Of a DNA stretch of 64,000 nt, positions 1 through 64,000 are shown in pieces (position 1 is the first letter of the stretch; each line of letters begins with the position of its first letter). Origin of the DNA: an uncultured Chloroflexia bacterium. Lineage in GTDB: Bacteria > Chloroflexota > Limnocylindria > Limnocylindrales > CSP1-4. The DNA lies in assembly GCA_963748625.1 (NCBI GenBank), contig CAVVJT010000010.1, positions 1,088,001 to 1,152,000 of the forward strand. The letters run 5' to 3'. The notes under the pieces are model-generated. The model was not told where the DNA came from. It did not search any database and saw only the letters and a program-made list of their open reading frames with translations. The translations under genes were made by a program, and so were the position numbers.

Positions 1-181
1 CGAGGTCCACCATCAGCCAGTCGTAGCCGGCGCGGGCCATCACGTCGGTGGCGGCGATCGACCCGAGCATCACCCACAGCCCGATCGTGGGTTCACCGGC
101 CAGCACGCGGCGCCGGAGGTCGGGGCGGGGAGGGATCGGGGCCGGGATCGGGCCAGGGGCGGAGGCGGTCGGGGTCGTCAT
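1..181 (-). CDS. HpcH/HpaI (2-keto-3-deoxy sugar acid) aldolase family protein, N-terminal part (runs off window)
   Basis: Manual translation from ATG 181: MTTPTASAPGPIPAPIPPRPDLRRRVLAGEPTIGLWVMLGSIAATDVMARAGYDWLMVDL. The G-x-W...AGYDW.MVDL pattern is typical of the HpcH/GarL aldolase N-terminus. Confidence 0.75.
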   Translation of the reverse strand, partial: MTTPTASAPGPIPAPIPPRPDLRRRVLAGEPTIGLWVMLGSIAATDVMARAGYDWLMVDL

Positions 182-282
182 GGCGCCGATGATGCCCCAG
201 CCCGGTCCTGTCGGGAAGCCGACGCAGCAACGGGACATAGCGGACTTGCGGCCCCCGCACGGGTCGGGCATCGTGTGCCCCC

Positions 283-687
283 ATGAGTGAACGGGAGGGT
301 CGATTGGCTGGCACGGTCCTGATCGTGGACGACGAGCAGCACATCCGGCTGCTGATCGAGCAGACGCTCGAGGATCTGCTCGACGAGGGCGTCGAGCTCT
401 ACACCGCGTCCGACGGCGAGGAGGCGCTTGCGGCCATCGAGGCGCAGCGCCCGGACCTCGTGTTCCTCGACGTCATGATGCCCAAGCGCAACGGCATCGA
501 GGTCTGTCGGGCCGTTCGCGAGGAGCTCGGCCTCGGCTCCGACGCCGTGCACATCGTGCTGCTCACGGCGAAGGGCCAGGCCACCGATCGCGAGGCCGGC
601 CTCGCCGCCGGCGCCAACCGCTACCTGACCAAGCCCTTCGACCCCGACGAGCTGCTGGCGCTCGCGCGCGAGGTCTTGGGCGCATGA
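283..687 (+). CDS. Single-domain response regulator (receiver)
   Basis: LIVDDE, phospho-acceptor FLDVMMP, LLTAKG and TKPFD motifs; no output domain. Confidence 0.93.
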   Translation: MSEREGRLAGTVLIVDDEQHIRLLIEQTLEDLLDEGVELYTASDGEEALAAIEAQRPDLVFLDVMMPKRNGIEVCRAVREELGLGSDAVHIVLLTAKGQATDREAGLAAGANRYLTKPFDPDELLALAREVLGA

Positions 688-1490
688 GCGAGCTCGGCAG
701 GCTCATCGTCCGCCACCGGCACGTCGGCCCGATGGTGTCCGCGCTGCTGGCCGGCGTCGATGCTGCGATCACGATCCGCGACGCGGACGGCGAGGCGATC
801 ATCGAGCGCGGCGCGCCCGACGGCTCCCACGCCGGTGACGGCACCGCGGCCGGCGGGCGCCACGACATCACGGTTGATGGCGAGGTCCTCGGCTGGGTCG
901 AGGGCGGCCGCCCGGCCCGCGGGGTTGCGGCGGTCCTCGCCTACGCGGCCGCGCGCGAGCGGGACAAGCGCTCGCTGGCCAACGAGGCGCTCGAGCGCTA
1001 CCGCGAGCTGTCCCTGATCTACGACCTGGCGGCGGTGATCGGCGGTCACGACGACCTTGAGCCGATCGTGGAGACCGCCGTGACCGAGCTGTCACGTCTC
1101 CCCCATGGCGCCCGGGGCTTCCTGCTCCTGGCCGATGGTGACGCACTCCGGCCGGCGCCGGGCGGGGATGGCGAGGGCGGTCCGCTGGTGGCGGCCACGG
1201 TCGGCGTGGGAATCGTGGGTGCGGTGGTCGCGTCCGGCGTGTCCGAGCTGCTCGAAGACGCGGGTGCGGACCCTCGGGCGACCGACGACGAGCGCGCCGG
1301 CGGCTCGCTGGTGGCCGTGCCGCTGCGGGCCGGCGACCGGACGATCGGCGTGCTGGGCGCCACGGCGACCGGCGGCGTGTTCCGGGCGGCCGACCTCAAG
1401 GTGGTGACGGCGATCGCCGCGCTGGCGGGTCCGGCCATCGGGCGGGCCCTGGGCATCGGGCAGGCATCGGCCGACGGAGGCGAGCACTGA
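684..1490 (+). CDS. GAF-domain protein
   Basis: ATGA overlap with the receiver gene; LANEALERYRELSLIYD coiled segment; GAF-like GIVGAV...VAVPLRAGDRTIGVL...F..ADL. Confidence 0.75.
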   Translation: MSELGRLIVRHRHVGPMVSALLAGVDAAITIRDADGEAIIERGAPDGSHAGDGTAAGGRHDITVDGEVLGWVEGGRPARGVAAVLAYAAARERDKRSLANEALERYRELSLIYDLAAVIGGHDDLEPIVETAVTELSRLPHGARGFLLLADGDALRPAPGGDGEGGPLVAATVGVGIVGAVVASGVSELLEDAGADPRATDDERAGGSLVAVPLRAGDRTIGVLGATATGGVFRAADLKVVTAIAALAGPAIGRALGIGQASADGGEH

Positions 1491-2992
1491 GCTTCCGGTC
1501 CGGCTTCTCCGCGCCCGTTCCGCGGGGCGACCGGGGCGGCACCGATCCCGCGGAGCAGGTGGAGCTCGCCCTGAAGCGCCGCCTGGCGGAGCTGGCGGGC
1601 ATCAACGCGATCGGCATCGTGCTGGCCAGCATCCGGGACCCGGACCGCCTGGTCGAGCGGGGCCTGGAGGAGATCGTCGGGCGCCTCGGTTTCACACACG
1701 GCCTGATGGCCCTGGTGGACCCGGAGGACGACTCGATCGGCGACTGCCGGCTGGCAGGTCCGCCGCCCGCGCCGGGCACACCCGCCCCGGGCACGCTCGA
1801 TCCCGCCGCATATGTACGCGCCCTGCGCGTGGACGGCGACGACCCGGTGGCGGCGCTCGCCCGGCTCGCCCGCGCCGAAGGCCCGCTCCACTTCCGCGAC
1901 GCGGACCGCGATCCCGACGAGGGCAACCGCCGCCTTGCGGCCATCCTGGGATCGACCGGGTTCGTGGGCACGCCGCTGGCCAACCAGGGCCGGGTGGTCG
2001 GCGTCCTGGTCGTGAACGACACGCGTGACCGGCGCCCGCTCGAACCCGCTGACGGTCCCCTGCTCTACACGGTCGGCTCGCTGTTCGCGGGCGCGCTCGG
2101 CTCAGCCCGCCTCCAGGCGGAGCTCGAGGCCCAGAACCGGGCCCTGGAGGCTCGCGTGCAGGAGCGGACCAAGGACCTGCTCGACGCGATGGTGGAAGCC
2201 CGCGAGGCACGCGAGGCGGCCGAGGACGCGAACGAGGCCAAGAGCCGGTTCTTGGCCAACGTCTCGCACGAGCTGCGCACGCCGCTGACGTCGGTGGTCG
2301 GCTTCGCCAAGCTCAACCGCAAGCGGCTCGACGAGGTCGTCTTCCCCGAAGTCCCCCGCGACAACCCCAAGGTGGACCGCGCGATCCGCCAGGTGGGCGA
2401 CAACTTGGGGATCATCGTGGCCGAGGGGGAGCGGCTGACCTCGCTGATCAACGACCTGCTCGACCTGGCCAAGATCGAGTCTGGCCGCTTCGAGTTCCAC
2501 ATGGCACCCGTCCACCTCGAGGACATCGTGGCACGCGGGGTCGCCGCAACGGCGTCGCTGTTCGAGGCGGTGGACCTGCCCCTGCGCACGGACATCGAGC
2601 CTGGCCTGCCCGCCATCACCGGCGACCTGGACCGCCTCGTGCAGGTCGTGATCAACCTGCTGTCGAACGCGGTCAAGTTCACGTCGGCAGGCGGCGTGGA
2701 CGTGATCGTCCGCCACGACGGGGAGTCGCTGCGGGTGGAGGTGCGCGACACCGGCAAGGGCATCCCCGCGACCGACCTCGAGCAGATCTTCGAGCCCTTC
2801 CGCCAGGCCTCCGACACGCTGCCCGACGGGCCCAAGGGGACGGGGCTGGGCCTGCCCATCTCGCGCCAGATCGTGCACGCGCACGGCGGGCGGATGGGCG
2901 TGGTCTCCAGGGTCGGCACAGGTTCGACCTTCTGGTTCACCGTGCCGGGCGGCGGTCCCGTGCCGGCGCCCGGGGGATCGGTCGGCGGCTGA
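1487..2992 (+). CDS. GAF sensor histidine kinase (HisKA + HATPase_c); probable CTG start at 1487
   Basis: H-box FLANVSHELRTPL, N-box NLLSNAVKF, G1 DTGKGI, G2 GTGLGL. Frame is open upstream of 1559 to a CTG overlapping the previous TGA, with GGAGG at 1476-1480. Confidence 0.92.
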   Translation: MSFRSGFSAPVPRGDRGGTDPAEQVELALKRRLAELAGINAIGIVLASIRDPDRLVERGLEEIVGRLGFTHGLMALVDPEDDSIGDCRLAGPPPAPGTPAPGTLDPAAYVRALRVDGDDPVAALARLARAEGPLHFRDADRDPDEGNRRLAAILGSTGFVGTPLANQGRVVGVLVVNDTRDRRPLEPADGPLLYTVGSLFAGALGSARLQAELEAQNRALEARVQERTKDLLDAMVEAREAREAAEDANEAKSRFLANVSHELRTPLTSVVGFAKLNRKRLDEVVFPEVPRDNPKVDRAIRQVGDNLGIIVAEGERLTSLINDLLDLAKIESGRFEFHMAPVHLEDIVARGVAATASLFEAVDLPLRTDIEPGLPAITGDLDRLVQVVINLLSNAVKFTSAGGVDVIVRHDGESLRVEVRDTGKGIPATDLEQIFEPFRQASDTLPDGPKGTGLGLPISRQIVHAHGGRMGVVSRVGTGSTFWFTVPGGGPVPAPGGSVGG

Positions 2993-3166
2993 CGGCCGGA
3001 CGCACGCCGGGGCCGGCCGATCCGCGCGGCTCCGGGGTCCCGAAAGTCAGGGGGTACCAGTACCTGTGGGCCATGCCGACTGCCCGATCGCGCAGGATAC
3101 GGTCAAGGTCCTCTTCCGGGGGAAGGAGGCAGGATCAACCCGTCAGGCCATGAAGGAAGAACCCGA

Positions 3167-3262
3167 ATGGACAAGGTCAAGTACGCAGCCCAGCGCGCCA
3201 TGTTCCTCCTCGGATCCCTCGCGGCGTTCGCCATCGTGATCGATGGCGCGAAGCGCTGGTAG
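3167..3262 (+). CDS. Small 31-aa hydrophobic peptide (DGAKRW family, copy 1)
   Basis: MDKVKYAAQRAMFLLGSLAAFAIVIDGAKRW*. Purine-rich SD (gaaggaag) upstream, GC3-rich codons, terminator hairpin downstream, paralog at 10915-11022. Confidence 0.75.
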   Translation: MDKVKYAAQRAMFLLGSLAAFAIVIDGAKRW

Positions 3263-3311
3263 AGGTCCCGCCACACGCAAACCGCCTCCAACGTGCCCAC
3301 CGCCGAGGCCT

Positions 3312-3343
3312 GAGCCGCCGGGAACCTACCCCGGCGGCTCTTC
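3312..3343 (+). terminator. Intrinsic terminator-like hairpin after small peptide gene
   Basis: 11-bp stem gagccgccggg / cccggcggctc, 7-nt loop, followed by ttcgatt. Confidence 0.6.
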
Positions 3344-3432
3344 GATTCCCGGGTGGCCGGGCCGTGGCCCGAGGCGGGCCTGCTGAGCCACCCGCGCAGC
3401 ACGCGCCCGGCACTCCCGCTACCGTCTGTGGC

Positions 3433-4407
3433 GTGACCACGCCCGACCTCCAGCCGATACCGGAGCGCCCCGCGAAGACGCCGCGGCCCACCGACCCCGA
3501 GGCCATCTTCGTCGTCGGTGTCAGCCGCAGCGGCACCACCCTGATGAGCCGGGTCCTGGACCATCATCCGCGGATCGCCATCGCGCCCGAGAACCACTAC
3601 ATGCGCCACCTCCTGCCGTGGATGGGCGTGCGCCACGATGTGCGCCGGCTGGGCGACCTGCGCGATGACGCCGTCGTGGGCCGCCTGGCCACCATGCTCT
3701 CCGACGGCAGCCTCCAGAGCGGGACATGGGCCCGCGAGAACAGCCCGTTCTTCCGCTGGCTGCCCCGGAACTACACGCGCGAGCAGCTCGAGACCCGTCT
3801 GCTCGAAGGCGAGCGCACCGAGCGCGGGGTGTTCACAACGCTGCTGCGTGCCTACGCCGAGGCGCGGGGCAAGACCATCATCGGCGAGAAGACACCGGCC
3901 CACGTCGCCTGCGTGGACGAGCTGCTCGACTGGTATCCCGGCGGCAGGGTCATCCACATCATCCGCGACCCACGGGGCATCTACGTGTCCGAGCTGCGAC
4001 GCCGATCGGAGCACGCAGTGACGCTCCCATACCGGGTCATCGTCCATGTGCCACCGCTGATGCGCTGGTTCATCGTGCTCGAGGTGGCCTGGGCCTGGCG
4101 CCAGGCGGTCGGCCGCCACCGCCAGCTCGCCCGGGCCTTCCCCGACGCGTACACGCTCGTGCGCTTCGAGGATCTCGTGACCGATCCGGACACGACGATC
4201 CCGGCACTCTGCGCGCGGCTGGGCGTGGAGACCCGCCAGCGCATGCTGCGCCAGAAGGTCGTATCCAAGGGCGAGAACCTGGGCGACTCCGGCTTCGATG
4301 CCGACGCGGCGGTCCGCTGGCGCCGAACGATCGGCCTGCGCCCCAAGCGCGTGCTCCAACTGCTCCTGCGGGGCGGCCTCGAGGAGATGGGCTACCCGAA
4401 GCGCTAG
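3433..4407 (+). CDS. PAPS-dependent sulfotransferase family protein
   Basis: 5'-PSB loop FVVGVSRSGTT, GEKTP, 3'-PB IIRDPR, VRFEDLV. Leaderless-type GTG 7 nt after TACCGT. Confidence 0.88.
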   Translation: MTTPDLQPIPERPAKTPRPTDPEAIFVVGVSRSGTTLMSRVLDHHPRIAIAPENHYMRHLLPWMGVRHDVRRLGDLRDDAVVGRLATMLSDGSLQSGTWARENSPFFRWLPRNYTREQLETRLLEGERTERGVFTTLLRAYAEARGKTIIGEKTPAHVACVDELLDWYPGGRVIHIIRDPRGIYVSELRRRSEHAVTLPYRVIVHVPPLMRWFIVLEVAWAWRQAVGRHRQLARAFPDAYTLVRFEDLVTDPDTTIPALCARLGVETRQRMLRQKVVSKGENLGDSGFDADAAVRWRRTIGLRPKRVLQLLLRGGLEEMGYPKR

Positions 4408-4477
4408 CGTCTCGTGCCGCCAATGGCTGGCGGATACCGCTCCGTGCCCGTGCCGCTGATCGGAAGCGGCATCACGG

Positions 4478-4653
4478 GGCGTCGCCCACGACGGCTGCTG
4501 CCGTATGCGCACACGGCGCGCACACGGAGCGGTGACGTCGCGGGATGTGCGCCCGGTGCGCCGACCGTGCGCTCCGGCAGGGTCCCGACGGCACGACCTG
4601 CGCACCAGCCGCGCATCGAGCGCTGCCGCCGCACCGTGTGGCCGTCCGGCGCG
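4478..4653. repeat. Dispersed ~175-bp intergenic repeat, copy 1
   Basis: Closely matches 63827-64000; shared cores include cacacggagcggtgacgtcgc and gtgcgctccggcagggtcccgacggc.cgacctgcgcaccagccgcgcatcgagcgct. Confidence 0.85.
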
Positions 4654-4656
4654 CAG

Positions 4657-4746
4657 CCGGACGGAGACAGGACCCGGACGGAGACAGGACCCGGACGGAG
4701 ACAGGACCCGGACGGAGACAGGACCCGGACGGAGACAGGACCCGGA
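4657..4746. repeat. Tandem repeat, 17-bp unit x5
   Basis: ccggacggagacaggac repeated 5 times plus a partial copy; no spacers. Confidence 0.95.
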
Positions 4747-4800
4747 GCGGCGGTCCGCGCGCCGCCAGCGACCAGCGGATCGGGACACTCGGGGGTGCGG

Positions 4801-5781
4801 TCAGTCCCGCCCGCGCTCCCGCCACAGGTTGCGCAGGATGAACGACACGTTCGCCGGGCGCTCCGCGAGGCGGCGCATGAAGTACGGGTACCACTGCTGC
4901 CCGAAGGGCACGTAGGTGCGCACCCGGTAGCCGGCCCCCACCAGCTGCTCCTGGATGTCGCGGCGGATGCCGAACAGCATCTGGAACTCGAAGCTGTCGC
5001 GGGCGATGCCCTCGGCCTTGGCGACCTGGACCGCGCGCTGGATGAGCTTCACGTCGTGGGTGGCGAGACCCGGGTAGTTGCCCTCGCGCATGAGCTTGAG
5101 CATCAGGCGCTCGTAGGCCGCGTCCACGTCGGCCTTGTCCTGGTAGGCGGCGGACGCCGGCTCCTTGTAGGCGCCCTTGCACAGGCGAACCCGGCCGCGC
5201 TCGGCGATGACCTGCTCGACATCGACCTCGGCGCGCTTGATGGCTGCCTGGAGCACGATGCCCACGTCGCCCTTGTCGAGATCGCCCGCGCCTGCAGGCC
5301 GGATGGCCCGCCACACCTCGAGCGTGTCATCGATGGTCGTGTGGTCCTCCATGTCGATGCGGAGGAAGCCGTCGAGCTCGACCACCTTTGCGACGATCCC
5401 GCCGATCGTCTCCTTCGCCAGGTCCTTGGAGATCCCGAGGCCCATCTGTGTGGGCTTGAGCGAGACGTTCCGGTCGAGCCCCACCGCCGCAAGGGCGTCG
5501 AGCACGATCGGATAGCGGGCTGCCGCGGCGCGCGCATCCTCCTCGTGGCTCACCGACTCGCCCAGGATGTCGACCGTGGTGCCCATCCCCTGCTCGTGCA
5601 GGGCCGTGATGGCGGGCAGCGCCTCCTCGAAGCTCTCGCCGGAGATGAACCGCCGGACCATCGGGCGTGTCACCGGCACCCTGGTCGCGAGATCGCCCAA
5701 GGACTTGCGATGGGACAGCGTGAGGAGCGTGGAGCGCATCGCGCGCTCGGCGACATCGCTCACGGCGGAGTTGACGGGCAT
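4801..5781 (-). CDS. putB: Monofunctional proline dehydrogenase
   Basis: RRFISGE, SLKPTQMG, RIDMED, RLCKGAY, ATHD, EFQMLFGIR, YVPFG, YFMRRLAERPAN. Confidence 0.92.
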   Translation of the reverse strand: MPVNSAVSDVAERAMRSTLLTLSHRKSLGDLATRVPVTRPMVRRFISGESFEEALPAITALHEQGMGTTVDILGESVSHEEDARAAAARYPIVLDALAAVGLDRNVSLKPTQMGLGISKDLAKETIGGIVAKVVELDGFLRIDMEDHTTIDDTLEVWRAIRPAGAGDLDKGDVGIVLQAAIKRAEVDVEQVIAERGRVRLCKGAYKEPASAAYQDKADVDAAYERLMLKLMREGNYPGLATHDVKLIQRAVQVAKAEGIARDSFEFQMLFGIRRDIQEQLVGAGYRVRTYVPFGQQWYPYFMRRLAERPANVSFILRNLWRERGRD

Positions 5782-5799
5782 GGGTGCCTCAGTGGCTGG

Positions 5800-6478
5800 T
5801 CAGGGCTTGGTGGCGGGCGGCGCGCCATAGGTGGCGTCCAGCTCGGCGATGAGCGGCTTCTCGTCACGCCGGGTGAGGAACGAGAACATGAGGTGGCCGG
5901 CGATCGCCAGCGTCCAGACAAGCTGGACCGGCAGCAGGAGCGTCGAGATGGGCGCCGGTCCGGCCTGGCTCGCGCCGACGAGGTTGATCGTCGCCCAGCA
6001 CCCCGGCCAGCCACAGGAGGGCAGCGCCCGCGGCGTAGCCGAAGGTCATCGCCGACATCATGCCCAGCGGGTTGCCCATGGAGATCCCGGCGACCTTGGG
6101 GGCATCGGGCGGGTAGAAGTAGGCGGCCTCGAGGCGGTGGGCGACCAGCACGTCGCGGCCCAGGCGCTGGTTGATCGCGCGCTCGAGGTACTCGGCGTGG
6201 CGCCGCGCGAAGACCGTGTAGAAGAACAGGTATCCGGTCTCCAGGAACGCGAACGGCACCAGGAACGGCACCGCGATCACCACCGACGGGAAGATCCCGG
6301 AGCCGCCGATCACGAGCAGGGCCAGCACGATCAGCAGGTAGGTCCTGATCCGCTCGAAGAAGCGCTCGGAATACCCGAACAGCATGCCGCGCATGCGCGC
6401 GAGCTGGTCCTCGAGGATGCGGAGGTCGTCGGTGGTGGGCGCCGCGGGACGGCCGGCGCCGGCCGGAATCGTGTCCAT
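5800..6478 (-). CDS. Integral membrane protein of unknown function (apparent +1 frameshift near 5994-5996)
   Basis: Hydrophobic N-terminal frame switches after LAGVL into ATINLVGA...LVWTLAIAGHLMFSFLTRRDEKPLIAELDATYGAPPATKP* (stop 5800-5802). Span is 3n+1. Confidence 0.65.
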
Positions 6479-6609
6479 CGGCGCGAGGATAGCGCCCGCT
6501 GGTCGGCGCGGATGGGTGCACGGTCCCCTAGTTGGCGGGTCCGTCGGTCACGTCCGCGACGGGACTCCCGGCAGTCCACGTGCCAGGCGCTGCCGTCGGG
6601 ACAGTCGCG

Positions 6610-7479
6610 TCAGTCCCCGGCCGCGTCCTTGGCGGGGGCCTTCACGAGCTCTGCATCCATCTGGTCGCCCAGCTCGACGGTGCGCCGGTAGGCTGCCCAG
6701 ACGGCCTCGGAGAGGACGGTGCGCAAGCGGCCCGACTCCAGCTCATGAAGGGCGGCGGCGCTCGTGCCGGCCGGTGACGTCACCGCGTTGCGCAGGACCG
6801 CCGGGTGGTCGCCCGAGTGCTTCGCAAAGCTGGTCGAACCCTCCAGCGTCTCGATCACGAGGTCGTGGGCGATGTGGCGCGGGAAGCCCAGGTGGACGGC
6901 CGCGTCGATCAGGGCCTCCATCACGAGGAAGACGTACGCGGGGCCGGTGCCGGACACGGCCGTGGCCATCGCGACGAACTTCTCGTCGTCCACCTCGAGC
7001 TCCGCGCCGAGCACCCCGAGGAATGCCTTCGCCTGGGCGCGCTGCTCGGCGGTGCAGGCCGGGGTTGCGTACCACACGGTCATGCCCTTGCCAATGCGGG
7101 CGGGCGTGTTGGGCATCGCCCGCACGACCTGCGGGTGGTCCAGCGTGGCCACCAGGGCGTTGGTGGTGGGACCCGCAAGCACGGACAGGACGACCTGGCC
7201 CGCGCGCAGCTTCGGCCCGATCTCCTTGCCGACCTTCGCGAGCATCTGCGGCTTGACCGCGAGCAGGATGACGTCGGCGCCCTCGATCGCGTCGGTGTTC
7301 GACGCGACCACGCGGATGCCGAGCCCGGCCTCGAGCGCGGCGCGGCGCTCTGCGCGTGGATGGCTCGCGACCACCTGGTCCGGGGTGACAAGGCCGCTGC
7401 GCAGCAGGCCCGCGAGCATGGCCTCGGCCATGACGCCGGATCCGACGCAGGCGATGGAGCGACTGGCGAGGGGTGACAT
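6610..7479 (-). CDS. proC: Pyrroline-5-carboxylate reductase
   Basis: GSGVMA dinucleotide motif, LAVKPQ, RAMPNTP, TAVSGTGPAY, VTSPAGTS. Confidence 0.95.
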   Translation of the reverse strand: MSPLASRSIACVGSGVMAEAMLAGLLRSGLVTPDQVVASHPRAERRAALEAGLGIRVVASNTDAIEGADVILLAVKPQMLAKVGKEIGPKLRAGQVVLSVLAGPTTNALVATLDHPQVVRAMPNTPARIGKGMTVWYATPACTAEQRAQAKAFLGVLGAELEVDDEKFVAMATAVSGTGPAYVFLVMEALIDAAVHLGFPRHIAHDLVIETLEGSTSFAKHSGDHPAVLRNAVTSPAGTSAAALHELESGRLRTVLSEAVWAAYRRTVELGDQMDAELVKAPAKDAAGD

Positions 7480-7510
7480 GGCCCCGGAGGATACACCCGG
7501 CGAGGCGTGC

Positions 7511-7600
7511 CTCAGCGTGCGCGGCCCAGCGTGCGAGGGTCTCGGCGTGCGCGGCCCAGCGTGCGCGGCCCAGCGTGCGACGGTCTCAGCGTGCGACGGC
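7511..7600. repeat. Degenerate tandem repeat (cagcgtgcg-core, 14-16 bp units)
   Basis: About 6 imperfect copies of (c)agcgtgcgcggcc / agcgtgcga(c/g)ggtct. Confidence 0.7.
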
Positions 7601-8440
7601 CGACGCGACGATGAAGAAGCGGCCGGTGGTGCCCAACGTGACCTCCGCGAAGCCGCCCCGCACCATGGCCACCTCCAGGATCTCCGGAGGGTGGTAGCTC
7701 CAGGTCGTGCCCGCAGGCGGTCCGCCCGCGATATCGGCGCGCAGGTCGATGACTGCGAGGCGTCCGCCGTCAGCGAGCCGGTCACGGAGGAGCTGGGTGG
7801 CGGTGTCGAGGCCGGCGCCCCGCACGCGGCCCAGCAGGAATGCCGCCACGAGGGCATTGGCGCGGGGCGCGTCGGGCGCCGTTCGCGCCCAAGGGTCGCG
7901 CGGGTGGAGGTGGGCCCGGAGCCGATGGGCGAGCAGCCGGTCGCGGGCGATGTCCAGGGCGGCGGCGTCGGGATCGGATGCGTGCAGCTCGCCCTTCTCG
8001 GCGAGCAGCGGCGAGAAGAAGCCGACCCCTGCGGCAGGCTCTGCGATCACGCCCCCGAGCGGCTGGGCATCGAGCCAGCGGGTGACCATGTCGAGCTCGG
8101 CGTGCCAGGCCGCATCGTGGATGGCGCCCTTCTCGAACGACCCGCGGCGGAGGAACCAGTCGTCGGGGAAGGCGGATGCCGTCCCCGCAGCCGGTTGCCG
8201 GGGCGGGCGGGGTGTCGTCGGCGGGGGCAGCTGCGCCGAGGCGGGCGCCGCCTCGTGGACGGCCCGGCCGACGCCACGGGCATCGAGCCCGGCCCGCAGG
8301 CGGCCACGCAGGAAGGGGTTCGTGCCCGCCAGACCCAGGCACTCCGGGCACAGGTGCGCCCAGCCCTCGAGATCGTCGGGCCCGCGGGTCCGCCAGTCCG
8401 TGCCGCACCAGAGGCAGGCGAATGTCGCCCGGTAGGCCAC
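7586..8440 (-). CDS. Class I SAM-dependent methyltransferase with N-terminal zinc ribbon
   Basis: CLWC...CPEC at the N-terminus; SAM motif I-like IAEPAAGVGFF; LADGGRLAVID. GTG start 1 nt after the upstream stop. Confidence 0.65.
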   Translation of the reverse strand: MAYRATFACLWCGTDWRTRGPDDLEGWAHLCPECLGLAGTNPFLRGRLRAGLDARGVGRAVHEAAPASAQLPPPTTPRPPRQPAAGTASAFPDDWFLRRGSFEKGAIHDAAWHAELDMVTRWLDAQPLGGVIAEPAAGVGFFSPLLAEKGELHASDPDAAALDIARDRLLAHRLRAHLHPRDPWARTAPDAPRANALVAAFLLGRVRGAGLDTATQLLRDRLADGGRLAVIDLRADIAGGPPAGTTWSYHPPEILEVAMVRGGFAEVTLGTTGRFFIVASAVAR

Positions 8441-8441
8441 C

Positions 8442-9284
8442 CTAGGGCACCCGTGCCCAGGACGCGGGCGGCGCCATGCCGTCGCAGGCCACCGGATCCA
8501 CGATCTCCGCCAGGGTCTCGATCCCATCGACGATGCGCGGACCGAGGCGGCTGAACAGCTCCGCATCGACGGCGAACACGCGTCCCTCCCGCACCGCTCG
8601 CAGCGCGTGCCAGCCCGCGGGCTTCGGGGTCACCGACCATAGCGAGACCGCCTCATCGAGCGTGAGGTCCTCCGGCAACAGCACGATCGCGTCCGGGTCC
8701 ATCTCGGCGACCGACGCCCAAGCGACGCGGGCCGACGCGGCACCTTCGCGTCCCAGGAGATCCCAGCCGCCGGCGAGCCGGACCTGGTCCGGGATCCATC
8801 GCCCCACCGACCGCGGGGGATCAAGGCCTTCGAGGAGGGCGAGGCGCGGCGGCGGAAAGCCGCCGTCGCGTCGGGCGATGACGATCTCCTCGACAGCCTT
8901 GAGCCGCTCGCGCAGCTCCTCGACGAGGTCCAGCGCGTCGTCCTCGGCCTCCGTCATCGCGCCGACCGTCGAGATGGCGTTGAGCACACCCTCGACCGAC
9001 GTCGGCGCGAGCTCGAGGATCTCGGCGTCCAGCCCGGCTTCGTCGAGCAGCGCGCGCAGGGACCGCGGATCCGGGCAGGAATCCTCGGCCGCGCCAGTGA
9101 TCACCAGGTCGGGATCGGCCTCGCGCAGGCGGTCCGAGGCGATGCCGTGGGGGCCGGTGACACGCGGGACATCGAGCGCATCGGGCGGGAAGTCGCACCG
9201 GTGGGACACGCCGACCATCTCGTCGCCCAGCCCGAGGGCGAACACGATCTCGGTGGCAGCAGGGAAGAGCGAGACGATACGCAC
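8442..9284 (-). CDS. BtuF/cobalamin-siderophore-type (helical-backbone) substrate-binding protein, no signal peptide
   Basis: MRIVSLFPAATEIVFALG...VGVSHRCDFP, PDLVIT, AVREGRVFAVD...SRLGPRIVDG. Confidence 0.82.
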   Translation of the reverse strand: MRIVSLFPAATEIVFALGLGDEMVGVSHRCDFPPDALDVPRVTGPHGIASDRLREADPDLVITGAAEDSCPDPRSLRALLDEAGLDAEILELAPTSVEGVLNAISTVGAMTEAEDDALDLVEELRERLKAVEEIVIARRDGGFPPPRLALLEGLDPPRSVGRWIPDQVRLAGGWDLLGREGAASARVAWASVAEMDPDAIVLLPEDLTLDEAVSLWSVTPKPAGWHALRAVREGRVFAVDAELFSRLGPRIVDGIETLAEIVDPVACDGMAPPASWARVP

Positions 9285-9409
9285 CCCGCCAGTCTACGGG
9301 TCGTGCCGCCGAGCACCGGTCGCACCGGGAATCGAAACGGCCCCGCTGGCGCGGGGCCGCACGGAGCGTGTTGGGGGCGGGTCACCCGCCCCGGGACGCG
9401 AGGCCTTGC

Positions 9410-9697
9410 TCAGGCCGGCTTGAGAACCTCGAGGGCGGCGCGGGCCCCTGCCTTGTCGCCGAACCACTGCGCGTTGATCGGCGAGTAGCCCGCCCACTCG
9501 GCCGGGACGCTCTCCTCGGGGAAGATGGCGTTCACCGGGCACTCGGGCTCGCAAGCGCCGCAGTCGATGCACTCATTGGGATCGATGTAGAGCATCCGGT
9601 CCGTGCCCTCGTCCTGGTGGATGCAGTCCACCGGACACACGGACACGCACGCCGTGTCCATCACATCGACGCAAGGCTCGGCGATGACGTACGTCAT
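9410..9697 (-). CDS. fdxA: Ferredoxin (FdxA-type dicluster)
   Basis: MTYVIAEPC..DTACVSVCPVDCI and CIDCGACEPECPV. Confidence 0.9.
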   Translation of the reverse strand: MTYVIAEPCVDVMDTACVSVCPVDCIHQDEGTDRMLYIDPNECIDCGACEPECPVNAIFPEESVPAEWAGYSPINAQWFGDKAGARAALEVLKPA

Positions 9698-9880
9698 GTT
9701 GGGAAGCTCTCCTGAGTGTGGTTGCGCGTCCTCGGGCGCACGGGCGACCCATGCACCACGGGGAACCTTACCACCGGCCGGGCACGCTCCGGTGGACCGA
9801 AGGGCACGTCAAGCGGTGGCGGATGGTCCCGTCCCACAGGCGGACCGGACGGTGGCTCGCCCAAGGTGCGCGTGTGCGGC

Positions 9881-9964
9881 GTGGTCCGTGCGCTCCGGTC
9901 CGTGCGTGGTCGTCCGTGGCGTGGTCGTCCGTGCGCTCCGGTCCATGCGTGGTGGTCCGTGCGC
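9881..9964. repeat. Degenerate direct repeats (gtccgtgcgctccggtcc.tgcgtggt)
   Basis: Two near-identical ~27-bp copies plus shorter gtggtcgtccgtg units in the intergenic region. Confidence 0.6.
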
Positions 9965-10193
9965 GGCGTGGCGCGTACATCCGCCCGCCGGGCGGGCACT
10001 GTGCGCGGAATCCTGCGCAGGCTGACCGCCCCGCGGCAGGAATGGGCCGTCCAGGGCCAGTTCATGCGACTCCTGCCCGGAACGCGGCAAGACTGCGCAG
10101 TTCTCTGCACGCAAGGCCCGCTGGGCGGGAGGCGGCGATGGCGCGCACTCCCGTTCGGGAGGCGACGGCTCCGACGGCGGAGCGACCGGGCCG

Positions 10194-10793
10194 TCAGGGC
10201 GTGATGGCGGACGCTGAAGGCGACGCAGACGCAGCGGGCTTGGGGATCGGGTTGCCGGCCTCGTCCACAAACCGGACCGGGACCACCATGCCCTTCGCCC
10301 AGTGACCCGGAATGTGGCACCCCACGAACCACCCCGTCGGATCCGACGCGGCATCCGCCGGAACCGTCCAGGTCACGTCGAGCAGCTCTCCGGAACCCGC
10401 GACCACCCGTACGCCGTCGAAACCCGTGGGGTCGGGCACGAAGGGCGTGGGTCCGGGCGGGGCGTCGATGGTCACGAGCTCCGCCTCCTCCCATGCGAGC
10501 TGGCTGTCCATGTCACCGAAGATCGCCTCGTGGATCACCAGGCCGCCGTTGATCACGTTGAGCTTGACCGTCTCGCCGGGAACCAGGTCCACCGTGAGGG
10601 GCACGTAGGCGTAGTCCCGCATGATCAGGTTGAGCTCGCGCGGGGCGCCGCTGGTCCCCGGCTCGATCGGCGGGGTCGGGGTGGCGCTGCCCGCACCGCA
10701 GCCGGCCACCACCAGGCCTGCGAGCACGACCAGGCCGGCAGGTCGCCAGGCGGTGGACCCGGGCAGGCGGCGGGGACGGGACACGATGTGCAT
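10194..10793 (-). CDS. Cupredoxin (blue copper) lipoprotein, auracyanin/plastocyanin-like
   Basis: Lipobox VVAGC; type-1 Cu ligands IHEA ... CHIPGHWAKGM. Confidence 0.85.
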   Translation of the reverse strand: MHIVSRPRRLPGSTAWRPAGLVVLAGLVVAGCGAGSATPTPPIEPGTSGAPRELNLIMRDYAYVPLTVDLVPGETVKLNVINGGLVIHEAIFGDMDSQLAWEEAELVTIDAPPGPTPFVPDPTGFDGVRVVAGSGELLDVTWTVPADAASDPTGWFVGCHIPGHWAKGMVVPVRFVDEAGNPIPKPAASASPSASAITP

Positions 10794-10914
10794 CGCCCAA
10801 TGATGCGGGAGGTGCGCGGATCAGGCCGGCGGCGACCCCTGCTCGTCAGGTGAGGTGGCCCTCAGCAGGGGTTGAGCGGCCACCGGCGCGCATGCGGGCG
10901 CCCGCGCCGCTCGT

Positions 10915-11022
10915 TCAGTGCGGCCATCGCTTCGCTCCGTCGACCACCACGGCCAGCGCCGGCAGGGCCAGCATCATCCAGGCTGCGGCCGCCCCGAGGG
11001 CGCGCCGGTACCTCGTGCGCAT
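10915..11022 (-). CDS. Small 35-aa hydrophobic peptide (DGAKRW family, copy 2)
   Basis: MRTRYRRALGAAAAWMMLALPALAVVVDGAKRWPH*. AAGGAG SD 8 nt before ATG; paralog at 3167-3262. Confidence 0.75.
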   Translation of the reverse strand: MRTRYRRALGAAAAWMMLALPALAVVVDGAKRWPH

Positions 11023-11121
11023 TCGTCCGTCTCCTTGTGCCCGCTCGCGCGGGCGATCCGCCCCACCCGATCCCTTCCATGTGCGCCCGGACCGGTCGTG
11101 GGGAGATGCAGCATGAGAGGG

Positions 11122-11143
11122 GCGGCTTATGCGCGGCTTATGC
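11122..11143. promoter_or_regulatory. Perfect 11-bp tandem direct repeat, candidate OmpR/PhoB-type operator
   Basis: gcggcttatgc-gcggcttatgc in the divergent intergenic region between the small peptide gene and the DksA-like gene. Confidence 0.5.
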
Positions 11144-11188
11144 AGCACACGCCGGTGCTGTGGACAGCGCCGGAGTACGATCCCGCCC

Positions 11189-11533
11189 ATGGACCAGCCG
11201 ACCCCTTCGCCCGATCCCCGGACCGCCCTCCTCGCCGAGCGGGAACACGTCCTGGCCGAGCTGGCCGAGAACGAGATCGAAGCGCCGGGCCAGATGACCT
11301 ACGGTTCGCAGGCCGCAGCCGCCTCCCACGTCTTCGAGCAGCAGCGCGACCTCGCGCTTCGCGACCACAACCGCGCCCACCTTGCCGACGTGGACGCAGC
11401 CCTCGCCCGGCTCGACGCCGGCACCTACGGCCGGTGCACCTCGTGCGGCAACGCGGTGGCACCCGAGCGCCTCGAGGCGCTGCCGTGGGCGGCCCTCTGC
11501 ATCGACTGCAAGAGCGCGAAGGGCCGCCGGTGA
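11189..11533 (+). CDS. TraR/DksA C4-type zinc finger protein
   Basis: AALARLDAGTYGRCTSCG...ERLEALPWAALCIDC. Leaderless-type start 7 nt after TACGAT. Confidence 0.9.
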   Translation: MDQPTPSPDPRTALLAEREHVLAELAENEIEAPGQMTYGSQAAAASHVFEQQRDLALRDHNRAHLADVDAALARLDAGTYGRCTSCGNAVAPERLEALPWAALCIDCKSAKGRR

Positions 11534-12571
11534 CCGAGCCCGGACCGGAACCCGCCGCGGCCGGACCCAACACCTTCCCCGAGACCCGCCTCGTCAGCAT
11601 CGACGACATCCGGGCCGCCGCCGCGATCCTGCGCGGCATCGCCCTGCGCACGCCGCTTGTCCCGTTCGGCCGCCCCGAGCGCCGGCAGTGGCTGAAGGCT
11701 GAATCGCTCCAGCCCATCGGCGCGTTCAAGCTGCGCGGCGCCTACCACGCAGCCGCCACGATGACGCCCGACGCGCGCGCCAACGGCCTCATCACCTACT
11801 CGTCGGGCAATCACGCCCAAGGCGTCGCCCGGGCCGCGCGCCTGCTGGGCGTTCCGGCTGTCATCGTCATGCCGTCGGACAGCCCCCGGCTCAAGCGCGA
11901 CCGGGTCGCCGAGGACGGAGCGGAGATCGTGATCGTGGGCACGGCGTCCGAGGAGCGCAAGCGCGTGGCGGAGGAGATCGCCGCCGCCCGCGGGCTCGCC
12001 ATCATTCCCCCCTACGACGACCCGCGGATCGTCGCGGGCCAGGGCACGTGCGGCCTGGAGATCGCCGAGGACATGCCCGATGTCGCCGCCGTCCTCGTCC
12101 CCATCGGTGGGGGCGGGCTGGCTGCCGGGGTGGCCGCCGCCATCACGGCGCTCGTGCCGGACGCGCGCCTGGTCGGCGTGGAGCCGGAGCTGGCCGCGGA
12201 TGCTCGCGAGAGCCTGGCGACCGGGCGGATCGTGCGCTGGGAGGCCGACCTCGTGAGCCGCACCATCGCCGACGGAACGCGGACACAGTCGATCGGTGTG
12301 CTGAACTTCGCCCACCTGTCCCGCCAGCTCGACGCGGTGGTGACCGTGTCCGAGGAGGAGATCGCGGCAGCCGTGCGGCTCGCGGCGGAGGAGGCGCGGC
12401 TGGTCGTCGAGCCATCGGGCGCACTCACGGCAGCGGCAATGCGGTTCCGGGCGGCCGAGGCGGGGCTGGACGGGCTCGAACGGGCCGATCGTGGGCGTGG
12501 TCTCGGGCGGGAACGTCGATCCGGACGCGTACCTCCGGTATCTCGAGGCGCCGATCCCGGCCGAGCGGTAG
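11530..12571 (+). CDS. PLP-dependent threonine/serine dehydratase family (fold type II); apparent +1 frameshift near 12480
   Basis: KAESLQPIGAFKLRGA, SSGNHAQG, GQGT, PIGGGGL, VEPSGA. Conserved C-terminal GPIVGVVSGGNVD lies in the next frame, ending at TAG 12569-12571. Confidence 0.88.
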
Positions 12572-12761
12572 GCCGCGGCGCGCCAGGACCACGGCACCAC
12601 GCGTGGTCCATACGTCAACGAAACCCCGCAAACGCGCCCCGGTTCGGCCCTCCAACCCGCCAGTTCTGCGCTTCCGTTGACTGCAGGTCCGCAGTTGCCC
12701 TGTTCGGGACGCTGGGCACCGCCTGAGGCGGGACTTCGTTGACCTGGAGTCCGCGACCCGA

Positions 12762-12890
12762 GCGTCGGGCCGGTCCCGGGCGTCGGGCCGGTCCCGGGCG
12801 TCGGGCCGGTCCCGGGCGTCGGGCCGGTCCCGGGCGTCGGGCCGGTCCCGGGCGTCGGGCCGGTCCCGGGCGTCGGGCCGGTCCCGGGCG
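12762..12890. repeat. Tandem repeat, 18-bp unit x7
   Basis: gcgtcgggccggtcccgg, 7 perfect copies; no spacers. Confidence 0.95.
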
Positions 12891-12912
12891 GCCTGCGCAG
12901 TCGTGGACTACG

Positions 12913-13518
12913 ATGGCCACCTTCCACCGTCGCGGGCCCGGCACCCCGCTGCCCGATCCACCCGGAGACACCACCATCCGCGCCACCCGCTCCCGGTCCC
13001 GCCTCCCCACCCTCCTCGCCCTCCGCGCCGCCGTCGCCCTCCTCGCCGTCGCCACGCTCGTCGCCGCGTGCGGCACGGGCAGCGACGACCCAAGGGCCAA
13101 GATCGGTCAGCCGGCCCCTGCCATCACCGCCACCACGTTCGACGGCACGAAGGTCGACCTCGCCGACTACCGGGGCAGGCCCGTCATCGTCAACTTCTGG
13201 GCCTCGTGGTGCGTCCCCTGCCGCGAGGAGTTCCCGTTGCTCGCGGAGCGACTCGCGGAGCTTGGCGCCGCAGATGACCTCGCCATCCTGGGCGTGCTGT
13301 ACAAGGACGAGCCGGAGATGGCCCAGCGCTTCCTCGACGACTTCGGGGAGGCATGGCCGACCCTGGCCGACCCTGACGGCGTGATCGCGGATGCCTATCG
13401 CGTGGTCGCCCCGCCGCAGACCTACTTCATCGACAAGGACGGCATCCTCCAGGCGATCCAGATCGGGCAGATCGACGCCGAGGACTTCGAGACGCAGTAC
13501 GCCAAGATCAAGCCGTGA
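12913..13518 (+). CDS. TlpA/ResA-like thiol-disulfide oxidoreductase lipoprotein
   Basis: Lipobox LVAAC; VNFWASWCVPCREE; PQTYFID. Start position uncertain. Confidence 0.88.
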   Translation: MATFHRRGPGTPLPDPPGDTTIRATRSRSRLPTLLALRAAVALLAVATLVAACGTGSDDPRAKIGQPAPAITATTFDGTKVDLADYRGRPVIVNFWASWCVPCREEFPLLAERLAELGAADDLAILGVLYKDEPEMAQRFLDDFGEAWPTLADPDGVIADAYRVVAPPQTYFIDKDGILQAIQIGQIDAEDFETQYAKIKP

Positions 13519-14588
13519 CCCCCGCCGCGGCCGGTGCCGCCGCAGCTGGTGCGGGCCTGTTGGACAGCGGGACCGTCGCCATCGAAGTCGAGGGCCTGCG
13601 CAAGTCGTACGGCCGGCGCGAGATCCTGGCCGGCGTCTCCTTCCAGGTCCGCCGGGGCGAGCTGCTCGCCCTCCTCGGGCCCAACGGCGCGGGCAAGACG
13701 AGCACCGTCGAGATCATCGAGGGCTACCGCCGCGCGGATGCCGGCACCGTCCGCGTGCTCGGCCTGGACCCGGCGAGAGACGCCCGTACTCTCCACGCCA
13801 GGATCGGGTTCATGCTCCAGGAAGGGGGCGTGGACAACAAGATCTCGCCCCGGGAGGCGCTGCACCTCTACGCACGGTTCTACGCTGACCCCGAGGATCC
13901 CGAGGAGCTGCTCGAGCTGGTGGACCTCGGGCGCGCGGCCGACACCCGGTACCGACGGCTGTCCGGCGGGGAGAAGCAGCGGCTCGGCCTGGCGCTGGCA
14001 CTGCTCGGCCGCCCGGAGCTCCTGGTGCTCGACGAGCCGACTGCGGGCATGGACCCCGCGGCCAAGCAGGCAACCCGCGAGCGGATCGCCGCCCTGCGTG
14101 CCGCCGGCACGACGATCCTGCTCACCACCCACGAGCTGGGCGACGTCGAGCGCCTCGCCGACCGGGTGGCCGTCCTCGACCGGGGGCGCCTGGTCGCCTA
14201 CGGGTCACCCGCCGAGCTCACCGGCGCCGCCGCGCCACGGGTCCGTTTCCGCCTGTCGGCACCCCTCGCGCCCGATGACCTGACGGCCCTCCCAGCAGCG
14301 CTCGGCGTGCCGGATGCCGCCGTGGTCGAAGCCGGCGCCGGGGCCCACTACGAGCTCACCGGACTGCCCGGCGTCCCGGACCCGCGGCTGGTCGCCGCGC
14401 TGGCCGCATGGTGCGCGGACCAGGGACAGCTGCTCATGGAGCTGCGCCTCGGCGGGGCCAGCCTGGAGGAGCGGTACCTGGAGCTGGTCGGGGCCGATGT
14501 CGCCGGTGAGGCCGTCGGCACGACGGAGACCGGAGCCCCGCGACCGGCGGAGGCCGACATGTCCGGTGAAGCGGGCGGTGCTGCATGA
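13515..14588 (+). CDS. ABC-2 type transporter ATP-binding protein
   Basis: Walker A GPNGAGKT, LSGGE signature, Walker B LVLDEP, LTTH. Confidence 0.93.
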   Translation: MTPAAAGAAAAGAGLLDSGTVAIEVEGLRKSYGRREILAGVSFQVRRGELLALLGPNGAGKTSTVEIIEGYRRADAGTVRVLGLDPARDARTLHARIGFMLQEGGVDNKISPREALHLYARFYADPEDPEELLELVDLGRAADTRYRRLSGGEKQRLGLALALLGRPELLVLDEPTAGMDPAAKQATRERIAALRAAGTTILLTTHELGDVERLADRVAVLDRGRLVAYGSPAELTGAAAPRVRFRLSAPLAPDDLTALPAALGVPDAAVVEAGAGAHYELTGLPGVPDPRLVAALAAWCADQGQLLMELRLGGASLEERYLELVGADVAGEAVGTTETGAPRPAEADMSGEAGGAA

Positions 14589-15382
14589 GCGAGCGCACGA
14601 TCGGCGCGGGCGTACCGGCCCGTCCGGCCTCCTGGGTGACCATGGCCGCGGCACTGACCCGCCACGAGCTGCGCGTGGCCCTGCGCCGCGGCGAGAGCCT
14701 CCTCGTCACGTTCGTGATCCCGGTTGGCGTGCTCCTCGTGTTCTCCACCTTCGACATGGGCGGCGGGGCAGAGGCGCCGACCGGCGTGCCCACTGGTGTC
14801 CAGCGCCTGCTCCCGGGGTCGATCGCGCTCGCGATCATCGCGGCCTCGCTCGTGTCGCTCTCCATCTCCACCGCCTTCGAGCGCCAGTACGGCGTCCTCA
14901 AGCGGCTCGGCGGGAGCCCGGCGGGCGCATCGGTCGTGGTGGCCGCCAAGACCGCCGCCGTCATCATCGTGGAGACGGCGCAGGTCCTGGTGCTCGTGGG
15001 TCTCGCCGTGGGGGCGCTCGGGTTCGTGGCCGGACCGGGGGCATCCGCGCCGCTCGTGGCAGCGGGGCTGGTGGCGGGCACGGTCGCATTCGCCGGGCTC
15101 GGGCTGCTCATGGCGGGGACGCTGCGCGCCGATGCCACCCTCGCCCTCGCGAACCTGCTCTTCCTGCTGGCGCTGGTGCTGGGCGGGATCGTGGTGCCGC
15201 TCGAGCGGCTGCCCGGCGCCGTCGCATCGCTCGCCGAGGTGCTCCCGGCGGCTGCGCTGGTCAAAGTGCTGGCGGTGGGGCTCGGCGCGATCGAGGCCGA
15301 TGCGACCGAGGCGCTCGTGATCCTCGCTGGCTGGGCCGTGGTCCTGGCCGTCCTCGCCGCCCGCAGGTTCTCCTGGGACTGA
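14585..15382 (+). CDS. ABC-2 type transporter permease
   Basis: About 6 TM helices; FERQYGVLKRLGGSP; ATGA coupling. Confidence 0.9.
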   Translation: MSERTIGAGVPARPASWVTMAAALTRHELRVALRRGESLLVTFVIPVGVLLVFSTFDMGGGAEAPTGVPTGVQRLLPGSIALAIIAASLVSLSISTAFERQYGVLKRLGGSPAGASVVVAAKTAAVIIVETAQVLVLVGLAVGALGFVAGPGASAPLVAAGLVAGTVAFAGLGLLMAGTLRADATLALANLLFLLALVLGGIVVPLERLPGAVASLAEVLPAAALVKVLAVGLGAIEADATEALVILAGWAVVLAVLAARRFSWD

Positions 15383-15735
15383 GCCCGCGGACACGACGCA
15401 ACCTGCAGAAACGACGGACCCCCTGGCCGTCAGGGAGAGGACGGCACAGGGGGTCATGCACCTCGTCCCCCCTCGCCCCGACCGGGGACTCGGGAGCGCT
15501 GGGCACTCGGTGGTCCGGGCTTGCGCCCGTCGCCATCCTCCCCGGATCTCCCGGTCGGGACGGACACCATCATCGGAGGGCGGGTCCCGGGTTCCATCGG
15601 CACCTGACGGCAGATCGCGCAGCATCCGGTTGCACGAAGGCGGCATCCGAAGCGCGCCGTCGCATGCGTGCCATCCGAAGCAGGTCCGGCTGCGAACCAG
15701 AGGGCACGTACCCATCCCGAGAGGTTCTGCCCGAC

Positions 15736-16536
15736 ATGCCCGCAACCAAGCGATCCGACATCACGCGCCAGGCCGTCACCGTCCTGGCCTTCCTGCTGAC
15801 GATGGCCGTCAACGTGGCCGCCAATGCCGTGCCGTTCAACGGCCAGACGACCCGGGCCATCAGCGACGGGTTCAACGTGTTCATCATCCCGGCCGGCTAC
15901 GTGTTCGCCATCTGGGGCCTGATCTACGTGCTCCTCGGCGCGTTCACCACGTGGCAGGCGCTGCCGCGCAACCGTGAGGACGCGACGCTGCGCCGGCTCG
16001 GCTACCTGCCCGCACTGTCGGGCCTGATCAACAGCGTCTGGCTCCTGCTCTTCCACTACAACGCCTTCATTGTCGCCCTTGGTGTGATCGTGGCACTCCT
16101 CGTGACCCTGATCGCCATCCACCTGCGCCTCTGGGAGCACCGCGCCCAGCTGCGCGGCACGCCGTTCTGGACCGTCCGCGTGCCCTGGTCCGTCTACCTG
16201 GGCTGGGTCACCGTCGCAACCATCACCAACGTCGCGCAGACCCTGTCATCCGTTGGGTTCGACGGCTTCGGCATTGAGCCAGCCCTGATCGCGGCCGTGG
16301 TGCTGGCCGTCGGCATCGCCATCGCGTCCACGTTCGTGCTCAGGTTCCGCGACGCCGCCTACGGCCTGGTGATCGTGTGGGCCTACGTGGGCATCGCGGT
16401 CAAGGAGGCCGACACCATGCTCGTCGCGGGCATGGCCATCCTCGGAGCCCTGATCGTGGGCGCGCTCGTGGTGGCGGCCATCGTCAGCAACCGCGCCTCG
16501 CGCGCGCGGCGTGTGGAGGCCCCCGCCGCCGCCTGA
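15736..16536 (+). CDS. TspO/MBR-related tryptophan-rich sensory membrane protein
   Basis: PAGYVFAIWGLIY, SVYLGWVTVAT, VIVWAYVGIA. Confidence 0.78.
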   Translation: MPATKRSDITRQAVTVLAFLLTMAVNVAANAVPFNGQTTRAISDGFNVFIIPAGYVFAIWGLIYVLLGAFTTWQALPRNREDATLRRLGYLPALSGLINSVWLLLFHYNAFIVALGVIVALLVTLIAIHLRLWEHRAQLRGTPFWTVRVPWSVYLGWVTVATITNVAQTLSSVGFDGFGIEPALIAAVVLAVGIAIASTFVLRFRDAAYGLVIVWAYVGIAVKEADTMLVAGMAILGALIVGALVVAAIVSNRASRARRVEAPAAA

Positions 16537-16615
16537 GCAGGCCGCCGGCGCAGGCACGGCAGAGGAGTGACCGCCGTCAGGGCACGTGGACGGCCGGATG
16601 GCCTATCCTCGGCCC

Positions 16616-17302
16616 GTGACCCGCGCCCACGCCGCCACTCTCGCGCGTCCCCACCTGGGCTCGCTCCGGTTCCTCGCCCTCGCGAGCCTCGGTGTCCTGG
16701 CCGCGCATGACGCGGTCTTCGTGGCCCAGTACGGCCTCGGGGCGGGCTACGACGCCGCGATGGCGCGGACCGCCCACGGCTACTGGCCGGCCTTCATCCT
16801 GCTCACGCTGCTCGTGGGTGCGGCGAGCGCGGTAACGGCCCTGCGCGCGATCACCCACCTTGCGCGGCTGGTGCGGGGGCTCCCTCCGGACAACCCCACC
16901 GTCGGAAGGCCTGCGTACTGGAGCGAGGTCCGCCATCTCTGGCCGCGGCTCTTCGCCGTGGTGGTCGTGGGCTTCCTCGTCCAGGAGAACATCGAGCACG
17001 TCACCAGCGGGAATGGCCTGCCCGGCCTCTGGGCGCTCTCCGCACCCGACTATCCGCTCGCCATCCCCGCCATCCTCGTGGTCACGGGCCTGCTTGCCGC
17101 CGCCGGCGCCTGGATCCAGTGGCGCCGCGAGGTCCTGATCGAGCGCTTGCGTGCCGCCCATGCCGCGGTCCTGCGCCAGCGCCACCACGCGGCCCGCGCC
17201 CCGCATGACCGGTGGGCCCTGCTCGCCGCGCTGCTCGTCCACCGCTGGACCCTCCTCCGTCGAGACGCCGAGCGGGCTCCACCGCTCACCGGCGCCGCCT
17301 GA
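16616..17302 (+). CDS. His-containing multi-TM protein with C-terminal RAPP motif (candidate arrest-peptide leader of copper chaperone operon)
   Basis: About 4 hydrophobic segments with AHD, AHGYW and QENIEH; ends ...RRDAERAPPLTGAA*. TATCCT-N6-GTG start. Confidence 0.7.
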   Translation: MTRAHAATLARPHLGSLRFLALASLGVLAAHDAVFVAQYGLGAGYDAAMARTAHGYWPAFILLTLLVGAASAVTALRAITHLARLVRGLPPDNPTVGRPAYWSEVRHLWPRLFAVVVVGFLVQENIEHVTSGNGLPGLWALSAPDYPLAIPAILVVTGLLAAAGAWIQWRREVLIERLRAAHAAVLRQRHHAARAPHDRWALLAALLVHRWTLLRRDAERAPPLTGAA

Positions 17303-17392
17303 GCCCACGGTCGCCCCATGGGGTCCGACCGTCTCCCTCGAGCGCACGTCCGGCATTCCGCCGCGTCGTACCGTCCACACCGGAGCAACCGC

Positions 17393-18049
17393 ATGTCCAG
17401 TCCCTTCCCCAAGGCGGGTCGCGCCGCCCGCATCGTCGCCTCGGCCGCCGTGGCGGCGAGCATGCTCGCCGCCTGTGCCGGGTCGTCCGGGACACCCATG
17501 CCGTCGGTGGTGATGGTCGAGACCGTGACGGTCCCCCCGATCGGCTCGCGCGAGACGGCCGTTGACCCGCCGGTGGCGGCACCGCCCCTGGTCCTGATCG
17601 ACCAGGACGGCAAGCCGTTCGACCTCGCCTCCCTCAAGGGTGACGAGCCCGTGTTCGTCTACTTCGGCTACACGCACTGCCCCGACGTCTGCCCCACGAC
17701 CCTCGCGGACATCCGCGCCGGGATCAAGGAGGCGGGCGTGCCGGCCAAGGTGGTCTTCGTGACCATCGACCCGGCCCGCGACGATGCGCCGGCCATGAAG
17801 CAGTACACGGGCTACTACGGCGACGGGTACATCGGGCTCACCGGCACGGCCGTGCAGATCGCTCGAGCGGCTGCGGACTGGGGCGCCAGCTACCGCCAGC
17901 TGCCGTCCGAGTCCGAGAACGGCTACGCCATGGCGCACTCCACTGAAGCCTTCCTGCTCGACGCCGACCTGATGCTGCGGCATCGCATCTTCTTCGGCGC
18001 CGGGCCCGACCTGATCGCAGAGAAGCTGCTCGAGGTCGCCAATCCCTGA
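17393..18049 (+). CDS. SCO1/SenC copper chaperone lipoprotein
   Basis: Lipobox LAAC; FGYTHCPDVCP; TIDPARD; distal His (AHS). Confidence 0.92.
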   Translation: MSSPFPKAGRAARIVASAAVAASMLAACAGSSGTPMPSVVMVETVTVPPIGSRETAVDPPVAAPPLVLIDQDGKPFDLASLKGDEPVFVYFGYTHCPDVCPTTLADIRAGIKEAGVPAKVVFVTIDPARDDAPAMKQYTGYYGDGYIGLTGTAVQIARAAADWGASYRQLPSESENGYAMAHSTEAFLLDADLMLRHRIFFGAGPDLIAEKLLEVANP

Positions 18050-18087
18050 CCGCCGTCGCGCGGTCCCTGCCCGAGGAACACGTTCCG

Positions 18088-18624
18088 ATGAAGCTCTCCC
18101 TTCCTGCCCGGCTGGCCGCCCTGCTCGCCGTGGTCGTCATCGCGGGCGCCTGCTCATCCGGGTCCGCCGGTGTCGCCGGCTCCGGGTCGATCGAGGTCAG
18201 CGACGCCTGGGCCCGCACGTCGCCGATGATCGAGGGCGCCGGTGCGGCGTACCTGGTCATCAAGAACACCGGCAGCGAGGCCGACGCGCTGATCGGCGCC
18301 TCGAGCCCGGCCGCCAAGACCACCGAGGTCCACGAGACCTACGTGGTGGAGGCGTCGCCCGCCGCCTCGATGGACGGCGGCATGGCGTCGCCGGCCGCGT
18401 CCACGGAGGCCGGCATGGGCTCCGGCGGCACGATGATGGGCATGCGCCCGATCCCCCGGCTGGACATCCCCGCAGGCGGTACGGTCGAGCTCAAGCCCGG
18501 CAGCTACCACATCATGCTGATCGAGCTCGTCGCGCCGCTCAAGGTGGGCGACAAGATCGACATCACGCTCACGTTCGAGAAGGCCGGCGAGATCAAGGTC
18601 ACCGCCGAAGTCAAGGACATGTGA
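18088..18624 (+). CDS. PCu(A)C copper chaperone lipoprotein
   Basis: Lipobox IAGAC; DAWAR, EVHET, Met-rich insert, LKPGSYHIML. Confidence 0.92.
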   Translation: MKLSLPARLAALLAVVVIAGACSSGSAGVAGSGSIEVSDAWARTSPMIEGAGAAYLVIKNTGSEADALIGASSPAAKTTEVHETYVVEASPAASMDGGMASPAASTEAGMGSGGTMMGMRPIPRLDIPAGGTVELKPGSYHIMLIELVAPLKVGDKIDITLTFEKAGEIKVTAEVKDM

Positions 18625-18737
18625 TCAGGCGCAGGACCCATCGGGGTCCTACGTCCCTGCAAAGCTCGCAGTCGTCGTCGCCGCCGTCGGGTCGTCCCGC
18701 GGCGGCGACGCCGCGTCCGGTGGTGCGCCGCCCAAGT

Positions 18738-19904
18738 TCAGTCGAAGGCGAGTCCCTGCAGGATCGTCGCGAGACCCTCGAGCCGCAGGTCGTAGAGATC
18801 ACCCGGCTTCCCGATCGCCTCGAGCACCAGGCTGCCCGGGTCGCCCAGGTCGACGATGACCACCGTCTGGCGCACGCCCTTCTCGAAGTAGCCGGTCCCG
18901 TTGTTCTTGAGCTCAAGGGCCGTCGCATCACGGTCCCCGAGGGTCCCTGACTCGGCCTGGAGCACCGACGTCGACGGCGATCCCTTGTAGTCCTTGACGA
19001 GGCGCGCGTAGGGTGTCGACTCGACCCGCACGATCACCGCCACATCGGGCAGCTCCGTTGCCTCCCCCACGAAGACCGGGCTGGGATCGAACAGCATGCA
19101 CGACCATTCCGATCCGTCCGAGAGCGTGCTCCACCCCACCGGGTACGACACCGTGAAGAACCCGACGTCGGAGTGGCAGCTCGGGAGGGCGCCCGACGGA
19201 TCATCGGTCGGACGAGGCTCGGCGGTGGGAAGGGGTCCAGCGGTGGGCGGTGGCTCGGTGCTGACGAGTGGCGCGAGCGTCCGGGCTGCGGTGGTCGACG
19301 CCGCTGTGGGCGATGCGTCTGGAACGATGGCGGGACCGACCGTCGGGATCAGCGTCAGCTGCGGCACGCCGCCACTGGCCAGGGCGACCGGGCCCGGCGA
19401 CGGGCTGCCGAACGGCTTGAGGACCACGATGCCGATGACCGCCACCGCGGCCGCCACCAGGAGCAGCCCGATGACGAGCTTTCCGGCACCCGACCCACCC
19501 GATCGCGGTCCGCCAGGCGGCTGCCCGTGGGGCATGGATCCACTCGGCGGATGCGCACCGGATCCTGGCGGCGTTCCCCAGCGGGGCAGGGCGGCAGGTG
19601 GGGCGACGTCGGGGGGCAGAGGGGACGGAGGCACGTGCGGCTGGCCCCAGGCGGGCGGGGCTGGCGATGGGGTGGCGGTTGGCGGCGCGGGTGCGGGCTG
19701 GCCCCAGGTGGGCGGGGCTGGCACATTCGCTGGAGCGGGCGGGGCTGGCACACCCGCTGGAGCGGGCAGCGGTGCCATGGCCGAAGCAGCCTGGCCTTGG
19801 ACCTGCGCCGGAGCGTCCGCCGCGACAATGGTCGCCCCGCACACGCCACAGAAGTGCTGGTCCGCCACCATGGCGGGGTGGCCGTTGACGCAGGCCAAGG
19901 TCAT
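18738..19904 (-). CDS. Zinc-ribbon / Pro-rich single-pass membrane protein
   Basis: C..GH...FCGVCG N-terminus, PPxWGQP repeats, one TM helix, extracellular domain with FTVSYPVGW (PsbP-like). Confidence 0.7.
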   Translation of the reverse strand: MTLACVNGHPAMVADQHFCGVCGATIVAADAPAQVQGQAASAMAPLPAPAGVPAPPAPANVPAPPTWGQPAPAPPTATPSPAPPAWGQPHVPPSPLPPDVAPPAALPRWGTPPGSGAHPPSGSMPHGQPPGGPRSGGSGAGKLVIGLLLVAAAVAVIGIVVLKPFGSPSPGPVALASGGVPQLTLIPTVGPAIVPDASPTAASTTAARTLAPLVSTEPPPTAGPLPTAEPRPTDDPSGALPSCHSDVGFFTVSYPVGWSTLSDGSEWSCMLFDPSPVFVGEATELPDVAVIVRVESTPYARLVKDYKGSPSTSVLQAESGTLGDRDATALELKNNGTGYFEKGVRQTVVIVDLGDPGSLVLEAIGKPGDLYDLRLEGLATILQGLAFD

Positions 19905-19941
19905 GCCGTCTCCCTGTCGATGGTCACGCCGGTCAGCTGCC

Positions 19942-22488
19942 TCACGCCTGAAACGTGAGCCCGTACGGTCCGATCCCGACGACATCGCCGGGCCGCAGCC
20001 ATGTCGGACCCGTGATCTGGACGCCGTTGACCCACGTCCCGCCGGCGCTGCCGACGTCGGCGATGACGAATGCCTGGCCTGTCGCGTACACCTGGGCGTG
20101 GCGCGGGCTCACGCGGGGATCGGCGAGCACGATCGTGCAGTCCGGCGCGCTCCCGAGCACCTGGCTCGCAGCCAGCGGGAAGCGAGGGGCCGCCGGGTCC
20201 CCAGGCGCGCCGAACACCAGGACCGGCGCCTGCGGAGACGATGGCCCAACCCCACTGCCGATGGCAGGCGCGGCGGCGCCCCAAGACGACGGCTGCTGGG
20301 CAGGCCAGCCGGACCCCCCGCCCCATGCCGTCGGCTGCTGGGCAGCCCAGCCGGACGCCTGCTGGCCATTCCAGGCCTGCGCGGCAGCGACGGCTGCCTG
20401 CCGCCGGCGACGTGAGCGGCGCATCGCCAGCAGGAGCACCAGCACCAGGAGGGCGGTCACGACGCCGCCGACCACGAGCGGCCGGAGATCCGGGCCGAGC
20501 GGCTGGATCGCCGCGATCGTGCTCTCGAGTGCCTCGACCACCCTGTCCGCGTCCTCGGCGCGGAACATGGAGCCCTTCGTCCGGTCCGCGAGGTCCTGGA
20601 ACGCGACCTCGGCCTCGGGGCTGAAGTCCCCCTCGTTGCCGACCAGCACAGCGTGGATGACGACCGGGTCCGCGTCCTCCGCTGCCTTGGCCACGATCGC
20701 CGGCGTGAAGCCCTCGCGACTCGGCGAGTGCGGGGGTGCGTCGCCCATGAGGATGATGTTCTTGCTCACGTTCGGCCGCCAGCCGCCGATCGCCTTGGAG
20801 TCGATCGCCCGCATGAGCGCTTCGAACACGGCCTCCGGCTCGTCACCGCCGCCAGCGACGGACAAGCCGTTGATGTTGCCCACGATCGTGGACTGGTCGG
20901 ACGAGAACGCGTAGTCCTGGAACGTCTCCAGGCCCTCCTCCTCGTCCCAGTCACGGAACGCGACCACCGCCACCCGGTACCCCGGGTCCTTGGCGGCAAG
21001 CCGCCCGACGATGGCAGAGGCAGCCGACTTCACGCTCGCGATGTCGTCGTCCATGCTGGAGGTGACGTCGATGCAGAGCACGAGGTCGATCAGACCTGCG
21101 GGTGTCCCGAGCGGCTTCGTCACCTTCGCATACCCGAGGTCGGGAGTCGTGGTGAACGAGCCGATGGTCTCAAGTGTGAGCGAGCACGCGTCCGGCTTCT
21201 CGGCCTTGACCTTCCAGCTGATCGACTCGTCGTGCGTGACGGCACCTGCGATCGGCTGCTGCTCCGGCCCCTCCACCGAGCAGCCCGATGCCCGGAGGCG
21301 CACCTGGACACCCGTCGCCGCCTCGGCTGCCTTGTTGTCGATGACCGCGGTGACCTTGTAGACCTGCGGTTCGGTGTCGCTCTCGACCCGGAGGCTCGGG
21401 CGGAGCGCCGAGAATGAGGCCCGCCAGATCGTCGCCACCGACGAGATCGCGTGGTTGAGGGCGTCCTTCTCCTCGAGCGCCCGTGCTGCGAGGTTGTCGC
21501 TCGTCTCGGTGGCGGCGGCGATCGCGAGCGCCTCGACCTGCGCATCCTGCCCGGCTCCCGGGCTGTCGAAGCGCGGGACCGCGTTGCGCCAGCGGCTGTC
21601 GTACCCGGCCACCGTGCCCGCGTCGTGCCCGACGGCGCCTTCCCAGGCGATGTGGCTCGACGTCTTGATTGTGGCCGGCCAGGTCCCGTTGTAGTACCAG
21701 GGGTCGAACCAGTCGAGATAGGTCTTCCCGCCGCCGACCGTTGGGACCTCGGATGCGCCGGCCGCGGGCGTCGGCGCGGGCGTCGGGAGCTCGCCCGACG
21801 GCGTGGCAATGCTCAGGTACCGCCAGACCTCGGTCTTGAAGTTCTCCGAGCCAAGCCAGCTCCAGTCCTTGACCTGGCAGCCATAGCAGAGCTCGATCGG
21901 ACCAAACGCCTCGGGAGGGAGCGTGATGTTCCACGCCCACCAGGAGCCGCCCTGGTCCTTGTACAGCTGGGCTATCTGTGCGCGGGGCATGCCGACGACA
22001 TGGAACGGCACGTACATGTCGGCCATGAAGTGGCCGGCCCAGGCCGCCCCCTGGCCGGCCCCTGCGACATCGCCCTTCGCCTGCGCCCCCACGAGCGAGT
22101 TGAACATCGTTGCCGAGGCCCGCGGGCCATTGCCCTTGTCGGCGCCGGGGAGCTTGGGGTTGTAGTAGTGCCAGGAGTAGGGCGTCGCGCCGTCGCTGTC
22201 CGGGCCCGGACCCACCATGAAGTCGAACCACGCCTCGGACGTGCCCGACCAGTTGACGCCCTCGTTCGCATCGACCTGCGCCTTGGTCGGGAACAGGTCG
22301 GCGGAGAACGCCGGGTCCGCGCTGAGCACGGCCATCGCCTGCTCGTCGATCCACTGGTGGGTCGTGGCCGGCGCCACGGCGCCCCACGCAGCGACGTCCG
22401 CGGGCGCCACCGCCGGGCCTGCGAGCAGCCCAACCGCAATCGGCAGCAAGAGGTATGGCACCACCCGACGACGATCGGCCGAACGCAC
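19942..22488 (-). CDS. Signal peptide + Zn-phospholipase C/S1-P1-like domain + VWA + TM + FHA domain protein
   Basis: VAA|WG...TH, GPD, WHYY, GHFMADMYVPFH, SHIAWE; MIDAS CIDVTSSM, GGGDEPE, MGDAPPH; TM then RRSRRRR; FHA VLGS...VSPRHA...DVGSAGGTWVNG. Confidence 0.8.
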   Translation of the reverse strand: MRSADRRRVVPYLLLPIAVGLLAGPAVAPADVAAWGAVAPATTHQWIDEQAMAVLSADPAFSADLFPTKAQVDANEGVNWSGTSEAWFDFMVGPGPDSDGATPYSWHYYNPKLPGADKGNGPRASATMFNSLVGAQAKGDVAGAGQGAAWAGHFMADMYVPFHVVGMPRAQIAQLYKDQGGSWWAWNITLPPEAFGPIELCYGCQVKDWSWLGSENFKTEVWRYLSIATPSGELPTPAPTPAAGASEVPTVGGGKTYLDWFDPWYYNGTWPATIKTSSHIAWEGAVGHDAGTVAGYDSRWRNAVPRFDSPGAGQDAQVEALAIAAATETSDNLAARALEEKDALNHAISSVATIWRASFSALRPSLRVESDTEPQVYKVTAVIDNKAAEAATGVQVRLRASGCSVEGPEQQPIAGAVTHDESISWKVKAEKPDACSLTLETIGSFTTTPDLGYAKVTKPLGTPAGLIDLVLCIDVTSSMDDDIASVKSAASAIVGRLAAKDPGYRVAVVAFRDWDEEEGLETFQDYAFSSDQSTIVGNINGLSVAGGGDEPEAVFEALMRAIDSKAIGGWRPNVSKNIILMGDAPPHSPSREGFTPAIVAKAAEDADPVVIHAVLVGNEGDFSPEAEVAFQDLADRTKGSMFRAEDADRVVEALESTIAAIQPLGPDLRPLVVGGVVTALLVLVLLLAMRRSRRRRQAAVAAAQAWNGQQASGWAAQQPTAWGGGSGWPAQQPSSWGAAAPAIGSGVGPSSPQAPVLVFGAPGDPAAPRFPLAASQVLGSAPDCTIVLADPRVSPRHAQVYATGQAFVIADVGSAGGTWVNGVQITGPTWLRPGDVVGIGPYGLTFQA

Positions 22489-22744
22489 GACCGGACCTCC
22501 TCGCTCCCTCCCGGACAGAGCACGCGGCAGATCGCGCTCGATCCGTCCGACGCTGCGAAGTCAACGCCGGGCCCCGGGCGGAGGCAAGTGCCCAATCGGG
22601 TGTATCGGGCGGGTCACACGATCGTCGCCGCTCCAGGGCGCCTGTGCCAGCCCTGCCGCCGGAGGACCCCACCTGCGTCGGCGGCGGGGCAGGACCGCGG
22701 AAGCGTCCGGGCTCGACCGGCCGGAACCTGGCCCCGGACAAGCA

Positions 22745-22776
22745 GAAACCCCGGGGTGGTCGGGTCCCGGGGTTTC
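22745..22776 (-). terminator. Terminator hairpin downstream of tRNA-Met
   Basis: gaaaccccggg ... cccggggtttc, 11-bp inverted repeat. Confidence 0.65.
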
Positions 22777-22790
22777 AGAGGAAGATGCGA

Positions 22791-22866
<76 letters not shown>

Positions 22867-22944
22867 TGGGACTGCGGAGTCTACCGGAGGTCGACCTAGG
22901 CGTCAAAGAAGGCCCCCGGCCCTAGCCCAGACTCGGGTGCAGTT

Positions 22945-23033
22945 GGTGCGCGGTCCGCCCCGGCTCCCGGTGCGCGGTCCGCCCCGGCTCCCGGTGCGCG
23001 GTCCGCCCCGGCTCCCGGTGCGCGGTCCGCCCC
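22945..23033. repeat. Tandem repeat, 24-bp unit x3.7
   Basis: ggtgcgcggtccgccccggctccc; a related copy recurs at ~23157-23179. Confidence 0.9.
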
Positions 23034-23186
23034 ACGTGGGGGCCAAATCCGCGGGTCGTGAGCGTGGTCCGGGCGCGAAAGTCGGGGTTTGCGACGCAGA
23101 CCGTGCGTGAAGGAGTGCGCGATGCCCCACAGGTGGGGCAAGTGTGGGAGACCGTGCCCGGTGCGCAGTCCGCCCCACGCTCTCGG

Positions 23187-24038
23187 TCACGCGTCGAGTG
23201 CCGCCACCCGGGCCGCAAGCGCGCCCTGCCACGTGGCGATCGCCTCCGGCCACCAGGCATCCAGGAAGCGCTCTGAGCCGTACCACTCGGTGCCGATGGC
23301 CTGGCCGTGGTCGGCGTCATCGAACACGATGGAGCGTGCGCCCGGCAGCAGCGCGCACTCCACTGGGATCAGCCCGTCCCCGGCGATCTCAGCGGCGGCG
23401 TCCGCCGCCACAGGGTCCGGCACCAGGGCCCGGTAGAAGCCCCACGCCCGACGCTCCCCCGCCGTGCCGTGCGGCCGCCCGGTCGTCCGGCGAGAGGCGA
23501 TCGCCAGGTAGCCGGTGCCCGGTTCGAATGCAGGACCCGGGACCACGCGGTTCGCAAAGGATGCTGCCTCGACGGCGGCGCGCTGCCGGGAGTCCGCGAG
23601 CGAGACCACGTGCGGCGTGCCCAGGGTGACAAGCGCCCCGATCCGCCCGGATGCGTTGAGGTACCGGCCGGCGAAGGGTTCGGGCGACGTGAGCAGGCGC
23701 GCGGACATCCCGCCCGCGGAGTGGCCGATGACCAGCACCGGCGCGCCAAGGGCGACGATCTCGGAACTCGCCGAGGCCGCCAGCAGCCCCCGGCCCGAAC
23801 GGGTCGCGATCGGCCCCAGCCCACGCCGCGCCGCCAGGAGCCAGTCCATGGTCCACACGTTGCCGACGACCACGTCGGCCGCGCCGCGGGCACGGAGCCG
23901 CGCCGCGAACCGCCGGTAGACGGGCGGCGAGGTGAGGAAGCCGCCGAGGACCAGGACGACTGGCGCGGGCGGGCGGCCGTCGCGCACGGCGGCGACCCAC
24001 GGGCGCTCGGGACGGGCCGAAGGGCGCTCGGCGTTCAT
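23187..24038 (-). CDS. Alpha/beta hydrolase (lipase/PGAP1-like)
   Basis: VLGGF oxyanion region, IGHSAGG nucleophile elbow, LVTLGTPH, GDGLIP, ADH. Confidence 0.82.
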   Translation of the reverse strand: MNAERPSARPERPWVAAVRDGRPPAPVVLVLGGFLTSPPVYRRFAARLRARGAADVVVGNVWTMDWLLAARRGLGPIATRSGRGLLAASASSEIVALGAPVLVIGHSAGGMSARLLTSPEPFAGRYLNASGRIGALVTLGTPHVVSLADSRQRAAVEAASFANRVVPGPAFEPGTGYLAIASRRTTGRPHGTAGERRAWGFYRALVPDPVAADAAAEIAGDGLIPVECALLPGARSIVFDDADHGQAIGTEWYGSERFLDAWWPEAIATWQGALAARVAALDA

Positions 24039-25342
24039 CCGGCGGCCTCGACCACTGCCCTGCTGTCGTCCAAGTCGACCTCGACGGCGGGCTCCGTGTC
24101 ACCGGCCACCGCCTGTGCGATCACCGGGTGCGGCTGCAGCGCGTCGTACAGCCGCCGCCCGCCGAGCGCCAGGCCAACCACCAGCGCGCCGATCATCGCG
24201 ACCGTGGTGGCCACGAACGGGATCCGCAGGTCAACGGCAGCGGCGAACCCGGAGAACAGCGACGCGATGATCGTGCCGAGCGTGCCGGCCGCACCGAAGA
24301 TGCCCTGGGCCGTCGAGGCCTTGCCCGCGGGCGCAGAGCGGGCGATCAGCAGGTAGAGCGCGGGCGAGGCGGCCGCGAAGGCCAGGCCTTCGACCAGGCC
24401 CACCAGCATGATGAACCACACCTGCCCGACCGCCACGTAGAGCGTGCCGCAGACCGCCGCCACCAGCAGGCCCACCACGATCTGCCAGAAGCCGCCGCGC
24501 CGGTCGGCGAACCGGCCGAACCAGCCGGACACGAGCAGGATCGGGAGGGCGAACGAGAAGAAGGTCAGGCCGATTGCCTGCAGGCCCGCGCCAAGCGACG
24601 TGAGGTACAGGCTCCACGCGACCTCGTACGAGCCGCTGGCGAAATAGGCGCTCACGTTGAGCGCCACACCGGCGATCAGCAGCCGGTTGAAGAGGCGCGT
24701 CGGGCGGGTCGCGAGGTCCGCGGCGCCGGGAACATCTGGAGCGGGGGTCTCGTGGGCACGCACGTGGCGCTCGGGCACGAACACGATCACGAGCACGGCC
24801 GACGCGAGAAGCGCGAGTCCCGCCACCCAGAAGACGACCGTGGGCTGCCCCGCGATCGCCGCTGCCATGCCGCCCACGACCGGCCCCAGCATCAGGCCGC
24901 CCATCTGCGCCGCGCCGTACAGGCCGAACGCCTCGCCACGCTGCTCTGGCGGGTTCGCGTCCACGATATAGCCGCGGGCGGCGGGATCGTAGATCGACGC
25001 GGCCAGACCCGCGAGGGCGCGCATGCCGATGAACGCGAGTGGGACGACCGCGAACAGCGGCAGGACCGCGAACACCGCGGCCAGCAGGAGGCCGATGACC
25101 ATCATCAGCTTGCGCGAGACACGGTCGGCGACCCAGCCGAACACCGGCTCGCCCAGCAGCCGGGCCGCGGGCCATGCCGCGACGATCACGCCCAGCGTGG
25201 GCAGGTCCACCCCGTGCTCGGTGAAGTAGATCGGCAGGATCGGCAGCAGCGCCCCGAAGCCGAGCCAGATCACGGCTTCGGCGATCAGGAGCGGGAGCAT
25301 GCGGCCCCACGCGGAGAGCCAGGCGGTGACGCGGTTGTGCAC
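24035..25342 (-). CDS. MFS transporter
   Basis: About 12 TMs; motif A GWVADRVSRK and GRFADRRGG. Confidence 0.92.
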   Translation of the reverse strand: MHNRVTAWLSAWGRMLPLLIAEAVIWLGFGALLPILPIYFTEHGVDLPTLGVIVAAWPAARLLGEPVFGWVADRVSRKLMMVIGLLLAAVFAVLPLFAVVPLAFIGMRALAGLAASIYDPAARGYIVDANPPEQRGEAFGLYGAAQMGGLMLGPVVGGMAAAIAGQPTVVFWVAGLALLASAVLVIVFVPERHVRAHETPAPDVPGAADLATRPTRLFNRLLIAGVALNVSAYFASGSYEVAWSLYLTSLGAGLQAIGLTFFSFALPILLVSGWFGRFADRRGGFWQIVVGLLVAAVCGTLYVAVGQVWFIMLVGLVEGLAFAAASPALYLLIARSAPAGKASTAQGIFGAAGTLGTIIASLFSGFAAAVDLRIPFVATTVAMIGALVVGLALGGRRLYDALQPHPVIAQAVAGDTEPAVEVDLDDSRAVVEAAG

Positions 25343-25439
25343 GGAGTCCTGCCGGTACGTCCCGGCATGCTAGCCGACCTGGGGTCTCGCACCCCGACGT
25401 GGACCACGGCCCGGAACCGCGGGCGCCTATGATCGGGAG

Positions 25440-25817
25440 GTGAATCCCGCCCTCATCGCCCTGTTCCTCGTGGCGGCCCTTCTGGCGCTGCTGCCCGTGT
25501 GGCGGCTGCGCACCGCCGGCTGGTCGCGCGGCGCGCTGGTCACCGCCTGGCTCCTGTACGGGCTGGGAATCTTCATGGCAGTGCGTTTTGCGGCCCCGTT
25601 CCGCTTCCTGCTGCCGATCCTCGTCATCGCGTACGTGGCGCCGTTCATCGTGGGGCCGGAGCGGCTGGGTCGGGTGCTGAGGAGGCGGGGGCGGGCAGTT
25701 CCACCCCCGGTGAAGGACGTCACGCCGCCACCACCACCCGCCCTGACCGGCGGCCGCGGCGGGGATGCAGGCGAGGGCGAGGCCGATGACCCCGCCGGGG
25801 ACGAGCCGGGCGGATGA
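25440..25817 (+). CDS. Small membrane protein of unknown function
   Basis: 3 hydrophobic helices; TATGAT-N6-GTG; ATGA coupling to the next gene. Confidence 0.7.
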   Translation: MNPALIALFLVAALLALLPVWRLRTAGWSRGALVTAWLLYGLGIFMAVRFAAPFRFLLPILVIAYVAPFIVGPERLGRVLRRRGRAVPPPVKDVTPPPPPALTGGRGGDAGEGEADDPAGDEPGG

Positions 25818-26527
25818 CCGGCCCCATCGCGCTCCACGGGGGTGGTGAGTACGTCGCGGGCGACGAGGCGGCGATGGACGCGCTGCTCGGGGCCGGCCTC
25901 GTGGCGTCAGGCGGAGGACCCATACGGGTCGTCCTGGTGCCCACCGCGGTGGCGCGCCACCGTCCCGACCTTGCTGCCGCGCACGGCGAGCGCGCGTTCC
26001 TCGCGGCCGGCGCGCGTGCAGGCGTCCGCGTGGAGGTCGTCGTCGCCCTGGTCCTGGATCGTGCAGCGGCGGCGGACCCGGCGGTCATCGCGCCGTTCGA
26101 GGGCGCACACGTGATCCACCTTCCCGGCGGCGACCCGGACCTGCCGCCCACGGTCCTGCGGGCCACGCCCGCGTGGAGCGCGATCCTGCGGGCCCACGAG
26201 GCGGGCGCCTGTCTCGCGGGTGCGAGCGCGGGAGCGATGGCCCTCGGCTCGCGTCTCTGGACACCGTCGGGTCCGATGGACGGCCTGGGCCTGGTGCCCG
26301 GAGTGGCTGTGGTCCCCCACTTCGAACCCGGGCGGCTCGCCGCCTGGCGGAGGATCGTGGACGCGGCCGGGCGCCTCGTCTGGGTCGGCCTCGACGAGCA
26401 GACGCTGGTCATCGGCCGACCGGGTGCCCCGTGGCGCGTGGCCGGGCGGGGGCGGGCACACGTCTGGACGGATGCCTCGAGGCCCCTGGTGTCAGCAGGC
26501 CACGGGGAGTCGCTCGGCATCATCTGA
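25814..26527 (+). CDS. Peptidase S51 / cyanophycinase-like protein
   Basis: LHGGGE, LVPTA, PGGDP, GASAGAM, VVPHF, GLDEQT. Confidence 0.82.
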   Translation: MTGPIALHGGGEYVAGDEAAMDALLGAGLVASGGGPIRVVLVPTAVARHRPDLAAAHGERAFLAAGARAGVRVEVVVALVLDRAAAADPAVIAPFEGAHVIHLPGGDPDLPPTVLRATPAWSAILRAHEAGACLAGASAGAMALGSRLWTPSGPMDGLGLVPGVAVVPHFEPGRLAAWRRIVDAAGRLVWVGLDEQTLVIGRPGAPWRVAGRGRAHVWTDASRPLVSAGHGESLGII

Positions 26528-26578
26528 GCAGCGCACCCGACCCTCCCCGGCGGCAGCGGCGTGGGCTATCGTCCGTCC

Positions 26579-27829
26579 ATGGTCCTGCGCGCGTTCGACC
26601 GGTCCCCCTGGCGCCTCGAGCCCGGCGTCTCGTTCCTCAACCACGGCTCCTTCGGCGCCTGCCCGGAACCGGTCCTCGAGGCGCAGCGGGTCTGGCGCGA
26701 CCGCCTCGAAGGCGAGCCCGTCCGCTTCCTCGCCCGTGAGCTCGAGGGCCATCTCGACGCCGTCCGCGCCGAGCTCGGCGCCTTCCTCCACGCGGACCCC
26801 GAGGGCCTCGCGTTCGTGCCCAATGCGACCACCGGCATCTCCACCGTGCTCGGCTCGCTGCGGTTCGCCCCGGGCGACGAGCTGCTGGTCAACGACCACG
26901 AGTACAACGCCACGATCCTCGCGCTGCGTGCCGCCGCCGAGCGGGACGGGGCCAGGGTGGTGGTCGTGCGCATCCCGTTCCCGATCGATGATCCCTCGCA
27001 AGTGGTGGAGGCCTACCTCGAGTCGGTCACGCCCCGCACGCGCCTTGCCCTCGTGAGCCACGTCACGTCCCCCACCGCGGTGGTGATGCCCGTGGTGGCG
27101 CTCGTGCGCGAGCTGGACCGGCGCGGCGTGGACACCCTGATCGACGGGGCGCACGCGCCGGGCATGATCCCGGTGGACCTCGACGCGCTCGACGCCGCCT
27201 ACTGGACGGGCAACGCCCACAAGTGGCTGTGCGCGCCGAAGGGTGCTGCCATCCTGTGGGTTCGCAAGGACCGCCGCTGGAGCATGCGGCCGCTCGTGGT
27301 GTCCCATGGCGTGAACGACCCCCGCACGGATCGCTCGCGCTACCAGCTGCTGTTCGACTGGACCGGGACCGACGACCCCACGCCGTACCTGGCGATCCCG
27401 GCGGCCCTGCGCTTCGTGGGCGGCGTGCACGAGGACGGCTGGACGGGGCTCATGGCCGCCAACACGGCGAAGGCGCGGGCTGCACGGGACGTGATCTGCT
27501 CCGCGCTCGGGGTGCCCGCGCCGGCACCGGACGCGATGCTGGGTGCGATGGCCGCGATCCCGCTGCCGCACATCGCACCCTCCGAGGCTGCGGCGGAACG
27601 GCTGCAGGCGGCCCTGTACGACGAGGACCGGATTGAGGTCCCCGTGTACGCGTTCCCGGTGCCCGCCGCGCTCGAGCCCGGCTCGACACTCGCCAGCGTC
27701 GTCCTGCGGGTCTCGGCCCAGGCGTACAACCGCCCGGACGAGTTCACGTTCCTCGCAGAACGCCTGGCGGCGCGGCTGCAGGCACCCTCGTCGCCGCGCT
27801 CCCTGCTCGGTCGCCTGCGCCGCCACTGA
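26579..27829 (+). CDS. Aminotransferase class V PLP enzyme (isopenicillin N epimerase/EgtE-like lyase)
   Basis: FLNHGSFGACP, NATTG, SHVTSPTA, IDGAHAPG, GNAHKWLCAPKG, WTGTDD. Confidence 0.88.
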   Translation: MVLRAFDRSPWRLEPGVSFLNHGSFGACPEPVLEAQRVWRDRLEGEPVRFLARELEGHLDAVRAELGAFLHADPEGLAFVPNATTGISTVLGSLRFAPGDELLVNDHEYNATILALRAAAERDGARVVVVRIPFPIDDPSQVVEAYLESVTPRTRLALVSHVTSPTAVVMPVVALVRELDRRGVDTLIDGAHAPGMIPVDLDALDAAYWTGNAHKWLCAPKGAAILWVRKDRRWSMRPLVVSHGVNDPRTDRSRYQLLFDWTGTDDPTPYLAIPAALRFVGGVHEDGWTGLMAANTAKARAARDVICSALGVPAPAPDAMLGAMAAIPLPHIAPSEAAAERLQAALYDEDRIEVPVYAFPVPAALEPGSTLASVVLRVSAQAYNRPDEFTFLAERLAARLQAPSSPRSLLGRLRRH

Positions 27830-27844
27830 GCGTGGAGTCCCGCC

Positions 27845-28561
27845 CTAGCGCCCGTCGAGCGGGATCCGCGCCCCGTTGACCGCCGCGGCCGCCGGGGAGG
27901 CCAGCCAGGCGAGCGCCTCGGCAACCTCCTCGGGAGTGACCCACGATGCGTTCCCCTTCGACGGCGCCGTTTCACGCTCGTGCGCGGCATCGACCGCCTT
28001 CACGATCAGCAGGTTCGCCGTGATCCCGTCGCCCGCATGCTCGCGTGCCACGGACCGCACAAGAACCTCCTCGGCCGCCTTCGCCATGGCATAGCTCGCG
28101 CCCTTCGGCCCTGGGGCGGAGGCGAACGGCGACGACACCGCCACCACCCTCCCGAAGCCGCGGGCCACCATGCCGGGCACCACCGCCTGGAGCACGTTGA
28201 GCGTCGTCCACAGGTGCTGGTCGAGCATCCAGCGCACCTCGGCCGGATCGAGATCGGCCACGCCGGTGCCGCCGGTCCAGCCGCCGACCAGGTGGAGCAG
28301 CACGTCCACCCGCCCGAAGCGGGCATCGACCGCCGCCACGACCGCCCGCGCCGCATCGGCGTCCTTGAGGTCCCCGGGTGCCGCGACCACGGAGGATGGC
28401 TCGAGCGCAAGCTCCGAGATGAGCGCATCGAGCCTGGCCGCGTCGGACCCGTTGAGCGCAAGCAGCGCCCCGTCCGCAGCGAACCGCCGCGCCGCAGCCC
28501 GGCCCACGGGCCCGGTCGCCCCCGTGACGAGCACAACCGGACGATCAGCCAAGGAACTCAT
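27845..28561 (-). CDS. Short-chain dehydrogenase/reductase
   Basis: VTGATGPVG, YAMAK catalytic motif, NGARIPLDG. Confidence 0.9.
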   Translation of the reverse strand: MSSLADRPVVLVTGATGPVGRAAARRFAADGALLALNGSDAARLDALISELALEPSSVVAAPGDLKDADAARAVVAAVDARFGRVDVLLHLVGGWTGGTGVADLDPAEVRWMLDQHLWTTLNVLQAVVPGMVARGFGRVVAVSSPFASAPGPKGASYAMAKAAEEVLVRSVAREHAGDGITANLLIVKAVDAAHERETAPSKGNASWVTPEEVAEALAWLASPAAAAVNGARIPLDGR

Positions 28562-29190
28562 GATCGACCTCCAGCCTCCGGTCCGCCCGGGCCCGCAACC
28601 CGACGCCCGCGCCGCGGATAGATCACGAGCATCGTCCCAGCCTCATCGCCAACGTTCTCGACATCGTGCGGCACCGCCGGATCCCATGCCAGGTAGTCGC
28701 CGGGCCCCAGCTCGGTCACGTGCGCACCCTGCGTCAGCCGCCATCTGCCGGTCAGCACCACGTGGTGCTCGTCGCCCTGGTGCGCGTGGACGCCGGTCGC
28801 CTGTCCCGGCGGCACCGACACCTCCAGGACGCACACGTCGCGCGACGTGCCGCCATCGACCTCGGTCATGACGGCGCCGCCAGGCCCGTCCACCCGCGGC
28901 CGGTCGGCGAGCCGCACCACGCGGGGCGGCGTCGTCGAGTCCAGCAGCAGCCAGGCGGGCGGCACGTCAAGCCCCCCCGCGATCGCGGCCAGCGCCTCCA
29001 GCGAGGGCACGGCCTTGTCATTCTCGATCTGCGAGAGGTAGCCGATGTTGAGGCCGCTCCGCTCGCCGACCTGGGCGAGGGTGAGCCCGCGGGCCTGGCG
29101 CCAGCGTCGGATCTCCCGCCCGACGGCGATGCGGGGCAGAGCCGATGCGCTGGACGGGGCCTGGGCGCCGCCGATGTTTTCCTCTGTCAA
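28558..29190 (-). CDS. XRE-family HTH + cupin transcriptional regulator
   Basis: GLTLAQVGERSGLNIGYLSQIEND..PSL; cupin HAHQGDE...VPH. TTG start with GGAGG chosen but uncertain. Confidence 0.85.
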   Translation of the reverse strand: MTEENIGGAQAPSSASALPRIAVGREIRRWRQARGLTLAQVGERSGLNIGYLSQIENDKAVPSLEALAAIAGGLDVPPAWLLLDSTTPPRVVRLADRPRVDGPGGAVMTEVDGGTSRDVCVLEVSVPPGQATGVHAHQGDEHHVVLTGRWRLTQGAHVTELGPGDYLAWDPAVPHDVENVGDEAGTMLVIYPRRGRRVAGPGGPEAGGRS

Positions 29191-29223
29191 ACCCAATTGA
29201 CCTCCGCACAAGTCCGTGCCATA

Positions 29224-29262
29224 GTTGCATCTGCAAACAATTCTCGTTTGCCAACAGCAAAC
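29224..29262. promoter_or_regulatory. Paired palindromic operators in divergent promoter (likely for the XRE-cupin regulator)
   Basis: ttgca-tc-tgcaa (29225-29236) and gtttgc-caaca-gcaaac (29246-29262) in an AT-rich island. Confidence 0.55.
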
Positions 29263-29303
29263 CGTCAAGGGACGCCGGTCGCGCCCCACCGGAGGAGCAC
29301 CCC

Positions 29304-29960
29304 GTGACCACCATCGCCATCATCGGCACCGGCAACGTCGGCAACGCCATCGGGTCGAGTGCCGCCAAGGCGGGCTACGACGTCGTCTTCGCCGGCCAGG
29401 ATGCCGCCAAGGCCCAGGCCGTCGCGGCGGCCGCCGGCGCCACCGCCGCCGCCACCCCGCGCGACGCCGTCGCCGGCGCGGACATCGTCGTCCTCGCCGT
29501 TCCCTACGGCGCCCTCGCGGCCGTCGCCGCCGAGATCGCCCCGGTTGCCGCGGGCAAGATCGTGATCGACCCCACCAACCCGCTCAAGCCCGACTACTCC
29601 GGCCTCGCCAACGTCGGCGCTGCGTCGGGCGCCGAGGAGCTCGCCCGCCTCCTGCCCGAGTCGAAGATCGTGAAGGCCTTCAACACGGTCTTCGCCGGCA
29701 ACGCGGCCAACCCGCAGGCGCTCGGATTCCAGCTCGACTCCCTCTTCGCCACCGACGACGAAGCCGCGAAGGACGCCGTCTGCGGTCTGTCGGGCTCCAT
29801 CGGCTTCCGCCCGATCCACGTGGGCCCGCTGGCGGCCGCCCGCGAGCTCGAGGCCTTGGCCTGGCTCAACATCCGCCTCCAGCTGATCAGCAATGGCAAC
29901 TGGAACACCGCCTACGCGCTGGTCTCCCCGCCCGAGGCCGCGCTCACCTACGGCAAGTAG
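29304..29960 (+). CDS. NADP oxidoreductase, F420_oxidored family (NADPH-dependent F420 reductase-like)
   Basis: IIGTGNVG, VLAVP, IDPTNP, SGAEE, VKAFNT; SD ggagg. Confidence 0.85.
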   Translation: MTTIAIIGTGNVGNAIGSSAAKAGYDVVFAGQDAAKAQAVAAAAGATAAATPRDAVAGADIVVLAVPYGALAAVAAEIAPVAAGKIVIDPTNPLKPDYSGLANVGAASGAEELARLLPESKIVKAFNTVFAGNAANPQALGFQLDSLFATDDEAAKDAVCGLSGSIGFRPIHVGPLAAARELEALAWLNIRLQLISNGNWNTAYALVSPPEAALTYGK

Positions 29961-30067
29961 GCCCAATTCCCGCTGAGGGCACGCCGGACGCCGCGACCGT
30001 TCCCGGTTGCGACGTCCGGCGCCACCGACTACGGTTCCCGCACCTGCACCACTCCAATGAGCGTCCC

Positions 30068-30874
30068 ATGACCCAGCCCGCCTCCCCCGCGCCCACCGAC
30101 ACCCGCCTCCCCGCCGTGTACCTCGGCCACGGCGCGCCGCCCCTCCTCGACGACCCGCTCTGGATGGCCCAGCTCGCCGGCTGGTCGGCCGCCCTCCCGC
30201 GGCCCAAGCAGATCCTCATCGTGTCGGCCCACTGGCAGACCGCGCCAATGGCGATCGGGGCGACCGAGACCGTGCCGCTCGTCTACGACTTCTACGGCTT
30301 CCCCGAGCACTACTACCGGCTCCAGTACCGCGCTCCCGGCGCGCCGGACCTCGCGGCTGACGTCAAGGCTCTGATGCCCGCGAGCGAGCCCGTCCTCGAC
30401 CGCCCGACGCGCGGCCTGGACCACGGCGCCTGGGTGCCGCTGCTCGCGATGTACCCCGACGCCGACATCCCCGTCCTCCAGATGTCGATGCCGGACCTCG
30501 ATCCCGAACACCTCTTCGCGATCGGCAAGCGGCTGGCGCCCCTGCGCGACGAGGGCACGCTGATCATCGGGTCCGGCTTCCTGACCCACGGCCTCCCCTT
30601 CATCGGGGAGTACTGGGACGGCCGCCCGGGCGCCCCCACCTGGTCGATGGAGTTCGACCGCTGGGCCGCCGAGGCCCTCGACCGCGGCGACATCGACGAG
30701 CTGTTCGCCTTCCGCGAGAAGGCGCCGGGCATGCCCTTCGCGCACCCGACGGTGGAGCACTTCGCGCCGCTGTTCGTGACGCTGGGCGCGTCGGCGAAGC
30801 CCGATGACACCCCGACCACGGCGATCGAGGGCTACTTCCTGGGCCTCTCCAAGCGGTCGATCCAGACGCAGTAG
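30068..30874 (+). CDS. DODA/YgiD-type extradiol dioxygenase (LigB family)
   Basis: YLGHGAP, VSAHW, YDFYGFP, GLDHGAWVPL, GSG..THG, AHPTVEHFAPL. Confidence 0.9.
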   Translation: MTQPASPAPTDTRLPAVYLGHGAPPLLDDPLWMAQLAGWSAALPRPKQILIVSAHWQTAPMAIGATETVPLVYDFYGFPEHYYRLQYRAPGAPDLAADVKALMPASEPVLDRPTRGLDHGAWVPLLAMYPDADIPVLQMSMPDLDPEHLFAIGKRLAPLRDEGTLIIGSGFLTHGLPFIGEYWDGRPGAPTWSMEFDRWAAEALDRGDIDELFAFREKAPGMPFAHPTVEHFAPLFVTLGASAKPDDTPTTAIEGYFLGLSKRSIQTQ

Positions 30875-30956
30875 ATGCGAAGGGGCGCCGGTCCGGTCGC
30901 GACAGCATGCCGCGAACGCAGACCGGCGCCGTGCATGGCGCGTGAGCCCCGGGGTC

Positions 30957-31457
30957 CTACTTGCCGAGCTTGACCACCACCCAGCCCGTGGAGGCACGGC
31001 GGCTGCCACTGTCCGAGTAGCAGTTCCAGTCGTCACACCACTCGCGGTAGTAGCTGACGTAGCCGGAGACGCCGACGGCGGCCTGGCCGCTCTTGAAGGG
31101 GACGCTCTCCGCGGGGATCGTCGCCGTGAGCGAGTGCACCGAGCCATCGCACAGCTGGCCCGGATCGCCCGTCCACCAGTCGACCCACCCGGTTGCGATG
31201 GATCGCCCGCTGGCCTGCTTGACGTAGGCTGAGAAGTAGTTCTCCTCCCAGTTCACACCGTCGGGTGCCGCGTCGCACGTGAGGTTGAATCGGACTTCGA
31301 CGAGAACCTTCGCCACCACCTTGGCCGACGTGATCGTGATGGTCATGCCGTCGCTGTACGCCGCACCCGGACCGCCACCCGTCGTGTCGGCTGCCGCCGG
31401 CGACGCGAGGGCGAGGGCGAGCACCCCTGCCATGACCAGGCTTGCACCCTTGCGCAT
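30957..31457 (-). CDS. Secreted protein of unknown function
   Basis: Sec signal ending ASPAAA; beta-rich with 4 Cys; SD AAGGAGG. Confidence 0.7.
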   Translation of the reverse strand: MRKGASLVMAGVLALALASPAAADTTGGGPGAAYSDGMTITITSAKVVAKVLVEVRFNLTCDAAPDGVNWEENYFSAYVKQASGRSIATGWVDWWTGDPGQLCDGSVHSLTATIPAESVPFKSGQAAVGVSGYVSYYREWCDDWNCYSDSGSRRASTGWVVVKLGK

Positions 31458-31647
31458 CGGTCCCTCCTTGGAGGACCACGCGGGTCGGTCTCGCCAGTGG
31501 CTCGATGCGGTCGGGGCGGCCGTGGCTGTGACCGCACTTCATCGCCTCCCGTTGGGGGCGAGGATGGCGTCCCACGAGCGACGATCCAAGAGCCGTGTGG
31601 CCCGCGCGGCCGTGGCGCGCTGGCGCCGGATACCCCACTATCCCAGC

Positions 31648-33132
31648 ATGCCCGTGCCCTCCATCTGGACCACTGCGCTGGCCGACCGCCTGGATGCGGA
31701 GCTGGCCGGCGGGTCACTCGACAACCCCTTCCGCCCCGCCGTCCTGCGCTGGGCCGCGGCGACCGGTCGCCCGGCCGATCCGCTGCCCCTCCTGGAGCAC
31801 CTTGAGGGCAACCGTGTCGGCGGACGCTCCGGAGCGCGGCGATACCGCTGGGACCTCCCGCTGGCCGCCTGGGTGGACAACGGCGGCGTTTCCCGATGGC
31901 GGCCGGCCGAGGCCGAGTGGGCCCGCCGCCACCCCGAGGAGTACGCCGAGCGCCTCTGGACCCCGCCGATCCTCGCCGAGCACATCGAGTGGCTGGAGCG
32001 CATGGGCCGGAGCTCGGATGGCGTGCTTGCCGCCCGGGCCAAGGCGATCCTGGAGGAGGCGACACCCATCGTCGAGGACGACGTCGCGCGCCGCGTGCTG
32101 GGCCAGGACCCGTGGGGCGACACCTTCATGCTCTGGGTCATCGCGCGCCGGGCCCGGGCGCTCACCCACGTGCGCGGGCTTGCGACCGCCATCGCGTCGC
32201 GGTATGCCGCCCGGGCTGAGCGCGCCAGGGGCCTGGTGCTCGGGCGGGCCTTCCCCTACTTCGACAAGCCGATGCTCTCGGCGACCGCGCACCTGGCGTC
32301 GGCGGCGGCCCGGATCGGTGATGGGGTCGACATCGTCGCGCCGGCCGTGGCCTGGCTGCCGGGCCAGCGCAATGCCGACGGCGGCTGGGGCGACCCCGGG
32401 CAGGGCTCCGAGATCCTCACGACCATCGCCGTCGCAGAGCTGCTGGGCCACCTGGATCCGGCCTTCGAGCCCGCGTCCGTGCTGGAGATGCTGGGGGACC
32501 TGGTCGCGCGCGGCGACCCGCGCCCGGAGCTCATCGGCCCCGAGTGGCCCTGGGTTGCGGCTGAGCTCCTTGCCTTCGCAGACTGGTGCCGGCGCCCCTT
32601 CCGGGAGCGGTTCCGCTGGCCGCACGTGCCGGGCTACATGGTGGACCAGCGGGTCCGCGTGCCGCGCTACGAGGCGTACCTCGTGGACGCCCGCCTGTTC
32701 GAGGGGATCCCCGGGCTGTCGGCGGCGCCCGTGGAGATCGGGTTCCTGGACATGGCGGGCTTCGGGGCGTGGAACACGGGCTACGGCCAGGCGGCGGGCG
32801 ACGAGCTCCTGGCGCTGCTCACCTCGGAGCTGCGGACGCTGCCGGAGTCACGCACCATCCGCGACGGCGGCGACGAGTTCCTTGTGGTCGGCGCGCCCCA
32901 GGCGACGGGCCTCGAGGAGCGGTTGCGGGCGATGTTCGCCCGCTGGGCGGCGGTCTCCCGCGAGCACTACCCGGACCTGCCGGTCGTGCCGCTTCGGGCT
33001 TCGGTGACGATGACCCGGGCCGACGGCCTGCGCACAGCCCGCGAGAACCTCGGCCGCTGGATAGGCGAGGTCAAGCACGCGTACCCGGACCCGCCGCCCG
33101 AGGGCGTCGTGCGCTGGTACCCGTCGGCGTAA
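31648..33132 (+). CDS. Prenyltransferase/terpene-cyclase QW-motif protein fused to C-terminal GGDEF domain
   Basis: WLPGQRNADGGWG; C-terminal FLDMAGFGAWNTGYGQAAGDELL...RDGGDEF. Confidence 0.7.
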   Translation: MPVPSIWTTALADRLDAELAGGSLDNPFRPAVLRWAAATGRPADPLPLLEHLEGNRVGGRSGARRYRWDLPLAAWVDNGGVSRWRPAEAEWARRHPEEYAERLWTPPILAEHIEWLERMGRSSDGVLAARAKAILEEATPIVEDDVARRVLGQDPWGDTFMLWVIARRARALTHVRGLATAIASRYAARAERARGLVLGRAFPYFDKPMLSATAHLASAAARIGDGVDIVAPAVAWLPGQRNADGGWGDPGQGSEILTTIAVAELLGHLDPAFEPASVLEMLGDLVARGDPRPELIGPEWPWVAAELLAFADWCRRPFRERFRWPHVPGYMVDQRVRVPRYEAYLVDARLFEGIPGLSAAPVEIGFLDMAGFGAWNTGYGQAAGDELLALLTSELRTLPESRTIRDGGDEFLVVGAPQATGLEERLRAMFARWAAVSREHYPDLPVVPLRASVTMTRADGLRTARENLGRWIGEVKHAYPDPPPEGVVRWYPSA

Positions 33133-33187
33133 GCATCAGCATCGGCATCGGCGGGGTGCCCGGCCCAGCGGGTGCCCGGCTTCGGGC

Positions 33188-33348
33188 GTGCATCGCACGC
33201 ACACTTCCGTGCCTTGCCTGTCGCCCGCAGGCATCGCAAGCACGACGGCGACAGCTTCCGGGGCCATTCGGGCCCGTTGCCGCGTCGGCAACGTGCAGCG
33301 CACGCACGCATGGAGCACGACAACCCCGAAAGTGTGCGTCGCGTACAC
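33188..33348. mobile_element. MITE-like element with imperfect terminal inverted repeats
   Basis: acgcacactt (33197-33206) / aagtgtgcgt (33330-33339), extending imperfectly to ~19 bp; lies between convergent genes. Confidence 0.35.
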
Positions 33349-33409
33349 GAGCGCGCCCGCGCCGACGAGCGCGCCCGCGCCGACGAGCGCGCCCGCGCCG
33401 ACGAGCGCG
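33347..33409. repeat. Tandem repeat, 18-bp unit x3.5
   Basis: acgagcgcgcccgcgccg. Confidence 0.9.
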
Positions 33410-33421
33410 GCTGGCCCGGAC

Positions 33422-34609
33422 TCAGTCGAGCAGGCCCAGCAGCATGGCGCCGAACAGCACGGCCGTTCCGAGCGTCAGCAGCACCCGGGCCATCCCGCGA
33501 CCGCCGTCCCGGAGATGGACGACCGCGCCGGCGACCAGGATCGCGAGCGCGACGGCCCCGAGCAGGAGCACCTCGAGCTCGAGCAGCAGCGGCTGGCCGT
33601 CGCGGAGCGCCGCCGCTCCCACGAACAAGGCAAGCGCGCCCAACCCGAGCGCGGTGCCGGAGATGATGCGGACGAGCGGCATGGCGACCTCCTCCTTCCG
33701 CGGATGTGTCGCGACCAGGGACGCGCCGATGGCCGTCCCGAGCACGACGACGATCACGAGCAGTGCAACGGCGATAGGGATGTCGATGAAGCCACCGACG
33801 AGGATCTTCACGCCGGCGAACACGAGCAGCACGGCGAGGCCGAGCTTGAGGTAGATGAAGCGGTCGAGCAGGCCCGCAAGCAGGAAGTACAGGCTCCGCA
33901 GCCCGAGGATCGCGAACAGGTTGGAGCTGAACACGAGGAACGGGTCCGTGGTCACAGCGAACACGGCCGGGATGGAGTCGATCGCGAACATGATGTCGGT
34001 CGTCTCCACCACGAGCAGCACTGCCAGCAGCGGTGTGGCCAGCAGCCGGCCGCCCTCCCGGACGACGAAGGCGGCGCCGCGGTAGTCGTCGGTCATGGGC
34101 ACGACGCGCCGGAAGACCCGCAGCACCGGGTTGCGCGAGGGGTCGACGGCATGCCCCTTGGAGCGGGCGAGCCGGATGCCCGTCACGACCAGCAGGGCGC
34201 CCAGCAGGTAGATGACCCAGTGCGCCGCCTCGAGGATGGCGGTGCCGGCCCCGATGAACACCGCACGGAAGACGATGGCACCCAGGATTCCCCAGAACAG
34301 CAGCCGGTGCTGGTAGGCGGCAGGGACGGCGAAGGCGGCGAACACGAGGGCGAAGACGAAGACGTTGTCCACCGAGAGCGACAACTCGATGAGGTAGCCC
34401 GCGAGGTACTCGCCGCCCGCCGTGCTGCCCTGCGTGACCGCGATGTAGCCGCCGAACGCGAGGGCGAGCGACACCCAGACCGCGCTCCAGAACGCCGCCT
34501 GGCGAAACGGGACCACCTCGGCCCGCCGGTGGAGCACGAGGAGGTCCAGGGCGAGCATGCCGCCAACGATCGCAGCAAGCAGGATCCACGGGAGGAGATC
34601 TGGGGACAC
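33422..34609 (-). CDS. alx: TerC/Alx family Mn homeostasis membrane protein with C-terminal membrane extension
   Basis: GYLIELSLSVDNVFVF, QHRLLFWGILGAIVFR, ETTDIMFAIDSIPA, SNLFAILGLRSLYF; upstream yybP-ykoY riboswitch. Confidence 0.9.
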   Translation of the reverse strand: MSPDLLPWILLAAIVGGMLALDLLVLHRRAEVVPFRQAAFWSAVWVSLALAFGGYIAVTQGSTAGGEYLAGYLIELSLSVDNVFVFALVFAAFAVPAAYQHRLLFWGILGAIVFRAVFIGAGTAILEAAHWVIYLLGALLVVTGIRLARSKGHAVDPSRNPVLRVFRRVVPMTDDYRGAAFVVREGGRLLATPLLAVLLVVETTDIMFAIDSIPAVFAVTTDPFLVFSSNLFAILGLRSLYFLLAGLLDRFIYLKLGLAVLLVFAGVKILVGGFIDIPIAVALLVIVVVLGTAIGASLVATHPRKEEVAMPLVRIISGTALGLGALALFVGAAALRDGQPLLLELEVLLLGAVALAILVAGAVVHLRDGGRGMARVLLTLGTAVLFGAMLLGLLD

Positions 34610-34630
34610 GCAGCAGCCTCCGGCGATGAT

Positions 34631-34732
34631 GCCGAAGGTCTCTCCCGACCGGCCTCGCGCCGGTCGCTCACAGCGGGCCACGACGGGTGGCCGGGATGAC
34701 GCCGCAGAGCCGGGTGGGATACTCCCCTTCGC
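34631..34732 (-). promoter_or_regulatory. yybP-ykoY (Mn2+) riboswitch
   Basis: Minus strand reads gaaggggagta ... cgtcat ... gagaccttc, immediately 5' of the TerC/Alx SD; canonical gene context. Confidence 0.85.
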
Positions 34733-34799
34733 CCGGTAGGGTGAGCCACAGGCGGGCGCCCGGGTCAAGTGCCGGACGACGCTGCGTGCAGGCGCGACA

Positions 34800-34874
34800 T
34801 GGTGAGCCCGCTGGGATTCGAACCCAGGACCAAGGGATTAAAAGTCCCCTGCTCTACCGCTGAGCTACGGGCCC
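34800..34874 (-). tRNA. tRNA-Lys (TTT)
   Basis: GGGCCCGTAGCTCAGCGGTAGAGCAGGGGACTTTTAATCCCTTGGTCCTGGGTTCGAATCCCAGCGGGCTCACCA. Confidence 0.97.
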
Positions 34875-34883
34875 CGTGCAACT

Positions 34884-36251
34884 CTACCGGGTGGGGACCT
34901 CCCGGCGGCCTGCGGCGCTGGTGATGCCCGCGGCGCCGGCCCTGGCTGCGTACGGCCGGCGGTCAAGGGAGCGGGCCACGCCCCAGCGTCGGGCCTGCAT
35001 CCGCCAGCCGATGCTGCCGACCGCGCGGTAGAGGCGGGCCTGCACGAAGGGCCGGGCGAGATGCTCCTGGGCAGCAGCCGGGATTGCGGTCCCGTGCGCC
35101 AGAGCGTCGGCGGCGAGGTCCAGGGCGGCGCGCGCGTGACCCGCTCGGCCCACCGTGTCGAGCGGGGCGCCATGGACGAGGCCCTCACCGGCACCCAGGG
35201 CCAGGCCACCGGCCCAGGTGAACCCGGCCTCCACGGCGAACTGCGCGGAGACCGCGAGGGCCGGAGCGATGTGCGCGGCCTCCGGGAAGCCGCAGTTGAC
35301 GATGGCGGCGAACGCCGGCCGAACTGGACCCAGAGCCACACTGCCGTTCGCGCGGCGGGCCGCCAGCCCCTCGAGGACGCGGGTCACCGGCGCCGGGAGC
35401 GTGTCCACGTAGAGCGGCGCGGCGAGCACCACGAGGTCGGCGGCCTCCACGATGTCGAGCGCGCGGTCGAGGCGGGCGGGTGCGCCCGCGACCGGGTACA
35501 GCTGGATCGTGTCCACCTCGACACCCCGCTCGTCGAGCTGGCCCGACAGGTACGCGCCGAGCGACGCGGAGGTGCTGGTCCTGGTCCGCGGGCTGCCCAC
35601 CAGGACCACGGCGCGCGTCGGAGCCGGCCAGGTGCCGGGATCGCCGTCGGGTGCCGGCACCGGGTCCGCGGGCAGCCGCCGGCCGCGGCCGATGTCCTCC
35701 ATCGCGCCGGCGACGAGCGAACCGATCGCATCGTCCGCCATCCCCGCGTGGACGACCCGGGCCGCGGATGCGCCGGCATGGAGGTTGCGGGCGTTGCGAC
35801 CCGCAAGCGAGGAGAAGACGGCCTCCGCCGCCGCGTCGGGCGCATCGAGCCAGCCGATGGCGAGCAGGTCCGGGTAGCGCGCATATCGCATCTGGTGGTG
35901 GGTCTCGCCGGCGATCTGGGCGAACCCCGGCATGAGGAGCTGGATCTGGTGGTCGAGCGCCTTCTTGAGCTCCGACGAGTAGCCCCCGAACGTCACCGGC
36001 GACAGGAGCACGAGGAGGTCGCTGCGGATCGTGGCTGCAGCGATCGCGCGGTTGTCATCGTCGGTGTTGCACTGGCCCGGGCTCCGGATCCAGCAGTAGA
36101 AGTCGCCCGCGCAGTTGCCGATCCGCGCCTCGCGCAGGGTGACGCTCTCGGTCGTCCAGCCGGCTGCGGCCAGCCTGGCCTCGACGGCCTCGCGGACCCG
36201 CGCCCCGGCTCCACCGGCATCGAGCGACCCGTCGAGCACAAGTGCATGCAT
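34884..36251 (-). CDS. Tandem flavodoxin / NADPH-dependent FMN reductase-like protein
   Basis: Two flavodoxin-like halves (VLDGS...CAGDFYCW...C...SPVTFGGYSS; VGSPR...AAPLYVDTLP...NCGFPE). Confidence 0.75.
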   Translation of the reverse strand: MHALVLDGSLDAGGAGARVREAVEARLAAAGWTTESVTLREARIGNCAGDFYCWIRSPGQCNTDDDNRAIAAATIRSDLLVLLSPVTFGGYSSELKKALDHQIQLLMPGFAQIAGETHHQMRYARYPDLLAIGWLDAPDAAAEAVFSSLAGRNARNLHAGASAARVVHAGMADDAIGSLVAGAMEDIGRGRRLPADPVPAPDGDPGTWPAPTRAVVLVGSPRTRTSTSASLGAYLSGQLDERGVEVDTIQLYPVAGAPARLDRALDIVEAADLVVLAAPLYVDTLPAPVTRVLEGLAARRANGSVALGPVRPAFAAIVNCGFPEAAHIAPALAVSAQFAVEAGFTWAGGLALGAGEGLVHGAPLDTVGRAGHARAALDLAADALAHGTAIPAAAQEHLARPFVQARLYRAVGSIGWRMQARRWGVARSLDRRPYAARAGAAGITSAAGRREVPTR

Positions 36252-36277
36252 GGCCGTGTCCTCCTGTGCGCCTGCGG

Positions 36278-36778
36278 TCAGGCCGCGACCGACGGGTGAC
36301 GCTCGCGCCGCTGGCGGGCCGAGGCGTGCGAGCCGCCGACCGGAACCGTGCCCACCGCGCCGCCGAGCCCGAAGCCCGCCGGGATGTCAACGTAGAGCGA
36401 CTCGACCGCTCCCGGCTCCGTCACGTAGGTCTCGTGGAACAGGCCTACGGCCCCGGCCGCGGCCTTGGACCGGCGGTAGAACGCGGTCCAGGCGGGGCGG
36501 TGCGCGGCGCCGTCGGAGCGCGCGTACTGCTCGAGTGCCTCGAACGAGCGCCAGTAGCTCACCACCATGATCGTCCGCCCCGACAAGAAGGTCCGGGCGC
36601 CCAGGAGGCCCAGCTCCGGCTGCGTGGACAGCTCGCTGAGCATCGGGCCCATGGCGCGCGCGGCCGGCAGCCAGCCGCGGAGGCTGCGCAGGCGGTTGAT
36701 CCGCATGCCGACCAGGAAGACGACAACAGGGGCATCGACATCGGCCATCAGGCGGACGGTCGGCTGGGCTGCAGGCAT
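36278..36778 (-). CDS. DUF4188 family protein
   Basis: VVVFLVGMRIN, SYWRSFEALEQYA, HRPAW, VGLFHETY, ESLY...FGLG. Confidence 0.82.
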   Translation of the reverse strand: MPAAQPTVRLMADVDAPVVVFLVGMRINRLRSLRGWLPAARAMGPMLSELSTQPELGLLGARTFLSGRTIMVVSYWRSFEALEQYARSDGAAHRPAWTAFYRRSKAAAGAVGLFHETYVTEPGAVESLYVDIPAGFGLGGAVGTVPVGGSHASARQRRERHPSVAA

Positions 36779-36813
36779 GGGTGGCGGGCTCCAGGTGGGT
36801 CGGGGACGCTTGG

Positions 36814-36859
36814 TGTTGACAGCGTCAACATTACGCGATGGATGTGAACACTGTCAACA
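36814..36859. promoter_or_regulatory. Two TetR operator palindromes
   Basis: TGTTGAC-agc-GTCAACA (36814-36830, perfect) and TGTGAAC-act-GTCAACA (36843-36859), between divergent TetR and DUF4188 genes. Confidence 0.8.
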
Positions 36860-36878
36860 CCTGTGCGACAATGCCGCC

Positions 36879-37475
36879 ATGCGCGATCGTCCCTACCACC
36901 ACGGCGACCTGTACGAGGCCCTTGTCACGGCCGGCGTCGAGGCCGCCCGCGCCGGCGGGCCATCGGCCATCTCCATCCGCGTGCTCGCGAAGACCGTCGG
37001 CGTCTCACCGACGGCCGCCTACCGCCACTTCCCCAGCCTCGAGCACCTCGTGGCGGCGGTGTCCCAGCGCGCCCGCGAGCTGCTGGCGACGGCGATGGGC
37101 GCCGCCATGGACGAGGTCCACACGGACGATGCCGCGGCGCGGGCCTGGGACCGGCTCCTTGCCAGCGGACGGGCCTACGTGCGGTTCGCCGTGGCCGAGC
37201 GGCACCTGTTCGCGATGGCCTTCGTCCCGTGCGAGGCGCCGCCGCCCCGCCCCGACGATCCCGACGCGTGGGCGCTGCTGGTCGGGACGCTCGAGGATGT
37301 GGGTCGCACCGGAGGACTCGCGCTATCGCCGCCGATGACCGCACCGGTCGCGGCCTGGGCGATGGTCCACGGCCTCGCGGGCATCGTCACCGGCACCACG
37401 CTGCCCCCCGAGGTCAACCCCGATGCACTGACCGACGCCGTCCTCGGCGTCCTCCTGCGCGGCCTGCGAGCCTGA
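36879..37475 (+). CDS. TetR/AcrR family regulator (WHG-type)
   Basis: PYHHGDL, ISIRVLAKTVGVSPTAAYRHF, AWAMVHG. Confidence 0.92.
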   Translation: MRDRPYHHGDLYEALVTAGVEAARAGGPSAISIRVLAKTVGVSPTAAYRHFPSLEHLVAAVSQRARELLATAMGAAMDEVHTDDAAARAWDRLLASGRAYVRFAVAERHLFAMAFVPCEAPPPRPDDPDAWALLVGTLEDVGRTGGLALSPPMTAPVAAWAMVHGLAGIVTGTTLPPEVNPDALTDAVLGVLLRGLRA

Positions 37476-37522
37476 TCTCCGCGGAGCCGCAGCAGGCGCC
37501 CGGGGCGCACGGCCGATCCCGC

Positions 37523-37993
37523 TCAGGCGACCGGGCGCGCCCCGTGCGGGCCTGCCTCGCCTGGGCCTGCCTCGCCTGGGCCTGCCTCGCCCCGGCCAGG
37601 GCGGCGGTCCCGGCCGGGCCCCTCGTCGGACACGATGCGGCGGTGGCGCAGCGACCACTTGCGCAGTGACTTGGGGAGGTGGCTTCCGACCGCGCCGATG
37701 ACGAGGGCGGCCACGGCGACCGGGACCTCGGCGCCCTTGGCGCGATGGAAGGCGACCAGGACGCCGACATGGGCGAACACGAGGAGCCCACGGCCCTCGT
37801 AGGCCCAGTGGCGGCTGTGGGAGGCCTCGGTCGCGAGCAGGGCGGCCCCCGTCAGCGTGGTCGCCGTGCGCCAGCGGGAGGCCGCCGTCGGGTGCCCGGC
37901 CATCCGCCCGCCGAGGTAGCCCGCCATCGCCAGGAGGTGCGCGGTGCGGGCGATGATCGCGACCGTGCGCGGAGCGGGATCGTAGGGGTTCAT
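37523..37993 (-). CDS. Small membrane protein of unknown function
   Basis: RTAHL, VGSHLPKSLRKWS; ATGA-coupled to moeA; C-terminal GEAGP x3 from a 15-bp repeat. Confidence 0.6.
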   Translation of the reverse strand: MNPYDPAPRTVAIIARTAHLLAMAGYLGGRMAGHPTAASRWRTATTLTGAALLATEASHSRHWAYEGRGLLVFAHVGVLVAFHRAKGAEVPVAVAALVIGAVGSHLPKSLRKWSLRHRRIVSDEGPGRDRRPGRGEAGPGEAGPGEAGPHGARPVA

Positions 37994-39210
37994 GACCGGC
38001 CCTCGCCCATAGCGCCCTCGTGGCGCAGGAAGTGGATGTCCACCAGGGTGCCCGCGGGGAGGACGTCCTCGCCCGGCGGCACCAGCGCGATCGCGTCCGC
38101 GTTGGCGAGGGTGCTCACGAACCCTGTGGCCTGGCGCCCGGCGCTCCCGGCGAGCAGCCCGTCCGGGCCGTCCTCCACGACCACCCGGACCAGCGTCAGG
38201 CGGTCCACGCGGGGCCGGATCTCGTGGGTGAGGCGGGCGCGCGCGGGCGGTCCGGCAGGGATCGGCACGCCCGAGAGGCGCCGCAACGCGGGCCGGACCA
38301 GCGTCTCGAAGGTGAGCAGCGCGGCCACCGGGTTGCCAGGCAGCGACAGGATGCACGTCGCGCCGGCGAACGCGCAGGCGAACGGGCGGCCGGGCTGGAT
38401 GTCCACCTTGTAGAAGCGCTCCGCGGCGCCCAGCTCCGCGAGGGTCTCGCGGACCAGGTCGCGCTCGCCGGTGGACACGCCTGCCGACGTGAGCAGGACG
38501 TCAGCCTCCAGGCCCGTCCGGAGCAGTTCCCGCAGCTCGTCGGGCTCGTCGGGTGCCACACCCAGCAGCACGGGCACACCCCCAGCGCGCGCGGTCGCCG
38601 CGGCCAGCATCGACGCGTTGCTGTCGTAGATGGCGCCGGGCGGCAGGGGCTCGCCGGGCGCGACCAGCTCGTTGCCGGTGGACAGGATGGCGACCCGCGG
38701 GCGGCGGTGGACCCGGACCGCCACCCGGCCAATGGACGCCAGCACCGCGACCTCGGGCGGCCCGACGATCGTGCCCGCGCGCAGGCACGCGTCACCCGTT
38801 CGCATGTCGCCCCCGCGCAGTCGCACGTGGTCGCCCGGCGCCACCGGCCCGCGCACCCGGATGGTGCCATCGACCTCGTCCACAACCTCGAAGGGGATCA
38901 CCGCGTCGCCGCCCGGCGGCATCCGGGCGCCGGTCAGGATCTGGACGGCTGTGCCGGGCCGGACGTCCACCACCTCGCGATCGCCGGCGGCGATGGTGCC
39001 GATGACCTCCAGGCGGACGCCGGCGACGCAGTCCGCGGCCCGCACGGCGAACCCGTCCATCGCGGAGTTGTCCCAGTGCGGGAGGTCGAATGGGGCCCGG
39101 ATGTCCTCGGCGAGCACGCGGCCGTCCACCGCCGCGAGCGCCACCTCCTCCGCCTCGAGCGGCCGGAGCCCGTCGAGGATGAGGTCGCGCGCGATGTCGA
39201 GCGAGGGCAC
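37990..39210 (-). CDS. moeA: Molybdopterin molybdotransferase MoeA (gephyrin-like)
   Basis: GRVLAEDI, NSAMDGFAV, ILTGA, STGNEL, YDSN, SAGVSTGERD, LPGNP. Confidence 0.95.
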   Translation of the reverse strand: MPSLDIARDLILDGLRPLEAEEVALAAVDGRVLAEDIRAPFDLPHWDNSAMDGFAVRAADCVAGVRLEVIGTIAAGDREVVDVRPGTAVQILTGARMPPGGDAVIPFEVVDEVDGTIRVRGPVAPGDHVRLRGGDMRTGDACLRAGTIVGPPEVAVLASIGRVAVRVHRRPRVAILSTGNELVAPGEPLPPGAIYDSNASMLAAATARAGGVPVLLGVAPDEPDELRELLRTGLEADVLLTSAGVSTGERDLVRETLAELGAAERFYKVDIQPGRPFACAFAGATCILSLPGNPVAALLTFETLVRPALRRLSGVPIPAGPPARARLTHEIRPRVDRLTLVRVVVEDGPDGLLAGSAGRQATGFVSTLANADAIALVPPGEDVLPAGTLVDIHFLRHEGAMGEGRS

Positions 39211-39319
39211 GTGGATCTCCCGTGGGGCGGCTGATCCCCAGGCTGCGCGAGGTCCCGGAAACACGGGCCGGAGTTCCCTGTGAACCGGATTGCGGCGCGG
39301 ATGATACTCCCGCACGAGG

Positions 39320-39343
39320 CGCTATGGCCAAGTTGACATGGCC
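39320..39343. promoter_or_regulatory. Possible ModE-type operator between moeA and aor
   Basis: CGCTATGG-N8-ACATGGCC imperfect palindrome overlapping TTGACA; a ModE-family gene lies in the operon. Confidence 0.3.
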
Positions 39344-39379
39344 CTTCCGGGGCGCCCTCGATGGTGGAGAGTTGCGGCA

Positions 39380-41116
39380 ATGGACATGATCCTGCGCATC
39401 AACATGGGCGCCGAAGGTGGACCCAGTGCGAGCGTCGAGGAGATGGGCAAGTACGCGGGCCTGGGCGGCCGCGCGATGACGTCGCTCATCGTGGCCGACG
39501 AGGTGGACCCGATGTGCCACCCCCTCGGGGCCGATAACAAGCTGGTGTTCGCGCCCGGCATGCTGACCGGGTCCGCTGCCTCGACCAGCGGCCGCATCTC
39601 CGTGGGCTGCAAGAGCCCCCTGACCGGCGGCATCAAGGAGGCCAACGCCGGTGGCCAGGCGGGCCAGGCGCTCGCGCGGCTCGGCTACCGCGCGGTCATC
39701 GTCGAGGGCAGGCCCGCGGGCGACGACCTCTGGACGATCCTGGTGAACCAGGACGGCGTCTCCTTCAAGGTCGACAACGACCTGAAGATGAAGGGCACCT
39801 ACGACACCGTCGACAAGCTCAAGGGCGAGTACGGCGACAAGGTCACCTTCATGATCATCGGGCAGGCCGGCGAGATGATGCTTGGCGGCGCCTCGATCGC
39901 CGCGTGCGACCGCGAGCTGCACCCCACCCGCCACATGGGCCGGGGCGGCGTCGGCGCGGTCATGGGCTCCAAGCGGATCAAGGCGTTCATCCTCGACGAG
40001 GCCGGCACGAAGACCCGCCCGCCCAAGGACGAGGCGCGCTTCAAGGAGGCTGCCCGGATCTTCAACGAGGGCCTCCGGCGTCACGGCGTGTCAGGCCAGG
40101 GCCTGCCGTCGTTCGGCACGAACGTCCTGACCAACATCCTCAACGAGGCCGGCGGCTACCCGACCAACAACTTCCAGACGGGCCGCTTCGAGGGTCACGA
40201 GAAGATCTCGGGCGAGACCCAGGCCGCCGTCATGACCGAACGCGGCGGCGAGGCCACCCACGCCTGCCACCGTGGCTGCATCATCCAGTGCTCGGGCATC
40301 TTCAACGACGCCACCGGCAAGTACAAGAGCAAGCAGGCCGAGTACGAGACCGTCTGGTCCCACGGCGGCAACTGCGGCATCAGCGACCTGGACATCATCC
40401 AGGAGCTGGACCGCATGGATGACGACTTCGGCCTCGACACGATCGAGACCGGCGTGGCCATCGGTGTCGCCATGGAGGGCGGCCTCCTGGAGTTCGGCGA
40501 CGGCCCCGGTGCGATCAAGGTCCTCGCCGAGGTGGGCAAGGGCACGCCGCTGGGCCGCATCATCGGTTCCGGCGCGGGCGTGACCGGCAAGGCCTTCGGC
40601 GTGGAGCGCGTCCCGGTCGTCAAGAACCAGGCGCTGCCCGCGTACGATCCGCGCGCCGTCCAGGGCATGGGCGTGACCTACGCCACCACCCCCATGGGCG
40701 CCGACCACACCGCGGGCTACGCGGTCGCGACGAACATCCTCCGCGTGGGCGGGTTCGTCGATCCGCTCCAGCCCGATGGCCAGATGGAGCTCTCCCGGAA
40801 CCTGCAGATCGCCACCGCGGCGATCGACTCCACCGGGATGTGCCTGTTCATCGCGTTCCCCATCCTCGACCAGCCGGACACGTTCGATGCCCTCGTCGAG
40901 ATCATCAACGGGTTCTTCGACATCAACCTCACCGCGGCCGACGTCACGGCGCTCGGCAAGCGGGTCCTCGAGACCGAGCGGGACTTCAATGCCCGCGCCG
41001 GCTTCACGGCCGCCGATGACCGCCTCCCGGCGTTCTTCGAGAACGAGCCGGTCGCTCCGCACAACGTGACCTTCACGGTCACGCACGAGGAGCTCGACAA
41101 GGTCTTCGCCTGGTAG
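39380..41116 (+). CDS. aor: Aldehyde:ferredoxin oxidoreductase (AOR family, W/Mo-pterin)
   Basis: KSPLTGGIKEANAGG, GRGGVGAVMGSK, CHRGCIIQC, EYET, DDFGLDTI, YDPR, GADH, DSTGMC. Confidence 0.93.
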   Translation: MDMILRINMGAEGGPSASVEEMGKYAGLGGRAMTSLIVADEVDPMCHPLGADNKLVFAPGMLTGSAASTSGRISVGCKSPLTGGIKEANAGGQAGQALARLGYRAVIVEGRPAGDDLWTILVNQDGVSFKVDNDLKMKGTYDTVDKLKGEYGDKVTFMIIGQAGEMMLGGASIAACDRELHPTRHMGRGGVGAVMGSKRIKAFILDEAGTKTRPPKDEARFKEAARIFNEGLRRHGVSGQGLPSFGTNVLTNILNEAGGYPTNNFQTGRFEGHEKISGETQAAVMTERGGEATHACHRGCIIQCSGIFNDATGKYKSKQAEYETVWSHGGNCGISDLDIIQELDRMDDDFGLDTIETGVAIGVAMEGGLLEFGDGPGAIKVLAEVGKGTPLGRIIGSGAGVTGKAFGVERVPVVKNQALPAYDPRAVQGMGVTYATTPMGADHTAGYAVATNILRVGGFVDPLQPDGQMELSRNLQIATAAIDSTGMCLFIAFPILDQPDTFDALVEIINGFFDINLTAADVTALGKRVLETERDFNARAGFTAADDRLPAFFENEPVAPHNVTFTVTHEELDKVFAW

Positions 41117-41162
41117 AACGTCCCGACGCTGCCGCCGCGCATCCCCCGAGCGCGGCGGCAGC

Positions 41163-41747
41163 GTGCTGCTCACGGGCGGTGTCATGCTCCTCATCAGCCC
41201 GGCGACGGCTCCCTGGAGGGAGCTGAACGCCCTGCTCCAGCAAGGCGTCTGGTGCCGTGCCACGGTGCCGGCATACCTGCTCGACTTCCTCACCACGCAG
41301 GTCGGGCTTGCCGACGAGTACGTCCGCTCGCGGGTCGAGACGATCTTCCTCGACGGGATGGTCGTGGACGACCTGGAGGCGTCCATGGTCCACGACGGCT
41401 CCACCGTGACCCTGTCGGCGGCGATGCCGGGGCTGGCGGGCGCCACGTTGCGACGCGGCGGGTTCTACCGGTCGATGCGCTCGAGCATCAGTTGGTCCAC
41501 GCTCGCGGGCGAGGCGGACGAGGACCGCGCGGCACCGGGCCTGGTCCGGGTCAAGCTGTTCAACCTGATCCTGCGCGAGATGGGCCCCGAGCTGCTCCGG
41601 CACGGCGTCCTCGTGGACACGGACCGCGCCGTCGATGCGCTGGGCGCGCCCGCGGCGGCCGAGGCGGCCACGGCGGAGGGTGTGGGTCGTATCCTCCTCG
41701 TCGTCGGTGACGAGGGTCCCGAAGCTGAGGACGATCCGTGCAGGTGA
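41163..41747 (+). CDS. Hypothetical protein in aor operon
   Basis: LLQQG, RVETIFLDG..VDD, LSAAMPGLAGATLRRGG, VKLFN; between aor and moaD. Confidence 0.7.
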   Translation: MLLTGGVMLLISPATAPWRELNALLQQGVWCRATVPAYLLDFLTTQVGLADEYVRSRVETIFLDGMVVDDLEASMVHDGSTVTLSAAMPGLAGATLRRGGFYRSMRSSISWSTLAGEADEDRAAPGLVRVKLFNLILREMGPELLRHGVLVDTDRAVDALGAPAAAEAATAEGVGRILLVVGDEGPEAEDDPCR

Positions 41748-41962
41748 CGGTCAAGCTGTATGCGACCTTCCGGACCGGCCGGTTCGCGAAGGAGGAACGC
41801 GAGGTGGCCGAGGGCACGCGCGTCGCGGCGATCGTTGACGAGCTGCGCATCCCCGTGCCGGAGATCGGCGTGACGATGGCCAACGGCCGCCACGTGGAGC
41901 TGGACCACCTCGTCCGGGACGGCGACGTCATCGCGATCTTCCCCGTCATCGGCGGGGGCTGA
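41738..41962 (+). CDS. moaD: MoaD/ThiS sulfur carrier
   Basis: 74-aa ubiquitin-like protein ending FPVIGGG. Confidence 0.88.
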   Translation: MQVTVKLYATFRTGRFAKEEREVAEGTRVAAIVDELRIPVPEIGVTMANGRHVELDHLVRDGDVIAIFPVIGGG

Positions 41963-41976
41963 CGGGAGCGGCCACC

Positions 41977-42999
41977 ATGGACCGGTACGCGCGCCAGGCC
42001 CGCTTCCCCGCGGTCGGCCCCGAGGGCCAGGAGCGGATCGCTGCGGCCGTGGTCACGGTCGTCGGCTGCGGCGCCCTCGGCTCCGCGAGCGTGAACTTGC
42101 TGGCCCGCGCCGGGGTCGGCGAGATCCGCATCATCGACCGCGATGTCGTGGATCTCACGAACCTGCAGCGCCAGCTGCTGTTCGAGGAGGCAGACGCGCG
42201 TGACGGCGTGCCCAAGGCGGTGGCTGCCGCCGCGGCCGTCGAGAGGATCAACTCCTCGATCCGCGTGGTGCCGTTCGTCGTGGACGTCACGCCGTCGAAT
42301 GTCACGACGCTCCTCGTGGGCTCCACGGTCGTTGTGGACGGCACGGACAATCTCGAGACCCGCTTCCTGGTCAACGACGCCTGCGTGCGACTCGGCATCC
42401 CCTGGGTGTACGGCGGCGCGATCGGCTCCACGGGGATGGCCATGGCCATCGTCCCGGGCCGGACGGGCTGCTTCCGCTGCCTCTTCCCCCTCCCGCCCGA
42501 TCCGGCCACGCTCGAGACCTGCGAGACGGCGGGGGTTCTCGCCTCAAACGTGGCGATGGTCGCCGCGTTCCAGTGGACAGAGGCGGTCAAGCTGATCGTC
42601 GGCGCGGACACCGGCACTGCGGGGGCGCTGCTCGTGGTGGACGTGTGGGCCGGCGACTACCACCTGGTCGAGGGCGCCGCCCGCCGGGAGACGTGCCCCT
42701 GCTGCGCGGAGGGCCGGTACGAGTTCCTCGACGCCGCGGTCACCAGCCGCGCCACCACGCTGTGCGGTCGGGACGTGATCCAGGTCAGCCCGGCGCGGGC
42801 CGCCCGGATCGACCTTGCCGCACTCGGGACCCGCCTCTCGCCTTTCAGCACCGGCAGGCCGGTGGTCAACGAGCACCTCGTGCGAGTCCACGTGGACGGG
42901 CACGAGATGACAGTCTTCGCGGACGGACGAGCACTCATCAAGGGCACAGCGGACCCGGCGGTCGCCCGCTCGCTCTACGCACGCTGGATCGGGGCATGA
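41977..42999 (+). CDS. moeB: MoeB/ThiF adenylyltransferase
   Basis: RYARQ, VGCGALG, DRD...NLQRQ, DGTDN, CFRC, CETAGV, CPCC. Confidence 0.9.
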   Translation: MDRYARQARFPAVGPEGQERIAAAVVTVVGCGALGSASVNLLARAGVGEIRIIDRDVVDLTNLQRQLLFEEADARDGVPKAVAAAAAVERINSSIRVVPFVVDVTPSNVTTLLVGSTVVVDGTDNLETRFLVNDACVRLGIPWVYGGAIGSTGMAMAIVPGRTGCFRCLFPLPPDPATLETCETAGVLASNVAMVAAFQWTEAVKLIVGADTGTAGALLVVDVWAGDYHLVEGAARRETCPCCAEGRYEFLDAAVTSRATTLCGRDVIQVSPARAARIDLAALGTRLSPFSTGRPVVNEHLVRVHVDGHEMTVFADGRALIKGTADPAVARSLYARWIGA

Positions 43000-43049
43000 A
43001 GGCAGGACCGGGCGGCACCCCGGCCCGCGGCACTGGAGGAACGCGTCCC

Positions 43050-43406
43050 ATGGCAGAGCTGCACGTGAACATCGTCCTCGCGTCGGGGGCGCGCGTGGGG
43101 CCGGGCAAGGCGACGCTCCTCGAGGGCATCCGCGACACAGGCTCCATCTCGGCCGCGGCCCGCGCGCTGGGCGTGGACTACAAGCGGGCATGGCTGCTGC
43201 TCGACAGCCTCGACACCGCCTTCGACACCCCGGTCGTCGAGCGCAAGGCGGGTGGCGTGGGCGGGGGCGGCGCGTCGCTGACCCCGTTCGGCCTGGACCT
43301 GCTGGAGCGCTACCGTCGGATCGAGGCCGCCGCGACCGCGCTGGCGGAGGCGGACCTTGAGCTGCTCCAGCAGCACGCCCTGCCCAGCGCGGGGCCCAAG
43401 ATCTGA
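43050..43406 (+). CDS. modE: ModE-family winged-helix regulator (N-terminal domain only)
   Basis: GPGK..LL..I..TGSISAAAR.LG..YKRAW...GG.GGGGA.LTPFG. Confidence 0.85.
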   Translation: MAELHVNIVLASGARVGPGKATLLEGIRDTGSISAAARALGVDYKRAWLLLDSLDTAFDTPVVERKAGGVGGGGASLTPFGLDLLERYRRIEAAATALAEADLELLQQHALPSAGPKI

Positions 43407-43422
43407 CGCCTGCCGCCCGACG

Positions 43423-44784
43423 TCAGCGGAGACACTGAAAGGGACCCGTGCACCAGAGGCAGGCGGCGCAGGGGACCGTGCCGACATGGCAGTCCTGCTC
43501 GAAGTCACCCTCGCTCACGTAGTCGCAGAGCGCGACGTTGCAGTCGTAGCAGAACGGGAACTCGTACCGCGTGACCTCGCCTCGGAAGGCGCGCCATGGG
43601 CTGCCGTTCCAGATGTCCAGGACTGGCTGCTCCGCGACATCGCCGAAGACCTTGGGCTCCACGAGCTTGGTGATCCCGGCGAGGTGGCAGGCGAACCGGT
43701 GCCAGAGGAAGTAGCAGGGGTGGAGCTTCCCATCCCAGGCGACGAACGCCGAGCCCTCCTCCACAAAGTCGCAGTAGCGCACCTGGGTCGGGATGGTGCG
43801 GGGCAGGCGCAGCTCCAGGCCCAGCTCCGCAGCGAGCGCCGCAGCCTGGTCGAAGACCCTGGTGACCTCGTCAACCCGGGCATGGTCGAAAGCCATGAGG
43901 TCCGCGATCTTGAGCGAGATCCCCTGGCTGCTCGCATCCTCCACCATGCGTCTCACGTACTCGTTCGCGCGCCGTTCAGCGTCAGAGGCGTGGAAGCGTG
44001 CCGGCTCCCGGTAGTCGTCGAAGCTGACCCCATCGGCCGTGGCGCGCTCGCGCCATGCCTCGAAGATCGCGAGGGCGCGGTCCGTCGTGGGCATGAAGGC
44101 CGCCTCGCCGGCCATGGCCGGGTCGTACGGCAGCATGTGCGTGACGATGATGAACGCGTAGCCCTGGTCGGCGGCCCATTGCACCAGGAGCGGGAGCTCG
44201 CCGAGGTTGCTGCGCATCGCGACGAACTCCAGGCCGAGGCGCACGTCGCGGCCGTGGCGCTCCGCCGCCCCCTGGAGCGCGGCCGTCGCCGAGAGGATCT
44301 GGCTCTGGCGGGCGCCGCCGTGGATCTGGCGGAGCATCTCGGGGCTGACCGCGTCGGCCGAGATGCAGATCCGGTCCACGCCCGCCGCGACCAGCGAGTC
44401 CGCCCGCCGCGGGCCGATGAGCTGGCCGTTGGTCTGGAAGCCGATCCAGGCCGAGGCCGGCATGTCATCCCGTGCCCGCGCGATGAACCGCTCGAGGCCG
44501 CGGTGCAGGAGCGGCTCGCCGATCCCGTTGAGCACGAGTGACTCGAGGTGGGGGAAGGTGGGCGCGAGACGCTCGAATGTCTCGTCGGTCATGTCGCCCT
44601 CGACCAGGCCCTGGCCGGGCGCGTACTTGACGCACATCGCGCACTGCAGGTTGCAGCGCGTGGTGACCTCCACGAACAGCTTGGACGGGTGCCGGCGCAC
44701 CGCTGCCGGCGTCGGGCTCACGGGGGCCGCCACAGGAGCGGGAGGCGCGGGCTGCAGCAACGGCAGGTGCCGTGTCGCCGTCAC
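43423..44784 (-). CDS. Radical SAM/SPASM putative metalloenzyme maturase
   Basis: CNLQCAMC, GIGEPLLH, FQTNG; SPASM CDFV...PCY...FPFCYDC...C...DC...PCAACLWC.GPFQCL. Confidence 0.85.
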   Translation of the reverse strand: MTATRHLPLLQPAPPAPVAAPVSPTPAAVRRHPSKLFVEVTTRCNLQCAMCVKYAPGQGLVEGDMTDETFERLAPTFPHLESLVLNGIGEPLLHRGLERFIARARDDMPASAWIGFQTNGQLIGPRRADSLVAAGVDRICISADAVSPEMLRQIHGGARQSQILSATAALQGAAERHGRDVRLGLEFVAMRSNLGELPLLVQWAADQGYAFIIVTHMLPYDPAMAGEAAFMPTTDRALAIFEAWRERATADGVSFDDYREPARFHASDAERRANEYVRRMVEDASSQGISLKIADLMAFDHARVDEVTRVFDQAAALAAELGLELRLPRTIPTQVRYCDFVEEGSAFVAWDGKLHPCYFLWHRFACHLAGITKLVEPKVFGDVAEQPVLDIWNGSPWRAFRGEVTRYEFPFCYDCNVALCDYVSEGDFEQDCHVGTVPCAACLWCTGPFQCLR

Positions 44785-44922
44785 AGGTTCCTCCACAGCA
44801 CAGCCGGCTGGAGCGCGACCGGATGGGGCAAGGGCGCTGAGGAACGAGTGTACCCAGCCCGTCACTGCTCCCGCATGACCATGGGGGGGGCGGCCACGCA
44901 CCCGGTGACCGCCACCGTGGTC

Positions 44923-45318
44923 CTACGCTCCGGGCCGCTCCACAGGCAGGCTAGCCGCCGCCCACGCCGTGAAGCCGCCGTCCATGTCCGCGGCGCGGTC
45001 GAACCCGAGGTCGCGCAGCGTGGCCGCGGCGAGGCTGGAGCTGTAGCCGTCCTCGCACACGAGGATCACCCGCCGGGCCGGGTCGTCCCAACGCGGGTCC
45101 GAGTAGCCAGACGCCGGGTCCAGGCGCCAGAACAGCACCGACAGCGGGATGTGCGCCGCGCCTGGGATCATGCCTGCCGCCTCGCGCTGGCTCGCGCAGC
45201 GCGTGTCCACGACCAGGGCGCCACCGTCCATCTCGCGGGCGGCGTCCGCGGGGGAGACGCGGTCGATCCGCGACCGCGCCGCCTCGAGCAGCTCGTTGAT
45301 GGTCAGCCGGCTCGCCAC
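44923..45318 (-). CDS. Rhodanese-like domain protein
   Basis: VVDTR, GMIPGA, CEDGYSS, DMDGGFTAW. Confidence 0.85.
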   Translation of the reverse strand: MASRLTINELLEAARSRIDRVSPADAAREMDGGALVVDTRCASQREAAGMIPGAAHIPLSVLFWRLDPASGYSDPRWDDPARRVILVCEDGYSSSLAAATLRDLGFDRAADMDGGFTAWAAASLPVERPGA

Positions 45319-45321
45319 GGG

Positions 45322-46398
45322 TCAGCCCGGCAGCAGCGAATCGTTCACCAGCTGGTCCACCGTGACCGGGTTCGGCACCAGGTCCAGCGTCGTCATGAAC
45401 TCCAGGGACTTCTGCCAGCCGTCGGTGTCGATGGAGCCGAGCGCGCCGCCGGTCCGCGTGTTCTGCCACTGCGCCACGGTCGCCTCCAGGATCTGGAGTT
45501 GCAGGGCCGGGTCGGCGGCAAGCTCCGGGACCATCGCGAAGGTGGCATCGAGGCCCTTCTGCGGATCGGCCTTGATCTCCTCCATCGCCTGCAGGGTTGC
45601 CGCGGTGAAGGCCGTGAGGGCATCCCGCTTGGCCTCCAGGGTCGCCGTGCCGGTCACGAGGCCCGGACCCGGCAGGGGCACGAACCCGTCCACGGTGAGC
45701 ACGTTCACGTCGATCCCGGCGTTGCCCAGCACGATGGGCTCGTTGTTGGCGAAGCCGGTGGCCGCATCCACGGCGCCCTGCTGGAGGGCCGCCGCCTGGC
45801 CGAAGTCCGGGAACTCGACGAGCTTGACGTCGTCCACCGTCAGGCCGGCCGAATCGAGCAGCGCGAGGAGCTGGATCCACGAGGTGCCGTACTTGCCTGG
45901 GATGCCGATCCGCTTGCCCTTGAGGTCCGCGGGGGCTGCGATGCCGGCGTCGGCACGCGCGATCACGACCGCTGGGAACTGCCCGTAGATGGTCGCCGTG
46001 TAGACGACCGGGATGCCCTGGCTGACCGCGGGGATGACCGAGGTGCCGTCGCCTGAGCCGATGTCCACGGCGCCCTGGCCCAGGAGCGTGATCAGGTCCG
46101 GGTCGATCTTGTTCTGGAGCGTCACGTCGAGGCCTGCCGCGTCGTAGTAGCCCGCCTGCTCGGCGAGGTAGAACTGGGCGAACTGGACGCTGGGGATGTA
46201 GCCCAGACCGACGGTCAAGGGAACGGGTTCGACGGCCGGGGACGGCCGCTCGGTTGCCGGCGCGGTCGTCGCGCCCGAGCCGCCACACGCGGCGACGAGG
46301 ACAGCGATGGCGGCGACCACGGCCGCGGGCCGCAGGAGAGTGGCGCGGAGCGAGGACACGGTGCTGGAGACCTCCGGGATCGATGAGGTGCGGCTCAC
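45322..46398 (-). CDS. ribY: ABC transporter substrate-binding lipoprotein (NMT1/THI5 family), riboflavin importer RibY-like
   Basis: Lipobox LVAAC; LGYIPSVQFA.FY, GIPGKYG, NNEP; FMN riboswitch upstream of the operon. Confidence 0.8.
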   Translation of the reverse strand: MSRTSSIPEVSSTVSSLRATLLRPAAVVAAIAVLVAACGGSGATTAPATERPSPAVEPVPLTVGLGYIPSVQFAQFYLAEQAGYYDAAGLDVTLQNKIDPDLITLLGQGAVDIGSGDGTSVIPAVSQGIPVVYTATIYGQFPAVVIARADAGIAAPADLKGKRIGIPGKYGTSWIQLLALLDSAGLTVDDVKLVEFPDFGQAAALQQGAVDAATGFANNEPIVLGNAGIDVNVLTVDGFVPLPGPGLVTGTATLEAKRDALTAFTAATLQAMEEIKADPQKGLDATFAMVPELAADPALQLQILEATVAQWQNTRTGGALGSIDTDGWQKSLEFMTTLDLVPNPVTVDQLVNDSLLPG

Positions 46399-47180
46399 CG
46401 GTCACCGACCAGGCGGCGCTCGATGAGGACCATGACGAGGTAGAGGCTCACGCCGATGAGGGCGAGCGTGAGCAGGGTGGCGAACATGAGGGGGATGTCG
46501 AACATGGAGCCGCGCGCCATGTTGATGAGCACGCCCAGACCGTTGTCCCCGCCCGCCCATTCGGCGACGATCGCGCCGATGACGGCCAAGGTGATGCCCA
46601 CGCGCATGCCGCCCAGGATCGCGGGCAGCGCCGCGGGGATCTCGACACGGCTGACCGTCTGCCACGACGTGGCGCGGAACGAGCGGGCCATCTCCAGCAG
46701 GCGCGGGTCCACCGAGCGGATCCCCACCATTGTGGCGACGGCGACCGGGAAGAACACGATCAGCGTGGTGATCACGAGCTTGGACAGCAGTCCCGTGCCG
46801 AACCACAGCGCGATGAGCGGAGCGAGCGCGAGGACCGGGGTTGCCTGGGCGGCGACGATGTACGGCGAGAGCAGGCGCTCGGCGAGGCGGGAGCGCGCGA
46901 GGAGCACGCCGACCACGAGCGCAAGCGTGGCGCCCAGGGCGAAGCCGAGCAGGATCTCCATCAGCGTCTGGGCGGTGTGCTTCCACATCAGGCCCTCGGC
47001 CCAGGCAGCGACGAACCGTTGGGCCACGGTGAGCGGTCCGGGCAGGATGAACGGCGGGTAGCCGGTCACGACGACGACAACCTGCCAGGCGACGACGAAC
47101 ACGACCAGGCTCAGCACGATCGGCCAGAGGACGTGGAAGCTGCGGCGGCGGCGTCCTCCCGCCGGCGTGGTCCCGCTCAC
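46395..47180 (-). CDS. ribX: ABC transporter permease, RibX-like
   Basis: QATPVLALAPL..WFG.G, EAA-loop, GAIVAEW; GTGA coupling. Confidence 0.8.
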   Translation of the reverse strand: MSGTTPAGGRRRRSFHVLWPIVLSLVVFVVAWQVVVVVTGYPPFILPGPLTVAQRFVAAWAEGLMWKHTAQTLMEILLGFALGATLALVVGVLLARSRLAERLLSPYIVAAQATPVLALAPLIALWFGTGLLSKLVITTLIVFFPVAVATMVGIRSVDPRLLEMARSFRATSWQTVSRVEIPAALPAILGGMRVGITLAVIGAIVAEWAGGDNGLGVLINMARGSMFDIPLMFATLLTLALIGVSLYLVMVLIERRLVGDR

Positions 47181-48121
47181 GGCTCGTCCTCCGATCGGAA
47201 CGGGTCGAACCAGGCAGGCGTGCCCGGGTCGGTGTCGGCATGGCGGCGCCCGGCCCTGCCGCCGGGCAGCGCCACGACCTGCGCGTGGTCCTCGACCATG
47301 GCGATGCGGTCGTCGGTGGTGTCCACGAGGTGCGCGCGGATGTCGGCGGCGAGCGACGAGACCAGCGCGGAGTCCATGTCCGCCGTGCGGCGCGGCCGGG
47401 GCAGCTCCACGCGGATGTCGGCCACCACAGCGCCTGGACGAGGCGACATGACGACGACGCGGTCGGCGAGGAAGATCGCCTCGGGGATGCTGTGGGTGAC
47501 GATGACGATGGTGGTCCCGGTGCGGTCCCACAGGCGCAGCAGCTCCGCGTTGAAGCGCTCGCGGGTGAGCGCGTCGAGCGCGCTGAACGGCTCGTCCATC
47601 AGGAGCACCCGCGGCTCCAGGGCCAGCGCCCGCGCGATCGCGACCCGCTGGCGCGTCCCGCCCGAGAGCGTCGAAGGCTTGGCACGCGCGAACTCCCGCA
47701 GGCCCACGAGACCCAGCAGCTCCTCGGCGCGGGCCGCCTGGCGCTCCTTCGACCAGCCCGCGAGCTCCAGCGGGAAGCAGACGTTGGCCTCGGCCGACTT
47801 CCATGCCAGCAGCCGGGGCTCCTGGAAGACGAGGCCCACCCGCGGGTCGGGTCCGCTGACCGGGACGCCCTCCACCTCCACCGATCCGCTCTCGGCGGGG
47901 ATCAGGCCGGCGACCACGCGCAGCAGCGTGCTCTTGCCGCACCCGTTGGGCCCGATGAGCGCGACCACCTCGCCGGCGCGCACGTCGAGGGAAAGACGGT
48001 CCAGGACGTGGACGGTGCGCGCGCCGTGGAAGGTGAGCGAGACGTCGGCGATGGCCAGGCCGGCACCGGGTGCCCGGGCAGGCAGCACAGGCGCGGGATC
48101 CTGGGCCCTGGTCGCCGTCAT
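47177..48121 (-). CDS. ABC transporter ATP-binding protein (nitrate/sulfonate-type)
   Basis: GPNGCGKS, VFQEP, LSGG, LLMDEPF, VTH. Confidence 0.92.
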   Translation of the reverse strand: MTATRAQDPAPVLPARAPGAGLAIADVSLTFHGARTVHVLDRLSLDVRAGEVVALIGPNGCGKSTLLRVVAGLIPAESGSVEVEGVPVSGPDPRVGLVFQEPRLLAWKSAEANVCFPLELAGWSKERQAARAEELLGLVGLREFARAKPSTLSGGTRQRVAIARALALEPRVLLMDEPFSALDALTRERFNAELLRLWDRTGTTIVIVTHSIPEAIFLADRVVVMSPRPGAVVADIRVELPRPRRTADMDSALVSSLAADIRAHLVDTTDDRIAMVEDHAQVVALPGGRAGRRHADTDPGTPAWFDPFRSEDEP

Positions 48122-48203
48122 GTCTGCCTCCGGTGCACGTACCACGAGCACATCGGGGCAGGGATGGACGGCATCGCCCGGACGCCGGGCGCACCGGTCC
48201 ACG

Positions 48204-48365
48204 GCCTTCTCTCATCCGGACTGTACCGTCGGCTCCGGCTTGCGAGGACCACCTCGCCCCGGATCTGCTGCACGCCGCGGGTTCTACACCGCTGCGCCGC
48301 TCGTGGGCTCGTCCCGCATCAGCGGGAACCACCACCGGTCGGGAATCACACCCTGCCCCGAAGGC
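48204..48365 (-). promoter_or_regulatory. FMN riboswitch (RFN element)
   Basis: Minus strand: cttcggggcagggtg..attcccgaccggtgg...agcccacgagc...gatccgg...ccggagccgacggtacagtccggatgagagaag. Confidence 0.93.
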
Positions 48366-48580
48366 TCTGCGCGGAATGTACCACCCCCCGAGCGGGGGCG
48401 GCGAACCCCACGCCGGGTCGTGCGTGCTCAGCGTGCGTACGGGAGCGTGCCTTGTCGTTCCTGCGCGGCGAGCGCTCGCGATCGCGCCTGTGCGGCCCGG
48501 AACGGTCGATTCCGGCACGCTTGGCGCTCATCAATCGCTGGGGTCCAGACGGTCCGCGCCTGGCGCCGCACGCTGGCGTG

Positions 48581-49969
48581 CTAGCCGTCGGACCGGTGGA
48601 AGATCGGGCGCAGGGCCGGGTAGAGGGAGCGGTACACGGCGAAGGCCTCGTCGTAGCGCTCGCGGTCCGCGGGGTCCGGATCGATCCGGCGCTCCACCGC
48701 GGTCATGGCGACCACGGCCGCCTCGAGATCCGGGTGCCCGCCGGTGCCGGCCGCCGCCACGATCGCGGCGCCCAGGACGGCGGTGTCGGTGATGCACGGG
48801 ATCGCGGCGGGGACGCCCAGCACGCCCGCCTTGATGCGGGCCCAGCAATCATCGGGCGTGGCGCGGCCGGTCAAGTGCAGCTCGCGGACGGGGGCGCCGG
48901 CCGCTGCCAGGGGCTCCGCCACGTCGCGCAGCGCGTAGGCCGCCGCCTCGAGCGCGGCGCGCGCCAGGTGCTCGGGTCCGTGGGCCAGCGTCAGGCCGAA
49001 GATCACGCCGCGGGCATCCTCGTCGAACACCGGCGCGCGCTCCCCGGCGAGATACGGCAGCACGACGAGGCCATCAGCGCCCGCGGGCACGGTGGCGGCC
49101 GCCTCGAACATCTCGTCGGGGGTCCACCGCCCGCCCAGGATCGAGGTCCGCACCCAGTCCACGGTCGCCCCCAGCGCCGCCATCGCCCCGCCGACCACCC
49201 ACCGTCCCTCGAGCGGCGCCGGCGAGAGGAACGAGCGGCCCACCTGGACCGGCCGGTCGGCGTAGATCGCGAGACCGCCGGACGTCCCACCCGTGTCGAC
49301 GGCGTCGCCGGGCAGCCGCAGGCCGGCGCCTAGCATCGACGCTGCGCCATCGTTGACGCCCACCACCACGGGGATCCCGGCCGGCAGGCCCAGGTCCGCC
49401 GCACGGTCGGCCCGCAGTGGGCCCAGCGGCGCACCCACGGGCCGCGAACCCGGTACCCGGTCACGCGGCACGCCCGCGGTTTCCAGCGCGGCCGCCGACG
49501 GCACCGCCTCGTGGCGCTGCACGCTGGTCACGGCCACCCCGGTCAGCATGTGGCCGACCGCATCCCACGACGCCAGCAGCCAGCGCACCCTGGCGATCGA
49601 CGACGGATCCTCGCGGGCCAGCCAGGCCATGCGTGGCAGCAGCCCGTAGCCCCCCGCGCCCGCCCGTCGATCCTGCCAGGTGAGCGCCGGGCGCACTGGG
49701 CGGCCATCAGCGTCGACGGCAACCAGGGTGGGGCCCTGGCCGACGCAGCAGATCCCGGTGACCTCGGCGGCGGCGATGGCGTCCGCCATGGAGCGCACGG
49801 CAGCAACGATCGCCACCCACCAGTCGCGCGGATCCTGTTCGGCACGCCCGTCCGGCCCGATGTCGGTCGGGTAGCCGCCGCGGCCCATGCCCAGCAGCCG
49901 CCCGTCCAGGCCCACAAGGGCTGCCTTCACCTCCGACGTGCCAAGGTCGAGGCCCAGGACGGCCGACAC
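48581..49969 (-). CDS. FGGY-family carbohydrate kinase (xylulokinase-like)
   Basis: LGLDLGTSEVK, EQDP..WW, WQDRR, LPYLAGERAP, ARAALE, LGAA. Confidence 0.88.
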   Translation of the reverse strand: MSAVLGLDLGTSEVKAALVGLDGRLLGMGRGGYPTDIGPDGRAEQDPRDWWVAIVAAVRSMADAIAAAEVTGICCVGQGPTLVAVDADGRPVRPALTWQDRRAGAGGYGLLPRMAWLAREDPSSIARVRWLLASWDAVGHMLTGVAVTSVQRHEAVPSAAALETAGVPRDRVPGSRPVGAPLGPLRADRAADLGLPAGIPVVVGVNDGAASMLGAGLRLPGDAVDTGGTSGGLAIYADRPVQVGRSFLSPAPLEGRWVVGGAMAALGATVDWVRTSILGGRWTPDEMFEAAATVPAGADGLVVLPYLAGERAPVFDEDARGVIFGLTLAHGPEHLARAALEAAAYALRDVAEPLAAAGAPVRELHLTGRATPDDCWARIKAGVLGVPAAIPCITDTAVLGAAIVAAAGTGGHPDLEAAVVAMTAVERRIDPDPADRERYDEAFAVYRSLYPALRPIFHRSDG

Positions 49970-49973
49970 CCGC

Positions 49974-51668
49974 TCAGCCAACCGCCACGTCCTCGGGCAG
50001 GAGGAACCAGCGCAGGTCCTCGAAGTCGTCGCCCACGGCGCCATCGGCGATGGTGGGGCCGGGAAGGGCGCGCGGTGCCCGGGCGAGGATCGTGCGCGCC
50101 TCGTCCAGGTAGGCGGCCAGGCGAGTCTCGGGCTCGCGATGGCGGTGGGCGGGCCACGTCATGGCGCCCCCGTCAAAGCGGATGCCGTGCAGGGAAAGCG
50201 GCGGCTCCGGCACGCCGTCCCGATGGCGCCACATGCCGGTGGCCGGTTCGAAGGCGTAGTCGGGCAGGAGGCGCCAGCCCTCGGTCGCGACGAGGTCCAC
50301 CGCGTCTAGGACGAACTGGAACACCGTCTCGCTGATGAAGTAGTTGAAGTTGACCCGGATCCAGCCGGGCTTGATCCCCTCGCAGCCGCGGGCGATCTCG
50401 CGCTCGAACTCGTGGCTGGTCTCGAGGTCGATGCCCAGCAGGCGGTGTCCGTACGGCCCGGCGCACGAGCAGCCGCCGCGGGACTGGATGCCGAACAGGT
50501 CGTTGAGCAGCGCCACCACGAAGTTGTGGTGCAGGTACCGCCCGTCACGGCGGACGACGAAGGACACGATCGAGAGCCGCTCCGCGTGGTGGGAGCCCAG
50601 GATCTCGATCCCCTCGTTCGCCTCCCAGCGGTGCAGGGCGCGGTGGATGAAGTCCTCCTCGCGCTCGCGGATGGCCTCCACCCCCACTTCGGCCTTGAGC
50701 TTGAACACCAGGCCCGCCCGGATCGACTCCACGATGGCGGGAGTGCCGCCCTCCTCCCGGTGCTCGATGTCGCTGATGTAGAGGTGCTCGACCGGGTTGA
50801 CATAGGCCACCGTTCCACCGCCGGGCACCGACGGGACCCGGTTGCGGAACAGCTCGCGGCGGGCGACCAGCACGCCCGGCGTCCCCGGTCCGCCGATGAA
50901 CTTGTGGGGGCTGATGAAGACGGCGTCGAGGTACGCCAGCGGGTCGGCGTCGGCGGCGGGATCCATCTCGATCGCCACGTACGGTGCGGCCGCCGCGAAG
51001 TCCCAGAAGGACAGCGCCCCGTGCTCGTGGAGGAGGCTCGCGATCCCCCGGGTGTCGGTGACGATGCCAGTGACATTGGACGCCGCGCTGAACGACCCGA
51101 TCCGCAGCGGCCGGTCCGCGTACCGCTCCAGCTCTGCGCGGAGCTGGGCCTGGTCGATGTGGCCCTCACGGTCCTCGCGGATGGTCACCACGTCGGCGAT
51201 GGACTCCCGCCACGGCAGCTCGTTGCTGTGGTGCTCGTACGGGCCGATGAAGACCACGGGCCGCTGGTCGCGCGGGATGCGGGAGCGCAGGTCCCAGCGG
51301 TCGTCGAGGTCGGCGGGGATCCGCAGCTGCAGGACGTCCACCATGCGGTTGATCGCCGCTGTGGAGCCGGAGCCGCAGAAGATGACCGCGTGGCGCTCGG
51401 GCGAGCCGCCGACGCCATCGAGCACGAGGCGTCGGGCCTCCTCGCGGAAGCGGGTGGTCTGGAGGCCGGTTCCCGAAGACTCGGTGTGGGTGTTCGCGTA
51501 GAGCGGCAGGACCGCCTCGCGGATGTAATCCTCGATGAACGCGAGGCTGCGGCCGGATGCGGTGTAGTCCGCGTAGGTCACGCGCCGAATCCCGTACGGC
51601 CCCGCGACGGCCTCGTCGTCGCCGATGACGGAGGCGCGGATCAGGTCCACCAGGGCGTCAGGTTCCAT
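49974..51668 (-). CDS. Aminotransferase class V / cysteine desulfurase-like PLP enzyme
   Basis: YADYTASGR, YANTHT, EHHSNELPW, AASNVTG, SPHKFIGGPG, RGGCSCAGPY. Confidence 0.88.
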   Translation of the reverse strand: MEPDALVDLIRASVIGDDEAVAGPYGIRRVTYADYTASGRSLAFIEDYIREAVLPLYANTHTESSGTGLQTTRFREEARRLVLDGVGGSPERHAVIFCGSGSTAAINRMVDVLQLRIPADLDDRWDLRSRIPRDQRPVVFIGPYEHHSNELPWRESIADVVTIREDREGHIDQAQLRAELERYADRPLRIGSFSAASNVTGIVTDTRGIASLLHEHGALSFWDFAAAAPYVAIEMDPAADADPLAYLDAVFISPHKFIGGPGTPGVLVARRELFRNRVPSVPGGGTVAYVNPVEHLYISDIEHREEGGTPAIVESIRAGLVFKLKAEVGVEAIREREEDFIHRALHRWEANEGIEILGSHHAERLSIVSFVVRRDGRYLHHNFVVALLNDLFGIQSRGGCSCAGPYGHRLLGIDLETSHEFEREIARGCEGIKPGWIRVNFNYFISETVFQFVLDAVDLVATEGWRLLPDYAFEPATGMWRHRDGVPEPPLSLHGIRFDGGAMTWPAHRHREPETRLAAYLDEARTILARAPRALPGPTIADGAVGDDFEDLRWFLLPEDVAVG

Positions 51669-51719
51669 CGCCCCGCAGTCTATGTCAGGCGGTGCGCTCC
51701 CCCGGCAGGCCGGCGCGGA

Positions 51720-53072
51720 CTACGGGATCAGGACGGGCGTGAAGTCCTTGTAGTGGTAGTAGTTGAGGTCCACGCGACCGACGATGCCGGGCACCGTCCC
51801 GTCCGAGGTGTACTGCCAGAACGTCCAGCTCTTGCCACCCCAGTTCGCGGCCGGCACGGTCGGGACACCTGCTGCCGGGCTCCAGTGGGCGACCCACAGC
51901 ACGGAGTAGCCGTTGGCCGCGAACCACTGGGTGTTGCCCATCCTGTTGGTCCAGAACGAGGGGGAGACGTAGATGGCCCCACGGAGGCCCGTTCGCTCGT
52001 ACACGCGCCCGAGGAAGGCCTTGACCCACTCGATGAGCTGTGCGTCGGTGAGTCCGTTGTTCTCCTCCAGGTCCAGCACGGGCAGCAGCTCGCCCTTGAC
52101 TGGGGCAGCCGTGTCGATGAAGTGGTCGGCCTCGGCCACGGCGTCGCCCACGGTGAGATCGGGCTGGGCGAAGTGGTATGCCCCGACCAGGAGGCCGTTG
52201 GCCTTGGCGCCCGAACGGCTCTTCGTGTAGGTGGGATCGACGTAGTCGATGTCCTCGGACGCCTTGAGGAAGACGAACTCCTTGCCGGCCGCCGCGACCT
52301 TTGCCCAGTCGATGGGGGCCTTGCCATCGATCTGCCAGTGGCTTATGTCGATCCCCTGGACCCAGGCCGGGGCCGGCGTCGGGGTCGGCGTGGGTGTTGG
52401 GGTGGGGGTCGGTGTTGGGGTGGGGGTCGGCGTCGGGGTGGGGGTCGCGGCGACCGGGGTCGCCAGCGTGGCCCGCGCAGCGAACAGCATGCTCACGCCG
52501 TAGAGGCTCTTCACGCTCTTCCCGTTGACCGAGGTGACCGCCCACCAGCCCGATGACGAGACGGAGCGGCCTGAGCACGACGAGGTCCAGGCGCCGCCGG
52601 AGATCCAGCCGGCCACCCCCACCCTCGTCGCTTTGGCGAGCCGGACCTTGACGGTCGCCGAGGTGCTGGTCGACGTACGCAGCCGCACGCCTGCGCACTG
52701 CGTCGCGAGCGTGGTCGTCGACGCGGCCCGGAAGAGGCCGGCCGCCGCGTACACATAGTCCCGGCCGTAGAGGCGCTTCACGCTCTTCCCGTTGACGGAG
52801 GTGATCCGCCACCAGGTGCTTCCCGAGATCCTGCCGCCACACGACGTGGACCACTTCGCCCCGCTGACGCGGGCAACGACGGTCACCCTGGCGCCCTCGG
52901 AAAGACGCCTGAGCAGCTTCGCGCCCGTGGATGGCTTCGCCCGCAGCGAGACGCCATCGCAGCGCGCGGCGAGGGCGGTCGCAGCAACGGCCGGCGACGG
53001 GAACACGGCAGTCAGGGAGGCCGCGACGAGCGCAAGGACGAGTGCTGCGGCGAGCACGGCCCGCATGGGCAT
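51720..53072 (-). CDS. Secreted GH25 muramidase with SH3-like cell wall binding repeats and PT linker
   Basis: Signal peptide; SH3-like repeats (WW.ITSVNGKSVK.LYG); (PT)n linker; GIDISHWQ, KASE, GAYHFA, LDLE, WQYTS.G...G.VDLN. Confidence 0.88.
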   Translation of the reverse strand: MPMRAVLAAALVLALVAASLTAVFPSPAVAATALAARCDGVSLRAKPSTGAKLLRRLSEGARVTVVARVSGAKWSTSCGGRISGSTWWRITSVNGKSVKRLYGRDYVYAAAGLFRAASTTTLATQCAGVRLRTSTSTSATVKVRLAKATRVGVAGWISGGAWTSSCSGRSVSSSGWWAVTSVNGKSVKSLYGVSMLFAARATLATPVAATPTPTPTPTPTPTPTPTPTPTPTPAPAWVQGIDISHWQIDGKAPIDWAKVAAAGKEFVFLKASEDIDYVDPTYTKSRSGAKANGLLVGAYHFAQPDLTVGDAVAEADHFIDTAAPVKGELLPVLDLEENNGLTDAQLIEWVKAFLGRVYERTGLRGAIYVSPSFWTNRMGNTQWFAANGYSVLWVAHWSPAAGVPTVPAANWGGKSWTFWQYTSDGTVPGIVGRVDLNYYHYKDFTPVLIP

Positions 53073-53291
53073 GCGCGCCCCGAGGGTGCTCAGGACAGCC
53101 GGTCGGCGGGCTTCGGGCGGTTCGCGGTGCACGATGGGCGGGCCTCTTGTGCTGGTGCGGTCAAGCGTCGGGCATCCGCCGGCGCCATGCCATGGCTCCT
53201 TGGGGCCAGTCCGCGTGGACCAAGGGAACCATGCCACGATCGGCCGAACCCGTCGAGGAGGCCCGAGTGGTTGCGCGGCTACAATCGCGTT

Positions 53292-53768
53292 GTGTCCCAC
53301 TTCTACGCGCTTGATGAGGCGAATGCACTGCTGCCCGGTCTGGTCACCGTGGTCGAGCGGCTGCGCGAGCAACGTGATTCCCTGGTCGTCCTGCGCGACG
53401 CCTACAGGAACCGTGAGCATGTCGTGATGGGCGGTCTCCTGGCCATCGACCCGCTGGACGCCATCGACCCGCGCATCGTGGAGGATCCGCGCTCCGGCGT
53501 GGACGAGGCCGGCGACGAGGAGCTGCGCCGCATCCGCCTGCGCATGCGCGGCATCGTCGACCAGATGCAGGCCGATGCCGCCTGGCTTGACGCGCGCGGG
53601 ATCGTCCTGCGCGACATCGGCACCGGGCTCCTGGACTTCCCGGCGCTCGTCGCGGGGCGACCGGTCTGGCTCTGCTGGCGCTCCGGCGAAGTGGGGGTGG
53701 GCTGGTGGCACCACCAGGACGAGGGGTTCGCTGGCCGCCGGCCGATCGCCGACCTCGGGACGCCATGA
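53292..53768 (+). CDS. DUF2203 family protein
   Basis: EANALLP, GIVLRD...GLLDFP, LCWRSGE, WWH...GFAGRRPI; TACAAT-N6-GTG. Confidence 0.82.
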   Translation: MSHFYALDEANALLPGLVTVVERLREQRDSLVVLRDAYRNREHVVMGGLLAIDPLDAIDPRIVEDPRSGVDEAGDEELRRIRLRMRGIVDQMQADAAWLDARGIVLRDIGTGLLDFPALVAGRPVWLCWRSGEVGVGWWHHQDEGFAGRRPIADLGTP

Positions 53769-54379
53769 CCGACACGCACTGGCCCGACTACTACGCGGTC
53801 ACGGTTGACCGCCCGGCCTGGGACACCGTCATCGGCGCGGCCGACCGGTTCGAGGCCGACGGTGCGGCCCTTGGCCGGACCCCTGGCGGGCGCTTGGCCG
53901 TGGACCTTGGCTGTGGGGCCGGGCGGGACACGCGGGAGCTGCTCCGGCGCGGCTGGCGTGTGCTCGCGGTGGACGGCGAGGCGGACGCGATTGCGGCCCT
54001 GCGGGATGCCACGCCAGCCGAGGACGTCGCCCGCCTCGAGACGGCCGTTGCCGACATCGGGGCCTTCGAGCTCCCGCGGTGCGATCTCGTGGTGGCCAGC
54101 GTGAGCCTGCAGTTCCTCGACGCCACCGCATACGCGACCGTGTTCGAACGGATGGCGGCGGCGCTCCCCGCGGGTGGCCGGTTCGCGGGCTACCTGTACG
54201 GCGACAAGGATGAGGCCGCAGACGATCCCGCCTATACCTGCCCCTCGGCTGACAGGATCCGCGAGCTCCTCGCCGGGTTCGAGATCGAGCTGTGGAGCGA
54301 GCGCGAGGAGGACGGCCACATGGCGCTGGGCGACCCGCACCATCTCCACCTCATCGAGGTCATCGCCCGCCGCCGTTGA
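53765..54379 (+). CDS. Class I SAM-dependent methyltransferase (TehB-like)
   Basis: AVDLGCGAGRD, LAVD, LPAGGRFAG. Confidence 0.85.
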   Translation: MTDTHWPDYYAVTVDRPAWDTVIGAADRFEADGAALGRTPGGRLAVDLGCGAGRDTRELLRRGWRVLAVDGEADAIAALRDATPAEDVARLETAVADIGAFELPRCDLVVASVSLQFLDATAYATVFERMAAALPAGGRFAGYLYGDKDEAADDPAYTCPSADRIRELLAGFEIELWSEREEDGHMALGDPHHLHLIEVIARRR

Positions 54380-54456
54380 GCCGCCGCCGTTGAGCTGCGG
54401 GCGACCCCGGTACACTCGGACGGCAGTCCACCCCAGTGCGAAGGAAATCGACCCGC

Positions 54457-54819
54457 ATGACACGGCCCGGGGCCATCCCCCAGCTCGACCCGCTCTACGC
54501 GGACATCCGCCGCCGCGACCCGGTACGCCCAGCCATCCTGCTCGACGTGCGCGAGGTGGACGAGTTCCGCAGGTCTCGGGCGGACGGCTGCCTGTTCATC
54601 CCCATGTCCCAGGTCCAGCTGCGGGTGTCGGAGATCCCCAAGGACCGGCCGGTCATGGTCATCTGCGCGTCGGGCAGCCGCTCGGTTGGCGTCACGTCCT
54701 TCCTGCTGGAGCAGGGCTTCGAGGATGTTGGCAGCGTGGCGGGAGGCATGGACGGCTGGCAGCGCATGGGCCTGCCCGTGAAGACCGGACCGGTCGAGGA
54801 CGGCGAAGGCCGGCTCTAG
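54457..54819 (+). CDS. Rhodanese-like domain protein
   Basis: LLDVRE..EF, ICASGSRS, GGMDGW. Confidence 0.85.
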   Translation: MTRPGAIPQLDPLYADIRRRDPVRPAILLDVREVDEFRRSRADGCLFIPMSQVQLRVSEIPKDRPVMVICASGSRSVGVTSFLLEQGFEDVGSVAGGMDGWQRMGLPVKTGPVEDGEGRL

Positions 54820-54854
54820 GCCCAGCCTGCGGGCCGGTCGGGCTCCGGGGCCGT

Positions 54855-54900
54855 GACTGGCCCCCGACTGCTCCCGACTGGCCCCCGACTGCTCCCGACT
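54855..54900. repeat. Tandem repeat, 21-bp unit x2
   Basis: gactggcccccgactgctccc x2 plus gact. Confidence 0.75.
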
Positions 54901-55080
54901 CCGGTGGGGGTCACGGACCGGCCGTCCGAGCACGGGATGTGCAGCAAACCCCGACTGGCTGCACGCCCGCCGCACAGCGCGTCTCCCGGTGACTCCCCGA
55001 TGAGTGAGTCAGCGAACGCTGCGCGGGCGGCCGTCCGTGCACGGGACGTGCGGGACACCTCGAGATCTGACGTGAATCGC

Positions 55081-55116
55081 GAAGGCCGCCGGCGGTGCCG
55101 GCGGCCTTCGTTTGTT
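55081..55116. terminator. Intrinsic terminator hairpin between convergent transcription units
   Basis: gaaggccgccgg-cggtg-ccggcggccttc followed by gtttgtt. Confidence 0.7.
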
Positions 55117-55130
55117 GACGAGGAAGGCGA

Positions 55131-56594
55131 TCAGCCCTTGCCGCGCCGGCGCAGACGCTCCCACCAGCCCCGGACCTGGGGCTTGTGGTTGAACGCCCAG
55201 CCGATCAGCAGCAGGACGATGAAGTTGACGGTGCCCACGCCCGCGGCGTTGAGGTAGCCGATCTGCTGGCCGATCTCGCCCTGGAGCTGCAGCCCCGGGA
55301 CGGTGGCGCCCAGGATGCCGGCCTGGAAGAACGGAGCCTGCGGAGCAAGGTAGGTCCGGGCAACCCCGGCCGTCACGCCGTCAGCGGTGGTGCCACCGAA
55401 CAGGAAGGCGTACGGACCGTTGACCACACCGCCCGACCCCTGCACCCCGACGCCGAGGTCCGTCTGCGACAGGTTCATCCAGGCGGTGATCACGCCCTCG
55501 GCATTGGGCTGGGCCCAGTAGGTCTCACTGCGCGGCGTGACCCCGTCGGAGCCGCCCTGGACGTAGATCACGCCGTTCGACGCGAACCCGGACATGTCCG
55601 TCCGCGGACCGGGAAGGTTGGTCTCCGCGCTCGCACGCCACAAGGCGACGATCGCGTTGGGGTCATCGGCCGGCGCCGGGTTCTCCGCGTCGCCGCCGAC
55701 CAGGCCCTGCTGGACCGTGGCGACAACCTGGCCCTGGTCGTTCGTGCCACCGACGAGGGTGATCACGTCGCCCACGTGCGCGGCGAAGCCATCCACGTTG
55801 GCCTCGAACAGCGGGGTCTGCTCGGCCCAGGCGCTGTACGTGCCCTTGGTGTCCACCTGCGTCTTCCAGACGCTCTTGGTCGCAGCCGTGCCGTCGGTGC
55901 CGCCCAGGAGGACGATGCCGTCGGAGACGGTGACCGCCGCGGCACCCGCACGTGGCGCCGGAAGCGCGAGCGCATCCACGGCCGTCCACTCACCGATCGC
56001 GCCGCCGTTCTCGACGGTGAGGCTGAAGACGGTCGAGGTGGGCGCACCCGCGGCGTCGAAGCCGCCGATCACGAACAGCGTGCTGCCGACCGCGACGAAC
56101 GCGGCGTCGGAGCGGGGCTCCGGCAGCGCCGGGCCTGCGGACCAGACGTCAAGGTTGCCGCTCCCCACGACGTGGGAGATCCAGGTGTCGGCGGTTGCGG
56201 CCGCCCCGTCGGACCCGCCCGCCACGATGTAGGTGGTGCCGATGACGGCCACGGCGGCGTCGGTGGTGGCCTGCGGCAGGTTCACCTCCGGCGGCGCCGG
56301 CTCCCAGGGCAGCGTGGCGCCGGCCGGGGCCGGGCACGGGAGGGTCTCGTTCTCGGCCGGGCAGAAGCTGACCACGGGCACCTGCACGAACGGTGCCAGG
56401 GGCCACAGCTCGACCGTCCGCCCGACGGTGAAGTAGTAGGCCCGGTCTGGGATCCAGCCGAGCATCGTGATGATCACGACGAACCAGGCGAGTGCCTTGA
56501 CGATCGACCAGGGCCAGCCTTCAGCATCGAACATCCCGAACACGACGCGGCGGCGCACGGTGTGCTTCGGAGCGGGGATTGCCGTCTGAGCCAT
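55131..56594 (-). CDS. Membrane-anchored Kelch-like beta-propeller protein
   Basis: Repeats ..GG.DG...W...LP.PR (YIVAGGSDG, LFVIGGFD, VLLGGTDG, YVQGGSDG, FLFGG); N- and C-terminal TM segments; 4 nt after the cytochrome c gene. Confidence 0.8.
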   Translation of the reverse strand: MAQTAIPAPKHTVRRRVVFGMFDAEGWPWSIVKALAWFVVIITMLGWIPDRAYYFTVGRTVELWPLAPFVQVPVVSFCPAENETLPCPAPAGATLPWEPAPPEVNLPQATTDAAVAVIGTTYIVAGGSDGAAATADTWISHVVGSGNLDVWSAGPALPEPRSDAAFVAVGSTLFVIGGFDAAGAPTSTVFSLTVENGGAIGEWTAVDALALPAPRAGAAAVTVSDGIVLLGGTDGTAATKSVWKTQVDTKGTYSAWAEQTPLFEANVDGFAAHVGDVITLVGGTNDQGQVVATVQQGLVGGDAENPAPADDPNAIVALWRASAETNLPGPRTDMSGFASNGVIYVQGGSDGVTPRSETYWAQPNAEGVITAWMNLSQTDLGVGVQGSGGVVNGPYAFLFGGTTADGVTAGVARTYLAPQAPFFQAGILGATVPGLQLQGEIGQQIGYLNAAGVGTVNFIVLLLIGWAFNHKPQVRGWWERLRRRGKG

Positions 56595-56598
56595 CGCG

Positions 56599-57682
56599 TC
56601 AGCCCCCGACCTTGAGGGTGCCGGTCATGTTGGGATGGACCGTGCACACGAAGGTGTAGTCGCCGGCCGGGAGGGCCTGGACGTTGTAGGTGGTCACGAT
56701 GGGCCCCGTGACGAGCTCGCCCGTGAAGATCTCCGCCCCATTGCCGTCCTTGATCGCGATGTTGTGCGGGATGCCGGCGTCCTGGTTGTCGAACTCGATC
56801 TTGAAGGGGATGTCGGCCGGGGCGGCCAGCTCGCCGTTCACGAATGCGATGTTGAGGGCGGCCTCCTTGATCACGTCACCCGCAGGCGGCAGCGACTCCC
56901 CGGGCACCTCGCCCGACGGGGCCGGCGTGGCGGCACCCGACGACGGGGCCGGCGTGGCGAACGCGTCGGTCCAGCAGTCCGGGAAGGGCGTCGCACCGGG
57001 CGCCGGCGCGTACGCGGGATCCACCCAGCCGGTGAATGTGAGCTCCTCGCCCGTGACCGGATCCAGCTTGGGCTCCCACAGCACCGGGTCCATGACCCGG
57101 AACGTGTCGTCCTTGGACGCCCGCAGGTACTCGATCAGGTAGTTGATCTGCATGTAGTTGAGCGGGACCAGGCGGGTTCCCCGTGTTCGACCAGACCGGC
57201 ATGATGCTGTCGGGATTGCCGCAGGCGTAGCGCCCGCCGGACACGAGCATGTTGCGCAGGAAGTCCGGGTTGAGGTGCGCGAACAGCTTCGACTGGTCGT
57301 TGAGCTTGGGACCCTTGCCGCCCTCGCCGTCAACGCCGTGGCACTGCGCGCAGTTGGCCTGGTACAGGTCGTAGCCACGCTCGACGGCCGTCACCTGCTG
57401 ATCCTCGGTCGCCTGGTCCAGCCGCGGCGTGACGCCAAGGGCCGGCATGCCCAGCTCGATGAAGTAGTAGACGATGACGAACAGCGCCACGAGGGTCACC
57501 GCGAGGAAGCCCACGAACCGCGCGTTCGCGGACTGGCGGACGATCCGGGCGGCGCGCTCGGGTGTCAGGTCGTTGCGGTGGGCCGACGGCGGCGCCGAGA
57601 AGCGCTCCGCGGGCGCCGGCGCGGACGCGGGCACCGGGGCGGGCAGGCGCTCCTCGGGCGGGCGGCCGGTCTGCTCGGTCAT
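56599..57682 (-). CDS. Membrane cytochrome c fused to C-terminal cupredoxin (apparent +1 frameshift near 57164-57166)
   Basis: TM helix, CAQCHG, distal MP. After removing one base the frame continues GPLNYMQINYLIEYL ... PHNI ... CTVHPNM (type-1 Cu). Confidence 0.8.
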
Positions 57683-57722
57683 CGGACTCCTCGGTGGACG
57701 GGCGGGCGGGGGTGTGACGGGA

Positions 57723-58397
57723 TCAGATGCACCCGGTCGGGGTGCGCGGGGGCTCGATGCCGGGCTGGCCAACCGCGACCGGGAGCGGGCCGAGGGTGAT
57801 CTTGCCGGTGTCGATGGTCAGGGCGCCCTCACCGTCCACGACGACGGCGAAGCGATCCATGCCGCGCGGCGCGGGCCCGTACTGCGAGCCGTCGGCCTTC
57901 ACGCCGAGGCGGTCGTAGCGCGAGCCGTGGCACGGGCATTCGAGCCAGAAGTTCTTCTCGCACGGGTTCGGCTTGCAGCCGAGGTGCGGGCAGCGCTGGT
58001 AGAGCGCTCGGACGTTGACGTTGGTGCCATCCCCGGTGGCATCCTCGCCCGGCAGGAATGCCTGCTGGTTCGGATCGACCAGCAGCACGAACGCCTTGGC
58101 CGAGGAGTAGTAGACCGGGAAGCCCTGGTCGACCGGGAGCGCGGAGTTGTCGGCCTTGACCTGGTCGAGCGTGCCGATCTTCACCAGGCCGCCGAACTTG
58201 CCCTCGAGGTTGGGCCACAGGAAGCCGACGGTGCCGGCGGTGACCTCGATCAGCCAGAGGCCCATGGCGGCGGCCAGCGAACCGCGCAGCAGCTCGCGGC
58301 GGGACACGCCCTCGACCTGCTCGTGACGGAGGCTCTTGATCGCCTCCGTGGTCAGCGCCTGCGGCTTGGAGGCCGGCTCGACGGGGTAGTTGCTCAT
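57723..58397 (-). CDS. petC: Rieske [2Fe-2S] protein of Rieske/cytb complex
   Basis: Tat motif SRRELL plus TM; CPHLGC, CPCHGSRYD, GPAPR. Confidence 0.92.
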   Translation of the reverse strand: MSNYPVEPASKPQALTTEAIKSLRHEQVEGVSRRELLRGSLAAAMGLWLIEVTAGTVGFLWPNLEGKFGGLVKIGTLDQVKADNSALPVDQGFPVYYSSAKAFVLLVDPNQQAFLPGEDATGDGTNVNVRALYQRCPHLGCKPNPCEKNFWLECPCHGSRYDRLGVKADGSQYGPAPRGMDRFAVVVDGEGALTIDTGKITLGPLPVAVGQPGIEPPRTPTGCI

Positions 58398-58416
58398 GAC
58401 TCCGGATTCCTTCGAA

Positions 58417-59034
58417 TCAGAGGGCGAAGTGAAGGCCCGGCGTCCCGATCGAGAAGAACTCGAGGTACGGGATGACGAACGCGTAGCCGGGACCGCGGAA
58501 GAAGATCCCGACGAAGGTGACGAACAGGCCGAGGCCCGCGAACAGGGAGAACAGCACGACGGCGGTCTTCCGGTCGGACGGGCGGGTGGCCAGCAGGTTG
58601 GCGCGGTCGAGGAACGGGATCAGGGCCGCACCCACGAGGACGAAGGTGGGCACGAGGACACCCGCGACGGTCGGGTGGAAGTAGGCCAGCAGCTCCTGCA
58701 GGCCCAGGAAGTACCACGGCGCCTTGGCCACCGCGGGGGTGACGTTGCCGTTGGCAAGGTCCTCGAGCGGGGCGTTCATGAACAGGCCCATCGCGAGCAG
58801 GAACACGCTCATGAGGGCCGCCGCCATGAACTCGATGGTCAGCAGGTGCGGCCAGGTCATGACCGTGTCGTCAGGTTCCTTCTGGACCCGCACGACCGCA
58901 TCCTGCTTGACCAGGGCCAGCAGGCGGTAGGGCCGTGCCGACATGGGCACGCGCTGCTTGTCGATCTCGGTGCGCCGGGTCGGATCGACCGGGGCGACGA
59001 CCCGCGTCTCGTTCGGCTGCTTCGTATCGGTCAT
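58417..59034 (-). CDS. petD: Cytochrome b C-terminal part (subunit IV)
   Basis: TWPHLL, KAPWYFLGLQELL (PEWY-equivalent), PFLDR...P..R. Confidence 0.85.
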   Translation of the reverse strand: MTDTKQPNETRVVAPVDPTRRTEIDKQRVPMSARPYRLLALVKQDAVVRVQKEPDDTVMTWPHLLTIEFMAAALMSVFLLAMGLFMNAPLEDLANGNVTPAVAKAPWYFLGLQELLAYFHPTVAGVLVPTFVLVGAALIPFLDRANLLATRPSDRKTAVVLFSLFAGLGLFVTFVGIFFRGPGYAFVIPYLEFFSIGTPGLHFAL

Positions 59035-59049
59035 CTCGTCACCCCCGTC

Positions 59050-59779
59050 TCAAAGCGGGCCGCTGATGCCACCGTCCTTGCGGATCCGCCAGAAGTGGAC
59101 CGCGAGGAAGATGGCCGCAACGAGCGGGAAGACCATGATGTGCAGCACGTAGAACCGGAGCAGCGTGTTCTGGCCCGACCTCGATGCCGCCCAGGAGGAG
59201 GAACTTCGAGGGGGTGTTGAACAGCGGCGCGTAACCGGCCATGTTCGTGCCGATGGTGATGGCCCAATAGGCGATCTGGTCCCACGGGAGGAGGTAGCCC
59301 GTGAACGAGAGCATGATCGTGAGGAAGAGCAGGACCACGCCCACGACCCAGTTGAACTCGCGCGGCGGCTTGTAGGCCCCGTGGTAGAAGACCCGCATCA
59401 TGTGCAGGAAGACGAAGAACACCATCAGGTGGGCGGCCCACCGGTGGATGTTCCGGGTCAGCAGGCCGAACACCACGCGGGACTGGATGTCCAGGATGTT
59501 CGAGTAGGCCTGCGTGTCCGATGGGATGTAGAAGAACATCAGGTACACGCCGGTGACCGTCAGCACGAGGAACAGGAAGAAGCTGAGGCCGCCCAGGCAG
59601 AACGTGTAGGCGAACTTGACCGCGTGCTGCCGGACCCGCACAGGGTGCAGGTGCAGGAACACGTTGTTCATGACCGCGTACGCGCGCGACCGCTCGTCGT
59701 TCGGGTACGGGTTGCGGAAGATCGACCGCCAGACGGGTGACCGCCTGATGCTCTGGTCGACCCGCTCCAGGAAGCTCAC
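59050..59779 (-). CDS. petB: Cytochrome b6 (N-terminal part; apparent +1 frameshift near 59174-59176)
   Basis: YTFCLGG (heme ci Cys), IHRW...[18 protein letters not shown]. Helix [10 protein letters not shown](x14)H...GISGPL* lies in the next frame. Confidence 0.88.
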
Positions 59780-61618
59780 CTACGCTCCTCCTGCCACGCC
59801 GGCGGTTCCGGCGAGTTGCGCGTCACGGTACGACTCCTTGTAGAGCCGGCCGTCGCTCGAGATCTCCTGGAGCTCGAACCGCTCCATGGTGATGGCATCG
59901 AAGGGGCACCGCTTCACGCAGAGCGCACAGCGGATGCACCGCTCTTCGTCGAGGACCATGGCTGCGCCGTTGGCCCAGCCGTATGCCTCCTCGACCTCGG
60001 GCAGCAGCCCCTCGGTCTTGAGCTGGTTCACGTCCACCATGTGGATGACCCCCTCCGGGCACACGTCGGCACACGCGCCGCACAGCACGCACCGGAACGG
60101 GTCGAACCAGATGTTGTAGTTGCACATGAGGCAGCGGGTGCTCTCGGCCACCGCCGCCGTCGTGTCGTATCCCAGTTCCACAGGGGTGTTGAAGTTGAGG
60201 ACGACGTCCTCGCGGCCACCGGGCATCCGCTGGGAGACCGGGATCACCGGGATGTGCTGGCGGGGCAGCACGTCGTACAGCTCCGGCATCTCGTGCCGCC
60301 AGGAGCTCGTGATCTTCACGTTGGGCGTGACCGTGACGTCGGTGCGCCCCGCGAGGTAGCGGTCGATCGCGTAGGCGGCCTTCTTGCCGTGGCCTGCCGA
60401 CTCGATCATGGTGGTGGGGCCGGTCACGAAGTCGCCGCAGGCGAAGACGCCGCGGATGTTGGTCGCGTACGTCGCCGGGTCAACCTTGAGGCGCCCGCGG
60501 CCGACCTCGAAGTTGGCCTCCACCGGCAGGAACGAGAGGTCCGCGGCCTGGGAGACGGCGGGGATGATCGTCTCGCAGGGGACCGTGTACTCGGATCCCG
60601 GGATCGGCACGGGCGAACGGCGGCCGGACGCATCGGGCTCGCCGAGCTTGTTGCGGATGAACGTGATGGCGACGAGCTTGCCGTCCTCGCCGATCAGCTC
60701 CACCGGGCTCACCAGGAAGTCCATGCGGACGCCCTCGAGCTCGGTCTCGCCCAGCTCCTCCTCGTCCACGACCAGCTCCGACCTGGTGCGCCGGTAGGCG
60801 ATCGAGACGTTCTTCGCGCCGAAGCGCAGGCTCGTCCGGGCGCAGTCCATGGCGGTGTAGCCGCCACCGATGACGACCACGTTCTCCCCGACCGTCATCT
60901 CCTGGCCGAGGTTGGCGCGCTTCATGAAGTCCACGCCGTACTGCACGCCTTCGAGGTCAGCGCCCGGGACGTCCAGGTACACCGGGTTCATGGCACCGGC
61001 CGTGATGGCGATGGCGTCGTAGTCCCGCTGGAGGTCCTCGAAGGGGACATCGATGCCGATGGTGGTGTCGTAGACGAACGTCACGCCCAGGCGCTCTACC
61101 AGGCGCACGTCCATCTCGATGGCGGCGCGCGGGAGGCGGAAGGCGGGAACGCCCATGAGGAGGGTGCCGCCACCGAAGGGCAGGCTGTCGAACACCGTGA
61201 CCTGGTAGCCGCGGGTGGCGAGCTCGCGGGCGACAGCCAGGCCGGCCGGGCCTGCGCCGATCACGGCGACACGCTCGTCGCGCGGGGTGATGGCCGGCAT
61301 CGCGTCCGGGATGCCCGACGCCTCGTGCCACTCCACGAGGAACCGCTTCATGGCGCGGATGGCCAGGGGCCGGTCGATGTCGCCCCGCCGGCACGCGCGC
61401 TCGCACGGCGCCGAGCACACGTAGGCGCACATCGCCGCGACCGGATTGGGCTCGCGCGCGAGGATGTAGCCCTCCTCGAAGCGGCCTTCCGCTGCGAGGT
61501 TGAGGTAGCCCCGGCAGTTGGTGCCGACGGGACAGGCCTCCTGGCACTCGATGTTGCACTGGAGCCAGGACGCGTCCACGGGCTGGACGAGGAACTCCTG
61601 GGTGTGATCGAGGGTCAC
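59780..61618 (-). CDS. GltD/NfnB/DsrL-like FAD- and NAD(P)-binding oxidoreductase with C-terminal 2x[4Fe-4S] ferredoxin
   Basis: CQEACP, CAYVCSAPCERACRR, GAGPAG, GGGYTAMD..R, YRR, GDFVTG, RCLMC, CVLCGACADVCP, CIRCALCVKRCP. Its stop abuts the cytochrome b6 start. Confidence 0.88.
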   Translation of the reverse strand: MTLDHTQEFLVQPVDASWLQCNIECQEACPVGTNCRGYLNLAAEGRFEEGYILAREPNPVAAMCAYVCSAPCERACRRGDIDRPLAIRAMKRFLVEWHEASGIPDAMPAITPRDERVAVIGAGPAGLAVARELATRGYQVTVFDSLPFGGGTLLMGVPAFRLPRAAIEMDVRLVERLGVTFVYDTTIGIDVPFEDLQRDYDAIAITAGAMNPVYLDVPGADLEGVQYGVDFMKRANLGQEMTVGENVVVIGGGYTAMDCARTSLRFGAKNVSIAYRRTRSELVVDEEELGETELEGVRMDFLVSPVELIGEDGKLVAITFIRNKLGEPDASGRRSPVPIPGSEYTVPCETIIPAVSQAADLSFLPVEANFEVGRGRLKVDPATYATNIRGVFACGDFVTGPTTMIESAGHGKKAAYAIDRYLAGRTDVTVTPNVKITSSWRHEMPELYDVLPRQHIPVIPVSQRMPGGREDVVLNFNTPVELGYDTTAAVAESTRCLMCNYNIWFDPFRCVLCGACADVCPEGVIHMVDVNQLKTEGLLPEVEEAYGWANGAAMVLDEERCIRCALCVKRCPFDAITMERFELQEISSDGRLYKESYRDAQLAGTAGVAGGA

Positions 61619-61933
61619 GAAGCGGACGCGCCTCTTCTGCGTGCGGTGGGCTGGGCGACGGAAACCACGACGGGGTGCTCCGCCGACCGGGGGAGATTAC
61701 CAAGCCGAAGGCGGACCTGCATAGCGAATGAGGGCCATTTCGACCCCGAAACCATGCCGGAGGTCGCCGTGGTCCCGGGCCGCGGGACGACGTGCGCGGC
61801 CCAGCAGGGTCCCGCACGAGGAGCACGCGCGGCCGGACAGCCGGACCCGCGGACGGACAGCCCGCCGGCCGTTCCCGTCCCGGCGCGACCCGGGCACTCG
61901 ACACCGTGTGCGCGGCCCGGGTTGACGACCGGG

Positions 61934-61962
61934 TTGACGCCCGGGGTGGGCGCAGCTACGCT
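61934..61962 (+). promoter_or_regulatory. Sigma70-type promoter for downstream gene
   Basis: TTGACG-N17-TACGCT; the -35 sits within an 11-bp direct repeat ccgggttgacg (61917-61927, 61929-61939). Confidence 0.55.
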
Positions 61963-62005
61963 GGCCCGGTCACCGGCCCCGCAGGAGGGCCGTCTCAGGA
62001 GCAGC

Positions 62006-63784
62006 GTGAACCCGTCCGAGACCGCCTTCCTGGTCCTCGGCCTCGTCATTGGCACGGCGATCGGCGTCGCACTCTGGCTGGCCGCGCGCACGTGGCCCGC
62101 CCCCCGGCGGGAGGTGCGGCTGACGATCGCTCCGCACGCGATCCCCGTTCGCAGGGCCACCACGCTGGCCACGCCGGACGGTCGACGCGACCAGGGACCG
62201 CTCCCCGGCTCCCCTGACGGCGACGCCCTCGCGCACGACCCTCGCGCCGCGCTCGCGGTCCCGGCGGCACGGCCCACGATGGTTCCCGCGTCGGCGCAGG
62301 CGATGCTTCCGGTGGTTCGAACGCCTGTTCCCAATGCCCTCACGGGAATCCCCCTCAACGCGGTGGCCGTCCCGATCGTGGCCGATGAGGTGGACCGCAT
62401 CCCAGCCGCCTCACCGATCCGGACAGGTTCGATGGCGGCGTCCAGCTCGATCGCGGCGTCCATCGTCCGCACGGCGGGGGCGGTCGCGGTCCTCGAGCAT
62501 CCGCGGACACCCCTCGCGACCCCGGGAACGAGGCCGATGGCCACCGAGCGGTCGGGCGACAGGCCTGCCGCCTCGCCCGGGACCCACGGCACACCCGCAC
62601 TGCCGGACCCGGCCGCGGTCGCCATCACGGCCGCCGGACCACTGGCTGGTGCGTGCACCGACGAGCGGCGCATGGCGGAGGAGCGGTGCGCCCTCGCCGA
62701 CGCTGCGCGGGAGGAGTCCCGACGGGTCACCGAGACCTTGCGCACGGCCCAGCGCTCCTACGACGCCCTACGTGAGCGGGTGGAGCGTGCGCAGGATGTC
62801 GGCGATCCCCGCCGCGTTGCTGACGCGAAGAGCCGCCTCCATGCGGACTTCCGGACCGCGAACGAGGCGGCCAAGGGTGCCGACGAGGCTGAGACGGCCG
62901 CCCGCGAGTGGCTCGATGCGATCAACCGCCTGAACACGGCCGTGCGTGACGCTGCCCGCCTGGCCGACGTCGGCGGCGCCGAGCTGCGCGCCCAGCTGCC
63001 CACCATCGAGCGGCTCGGGCTCGAGGCCGAGGCCGCCCGGATCGCGGCCGACAACGCTGCCGAGGGCTGCCTTGCGGCGCGCGAGCGCCTGGCCGCCTGC
63101 GAGGAGGACGCCACGCGCGCCGCCGCCGCCGCGGTCATCCCCGCTGAGCCAGACGAGGAGCACCCGTTCGCCGGGGTGTGGCCCGCCGAAGAGCCCGGCT
63201 TCGCTTCGCCACCCGCGCCGCTGGAGCCCGACGGCACCGGCGTCTCCGCGATCATTCGCGTGCTGCGCGGTGACCGCGATGCCCGTGAGCAGATCGTCGC
63301 CGCGCTTGCCGGGCCCGACCCCGACGCCCAGCGCGAGTGGCACCTGCGCCTCGCGCACCTCGTGGACGCGATCACGGCCCGGTCCATCGAGGACGGCTAT
63401 CTCGACCTGCCGGCGGACGACCACTTCTGGAACATGTTCGACGTCCGCGAGGCGCGCGACATCGTGGGCGCGCTCTCAGCCCTGGGCTTCCGCTATGACG
63501 GCATGGGCGGGTTCGCCGATGGGCGCGTGCCCGCGCTGCGCGACCTCTCGCTGGCCGTCGGGTACGCCGGCCTCGACCGCATGCGCATCCGCTCGTGGCC
63601 CCGTGAGGACGATATGGCCCGCCTGTACGCGAACGCGACCGTCGCCTGCGACGAGTGGCTCGCGACCCTTGCCGGCGACCTGTCCCTCGGCCGGATGGTG
63701 GACGCGCTCGGCGCCCGGGCGGCGGCGCTGGCGGACGTCTGGAATGCGTGGGGGCGCGTGCGGCCGGTGCTGCTGGCGGGCTAG
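62006..63784 (+). CDS. N-terminally membrane-anchored coiled-coil protein of unknown function
   Basis: SD aggag plus GTG; TM FLVLGLVIGTAIGVALWL; Pro/Ala linker; long heptad-rich region; C-terminal globular domain ending WNAWGRVRPVLL. Confidence 0.72.
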   Translation: MNPSETAFLVLGLVIGTAIGVALWLAARTWPAPRREVRLTIAPHAIPVRRATTLATPDGRRDQGPLPGSPDGDALAHDPRAALAVPAARPTMVPASAQAMLPVVRTPVPNALTGIPLNAVAVPIVADEVDRIPAASPIRTGSMAASSSIAASIVRTAGAVAVLEHPRTPLATPGTRPMATERSGDRPAASPGTHGTPALPDPAAVAITAAGPLAGACTDERRMAEERCALADAAREESRRVTETLRTAQRSYDALRERVERAQDVGDPRRVADAKSRLHADFRTANEAAKGADEAETAAREWLDAINRLNTAVRDAARLADVGGAELRAQLPTIERLGLEAEAARIAADNAAEGCLAARERLAACEEDATRAAAAAVIPAEPDEEHPFAGVWPAEEPGFASPPAPLEPDGTGVSAIIRVLRGDRDAREQIVAALAGPDPDAQREWHLRLAHLVDAITARSIEDGYLDLPADDHFWNMFDVREARDIVGALSALGFRYDGMGGFADGRVPALRDLSLAVGYAGLDRMRIRSWPREDDMARLYANATVACDEWLATLAGDLSLGRMVDALGARAAALADVWNAWGRVRPVLLAG

Positions 63785-63826
63785 TGTCTCGGACCGGCGA
63801 TGCCCGGGGGGGACCTCTCCGTGCTC

Positions 63827-64000
63827 GGCGTCTCCCACGGCGGCTGCTGCCGTGCGCACCCGGCGCACACACGGAGCGGTGACGTCGCTTGTTGTGCGCC
63901 CGGTGCGCCGCCCGTGCGCTCCGGCAGGGTCCCGACGGCGCGACCTGCGCACCAGCCGCGCATCGAGCGCTCCGATTGCACCGTGTGGCTGTCCGGCGCG
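63827..64000. repeat. Dispersed ~175-bp intergenic repeat, copy 2
   Basis: Homologous to 4478-4653, same orientation; may continue beyond the window. Confidence 0.85.

Follow-up and report, generated by a model that had tools for sequence, protein, structure and literature searches.

Two very short open reading frames (ORFs), pep1 and pep2, in a 64,000-nucleotide stretch of DNA from a soil bacterium of the Chloroflexota (hereafter the window) are real, conserved coding genes of one family, whose members end in a nearly invariant tail closed by Arg-Trp. Sister genera place the peptide gene behind the membrane protein DUF5317 and a c-di-GMP riboswitch, and the reading modestly favoured here, from comparison of sequences, is that of membrane-anchored micropeptides linked to c-di-GMP circuitry, which may modulate a membrane partner.

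Two micropeptide genes in the window

In an initial annotation made from the sequence alone, the two ORFs had been singled out as paralogous, unannotated micropeptides with good Shine-Dalgarno sites. Both translations were reproduced exactly, and the sites were found, AAGGA for pep1 and AAGGAG for pep2 (Table 1). A six-frame scan of the 4.63-Mb genome, as had been proposed, returned eight matches to DG[AGS][KR][KR]W, among which only pep1 and pep2 end short ORFs preceded by a Shine-Dalgarno site. The term 'unannotated' holds for pep2, which is absent from the public gene calls (NCBI, JGI and ENA), but not for pep1, whose exact sequence is among them. As for paralogy, membership in one family stands, but the statistical link between the copies is weak (E = 0.02, 18 bits): pep2 was not found at E <= 0.001 by a profile built without it, and its E value of 2.6e-10 came only from a profile that contained pep2 itself. 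The case for paralogy is thus made by the common tail and architecture and by the positions that are conserved.

Table 1. Features at the two micropeptide loci (coordinates of the window)
Feature	Position	Strand	Description	Basis
Receiver protein	283-687	+	Upstream of pep1	Pfam
GAF protein	684-1490	+	Upstream of pep1	Pfam
GAF-HisKA-HATPase kinase	1559-2992	+	Upstream of pep1	Pfam
RR-GAF-HK operon	283..2992	+	Context upstream of pep1	
Palindrome GGTACCAGTACC	3053..3064	.	12 bp, perfect; ~100 nt upstream of pep1; probable protein operator	
TACGGT	3098..3103	+	Conserved TA-N3-T block; column block TA[CG]G[GT]T in alignments	
Shine-Dalgarno-like AAGGA	3153..3157	+	9 nt before pep1 ATG	
pep1	3167..3262	+	31-aa micropeptide ORF, stop included in coordinates; tail IVIDGAKRW	Translation
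Hairpin GAGCCGCCGGG / CCCGGCGGCTC	3312..3340	+	11-bp stem, 3' of pep1; probable terminator, no U tract	
Cupredoxin-like lipoprotein gene	10194..10793	-	Context; downstream of pep2/pep2b	
pep2b	10862..10927	-	Third tiny ORF, 21 aa in the window; overlaps the end of pep2	
pep2	10915..11022	-	35-aa micropeptide ORF, stop included in coordinates; tail VVVDGAKRWPH	Translation
Shine-Dalgarno AAGGAG	11031..11036	-	8 nt before pep2 ATG	

The RW-tailed family

Among 1.84 billion proteins, the family profile matched 144 representative clusters at E <= 0.001, all of them unnamed, and the matches end at the C-terminus. In 137 of the 144 representatives, R-W (H-W in one) lies at most five residues from the end, and the 0-2 variable residues after the Trp differ in number and kind. 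Across these 137, Arg occupies position -21 in 116; counted from the Trp, L, I or V occupies position -6 in 121 and A, G or S position -4 in 131. The uncharged core has a median length of 15 residues, and charge averages +2.5 on the N side versus +1.1 on the C side, the carboxylate not yet being counted. The family signature is therefore a basic N-terminus, a conserved Arg, an uncharged core of ~15 residues and a tail of the form [E/D/Q][A/G/S][G/A][K/R/Q/H]-R-W. Both window copies carry it, pep1 with DGAKRW and no further residue and pep2 with DGAKRW followed by PH. Matched end to end as ORFs of 30-35 aa, pep1 fits the profile (E = 3e-16; 8e-15 in another search) and pep2 does so weakly. The A-x-A stretch that had been described before the tail turned out to be a property of the window copies only, the residues there being simply small in the family at large.

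No Pfam or NCBIfam family was found for pep1 or pep2 at E <= 10, the ESM Atlas returned only unnamed clusters of 31-33 aa, and the matching proteins are all named 'hypothetical protein' in their sources, in keeping with the earlier remark that no named family was recognised here. In a survey of the phylum, the family occurred in 11 of 401 genomes, from families f1 and f3 only, and it is apparently restricted to one class, Limnocylindria; within f1, the peptide was present in 54 of 121 genomes. In the genus of the window, homologues of pep1, 31-33 aa long, were recovered from 21 of 24 genomes and from 17 of 17 in a second draw, and most of 20 orthologous loci have an AGGA- or GGGA-type motif at the matching distance before the start. 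Positional orthologues of pep2 occur in 14 other loci of the genus and carry GAKRW, or the close variants SAKRW and SGKRW, at the end, the tail in the g4 locus L030 being ARRWG. All 15 scanned pep2 loci, including the window and L030, have a GGAGG-like site and a start 28-33 codons from the Trp. Where a genome has two copies, both bear the same tail variant in 8 of 13 cases.

Purifying selection on the peptides

For pep1, dN/dS is 0.39 in the annotated frame and 0.76-2.7 in the other five, and variation is greatest at third codon positions. The same holds for 20 sequences from other genera (0.53 in the annotated frame versus 1.2-1.6 in other frames). The selection on the tail peptide that had been claimed earlier is borne out, as the tail is the most constrained part (0.13-0.20; pep2 tail 0.16). 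The pep1 helix (0.33) and N-region (0.61) are constrained as well, and it is the whole pep1 peptide, tail, helix and N-region, that matters. For pep2, the N-region and helix give ~1.0-1.1, that is, a near-neutral leader.

Genomic neighbourhood

Neighbours were scanned with Pfam and NCBIfam in the window and in more than 30 related loci. The position of pep1 after an RR-GAF-HK operon, noted earlier, recurs in 9 of the 17 further genus loci compared and fails in the remaining 8. In seven of these eight, a divergent HpcH/HpaI aldolase gene adjoins pep1, and in the window genome the aldolase gene directly precedes the operon. Pfam finds no membrane domain in the adjacent histidine kinase, in which GAF begins at residue 26. 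Other neighbours of the copies are genes for a sulfotransferase, which among the loci compared is an insertion in this genome only, ProDH, P5CR, a binding protein, ferredoxin, cupredoxin and DksA. The earlier proposal of a secreted signal finds nothing pointing to it in these scans: neither copy has a peptidase, a C39/ABC exporter, a Rap/Rgg/TPR receptor or a membrane sensor kinase as a conserved neighbour. The likeness drawn to pheromone precursors (Phr, SHP, ComS) and to RiPPs fares no better, since no cognate receptor (Rap, Rgg or ComR; TPR) and no dedicated export or import system adjoins in the window or the related loci, and no modifying enzyme (radical SAM, YcaO, lanthionine synthetase, P450 and similar) is among the neighbours.

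DUF5317 and the c-di-GMP riboswitch in relatives

Building the family model and tabulating its neighbours, which had been proposed, gave the 144 clusters and the strongest functional lead, which comes from sister genera: DUF5317 and a c-di-GMP riboswitch. Of 69 family places, at least 24 have DUF5317 as the immediate upstream gene in the same orientation, at gaps of 190-526 nt counted from the end of the Pfam match; this lower bound draws on 150 of 220 DUF5317 hits. By tblastn, DUF5317 directly precedes the peptide gene at 18 loci too, including family f3. Between DUF5317 and the peptide, Rfam reports RF03167 or RF01051 above the gathering score at 6 of 11 loci, and a covariance model of our own (R1) identifies 13 riboswitch loci (77-103 bits), none of them beside peptides of the window genus. 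In the sister-genus loci, this c-di-GMP-I-type riboswitch precedes the peptide start codon by ~100-130 nt. Five such loci (L041, L051, L054, L055 and L058) are syntenic with the window pep1, having the same P5CR block, and in L055 and L058 the gene is convergent on ProDH, as in the window.

At the window copies, neither Rfam (E <= 10) nor R1 finds a c-di-GMP aptamer, and no DUF5317 adjoins, the single one of this genome being on contig C2. Both copies have lost these features, so that their link to c-di-GMP is by descent only. DUF5317 in turn does not need the peptide, as it occurs in 119 of the 121 genomes of family f1 and the peptide in only 54; it was also matched in control genomes of Thermus and Thermotoga. 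No paper on DUF5317 was found in a library search, and a literature search, at the level of result entries, found none describing micropeptides as riboswitch targets.

Control regions of pep1 and pep2

The palindrome upstream of pep1, which occurs once in the 4.63-Mb genome, is kept as GGTAC[CT][AG]GTAC(C) in 21 of 21 aligned loci of the genus, with or without the two-component operon upstream. The aligned upstream regions have no consensus RNA fold (-2.9 kcal/mol, 0 covarying pairs), and the palindrome is probably a protein operator. The block TACGGT is possibly the -10 element of a promoter of pep1's own. Of the downstream hairpins reported for both genes, the one after pep1 was upheld: positions 3263-3350 fold at -35.8 kcal/mol (z = -3.25), none of 200 shuffles folding as well, and its 11-bp stem is probably a terminator without a U tract. 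A consensus scan found no U-tract terminator at either site. The 115 nt 3' of pep2 have a stable fold too (z = -2.7; 1 of 200 shuffles), but not as a simple terminator, because an overlapping ORF occupies the stretch.

This ORF, pep2b, starts at an ATG embedded in the codons for the Arg and Trp of pep2 (cgATGg). Its versions in relatives close with H[G/A]RRW directly before the stop; in the window, five residues follow HARRW. Of 15 loci, 13 have such an overlapping ORF with RRW at its end (the window and 12 of 13 others of the genus); L035 has none, and the one in the g4 locus L030 is unrelated. The ATG of pep2b arises from a rare Arg codon, CGA, that is retained in 11 of 14 pep2 rows (the window and 13 other loci of the genus). 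The cupredoxin-like gene beyond has a partial CopI match (NF051440, E = 3e-9), and its translation contains a lipobox, LVVAGC, and C-x4-H-x4-M; a conserved CCGCATCAT-N6-7-ATG suggests that it has its own leaderless promoter. In some genomes, ABC genes of a binding-protein-dependent importer, absent from the window, lie between pep2 and the cupredoxin gene. The 11-bp tandem repeat reported upstream of pep2 was confirmed (2.0 copies at 11122-11143); it overlaps the start of a DksA-like gene at 11129-11533.

Proposed role and alternative explanations

In the favoured reading, pep1 and pep2 would be translated into single-pass membrane micropeptides, with the basic N-terminus most likely on the cytoplasmic side, the 15-residue uncharged helix spanning the membrane and the conserved (D/E)-(G/A)-(A/G)-(K/R)-R-W at its outer face. 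The ancestral gene probably lay directly 3' of the multi-pass membrane protein DUF5317 and was switched by a c-di-GMP-I-type riboswitch, so the family would be an output of c-di-GMP signalling. The peptide would act inside the membrane, through its tail, modulating a partner protein there, for which DUF5317 and a membrane-bound c-di-GMP enzyme are candidates. In the window genus, pep1 would be driven from its own conserved upstream region, the palindrome as protein operator replacing the RNA switch, and in about half of the genomes it additionally stands behind an inserted RR-GAF-HK operon, while pep2 would head a two-ORF micro-unit with pep2b upstream of the cupredoxin lipoprotein gene.

Substrates of signal peptidase I have a positive n-region, an h-region of 7-15 residues and small residues at -3/-1. 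The composition of the peptides is compatible with a Sec signal peptide, and a short membrane anchor would show them equally. A secreted-signal precursor, whose Sec-type leader is cleaved by signal peptidase or another protease to free a short C-terminal peptide sensed by a conserved receptor, is an unlikely but live alternative. Cleavage would fall after A-x-A in the window copies or after (L/I/V)-(E/D)-(A/G), freeing [G/A]-x-R-W. The basic n-region and the uncharged core, whose 15 residues are short for a membrane anchor and fit an h-region, agree with such processing, and the residues at -6 and -4 suit the -3/-1 rule. The strongest constraint, by a wide margin, is on the tail; the neutral evolution of the pep2 leader (about 1.0), as for a mere leader, speaks against an anchor. 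The gene also directly follows its candidate partner DUF5317 in many genomes, as phr genes follow rap genes. However, purifying selection also acts on the helix and N-region of pep1, the tail is followed by 0-2 variable residues, and neither copy has a conserved peptidase, exporter, receptor or membrane kinase beside it; the ABC genes near pep2 in some genomes encode an importer, and a profile comparison reveals no likeness of DUF5317 to signal peptidase II (probability 1%). Pheromone systems have diversified tails, and this one barely varies among paralogues and genera, which means that there are no pherotypes.

In cis-acting leader or arrest peptides such as TnaC and SpeFL, translation rather than the product regulates the genes downstream. 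Small ORFs with a strongly conserved C-terminal end would suit this mode, as would the translational overlap of pep2b with pep2 and the relatives in which the peptide ORF lies between the riboswitch and further genes such as YetF/DUF421. Such a role is nevertheless very improbable: in the genus, a hairpin and convergent ProDH come after pep1, which so has no downstream target, the cupredoxin gene apparently has its own leaderless start signal, the hydrophobic helix is conserved, and the post-Trp residues, varying in number and kind, are unfit for termination arrest. Equally little credence is given to membrane-damaging peptides of the type I toxin kind held in check by RNA, which they resemble in size, single hydrophobic helix and charged ends, and which the tight riboswitch control in relatives might recall; synteny that is stable over genera and two families is atypical of toxins, Rfam shows no antisense RNA family, and a tail so specific and conserved points to a specific partner. 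That the ORFs are no genes at all, but DNA or RNA elements or chance frames in a genome of 71% G+C, is close to refuted. High-GC genomes do contain many long spurious frames, but selection here is frame-specific, the tail Gly and Ala codons vary synonymously, start, Shine-Dalgarno site and length are all conserved, 144 clusters are spread across metagenomes, and Rfam gives no match.

Relation to known systems

The membrane-modulator reading has its nearest counterparts in enterobacterial regulators of the MgrB and SafA type, which have ~30-65 residues and one helix, are encoded beside a signalling system or controlled by one, and presumably act by contact within the membrane. No sequence relation to these is known, however: the RW-tailed family has a fixed C-terminal x-R-W, is limited to one Chloroflexota class, and in relatives is associated with a c-di-GMP riboswitch and DUF5317, not with a two-component sensor that has a periplasmic domain. 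With the Phr, SHP and ComS precursors of Firmicutes it shares a basic N-terminus, a hydrophobic stretch, functional residues at the C-terminus and a gene often placed just after that of a partner, but its loci lack a conserved Rap, Rgg or ComR receptor, dedicated exporter or Opp, and its tail is nearly invariant instead of diversified. Sister-genus members resemble genes under c-di-GMP-I/-II riboswitches (RF01051, RF03167, RF01786) in carrying an aptamer above the gathering score, from which the aptamer-less pep1 and pep2 of the window differ.

Depending on the lineage, the peptide is placed behind a c-di-GMP riboswitch, DUF5317 or a GAF kinase operon. A conserved 32-residue peptide would offer a concrete, testable candidate partner for DUF5317 and the MASE9 domain, and RW-tailed peptides would exemplify micropeptides as outputs of second-messenger riboswitches. 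Genes of fewer than 35 codons in high-GC metagenome-assembled genomes can, moreover, be recovered and validated from conservation alone.

A second system in the same genome

On contig C2, a c-di-GMP-II riboswitch (RF01786, 65 bits) is followed by two tiny ORFs, an HD-GYP gene and DUF5317-MFS, a second system of like design that counts in favour of the membrane-modulator reading. A speculative and rather doubtful extension is that the RW-tailed and the C2 peptides form an undescribed peptide layer of c-di-GMP signalling, in which the short basic-aromatic tail of riboswitch-gated micropeptides, displayed on the cell surface in tethered or clipped form, would be the ligand or allosteric partner of DUF5317 and of membrane-sensor c-di-GMP enzymes (MASE9 HD-GYP, GGDEF-EAL), and the two genus copies would have been rewired from RNA to protein control (palindromic operator, GAF histidine-kinase operon). 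The two tiny ORFs of C2 have matching tails (KGW/KGF), and hhalign aligns the 29-aa peptide with the RW-tailed family over 22 columns (probability 86%, E = 5e-6), a score that short hydrophobic composition can inflate.

Two micropeptide genes

On comparative evidence, both micropeptide open reading frames (ORFs) of the window, pep1 and pep2, are genes. Translation bears out the two frames set out in the initial annotation, the tail DGAKRW common to both, and a Shine-Dalgarno sequence lying 8-9 nt ahead of each ATG. The hairpin expected 3' of pep1 and the 11-bp tandem repeat upstream of pep2 are also present (see the table of features). Both peptides had been called unannotated, which is right for pep2, absent from public gene calls, but not for pep1, whose exact sequence is found there. 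In the genome of the window (4.63 Mb, 71% G+C, 10 contigs), the proposed six-frame search returned eight motif matches, among which pep1 and pep2 were the only short, ORF-terminal copies.

Protein search recovered pep1 from 21 of 24 congeneric genomes, and profile search from 17/17 genus genomes of a second draw. All its orthologues span 31-33 codons and end at the Trp or one residue beyond. Ahead of the start, most of 20 orthologous loci inspected carry an AGGA- or GGGA-type site. Across 19 distinct genus sequences, dN/dS was 0.39 in the annotated frame against 0.76-2.7 in the five others, variability was highest at the third codon position, and the tail showed synonymous variation at its Gly and Ala codons. 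Pep2 has positional orthologues at 14 other genus loci. Its start was scanned at 15 loci, namely the window, 13 others of the genus and L030, a locus of another genus (g4); each has a GGAGG-like site ahead of a start located 28-33 codons before the Trp. When the open frame of pep1 was read as 44 aa, a single near-identical protein cluster was matched. With these data, the reading that the ORFs are not genes carries minor weight. Scans for U-tract terminators and sigma-70 promoters gave 0 sites each.

Features of the window and of compared loci
Feature	Location	Strand	Remarks
Palindrome GGTACCAGTACC	3053-3064		Perfect; upstream of pep1; single occurrence in the 4.63-Mb genome
pep1	3167-3262	+	31 residues
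Hairpin 3' of pep1	3312-3340		11-bp stem, z = -3.25
Sulfotransfer_3 gene	3364-4407	+	Separates pep1 from the convergent proline dehydrogenase gene
Proline block	4801-9697	-	Proline dehydrogenase, P5C reductase, methyltransferase-like protein, B12/haem-type binding protein, FdxA-like ferredoxin
Cupredoxin-type lipoprotein gene	10194-10793	-	C-x4-H-x4-M site, partial CopI match
pep2b	10862-10927	-	21 codons; ATG inside the last codons of pep2
pep2	10915-11022	-	35 residues
Tandem repeat	11122-11143		Two 11-bp copies, running into the start of a DksA-like gene
DUF5317-micropeptide frame	L030 16552-17310 (genome G098)	-	One frame, no intervening stop, 253 codons
C2 module	Contig C2, L071 5821-11975	-	Trans_reg_C regulator, c-di-GMP-II riboswitch, 10-aa ORF, 29-aa ORF, MASE9 HD-GYP, DUF5317-MFS_3
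c-di-GMP-II riboswitch	Contig C2, L071 9886-9970	-	65 bits; gathering score 53.5

A family of RW-tailed peptides

Neither a Pfam nor an NCBIfam model matches pep1 or pep2, in agreement with the earlier failure to recognise a named family, and the further homologs sought were found in the genus, in sister genera and in metagenome-scale protein clusters. Profile A2, built from 34 sequences, was run against 1.84 billion representative proteins and gave 144 clusters at E <= 0.001, including 16 at <= 1e-10; the match reached the C-terminus almost always. Ten of these clusters were looked up, and all were named 'hypothetical protein' or were nameless. In the 137 of 144 representatives used for residue statistics, Arg directly precedes the Trp in 136, and the positions before it hold R, K, Q or H (137), G or A (136) and A, G or S (131); in 116 there is an Arg 21 residues ahead of the Trp. 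Median length of the uncharged core is 15 residues, and the chain ends 0-2 residues after the Trp. The N side is the more positive, averaging +2.5 versus +1.1 on the C side, with the carboxylate not yet counted. Some longer matches, up to 198 aa, were considered as fusion proteins, but true fusions were not seen among them: ahead of the peptide, two match unrelated families (DinB_2, weakly, and CBM_48) and the others have no Pfam match, which fits over-extended starts. Literature searches on the tail strings returned, among the records seen, only unrelated antimicrobial-peptide papers.

The peptides have a narrow range: of 401 genomes sampled across the phylum, 11 carry them, and these fall in only two families of one class. 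Names borne by close DUF5317 neighbours assign the lineage to Candidatus Limnocylindrales (Chloroflexota), where the genome of the window would fall by kinship. Within the family of the window (f1), the peptide was present in 54 of 121 genomes, a count that includes the unpublished genome G607.

Selection along the peptides

The impression that the leaders diverge and the tail is fixed proved correct, as dN/dS is lowest in the tail throughout. For the N-region, helix and tail, the values were 0.61, 0.33 and 0.20 in pep1 within the genus, and 0.95, 0.56 and 0.13 in 20 family sequences from other genera. The pattern is extreme in pep2 (~1.0, ~1.1 and 0.16), and the helix of pep1 is itself constrained. 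Of 13 two-copy genomes, 8 have copies that agree at the variable tail position, a sign of a shared partner or of gene conversion. In one genome (G150), both copies end in the rare LQAGQRWTH, suggesting that the two underwent gene conversion or co-evolved with a single partner.

The genus neighbourhood

In the genus, pep2 and pep1 bracket a conserved block, which runs from pep2 through a cupredoxin-like lipoprotein, a ferredoxin, a Peripla_BP_2 binding protein, a methyltransferase-like protein, P5C reductase, YetF in some genomes, and proline dehydrogenase, with pep1 convergent on the far side. The proline block is kept across genera, and enzymes of proline synthesis and breakdown stand side by side in it. 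The sulfotransferase gene is an insertion of this genome, absent from 17/17 other genus loci compared. The RR-GAF-HK operon upstream of pep1 occurs in 9 of 17 other genus loci; of the 8 that lack it, 7 have a divergent HpcH/HpaI aldolase gene next to pep1. In the genome of the window this aldolase gene comes just before the operon, so that the operon, too, looks like an insertion. Its kinase has GAF, HisKA and HATPase domains only by Pfam, the GAF domain beginning at residue 26, and is thus probably cytoplasmic. The ABC genes between pep2 and the cupredoxin gene in some genomes encode a binding-protein-dependent importer, not a peptide exporter. Upstream of the lipoprotein gene, a conserved CCGCATCAT-N6-7-ATG arrangement suggests a leaderless transcript.

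The 150 nt upstream of pep1 are kept in the genus, with or without the RR-GAF-HK operon. They include the palindrome GGTAC-N2-GTACC, found in 21/21 aligned genus loci, and a conserved TA-N3-T block, which together are read as a putative protein operator plus promoter. A conserved RNA structure was looked for in this region, and RNAalifold gave -2.9 kcal/mol, no covariation and no consensus fold. Rfam had no match beside the peptides in the window or in the 8.7 kb upstream of it.

At the other end of the block, pep2 overlaps a further tiny ORF, pep2b. In 11 of 14 pep2 sequences (the window and 13 other genus loci), Arg-Trp is encoded by CGA-TGG, CGA being a rare codon in this type of genome, and the ATG formed across the two codons opens pep2b, of 16-21 codons. 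The pep2b frame of relatives terminates with H[G/A]RRW-stop, that of the window five residues beyond HARRW. Pep2b was found in 13 of 15 loci inspected, the exceptions being L035, where it is absent, and L030, which has an unrelated ORF, and it often holds Cys or His. As judged from the recurrence in the genus of a start within the end of pep2 and of a matching tail, the two ORFs are a coupled pair.

DUF5317 and a c-di-GMP riboswitch in relatives

Across 121 genomes sampled evenly from the family, a gene for the multi-pass membrane protein DUF5317 (PF17248) lies directly upstream on the same strand in at least 24 of 69 peptide places (one of them in G607), at gaps of 190-526 nt. Tblastn revealed the same adjacency in 18 loci, including some from f3, a second family of the class. 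Of 11 loci scanned with Rfam, six carry, between DUF5317 and the peptide, a c-di-GMP-I-type aptamer that exceeds the gathering score. These six aptamers served to build a covariance model, which detected 13 such loci, at 77-103 bits, in a set of about 47 from outside the genus; for 20 of that set the flank was only 150 nt. Next to the peptides of the window and of 18 further genus loci, the model detected no aptamer.

Five riboswitch-bearing loci (L041, L051, L054, L055 and L058) are syntenic with pep1 of the window, being adjoined by the same P5C reductase block, and the peptides of L055 and L058 are likewise convergent on proline dehydrogenase. From this synteny, the ancestral unit appears to have been DinB - DUF5317 - riboswitch - peptide (- YetF), with DUF5317 and the riboswitch both lost at the pep1 locus in the genus. 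A third RW-tailed copy was looked for beside the DUF5317 gene of this genome, and none was found. In L030, DUF5317 and the micropeptide share one frame, which may be a chance effect of high GC or a natural fusion.

DUF5317 was also considered as a protease resembling signal peptidase II, for which sequence profiles gave no support: hhalign against LspA profiles (21 genomes) yielded a probability of 1%. Its profile had 0 sequence matches in the PDB at E <= 1. Among the literature records seen, none dealt with 'DUF5317' or with riboswitch-driven micropeptides.

Possible role of the peptides

We lean, at little better than even odds, towards a micropeptide anchored in the membrane, with its N-terminus inside and C-terminus outside, whose tail would contact a membrane partner and which would serve as an output of c-di-GMP circuitry. 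Gene status, selection, range and neighbourhood are demonstrated; membrane insertion, topology and partner are inferred. The main alternative is that proposed initially, a peptide signal released by cleavage of the tail. The 15-residue core, the neutral leader of pep2 and the small residues ahead of the tail all suit it; yet no conserved exporter, protease or receptor adjoins the two genes, the tail is invariant and the helix of pep1 is under constraint, and we regard it as unlikely. Readings as a leader or arrest peptide, or as a toxin, are minor. Force-sensing arrest, of the type of SecM and MifM, was rejected on geometry, because a 32-residue chain would not yet have left the ribosome tunnel by the time translation arrives at the stop codon.

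A similar module on contig C2

On another contig, C2, a c-di-GMP-II riboswitch and a DUF5317 gene accompany two tiny ORFs with strong Shine-Dalgarno sequences. The first ends in KGW, and the second, basic and hydrophobic, ends in KGF and is kept in 14 of 18 genus loci. Its hhalign comparison with the RW-tailed family gave a probability of 86% (E = 5e-6, 22 columns); a relationship is not firm, since short hydrophobic profiles can score high from composition alone. The C2 DUF5317 continues in frame into an MFS_3 domain. Most f1 genomes have two DUF5317 genes, one short (~180 aa) and the other a 650-800-codon open frame running into an MFS_3 transporter domain.

What the first reader, a model, noticed from the sequence alone, without database searches (positions are those of the whole stretch)
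55131..61618. Unusual Rieske/cytochrome b6 operon headed by an NfnB/DsrL-like NAD(P)H flavo-Fe-S subunit
Seen: six tightly packed minus-strand genes (gaps 0, 15, 19, 40 and 4 nt): a GltD/NfnB-like oxidoreductase with extra 2x[4Fe-4S]; split cytochrome b6 (heme-ci CLGG, 14-residue His spacing in helix D); subunit IV with KAPWY replacing PEWY; a Tat Rieske protein (CPCHGSRY); a cytochrome c-cupredoxin; and a Kelch-like protein. The Rieske gene follows cytochrome b rather than preceding it. Known: b6f-type complexes with heme ci can exchange electrons with FNR/ferredoxin on the n-side, and anammox Rieske/cytb clusters include NAD(P)H oxidoreductase subunits proposed to couple quinol oxidation to NAD(P) reduction. 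Inference: a complex wiring NADP(H) (YRR motif) or ferredoxin directly to the Qi site, with a built-in blue-copper exit, in a non-anammox lineage. This is the strongest candidate here for an undescribed bioenergetic system.
Basis: partly seen in the sequence, partly recalled or inferred. Interest (0 to 1): 0.82.

Follow-up and report, generated by a model that had tools for sequence, protein, structure and literature searches.

The report
NADPH-linked Rieske/cytochrome b respiratory operon
This six-gene operon encodes the only complex-III-type respiratory enzyme found in this Limnocylindria bacterium, with an NADP(H)-binding iron-sulfur flavoprotein encoded alongside it; the pairing is already known from anammox bacteria but its reaction has never been measured, and these aerobic relatives could make it testable.

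Summary
The six genes, gaps and motifs are real. Two genes carry single-base frameshifts that close relatives lack, probably assembly errors. The host is Ca. Limnocylindrales. The cassette was complete and in order in 15 of 16 relative loci (one cut by a contig end), including 1.0-1.4 Mb genomes where it is the only quinol-to-oxygen route found. It is not an undescribed system. It is an APWY-clade (subfamily G) Rieske/cytochrome b complex with a GltD/NfnA-like subunit, 41% identical to the anammox one. The pairing is in print and recurs in Acidobacteriota and Bacteroidota. This scan noted the operon before in at least seven other genomes. New here: a cytochrome c-cupredoxin exit, a Kelch membrane protein, and a short subunit IV motif that tracks the flavoprotein (24 of 28 loci versus 0 of 25; post hoc, about three lineages), also where the flavoprotein gene stands alone, as in the named species Thermogemmatispora carboxidivorans. 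Best mechanism (45%): quinol bifurcation sends one electron to an aa3-type oxidase and lets the other reduce NADP+. NADPH feeding the Qi site is the main rival. Binding and direction are untested.

The parts
59780..61618 (-). NADP(H)-type Fe-S flavoprotein (OXR), 612 aa: N-terminal two-cluster domain, FAD and NADPH-type Rossmann folds (YRR), RCLxC motif, C-terminal 2x[4Fe-4S] ferredoxin domain; no membrane helix
   Evidence: Pfam; NCBIfam best PRK12771 418.9 bits, under its 516 cut-off; PDB best NfnA/StnC by sequence and fold (the fold from the 91% identical L024 model); 41% to the Brocadia subunit; hydropathy
59050..59779 (-). Short four-helix cytochrome b (242 aa when read in frame) with haem ci motif CLGG, His43/His45 (LHLHP) and WRIRKDGG; one-base frameshift near 59172-59177
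   Evidence: best NCBIfam ExtP 245.4 bits, under its 290 cut-off, on the frameshifted product; His43 aligns with Brocadia His43
58417..59034 (-). Subunit IV, three predicted membrane helices, Qo motif APWY, Glu68 at the place of the anammox glutamate
58903..58929 (-). Subunit IV residues 36-44 (YRLLALVKQ), before the first helix: a motif that tracks presence of the OXR; candidate docking element (inference)
57723..58397 (-). Rieske protein with twin-arginine signal-anchor and the Ser/Tyr high-potential signature (CHGSRY)
   Evidence: best PDB matches 9rk4 and 9rk3, which I take to be the two Kuenenia Rieske structures of PMC12954380; signature
56599..57682 (-). Membrane-anchored monohaem cytochrome c fused to a C-terminal type-1 copper cupredoxin; one-base frameshift near 57167
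   Evidence: CxxCH, Met161 and His312/Cys352/His355/Met358 (L024 numbering) invariant in 16 of 16; Pfam on the intact relative
55131..56594 (-). Kelch beta-propeller between an N-terminal and a C-terminal membrane helix, with an invariant Cys pair; no redox motif seen; probably an outer-face accessory subunit
55080..55110 (-). 14-bp hairpin 20 nt after the Kelch stop, between the operon and a convergent rhodanese gene; likely terminator
   Evidence: fold z = -4.41, 0 of 200 shuffles as stable; not listed by the terminator scan

Best explanation
The operon encodes the cell's complex III with a cytoplasmic NADP(H) flavoprotein subunit. Shown by sequence: the parts and their cofactor motifs. Inferred: (1) menaquinol is oxidised at Qo; (2) one electron goes Rieske to haem c to type-1 copper to the CuA site of an aa3-type oxidase; (3) the other crosses the membrane through haems bL and bH; (4) on the cytoplasmic side it either completes a Q cycle at haem ci/Qi or passes, possibly through a bis-His43 haem at the dimer interface, into the OXR's four Fe-S clusters and FAD, where two electrons reduce NADP+. 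The large drop from menaquinol to a Ser/Tyr-type Rieske centre pays for the uphill step. The branch is probably optional, since the Qi-side residues are kept. I put 'the OXR is a subunit' at about 0.8 and 'net direction is NADP+ reduction' at a little over half of that.
For: Linkage: zero-gap junction, order kept in 15 of 16 loci; all 75 of 301 Chloroflexota genomes with a strong OXR C-terminal match also hold a cytochrome b match, and 6 family members lack both; cytochrome b lies beside the OXR in 66 of 80 metagenome loci. Anammox likeness: OXR 41% over the full length; His43 and Arg233-Lys234 align with the residues that PMC12954380 models around the extra haem; the Lys that replaces a cluster ligand and the subunit IV Glu are kept. 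Co-migration of the anammox subunits is reported second-hand in PMC12954380. Energetics: Ser/Tyr signature means 300-350 mV (PMC3509893); MenB and MenA pass their cut-offs in this genome; symmetry around -70 mV gives about -440 to -490 mV for haem bL (my arithmetic, argument). Exit: copper ligands invariant; the genome's CoxII has a CuA-like Cys-x3-Cys-x3-His-x2-Met motif and its own cupredoxin. Subunit IV motif tracks the OXR, 24 of 28 versus 0 of 25.
Against: No activity has been measured for any member. NADPH is not obviously scarce: glucose-6-phosphate dehydrogenase and PntB were found in 5 of 5 genomes. His43 and the Ser/Tyr Rieske signature also occur in relatives without an OXR, and His43 is missing in the f12 loci that have one, so neither is diagnostic. 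The electron must also cross the membrane against the potential, which makes the step marginal (my estimate). In the two streamlined genomes tested MenB was not found and MenA fell under its cut-off, so their quinone is unknown. On the OXR tree the window's protein joins one anammox subunit with SH-aLRT 82 only, and the other anammox subunit falls outside. In 8 or more Chloroflexota families the OXR gene lies away from the operon.
Confidence: 0.45

Rival explanations
1. Same complex, opposite direction: the OXR oxidises NADPH and feeds electrons through haem ci to the Qi site, as FNR is thought to do at cytochrome b6f (recalled; FNR co-purification is cited in PMC5600118). It acts as an NADPH overflow valve or supplies the second electron for fast two-electron quinone reduction.
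For: Downhill and so needs no special haem potentials. Qi-side Cys62 and Glu68 are kept. These genomes make NADPH by other routes. In two streamlined genomes the only NuoF match has altered motifs and complex I carries a GltD-type module, and no NDH2_C match was found, which suggests NADPH is a respiratory donor there.
Against: It bypasses proton-pumping complex I, the objection raised for anammox in PMC12954380. Many OXR-adjacent cytochromes b elsewhere lack the haem ci Cys (f12, f15 and most non-Chloroflexota loci), so the OXR does not depend on haem ci.
Confidence: 0.27
2. The OXR is a soluble ferredoxin/NADP(H) oxidoreductase that is co-regulated with, but not bound to, an ordinary complex III.
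For: No membrane helix. The gene stands alone in families f8, f15, f23, f27, f40, f45 and f50. Related proteins of the same architecture (about 31%) sit before 2-oxoacid:ferredoxin oxidoreductase genes instead. 110 of 185 genomes with a cytochrome b match have no strong OXR match.
Against: No genome of 301 had a strong OXR match without a cytochrome b match, and the two are lost together in 6 family members. The subunit IV motif follows the OXR even when the gene is unlinked. The pairing recurs in four phyla with different gene orders.
Confidence: 0.15
3. Reversed Q cycle or confurcation: an outside high-potential donor enters through the cupredoxin and cytochrome c, and NADPH supplies the low-potential electron, so that menaquinone is reduced at Qo.
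For: Kao and Hunte 2014 call APWY characteristic of reverse-running complexes, while noting that none is characterised.
Against: It is the only cytochrome b locus in this genome. In two streamlined genomes there is one haem-copper oxidase with a CuA-like motif and no bd oxidase or NrfD-family protein was found, so a forward complex is needed. No donor enzyme lies in the operon.
Confidence: 0.08
4. The OXR is itself a flavin-bifurcating NfnB-type enzyme that splits NADPH electrons between ferredoxin and the quinone pool.
For: Same fold family as NfnB, and it carries a ferredoxin domain.
Against: Best sequence and fold matches are the NfnA/StnC subunits, whose FAD is not the bifurcating site (recalled). 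It has Lys (MKRF), as these do, where NfnB has a Glu ligand (NfnB residue recalled). Its clusters are modelled as one wire in the anammox homologues. There is no NfnA-type small partner in the operon.
Confidence: 0.05

Closest known systems
Anammox Rieske/cytochrome b complexes with an NAD(P) oxidoreductase subunit (Kuenenia Kustd1480-1485 and Kuste4569-4574; PMC12954380, PMC5600118)
   Same: Short cytochrome b with CxGG (50% over 200 residues to Brocadia), subunit IV with KAPWY and Glu, full-length OXR (41%), His43 and the Arg-Lys pair, Ser-type Rieske. The Kustd-type Brocadia locus L177 also has the subunit IV motif.
   Different: Monohaem cytochrome c-cupredoxin in place of hexa- or octahaem cytochromes; no HAO-like partner; three-helix subunit IV, not five; added Kelch protein; order OXR-cytb-IV-Rieske-c; only complex of its kind in an oxygen-respiring genome, not one of three.
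Cytochrome b subfamily G (Dibrova 2017) / APWY clade (Kao and Hunte 2014); NCBIfam ExtP/ExtQ
   Same: Split cytochrome b, APWY Qo motif, CxGG, mid-to-high-potential Rieske signature; co-occurrence with NAD(P)-binding Fe-S oxidoreductases is reported for the subfamily.
   Different: Most members examined have no adjacent OXR (77 of 80 loci; 25 of 53 have none in the genome). The cupredoxin fusion together with the Kelch gene was seen only in two Limnocylindrales families.
Bfu-family NfnA/StnC subunit (PDB 9bov, 9n5u, 8oh5) and GltD/NfnB fold
   Same: FAD/NADPH module with the N-terminal cluster domain, the LKRF/MKRF Lys and the late RCxxC motif.
   Different: No NuoG-like N- or C-terminal domains and no BfuB/C partners in the operon; ends in a single 2x[4Fe-4S] domain.
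Cytochrome b6f with FNR
   Same: Four-helix cytochrome b, haem ci Cys, 14-residue His spacing; best solved cytochrome b matches are b6.
   Different: APWY not PEWY, no cytochrome f, Glu in subunit IV, and a four-cluster GltD-type flavoprotein in place of FNR.

Membership tests
Rieske/cytochrome b complex (b6-type) | Four-helix cytochrome b with four haem His and a separate subunit IV | tested here: met
   H112, H126, H213, H228 invariant in 30 of 30 aligned; Pfam; needs the frameshift to be read as an error
Rieske/cytochrome b complex (b6-type) | Rieske protein with both cluster boxes and a twin-arginine anchor; c-type acceptor | tested here: met
APWY clade / subfamily G | APWY Qo motif and CxGG on a short cytochrome b | tested here: met
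APWY clade / subfamily G | Placement in the published cytochrome b tree | tested here: inconclusive
   My quick tree puts it in a 43-row group with Brocadia and Ktedonobacteria sequences (SH-aLRT 92) but holds no published reference set
Anammox-type complex with NAD(P) oxidoreductase | GltD-like FAD/NAD(P) protein with four Fe-S sites encoded in the operon | tested here: met
Anammox-type complex with NAD(P) oxidoreductase | Dimer-interface His and basic residues of the modelled extra haem; Glu at haem ci | tested here: met
   His43, Arg233-Lys234, subunit IV Glu68 align with Brocadia residues numbered as in PMC12954380; the haem itself is only a model
Anammox-type complex with NAD(P) oxidoreductase | Multihaem c-type partner and five-helix subunit IV | tested here: not met
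   One CxxCH, three predicted helices against 6-8 CxxCH in Brocadia loci
Anammox-type complex with NAD(P) oxidoreductase | OXR orthologous to the anammox subunits (one clade) | tested here: inconclusive
   Groups with L177 at SH-aLRT 82; L181 unresolved; quick tree, careful search unfinished
Anammox-type complex with NAD(P) oxidoreductase | Physical association and NAD(P)+ reduction | not testable with these tools
   Needs complexome, structure and assays
NfnB (flavin-bifurcating NfnAB large subunit) | NfnAB gene pair; Glu-ligated proximal cluster (recalled) | tested here: not met
   No small-subunit gene in the operon; Lys at that place; better match to NfnA/StnC
DsrL | Membership of a dsr gene cluster and DsrL-specific sequence signature | not tested
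   Not in a dsr cluster here; no DsrL model or sequence was compared
ExtP/ExtQ (NCBIfam, Geobacter ext operon) | Curated score cut-offs | tested here: inconclusive
   ExtP 245.4 of 290 on the frameshifted product, ExtQ 48.1 of 150; intact relatives are named ExtP by NCBI

The most novel reading that the evidence does not exclude
Limnocylindrales run an NADPH-centred respiratory loop: complex III returns every low-potential electron as NADPH, and a complex I whose input is a GltD-type NADPH module (its NuoF has altered motifs) pumps protons with it a second time. That would move up to 14 instead of 10 charges per electron pair reaching oxygen, workable only below about 160 mV of proton-motive force (my arithmetic). 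It would be an efficiency device of oligotrophic soil and lake bacteria, with subunit IV residues 36-44 as the dock that recruits the flavoprotein even when its gene is unlinked.
Probability: 0.12. Interest if true: 0.9.

Novelty: new variant of a known kind. Interest (0 to 1): 0.5.

Why it matters
Whether a Rieske/cytochrome b complex can use quinol bifurcation to reduce NAD(P)+ has been proposed for anammox bacteria since about 2013 and is still supported only by Rieske potentials and models (PMC12954380). Here the same architecture is the only complex III found in aerobic genomes as small as 1.0-1.4 Mb, so it is a main respiratory enzyme, not an anammox speciality. Its minimal form (one haem c, one copper) and the unlinked form in Thermogemmatispora carboxidivorans (WP_052890510.1 and WP_052888329.1; that the species is in culture is recalled) offer simpler material for a direct test. 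It also warns that Chloroflexota proteins annotated 'glutamate synthase small chain' or 'selenite/tellurite reduction ExtP' may be respiratory subunits.

Tried and rejected
Complex prediction: cytochrome b x2, subunit IV 25-200 x2, two 4Fe-4S and OXR 496-602 of relative L024 gave 'no answer' (0.14, mark 0.32); no evidence either way. His43 as a marker of OXR-bearing complexes: rejected, it is kept in relatives without an OXR and absent in f12 loci with one. Ser/Tyr Rieske as a marker: rejected for the same reason. KAPWY and Rieske-after-cytochrome-b as novelties: rejected. True pseudogenes: unlikely, not excluded without this sample's reads. Expression: no run held half the words (best 0.27); one RNA contig (X15 record 12, 59742-59887) bridges the OXR-cytochrome b junction and RNA depth is zero over 61786-62000 in 3 of 3 RNA runs, but these are relatives' contigs and show no single transcript. 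Promoter scan found none. NDH-2 search gave no match over the cut-off in 5 genomes and the model rang in only 3 of 14 controls, so it is weak. The careful OXR tree did not finish; the quick one is reported. The looser subunit IV pattern located only 13 of 41 starts and was not run on negatives. Papers not held: Dibrova 2013 and a recalled Azoarcus 2-oxoglutarate:NADP+ oxidoreductase paper.
Full report
Observation. Pfam gives Fer4_20, Pyr_redox_2 and Fer4 for the 612-residue oxidoreductase (OXR), Cytochrome_B, Cytochrom_B_C, Rieske, cytochrome c plus cupredoxin, and Kelch. Two genes are frameshifted in this assembly by one extra base in a short G or C run. The halves are in one frame in 16 of 16 relative loci for cytochrome b and 14 of 15 for cytochrome c; the exception, L028, has further frameshifts in two other genes. 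Contigs of public runs lack one base at 57167 (2 of 4 runs) and at 59172-59177 (3 of 4 runs). I treat both as assembly errors. A 14-bp hairpin (z = -4.41) follows the last gene.

Host and conservation. Named close homologues are from Ca. Limnocylindrales. A 78-91% OXR orthologue was found in 38 of 40 relatives, 22 of 24 in the genus and 16 of 16 in a family of 1.0-1.4 Mb genomes. I take that family to be the lake genus Limnocylindrus from genome size and order; no call named it in full. I fetched 16 of the 38 loci: 15 hold all six genes in order and one ends at a contig edge. It is the only PF00033 locus in this genome. A third Limnocylindria family has the OXR just upstream of cytochrome b in 15 of 15 genomes; in its 5 fetched loci there was no cupredoxin or Kelch match, and the 2 inspected have a dihaem cytochrome.

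Wider spread. Of 301 Chloroflexota genomes, 185 match the cytochrome b at E <= 1e-20. A profile of the OXR's C-terminal part matched 100 at E <= 1e-22, and 75 at E <= 1e-37, a cut I set at the gap after seeing the scores. All 75 are among the 185. Six family members lack both. In families f8, f15, f23, f27, f40, f45 and f50 the OXR gene is away from the operon; exact look-ups name several as Ktedonobacteria, one as Thermogemmatispora carboxidivorans. Of the 25 weaker genomes I fetched 11 loci; none was beside cytochrome b, and the three of the 31% group that I read precede a 2-oxoacid:ferredoxin oxidoreductase alpha gene (Pfam for one). Outside the phylum, an OXR was adjacent in 3 of 80 GTDB loci, all anammox. 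The OXR profile hit 13 of 36 of those genomes, and 13 of 15 fetched hit regions had a cytochrome b beside them, in records titled Acidobacteriota, Bacteroidota and Brocadiales, mostly as OXR-Rieske-cytb-IV without the haem ci Cys. In 80 metagenome loci, 66 had cytochrome b, 2 only a Rieske gene and 12 neither.

Anatomy against the anammox complexes. The OXR is 41% identical over 580 residues to the Brocadia subunit of L177. Its best solved relatives by sequence and fold are the NfnA/StnC subunits, ahead of NfnB and GltD (model of relative L024, pLDDT 82.8), as reported for the Kuenenia proteins. It keeps the Lys near the FAD-proximal cluster and an NADPH-type YRR (that YRR favours NADPH is recalled). 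Brocadia cytochrome b His43/Arg247 and His62/Arg266/Lys267 have the numbers that PMC12954380 gives for the modelled extra haem, and align with His43 and Arg233-Lys234 here. Subunit IV has Glu68 at the anammox position. The Rieske protein's best PDB matches are 9rk4 and 9rk3. Against a simple orthology, the quick OXR tree joins this protein with L177 at SH-aLRT 82 and leaves L181 outside.

A subunit IV motif. Before its first helix, subunit IV carries YRLLALVKQ. A pattern for it matched 24 of 28 loci whose genome has the OXR, adjacent or not, and 0 of 25 without. The four misses are f40, two f50 loci and Brocadia L181. The pattern was written after seeing these sequences, and the matches fall in about three lineages on the cytochrome b tree, so it is no statistical test. 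It matched 1 of 77 further loci, namely L177. A looser form matched 10 of 13 starts that a script could locate among 41 OXR-adjacent loci. I read it as a candidate docking element; that is inference.

Respiratory setting. In this genome: MenB and MenA over cut-off, one haem-copper oxidase whose CoxII has a CuA-like motif and its own cupredoxin, a bd oxidase and two NrfD-family genes. In the two streamlined genomes tested (G025, G028; 93% and 91% complete): one haem-copper oxidase, no bd oxidase or NrfD match, no MenB match, MenA under cut-off. G212, which lacks the operon, also lacks a COX1 match but has bd. Glucose-6-phosphate dehydrogenase and PntB were found in 5 of 5. Complex I carries a GltD-type module inside NuoG, beside a NuoF with altered motifs.

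Mechanism. The complex most likely runs forward as complex III, because it is the only quinol-to-oxidase link found in the small genomes. Electrons leave by Rieske, haem c and type-1 copper (ligands invariant in 16 of 16) to CuA. A Ser/Tyr Rieske (300-350 mV) with menaquinone implies a very reducing haem bL, about -440 to -490 mV by the symmetry argument, enough to reach NADP+ through the OXR wire. I give NADP+ reduction 0.45, NADPH oxidation into Qi 0.27, no physical link 0.15, reverse running 0.08 and flavin bifurcation 0.05. Against the favourite: NADPH has other sources, the Qi residues are intact, and the Rieske signature and His43 also occur without an OXR. The Kelch protein has two membrane anchors and no redox motif; its nearest Atlas clusters are unnamed Chloroflexota Kelch proteins; a scaffold or assembly role is my guess.

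What is known. PMC5600118 (abstract, passages, section 8 part 1, section 9, word search of supplements) states that subfamily G cytochromes b co-occur with NAD(P)-binding Fe-S oxidoreductases in planctomycetes and 'many other cases'; its Fig. S1 neighbourhoods could not be read as a figure and may include Chloroflexota cases. PMC12954380 (passages, sections 13 and 14) gives the anammox potentials and models. PMC4122944 (passages, section 21) names the APWY clade, including Chloroflexi. PMC3509893 (passages) gives the Rieske signatures. bioRxiv 10.1101/366732 (passages) defines Limnocylindria and does not contain the word 'cytochrome'. Kartal 2013, Dibrova 2013, ten Brink 2013 and de Almeida 2016 I know only through these. 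Searches listed no paper on this operon in Limnocylindria or on the subunit IV motif; the library lacks most subscription journals. Seven earlier notes of this scan describe the same kind of operon in other genomes; they are unchecked and add no support.

Verdict. Real, conserved and probably central to respiration in this lineage, but a new variant of a described and untested kind, not a new system. Its value is as simpler material for an open question. Interest 0.5.

Noticed in passing
G000:C7 about 1196800-1201500 (L113); L108:7199-12100; L114: Complex I has a GltD-type FAD/NADPH module inside NuoG that ends in a NuoI-like part, beside a NuoF with altered motifs (NGYESDP for NADEGDP, a missing Cys). 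In G025 and G028 it is the only NuoF match, so complex I may take NADPH.
   Followed up: partly
L111:10788-11918 (G000:C2): The genome's CoxII is fused to a C-terminal type-1 copper cupredoxin, like the operon's cytochrome c; cupredoxins may replace soluble cytochrome c between complexes III and IV.
   Followed up: partly
L079:7017-8846 and L053:4794-6432: Thermogemmatispora carboxidivorans has a stand-alone OXR and, elsewhere, a cytb-IV-Rieske-c operon whose subunit IV carries the motif.
   Followed up: yes
L195-L201: A related 31% OXR group lies just before a 2-oxoacid:ferredoxin oxidoreductase alpha gene in the three loci read; it recalls the NADP+-linked 2-oxoglutarate oxidoreductase of Azoarcus (recalled, paper not found).
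   Followed up: partly
L074, L075, L213, L214 (family f12): OXR-led operons whose cytochrome b lacks both the haem ci Cys and His43, whose Qo motif is degenerate, and whose OXR has lost the YRR motif; in L074 cytochrome b and subunit IV are fused.
   Followed up: partly
L295, L298, L299, L302, L303: Terriglobia carry a second operon, OXR-Rieske-cytb-IV, whose cytochrome b keeps the first His (FLHLFS, four of five read) but not the haem ci Cys.
   Followed up: partly
window 62360-63784 (+), ORF possibly starting earlier: Divergent gene with no Pfam match, conserved upstream of the operon in the 11 genus-level loci fetched and not matched in the 5 loci of the streamlined family.
   Followed up: partly
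window 54436-54819 (+): Single-domain rhodanese convergent on the operon's end; conserved there in genus-level relatives.
   Followed up: partly
G185, G203, G212, G220, G236, G268: Six genomes of the same family lack both cytochrome b and OXR matches; G212 also lacks a haem-copper oxidase match but has bd oxidase, suggesting loss of the whole high-potential branch.
   Followed up: partly
G025, G028: No MenB match and MenA under cut-off in the streamlined genomes, although they keep complexes I, III and IV; their quinone source is unexplained.
   Followed up: no
L113:11236-12810: The genome's complex I NuoF appears to change frame part-way, a further sign of single-base errors in this assembly.
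   Followed up: no
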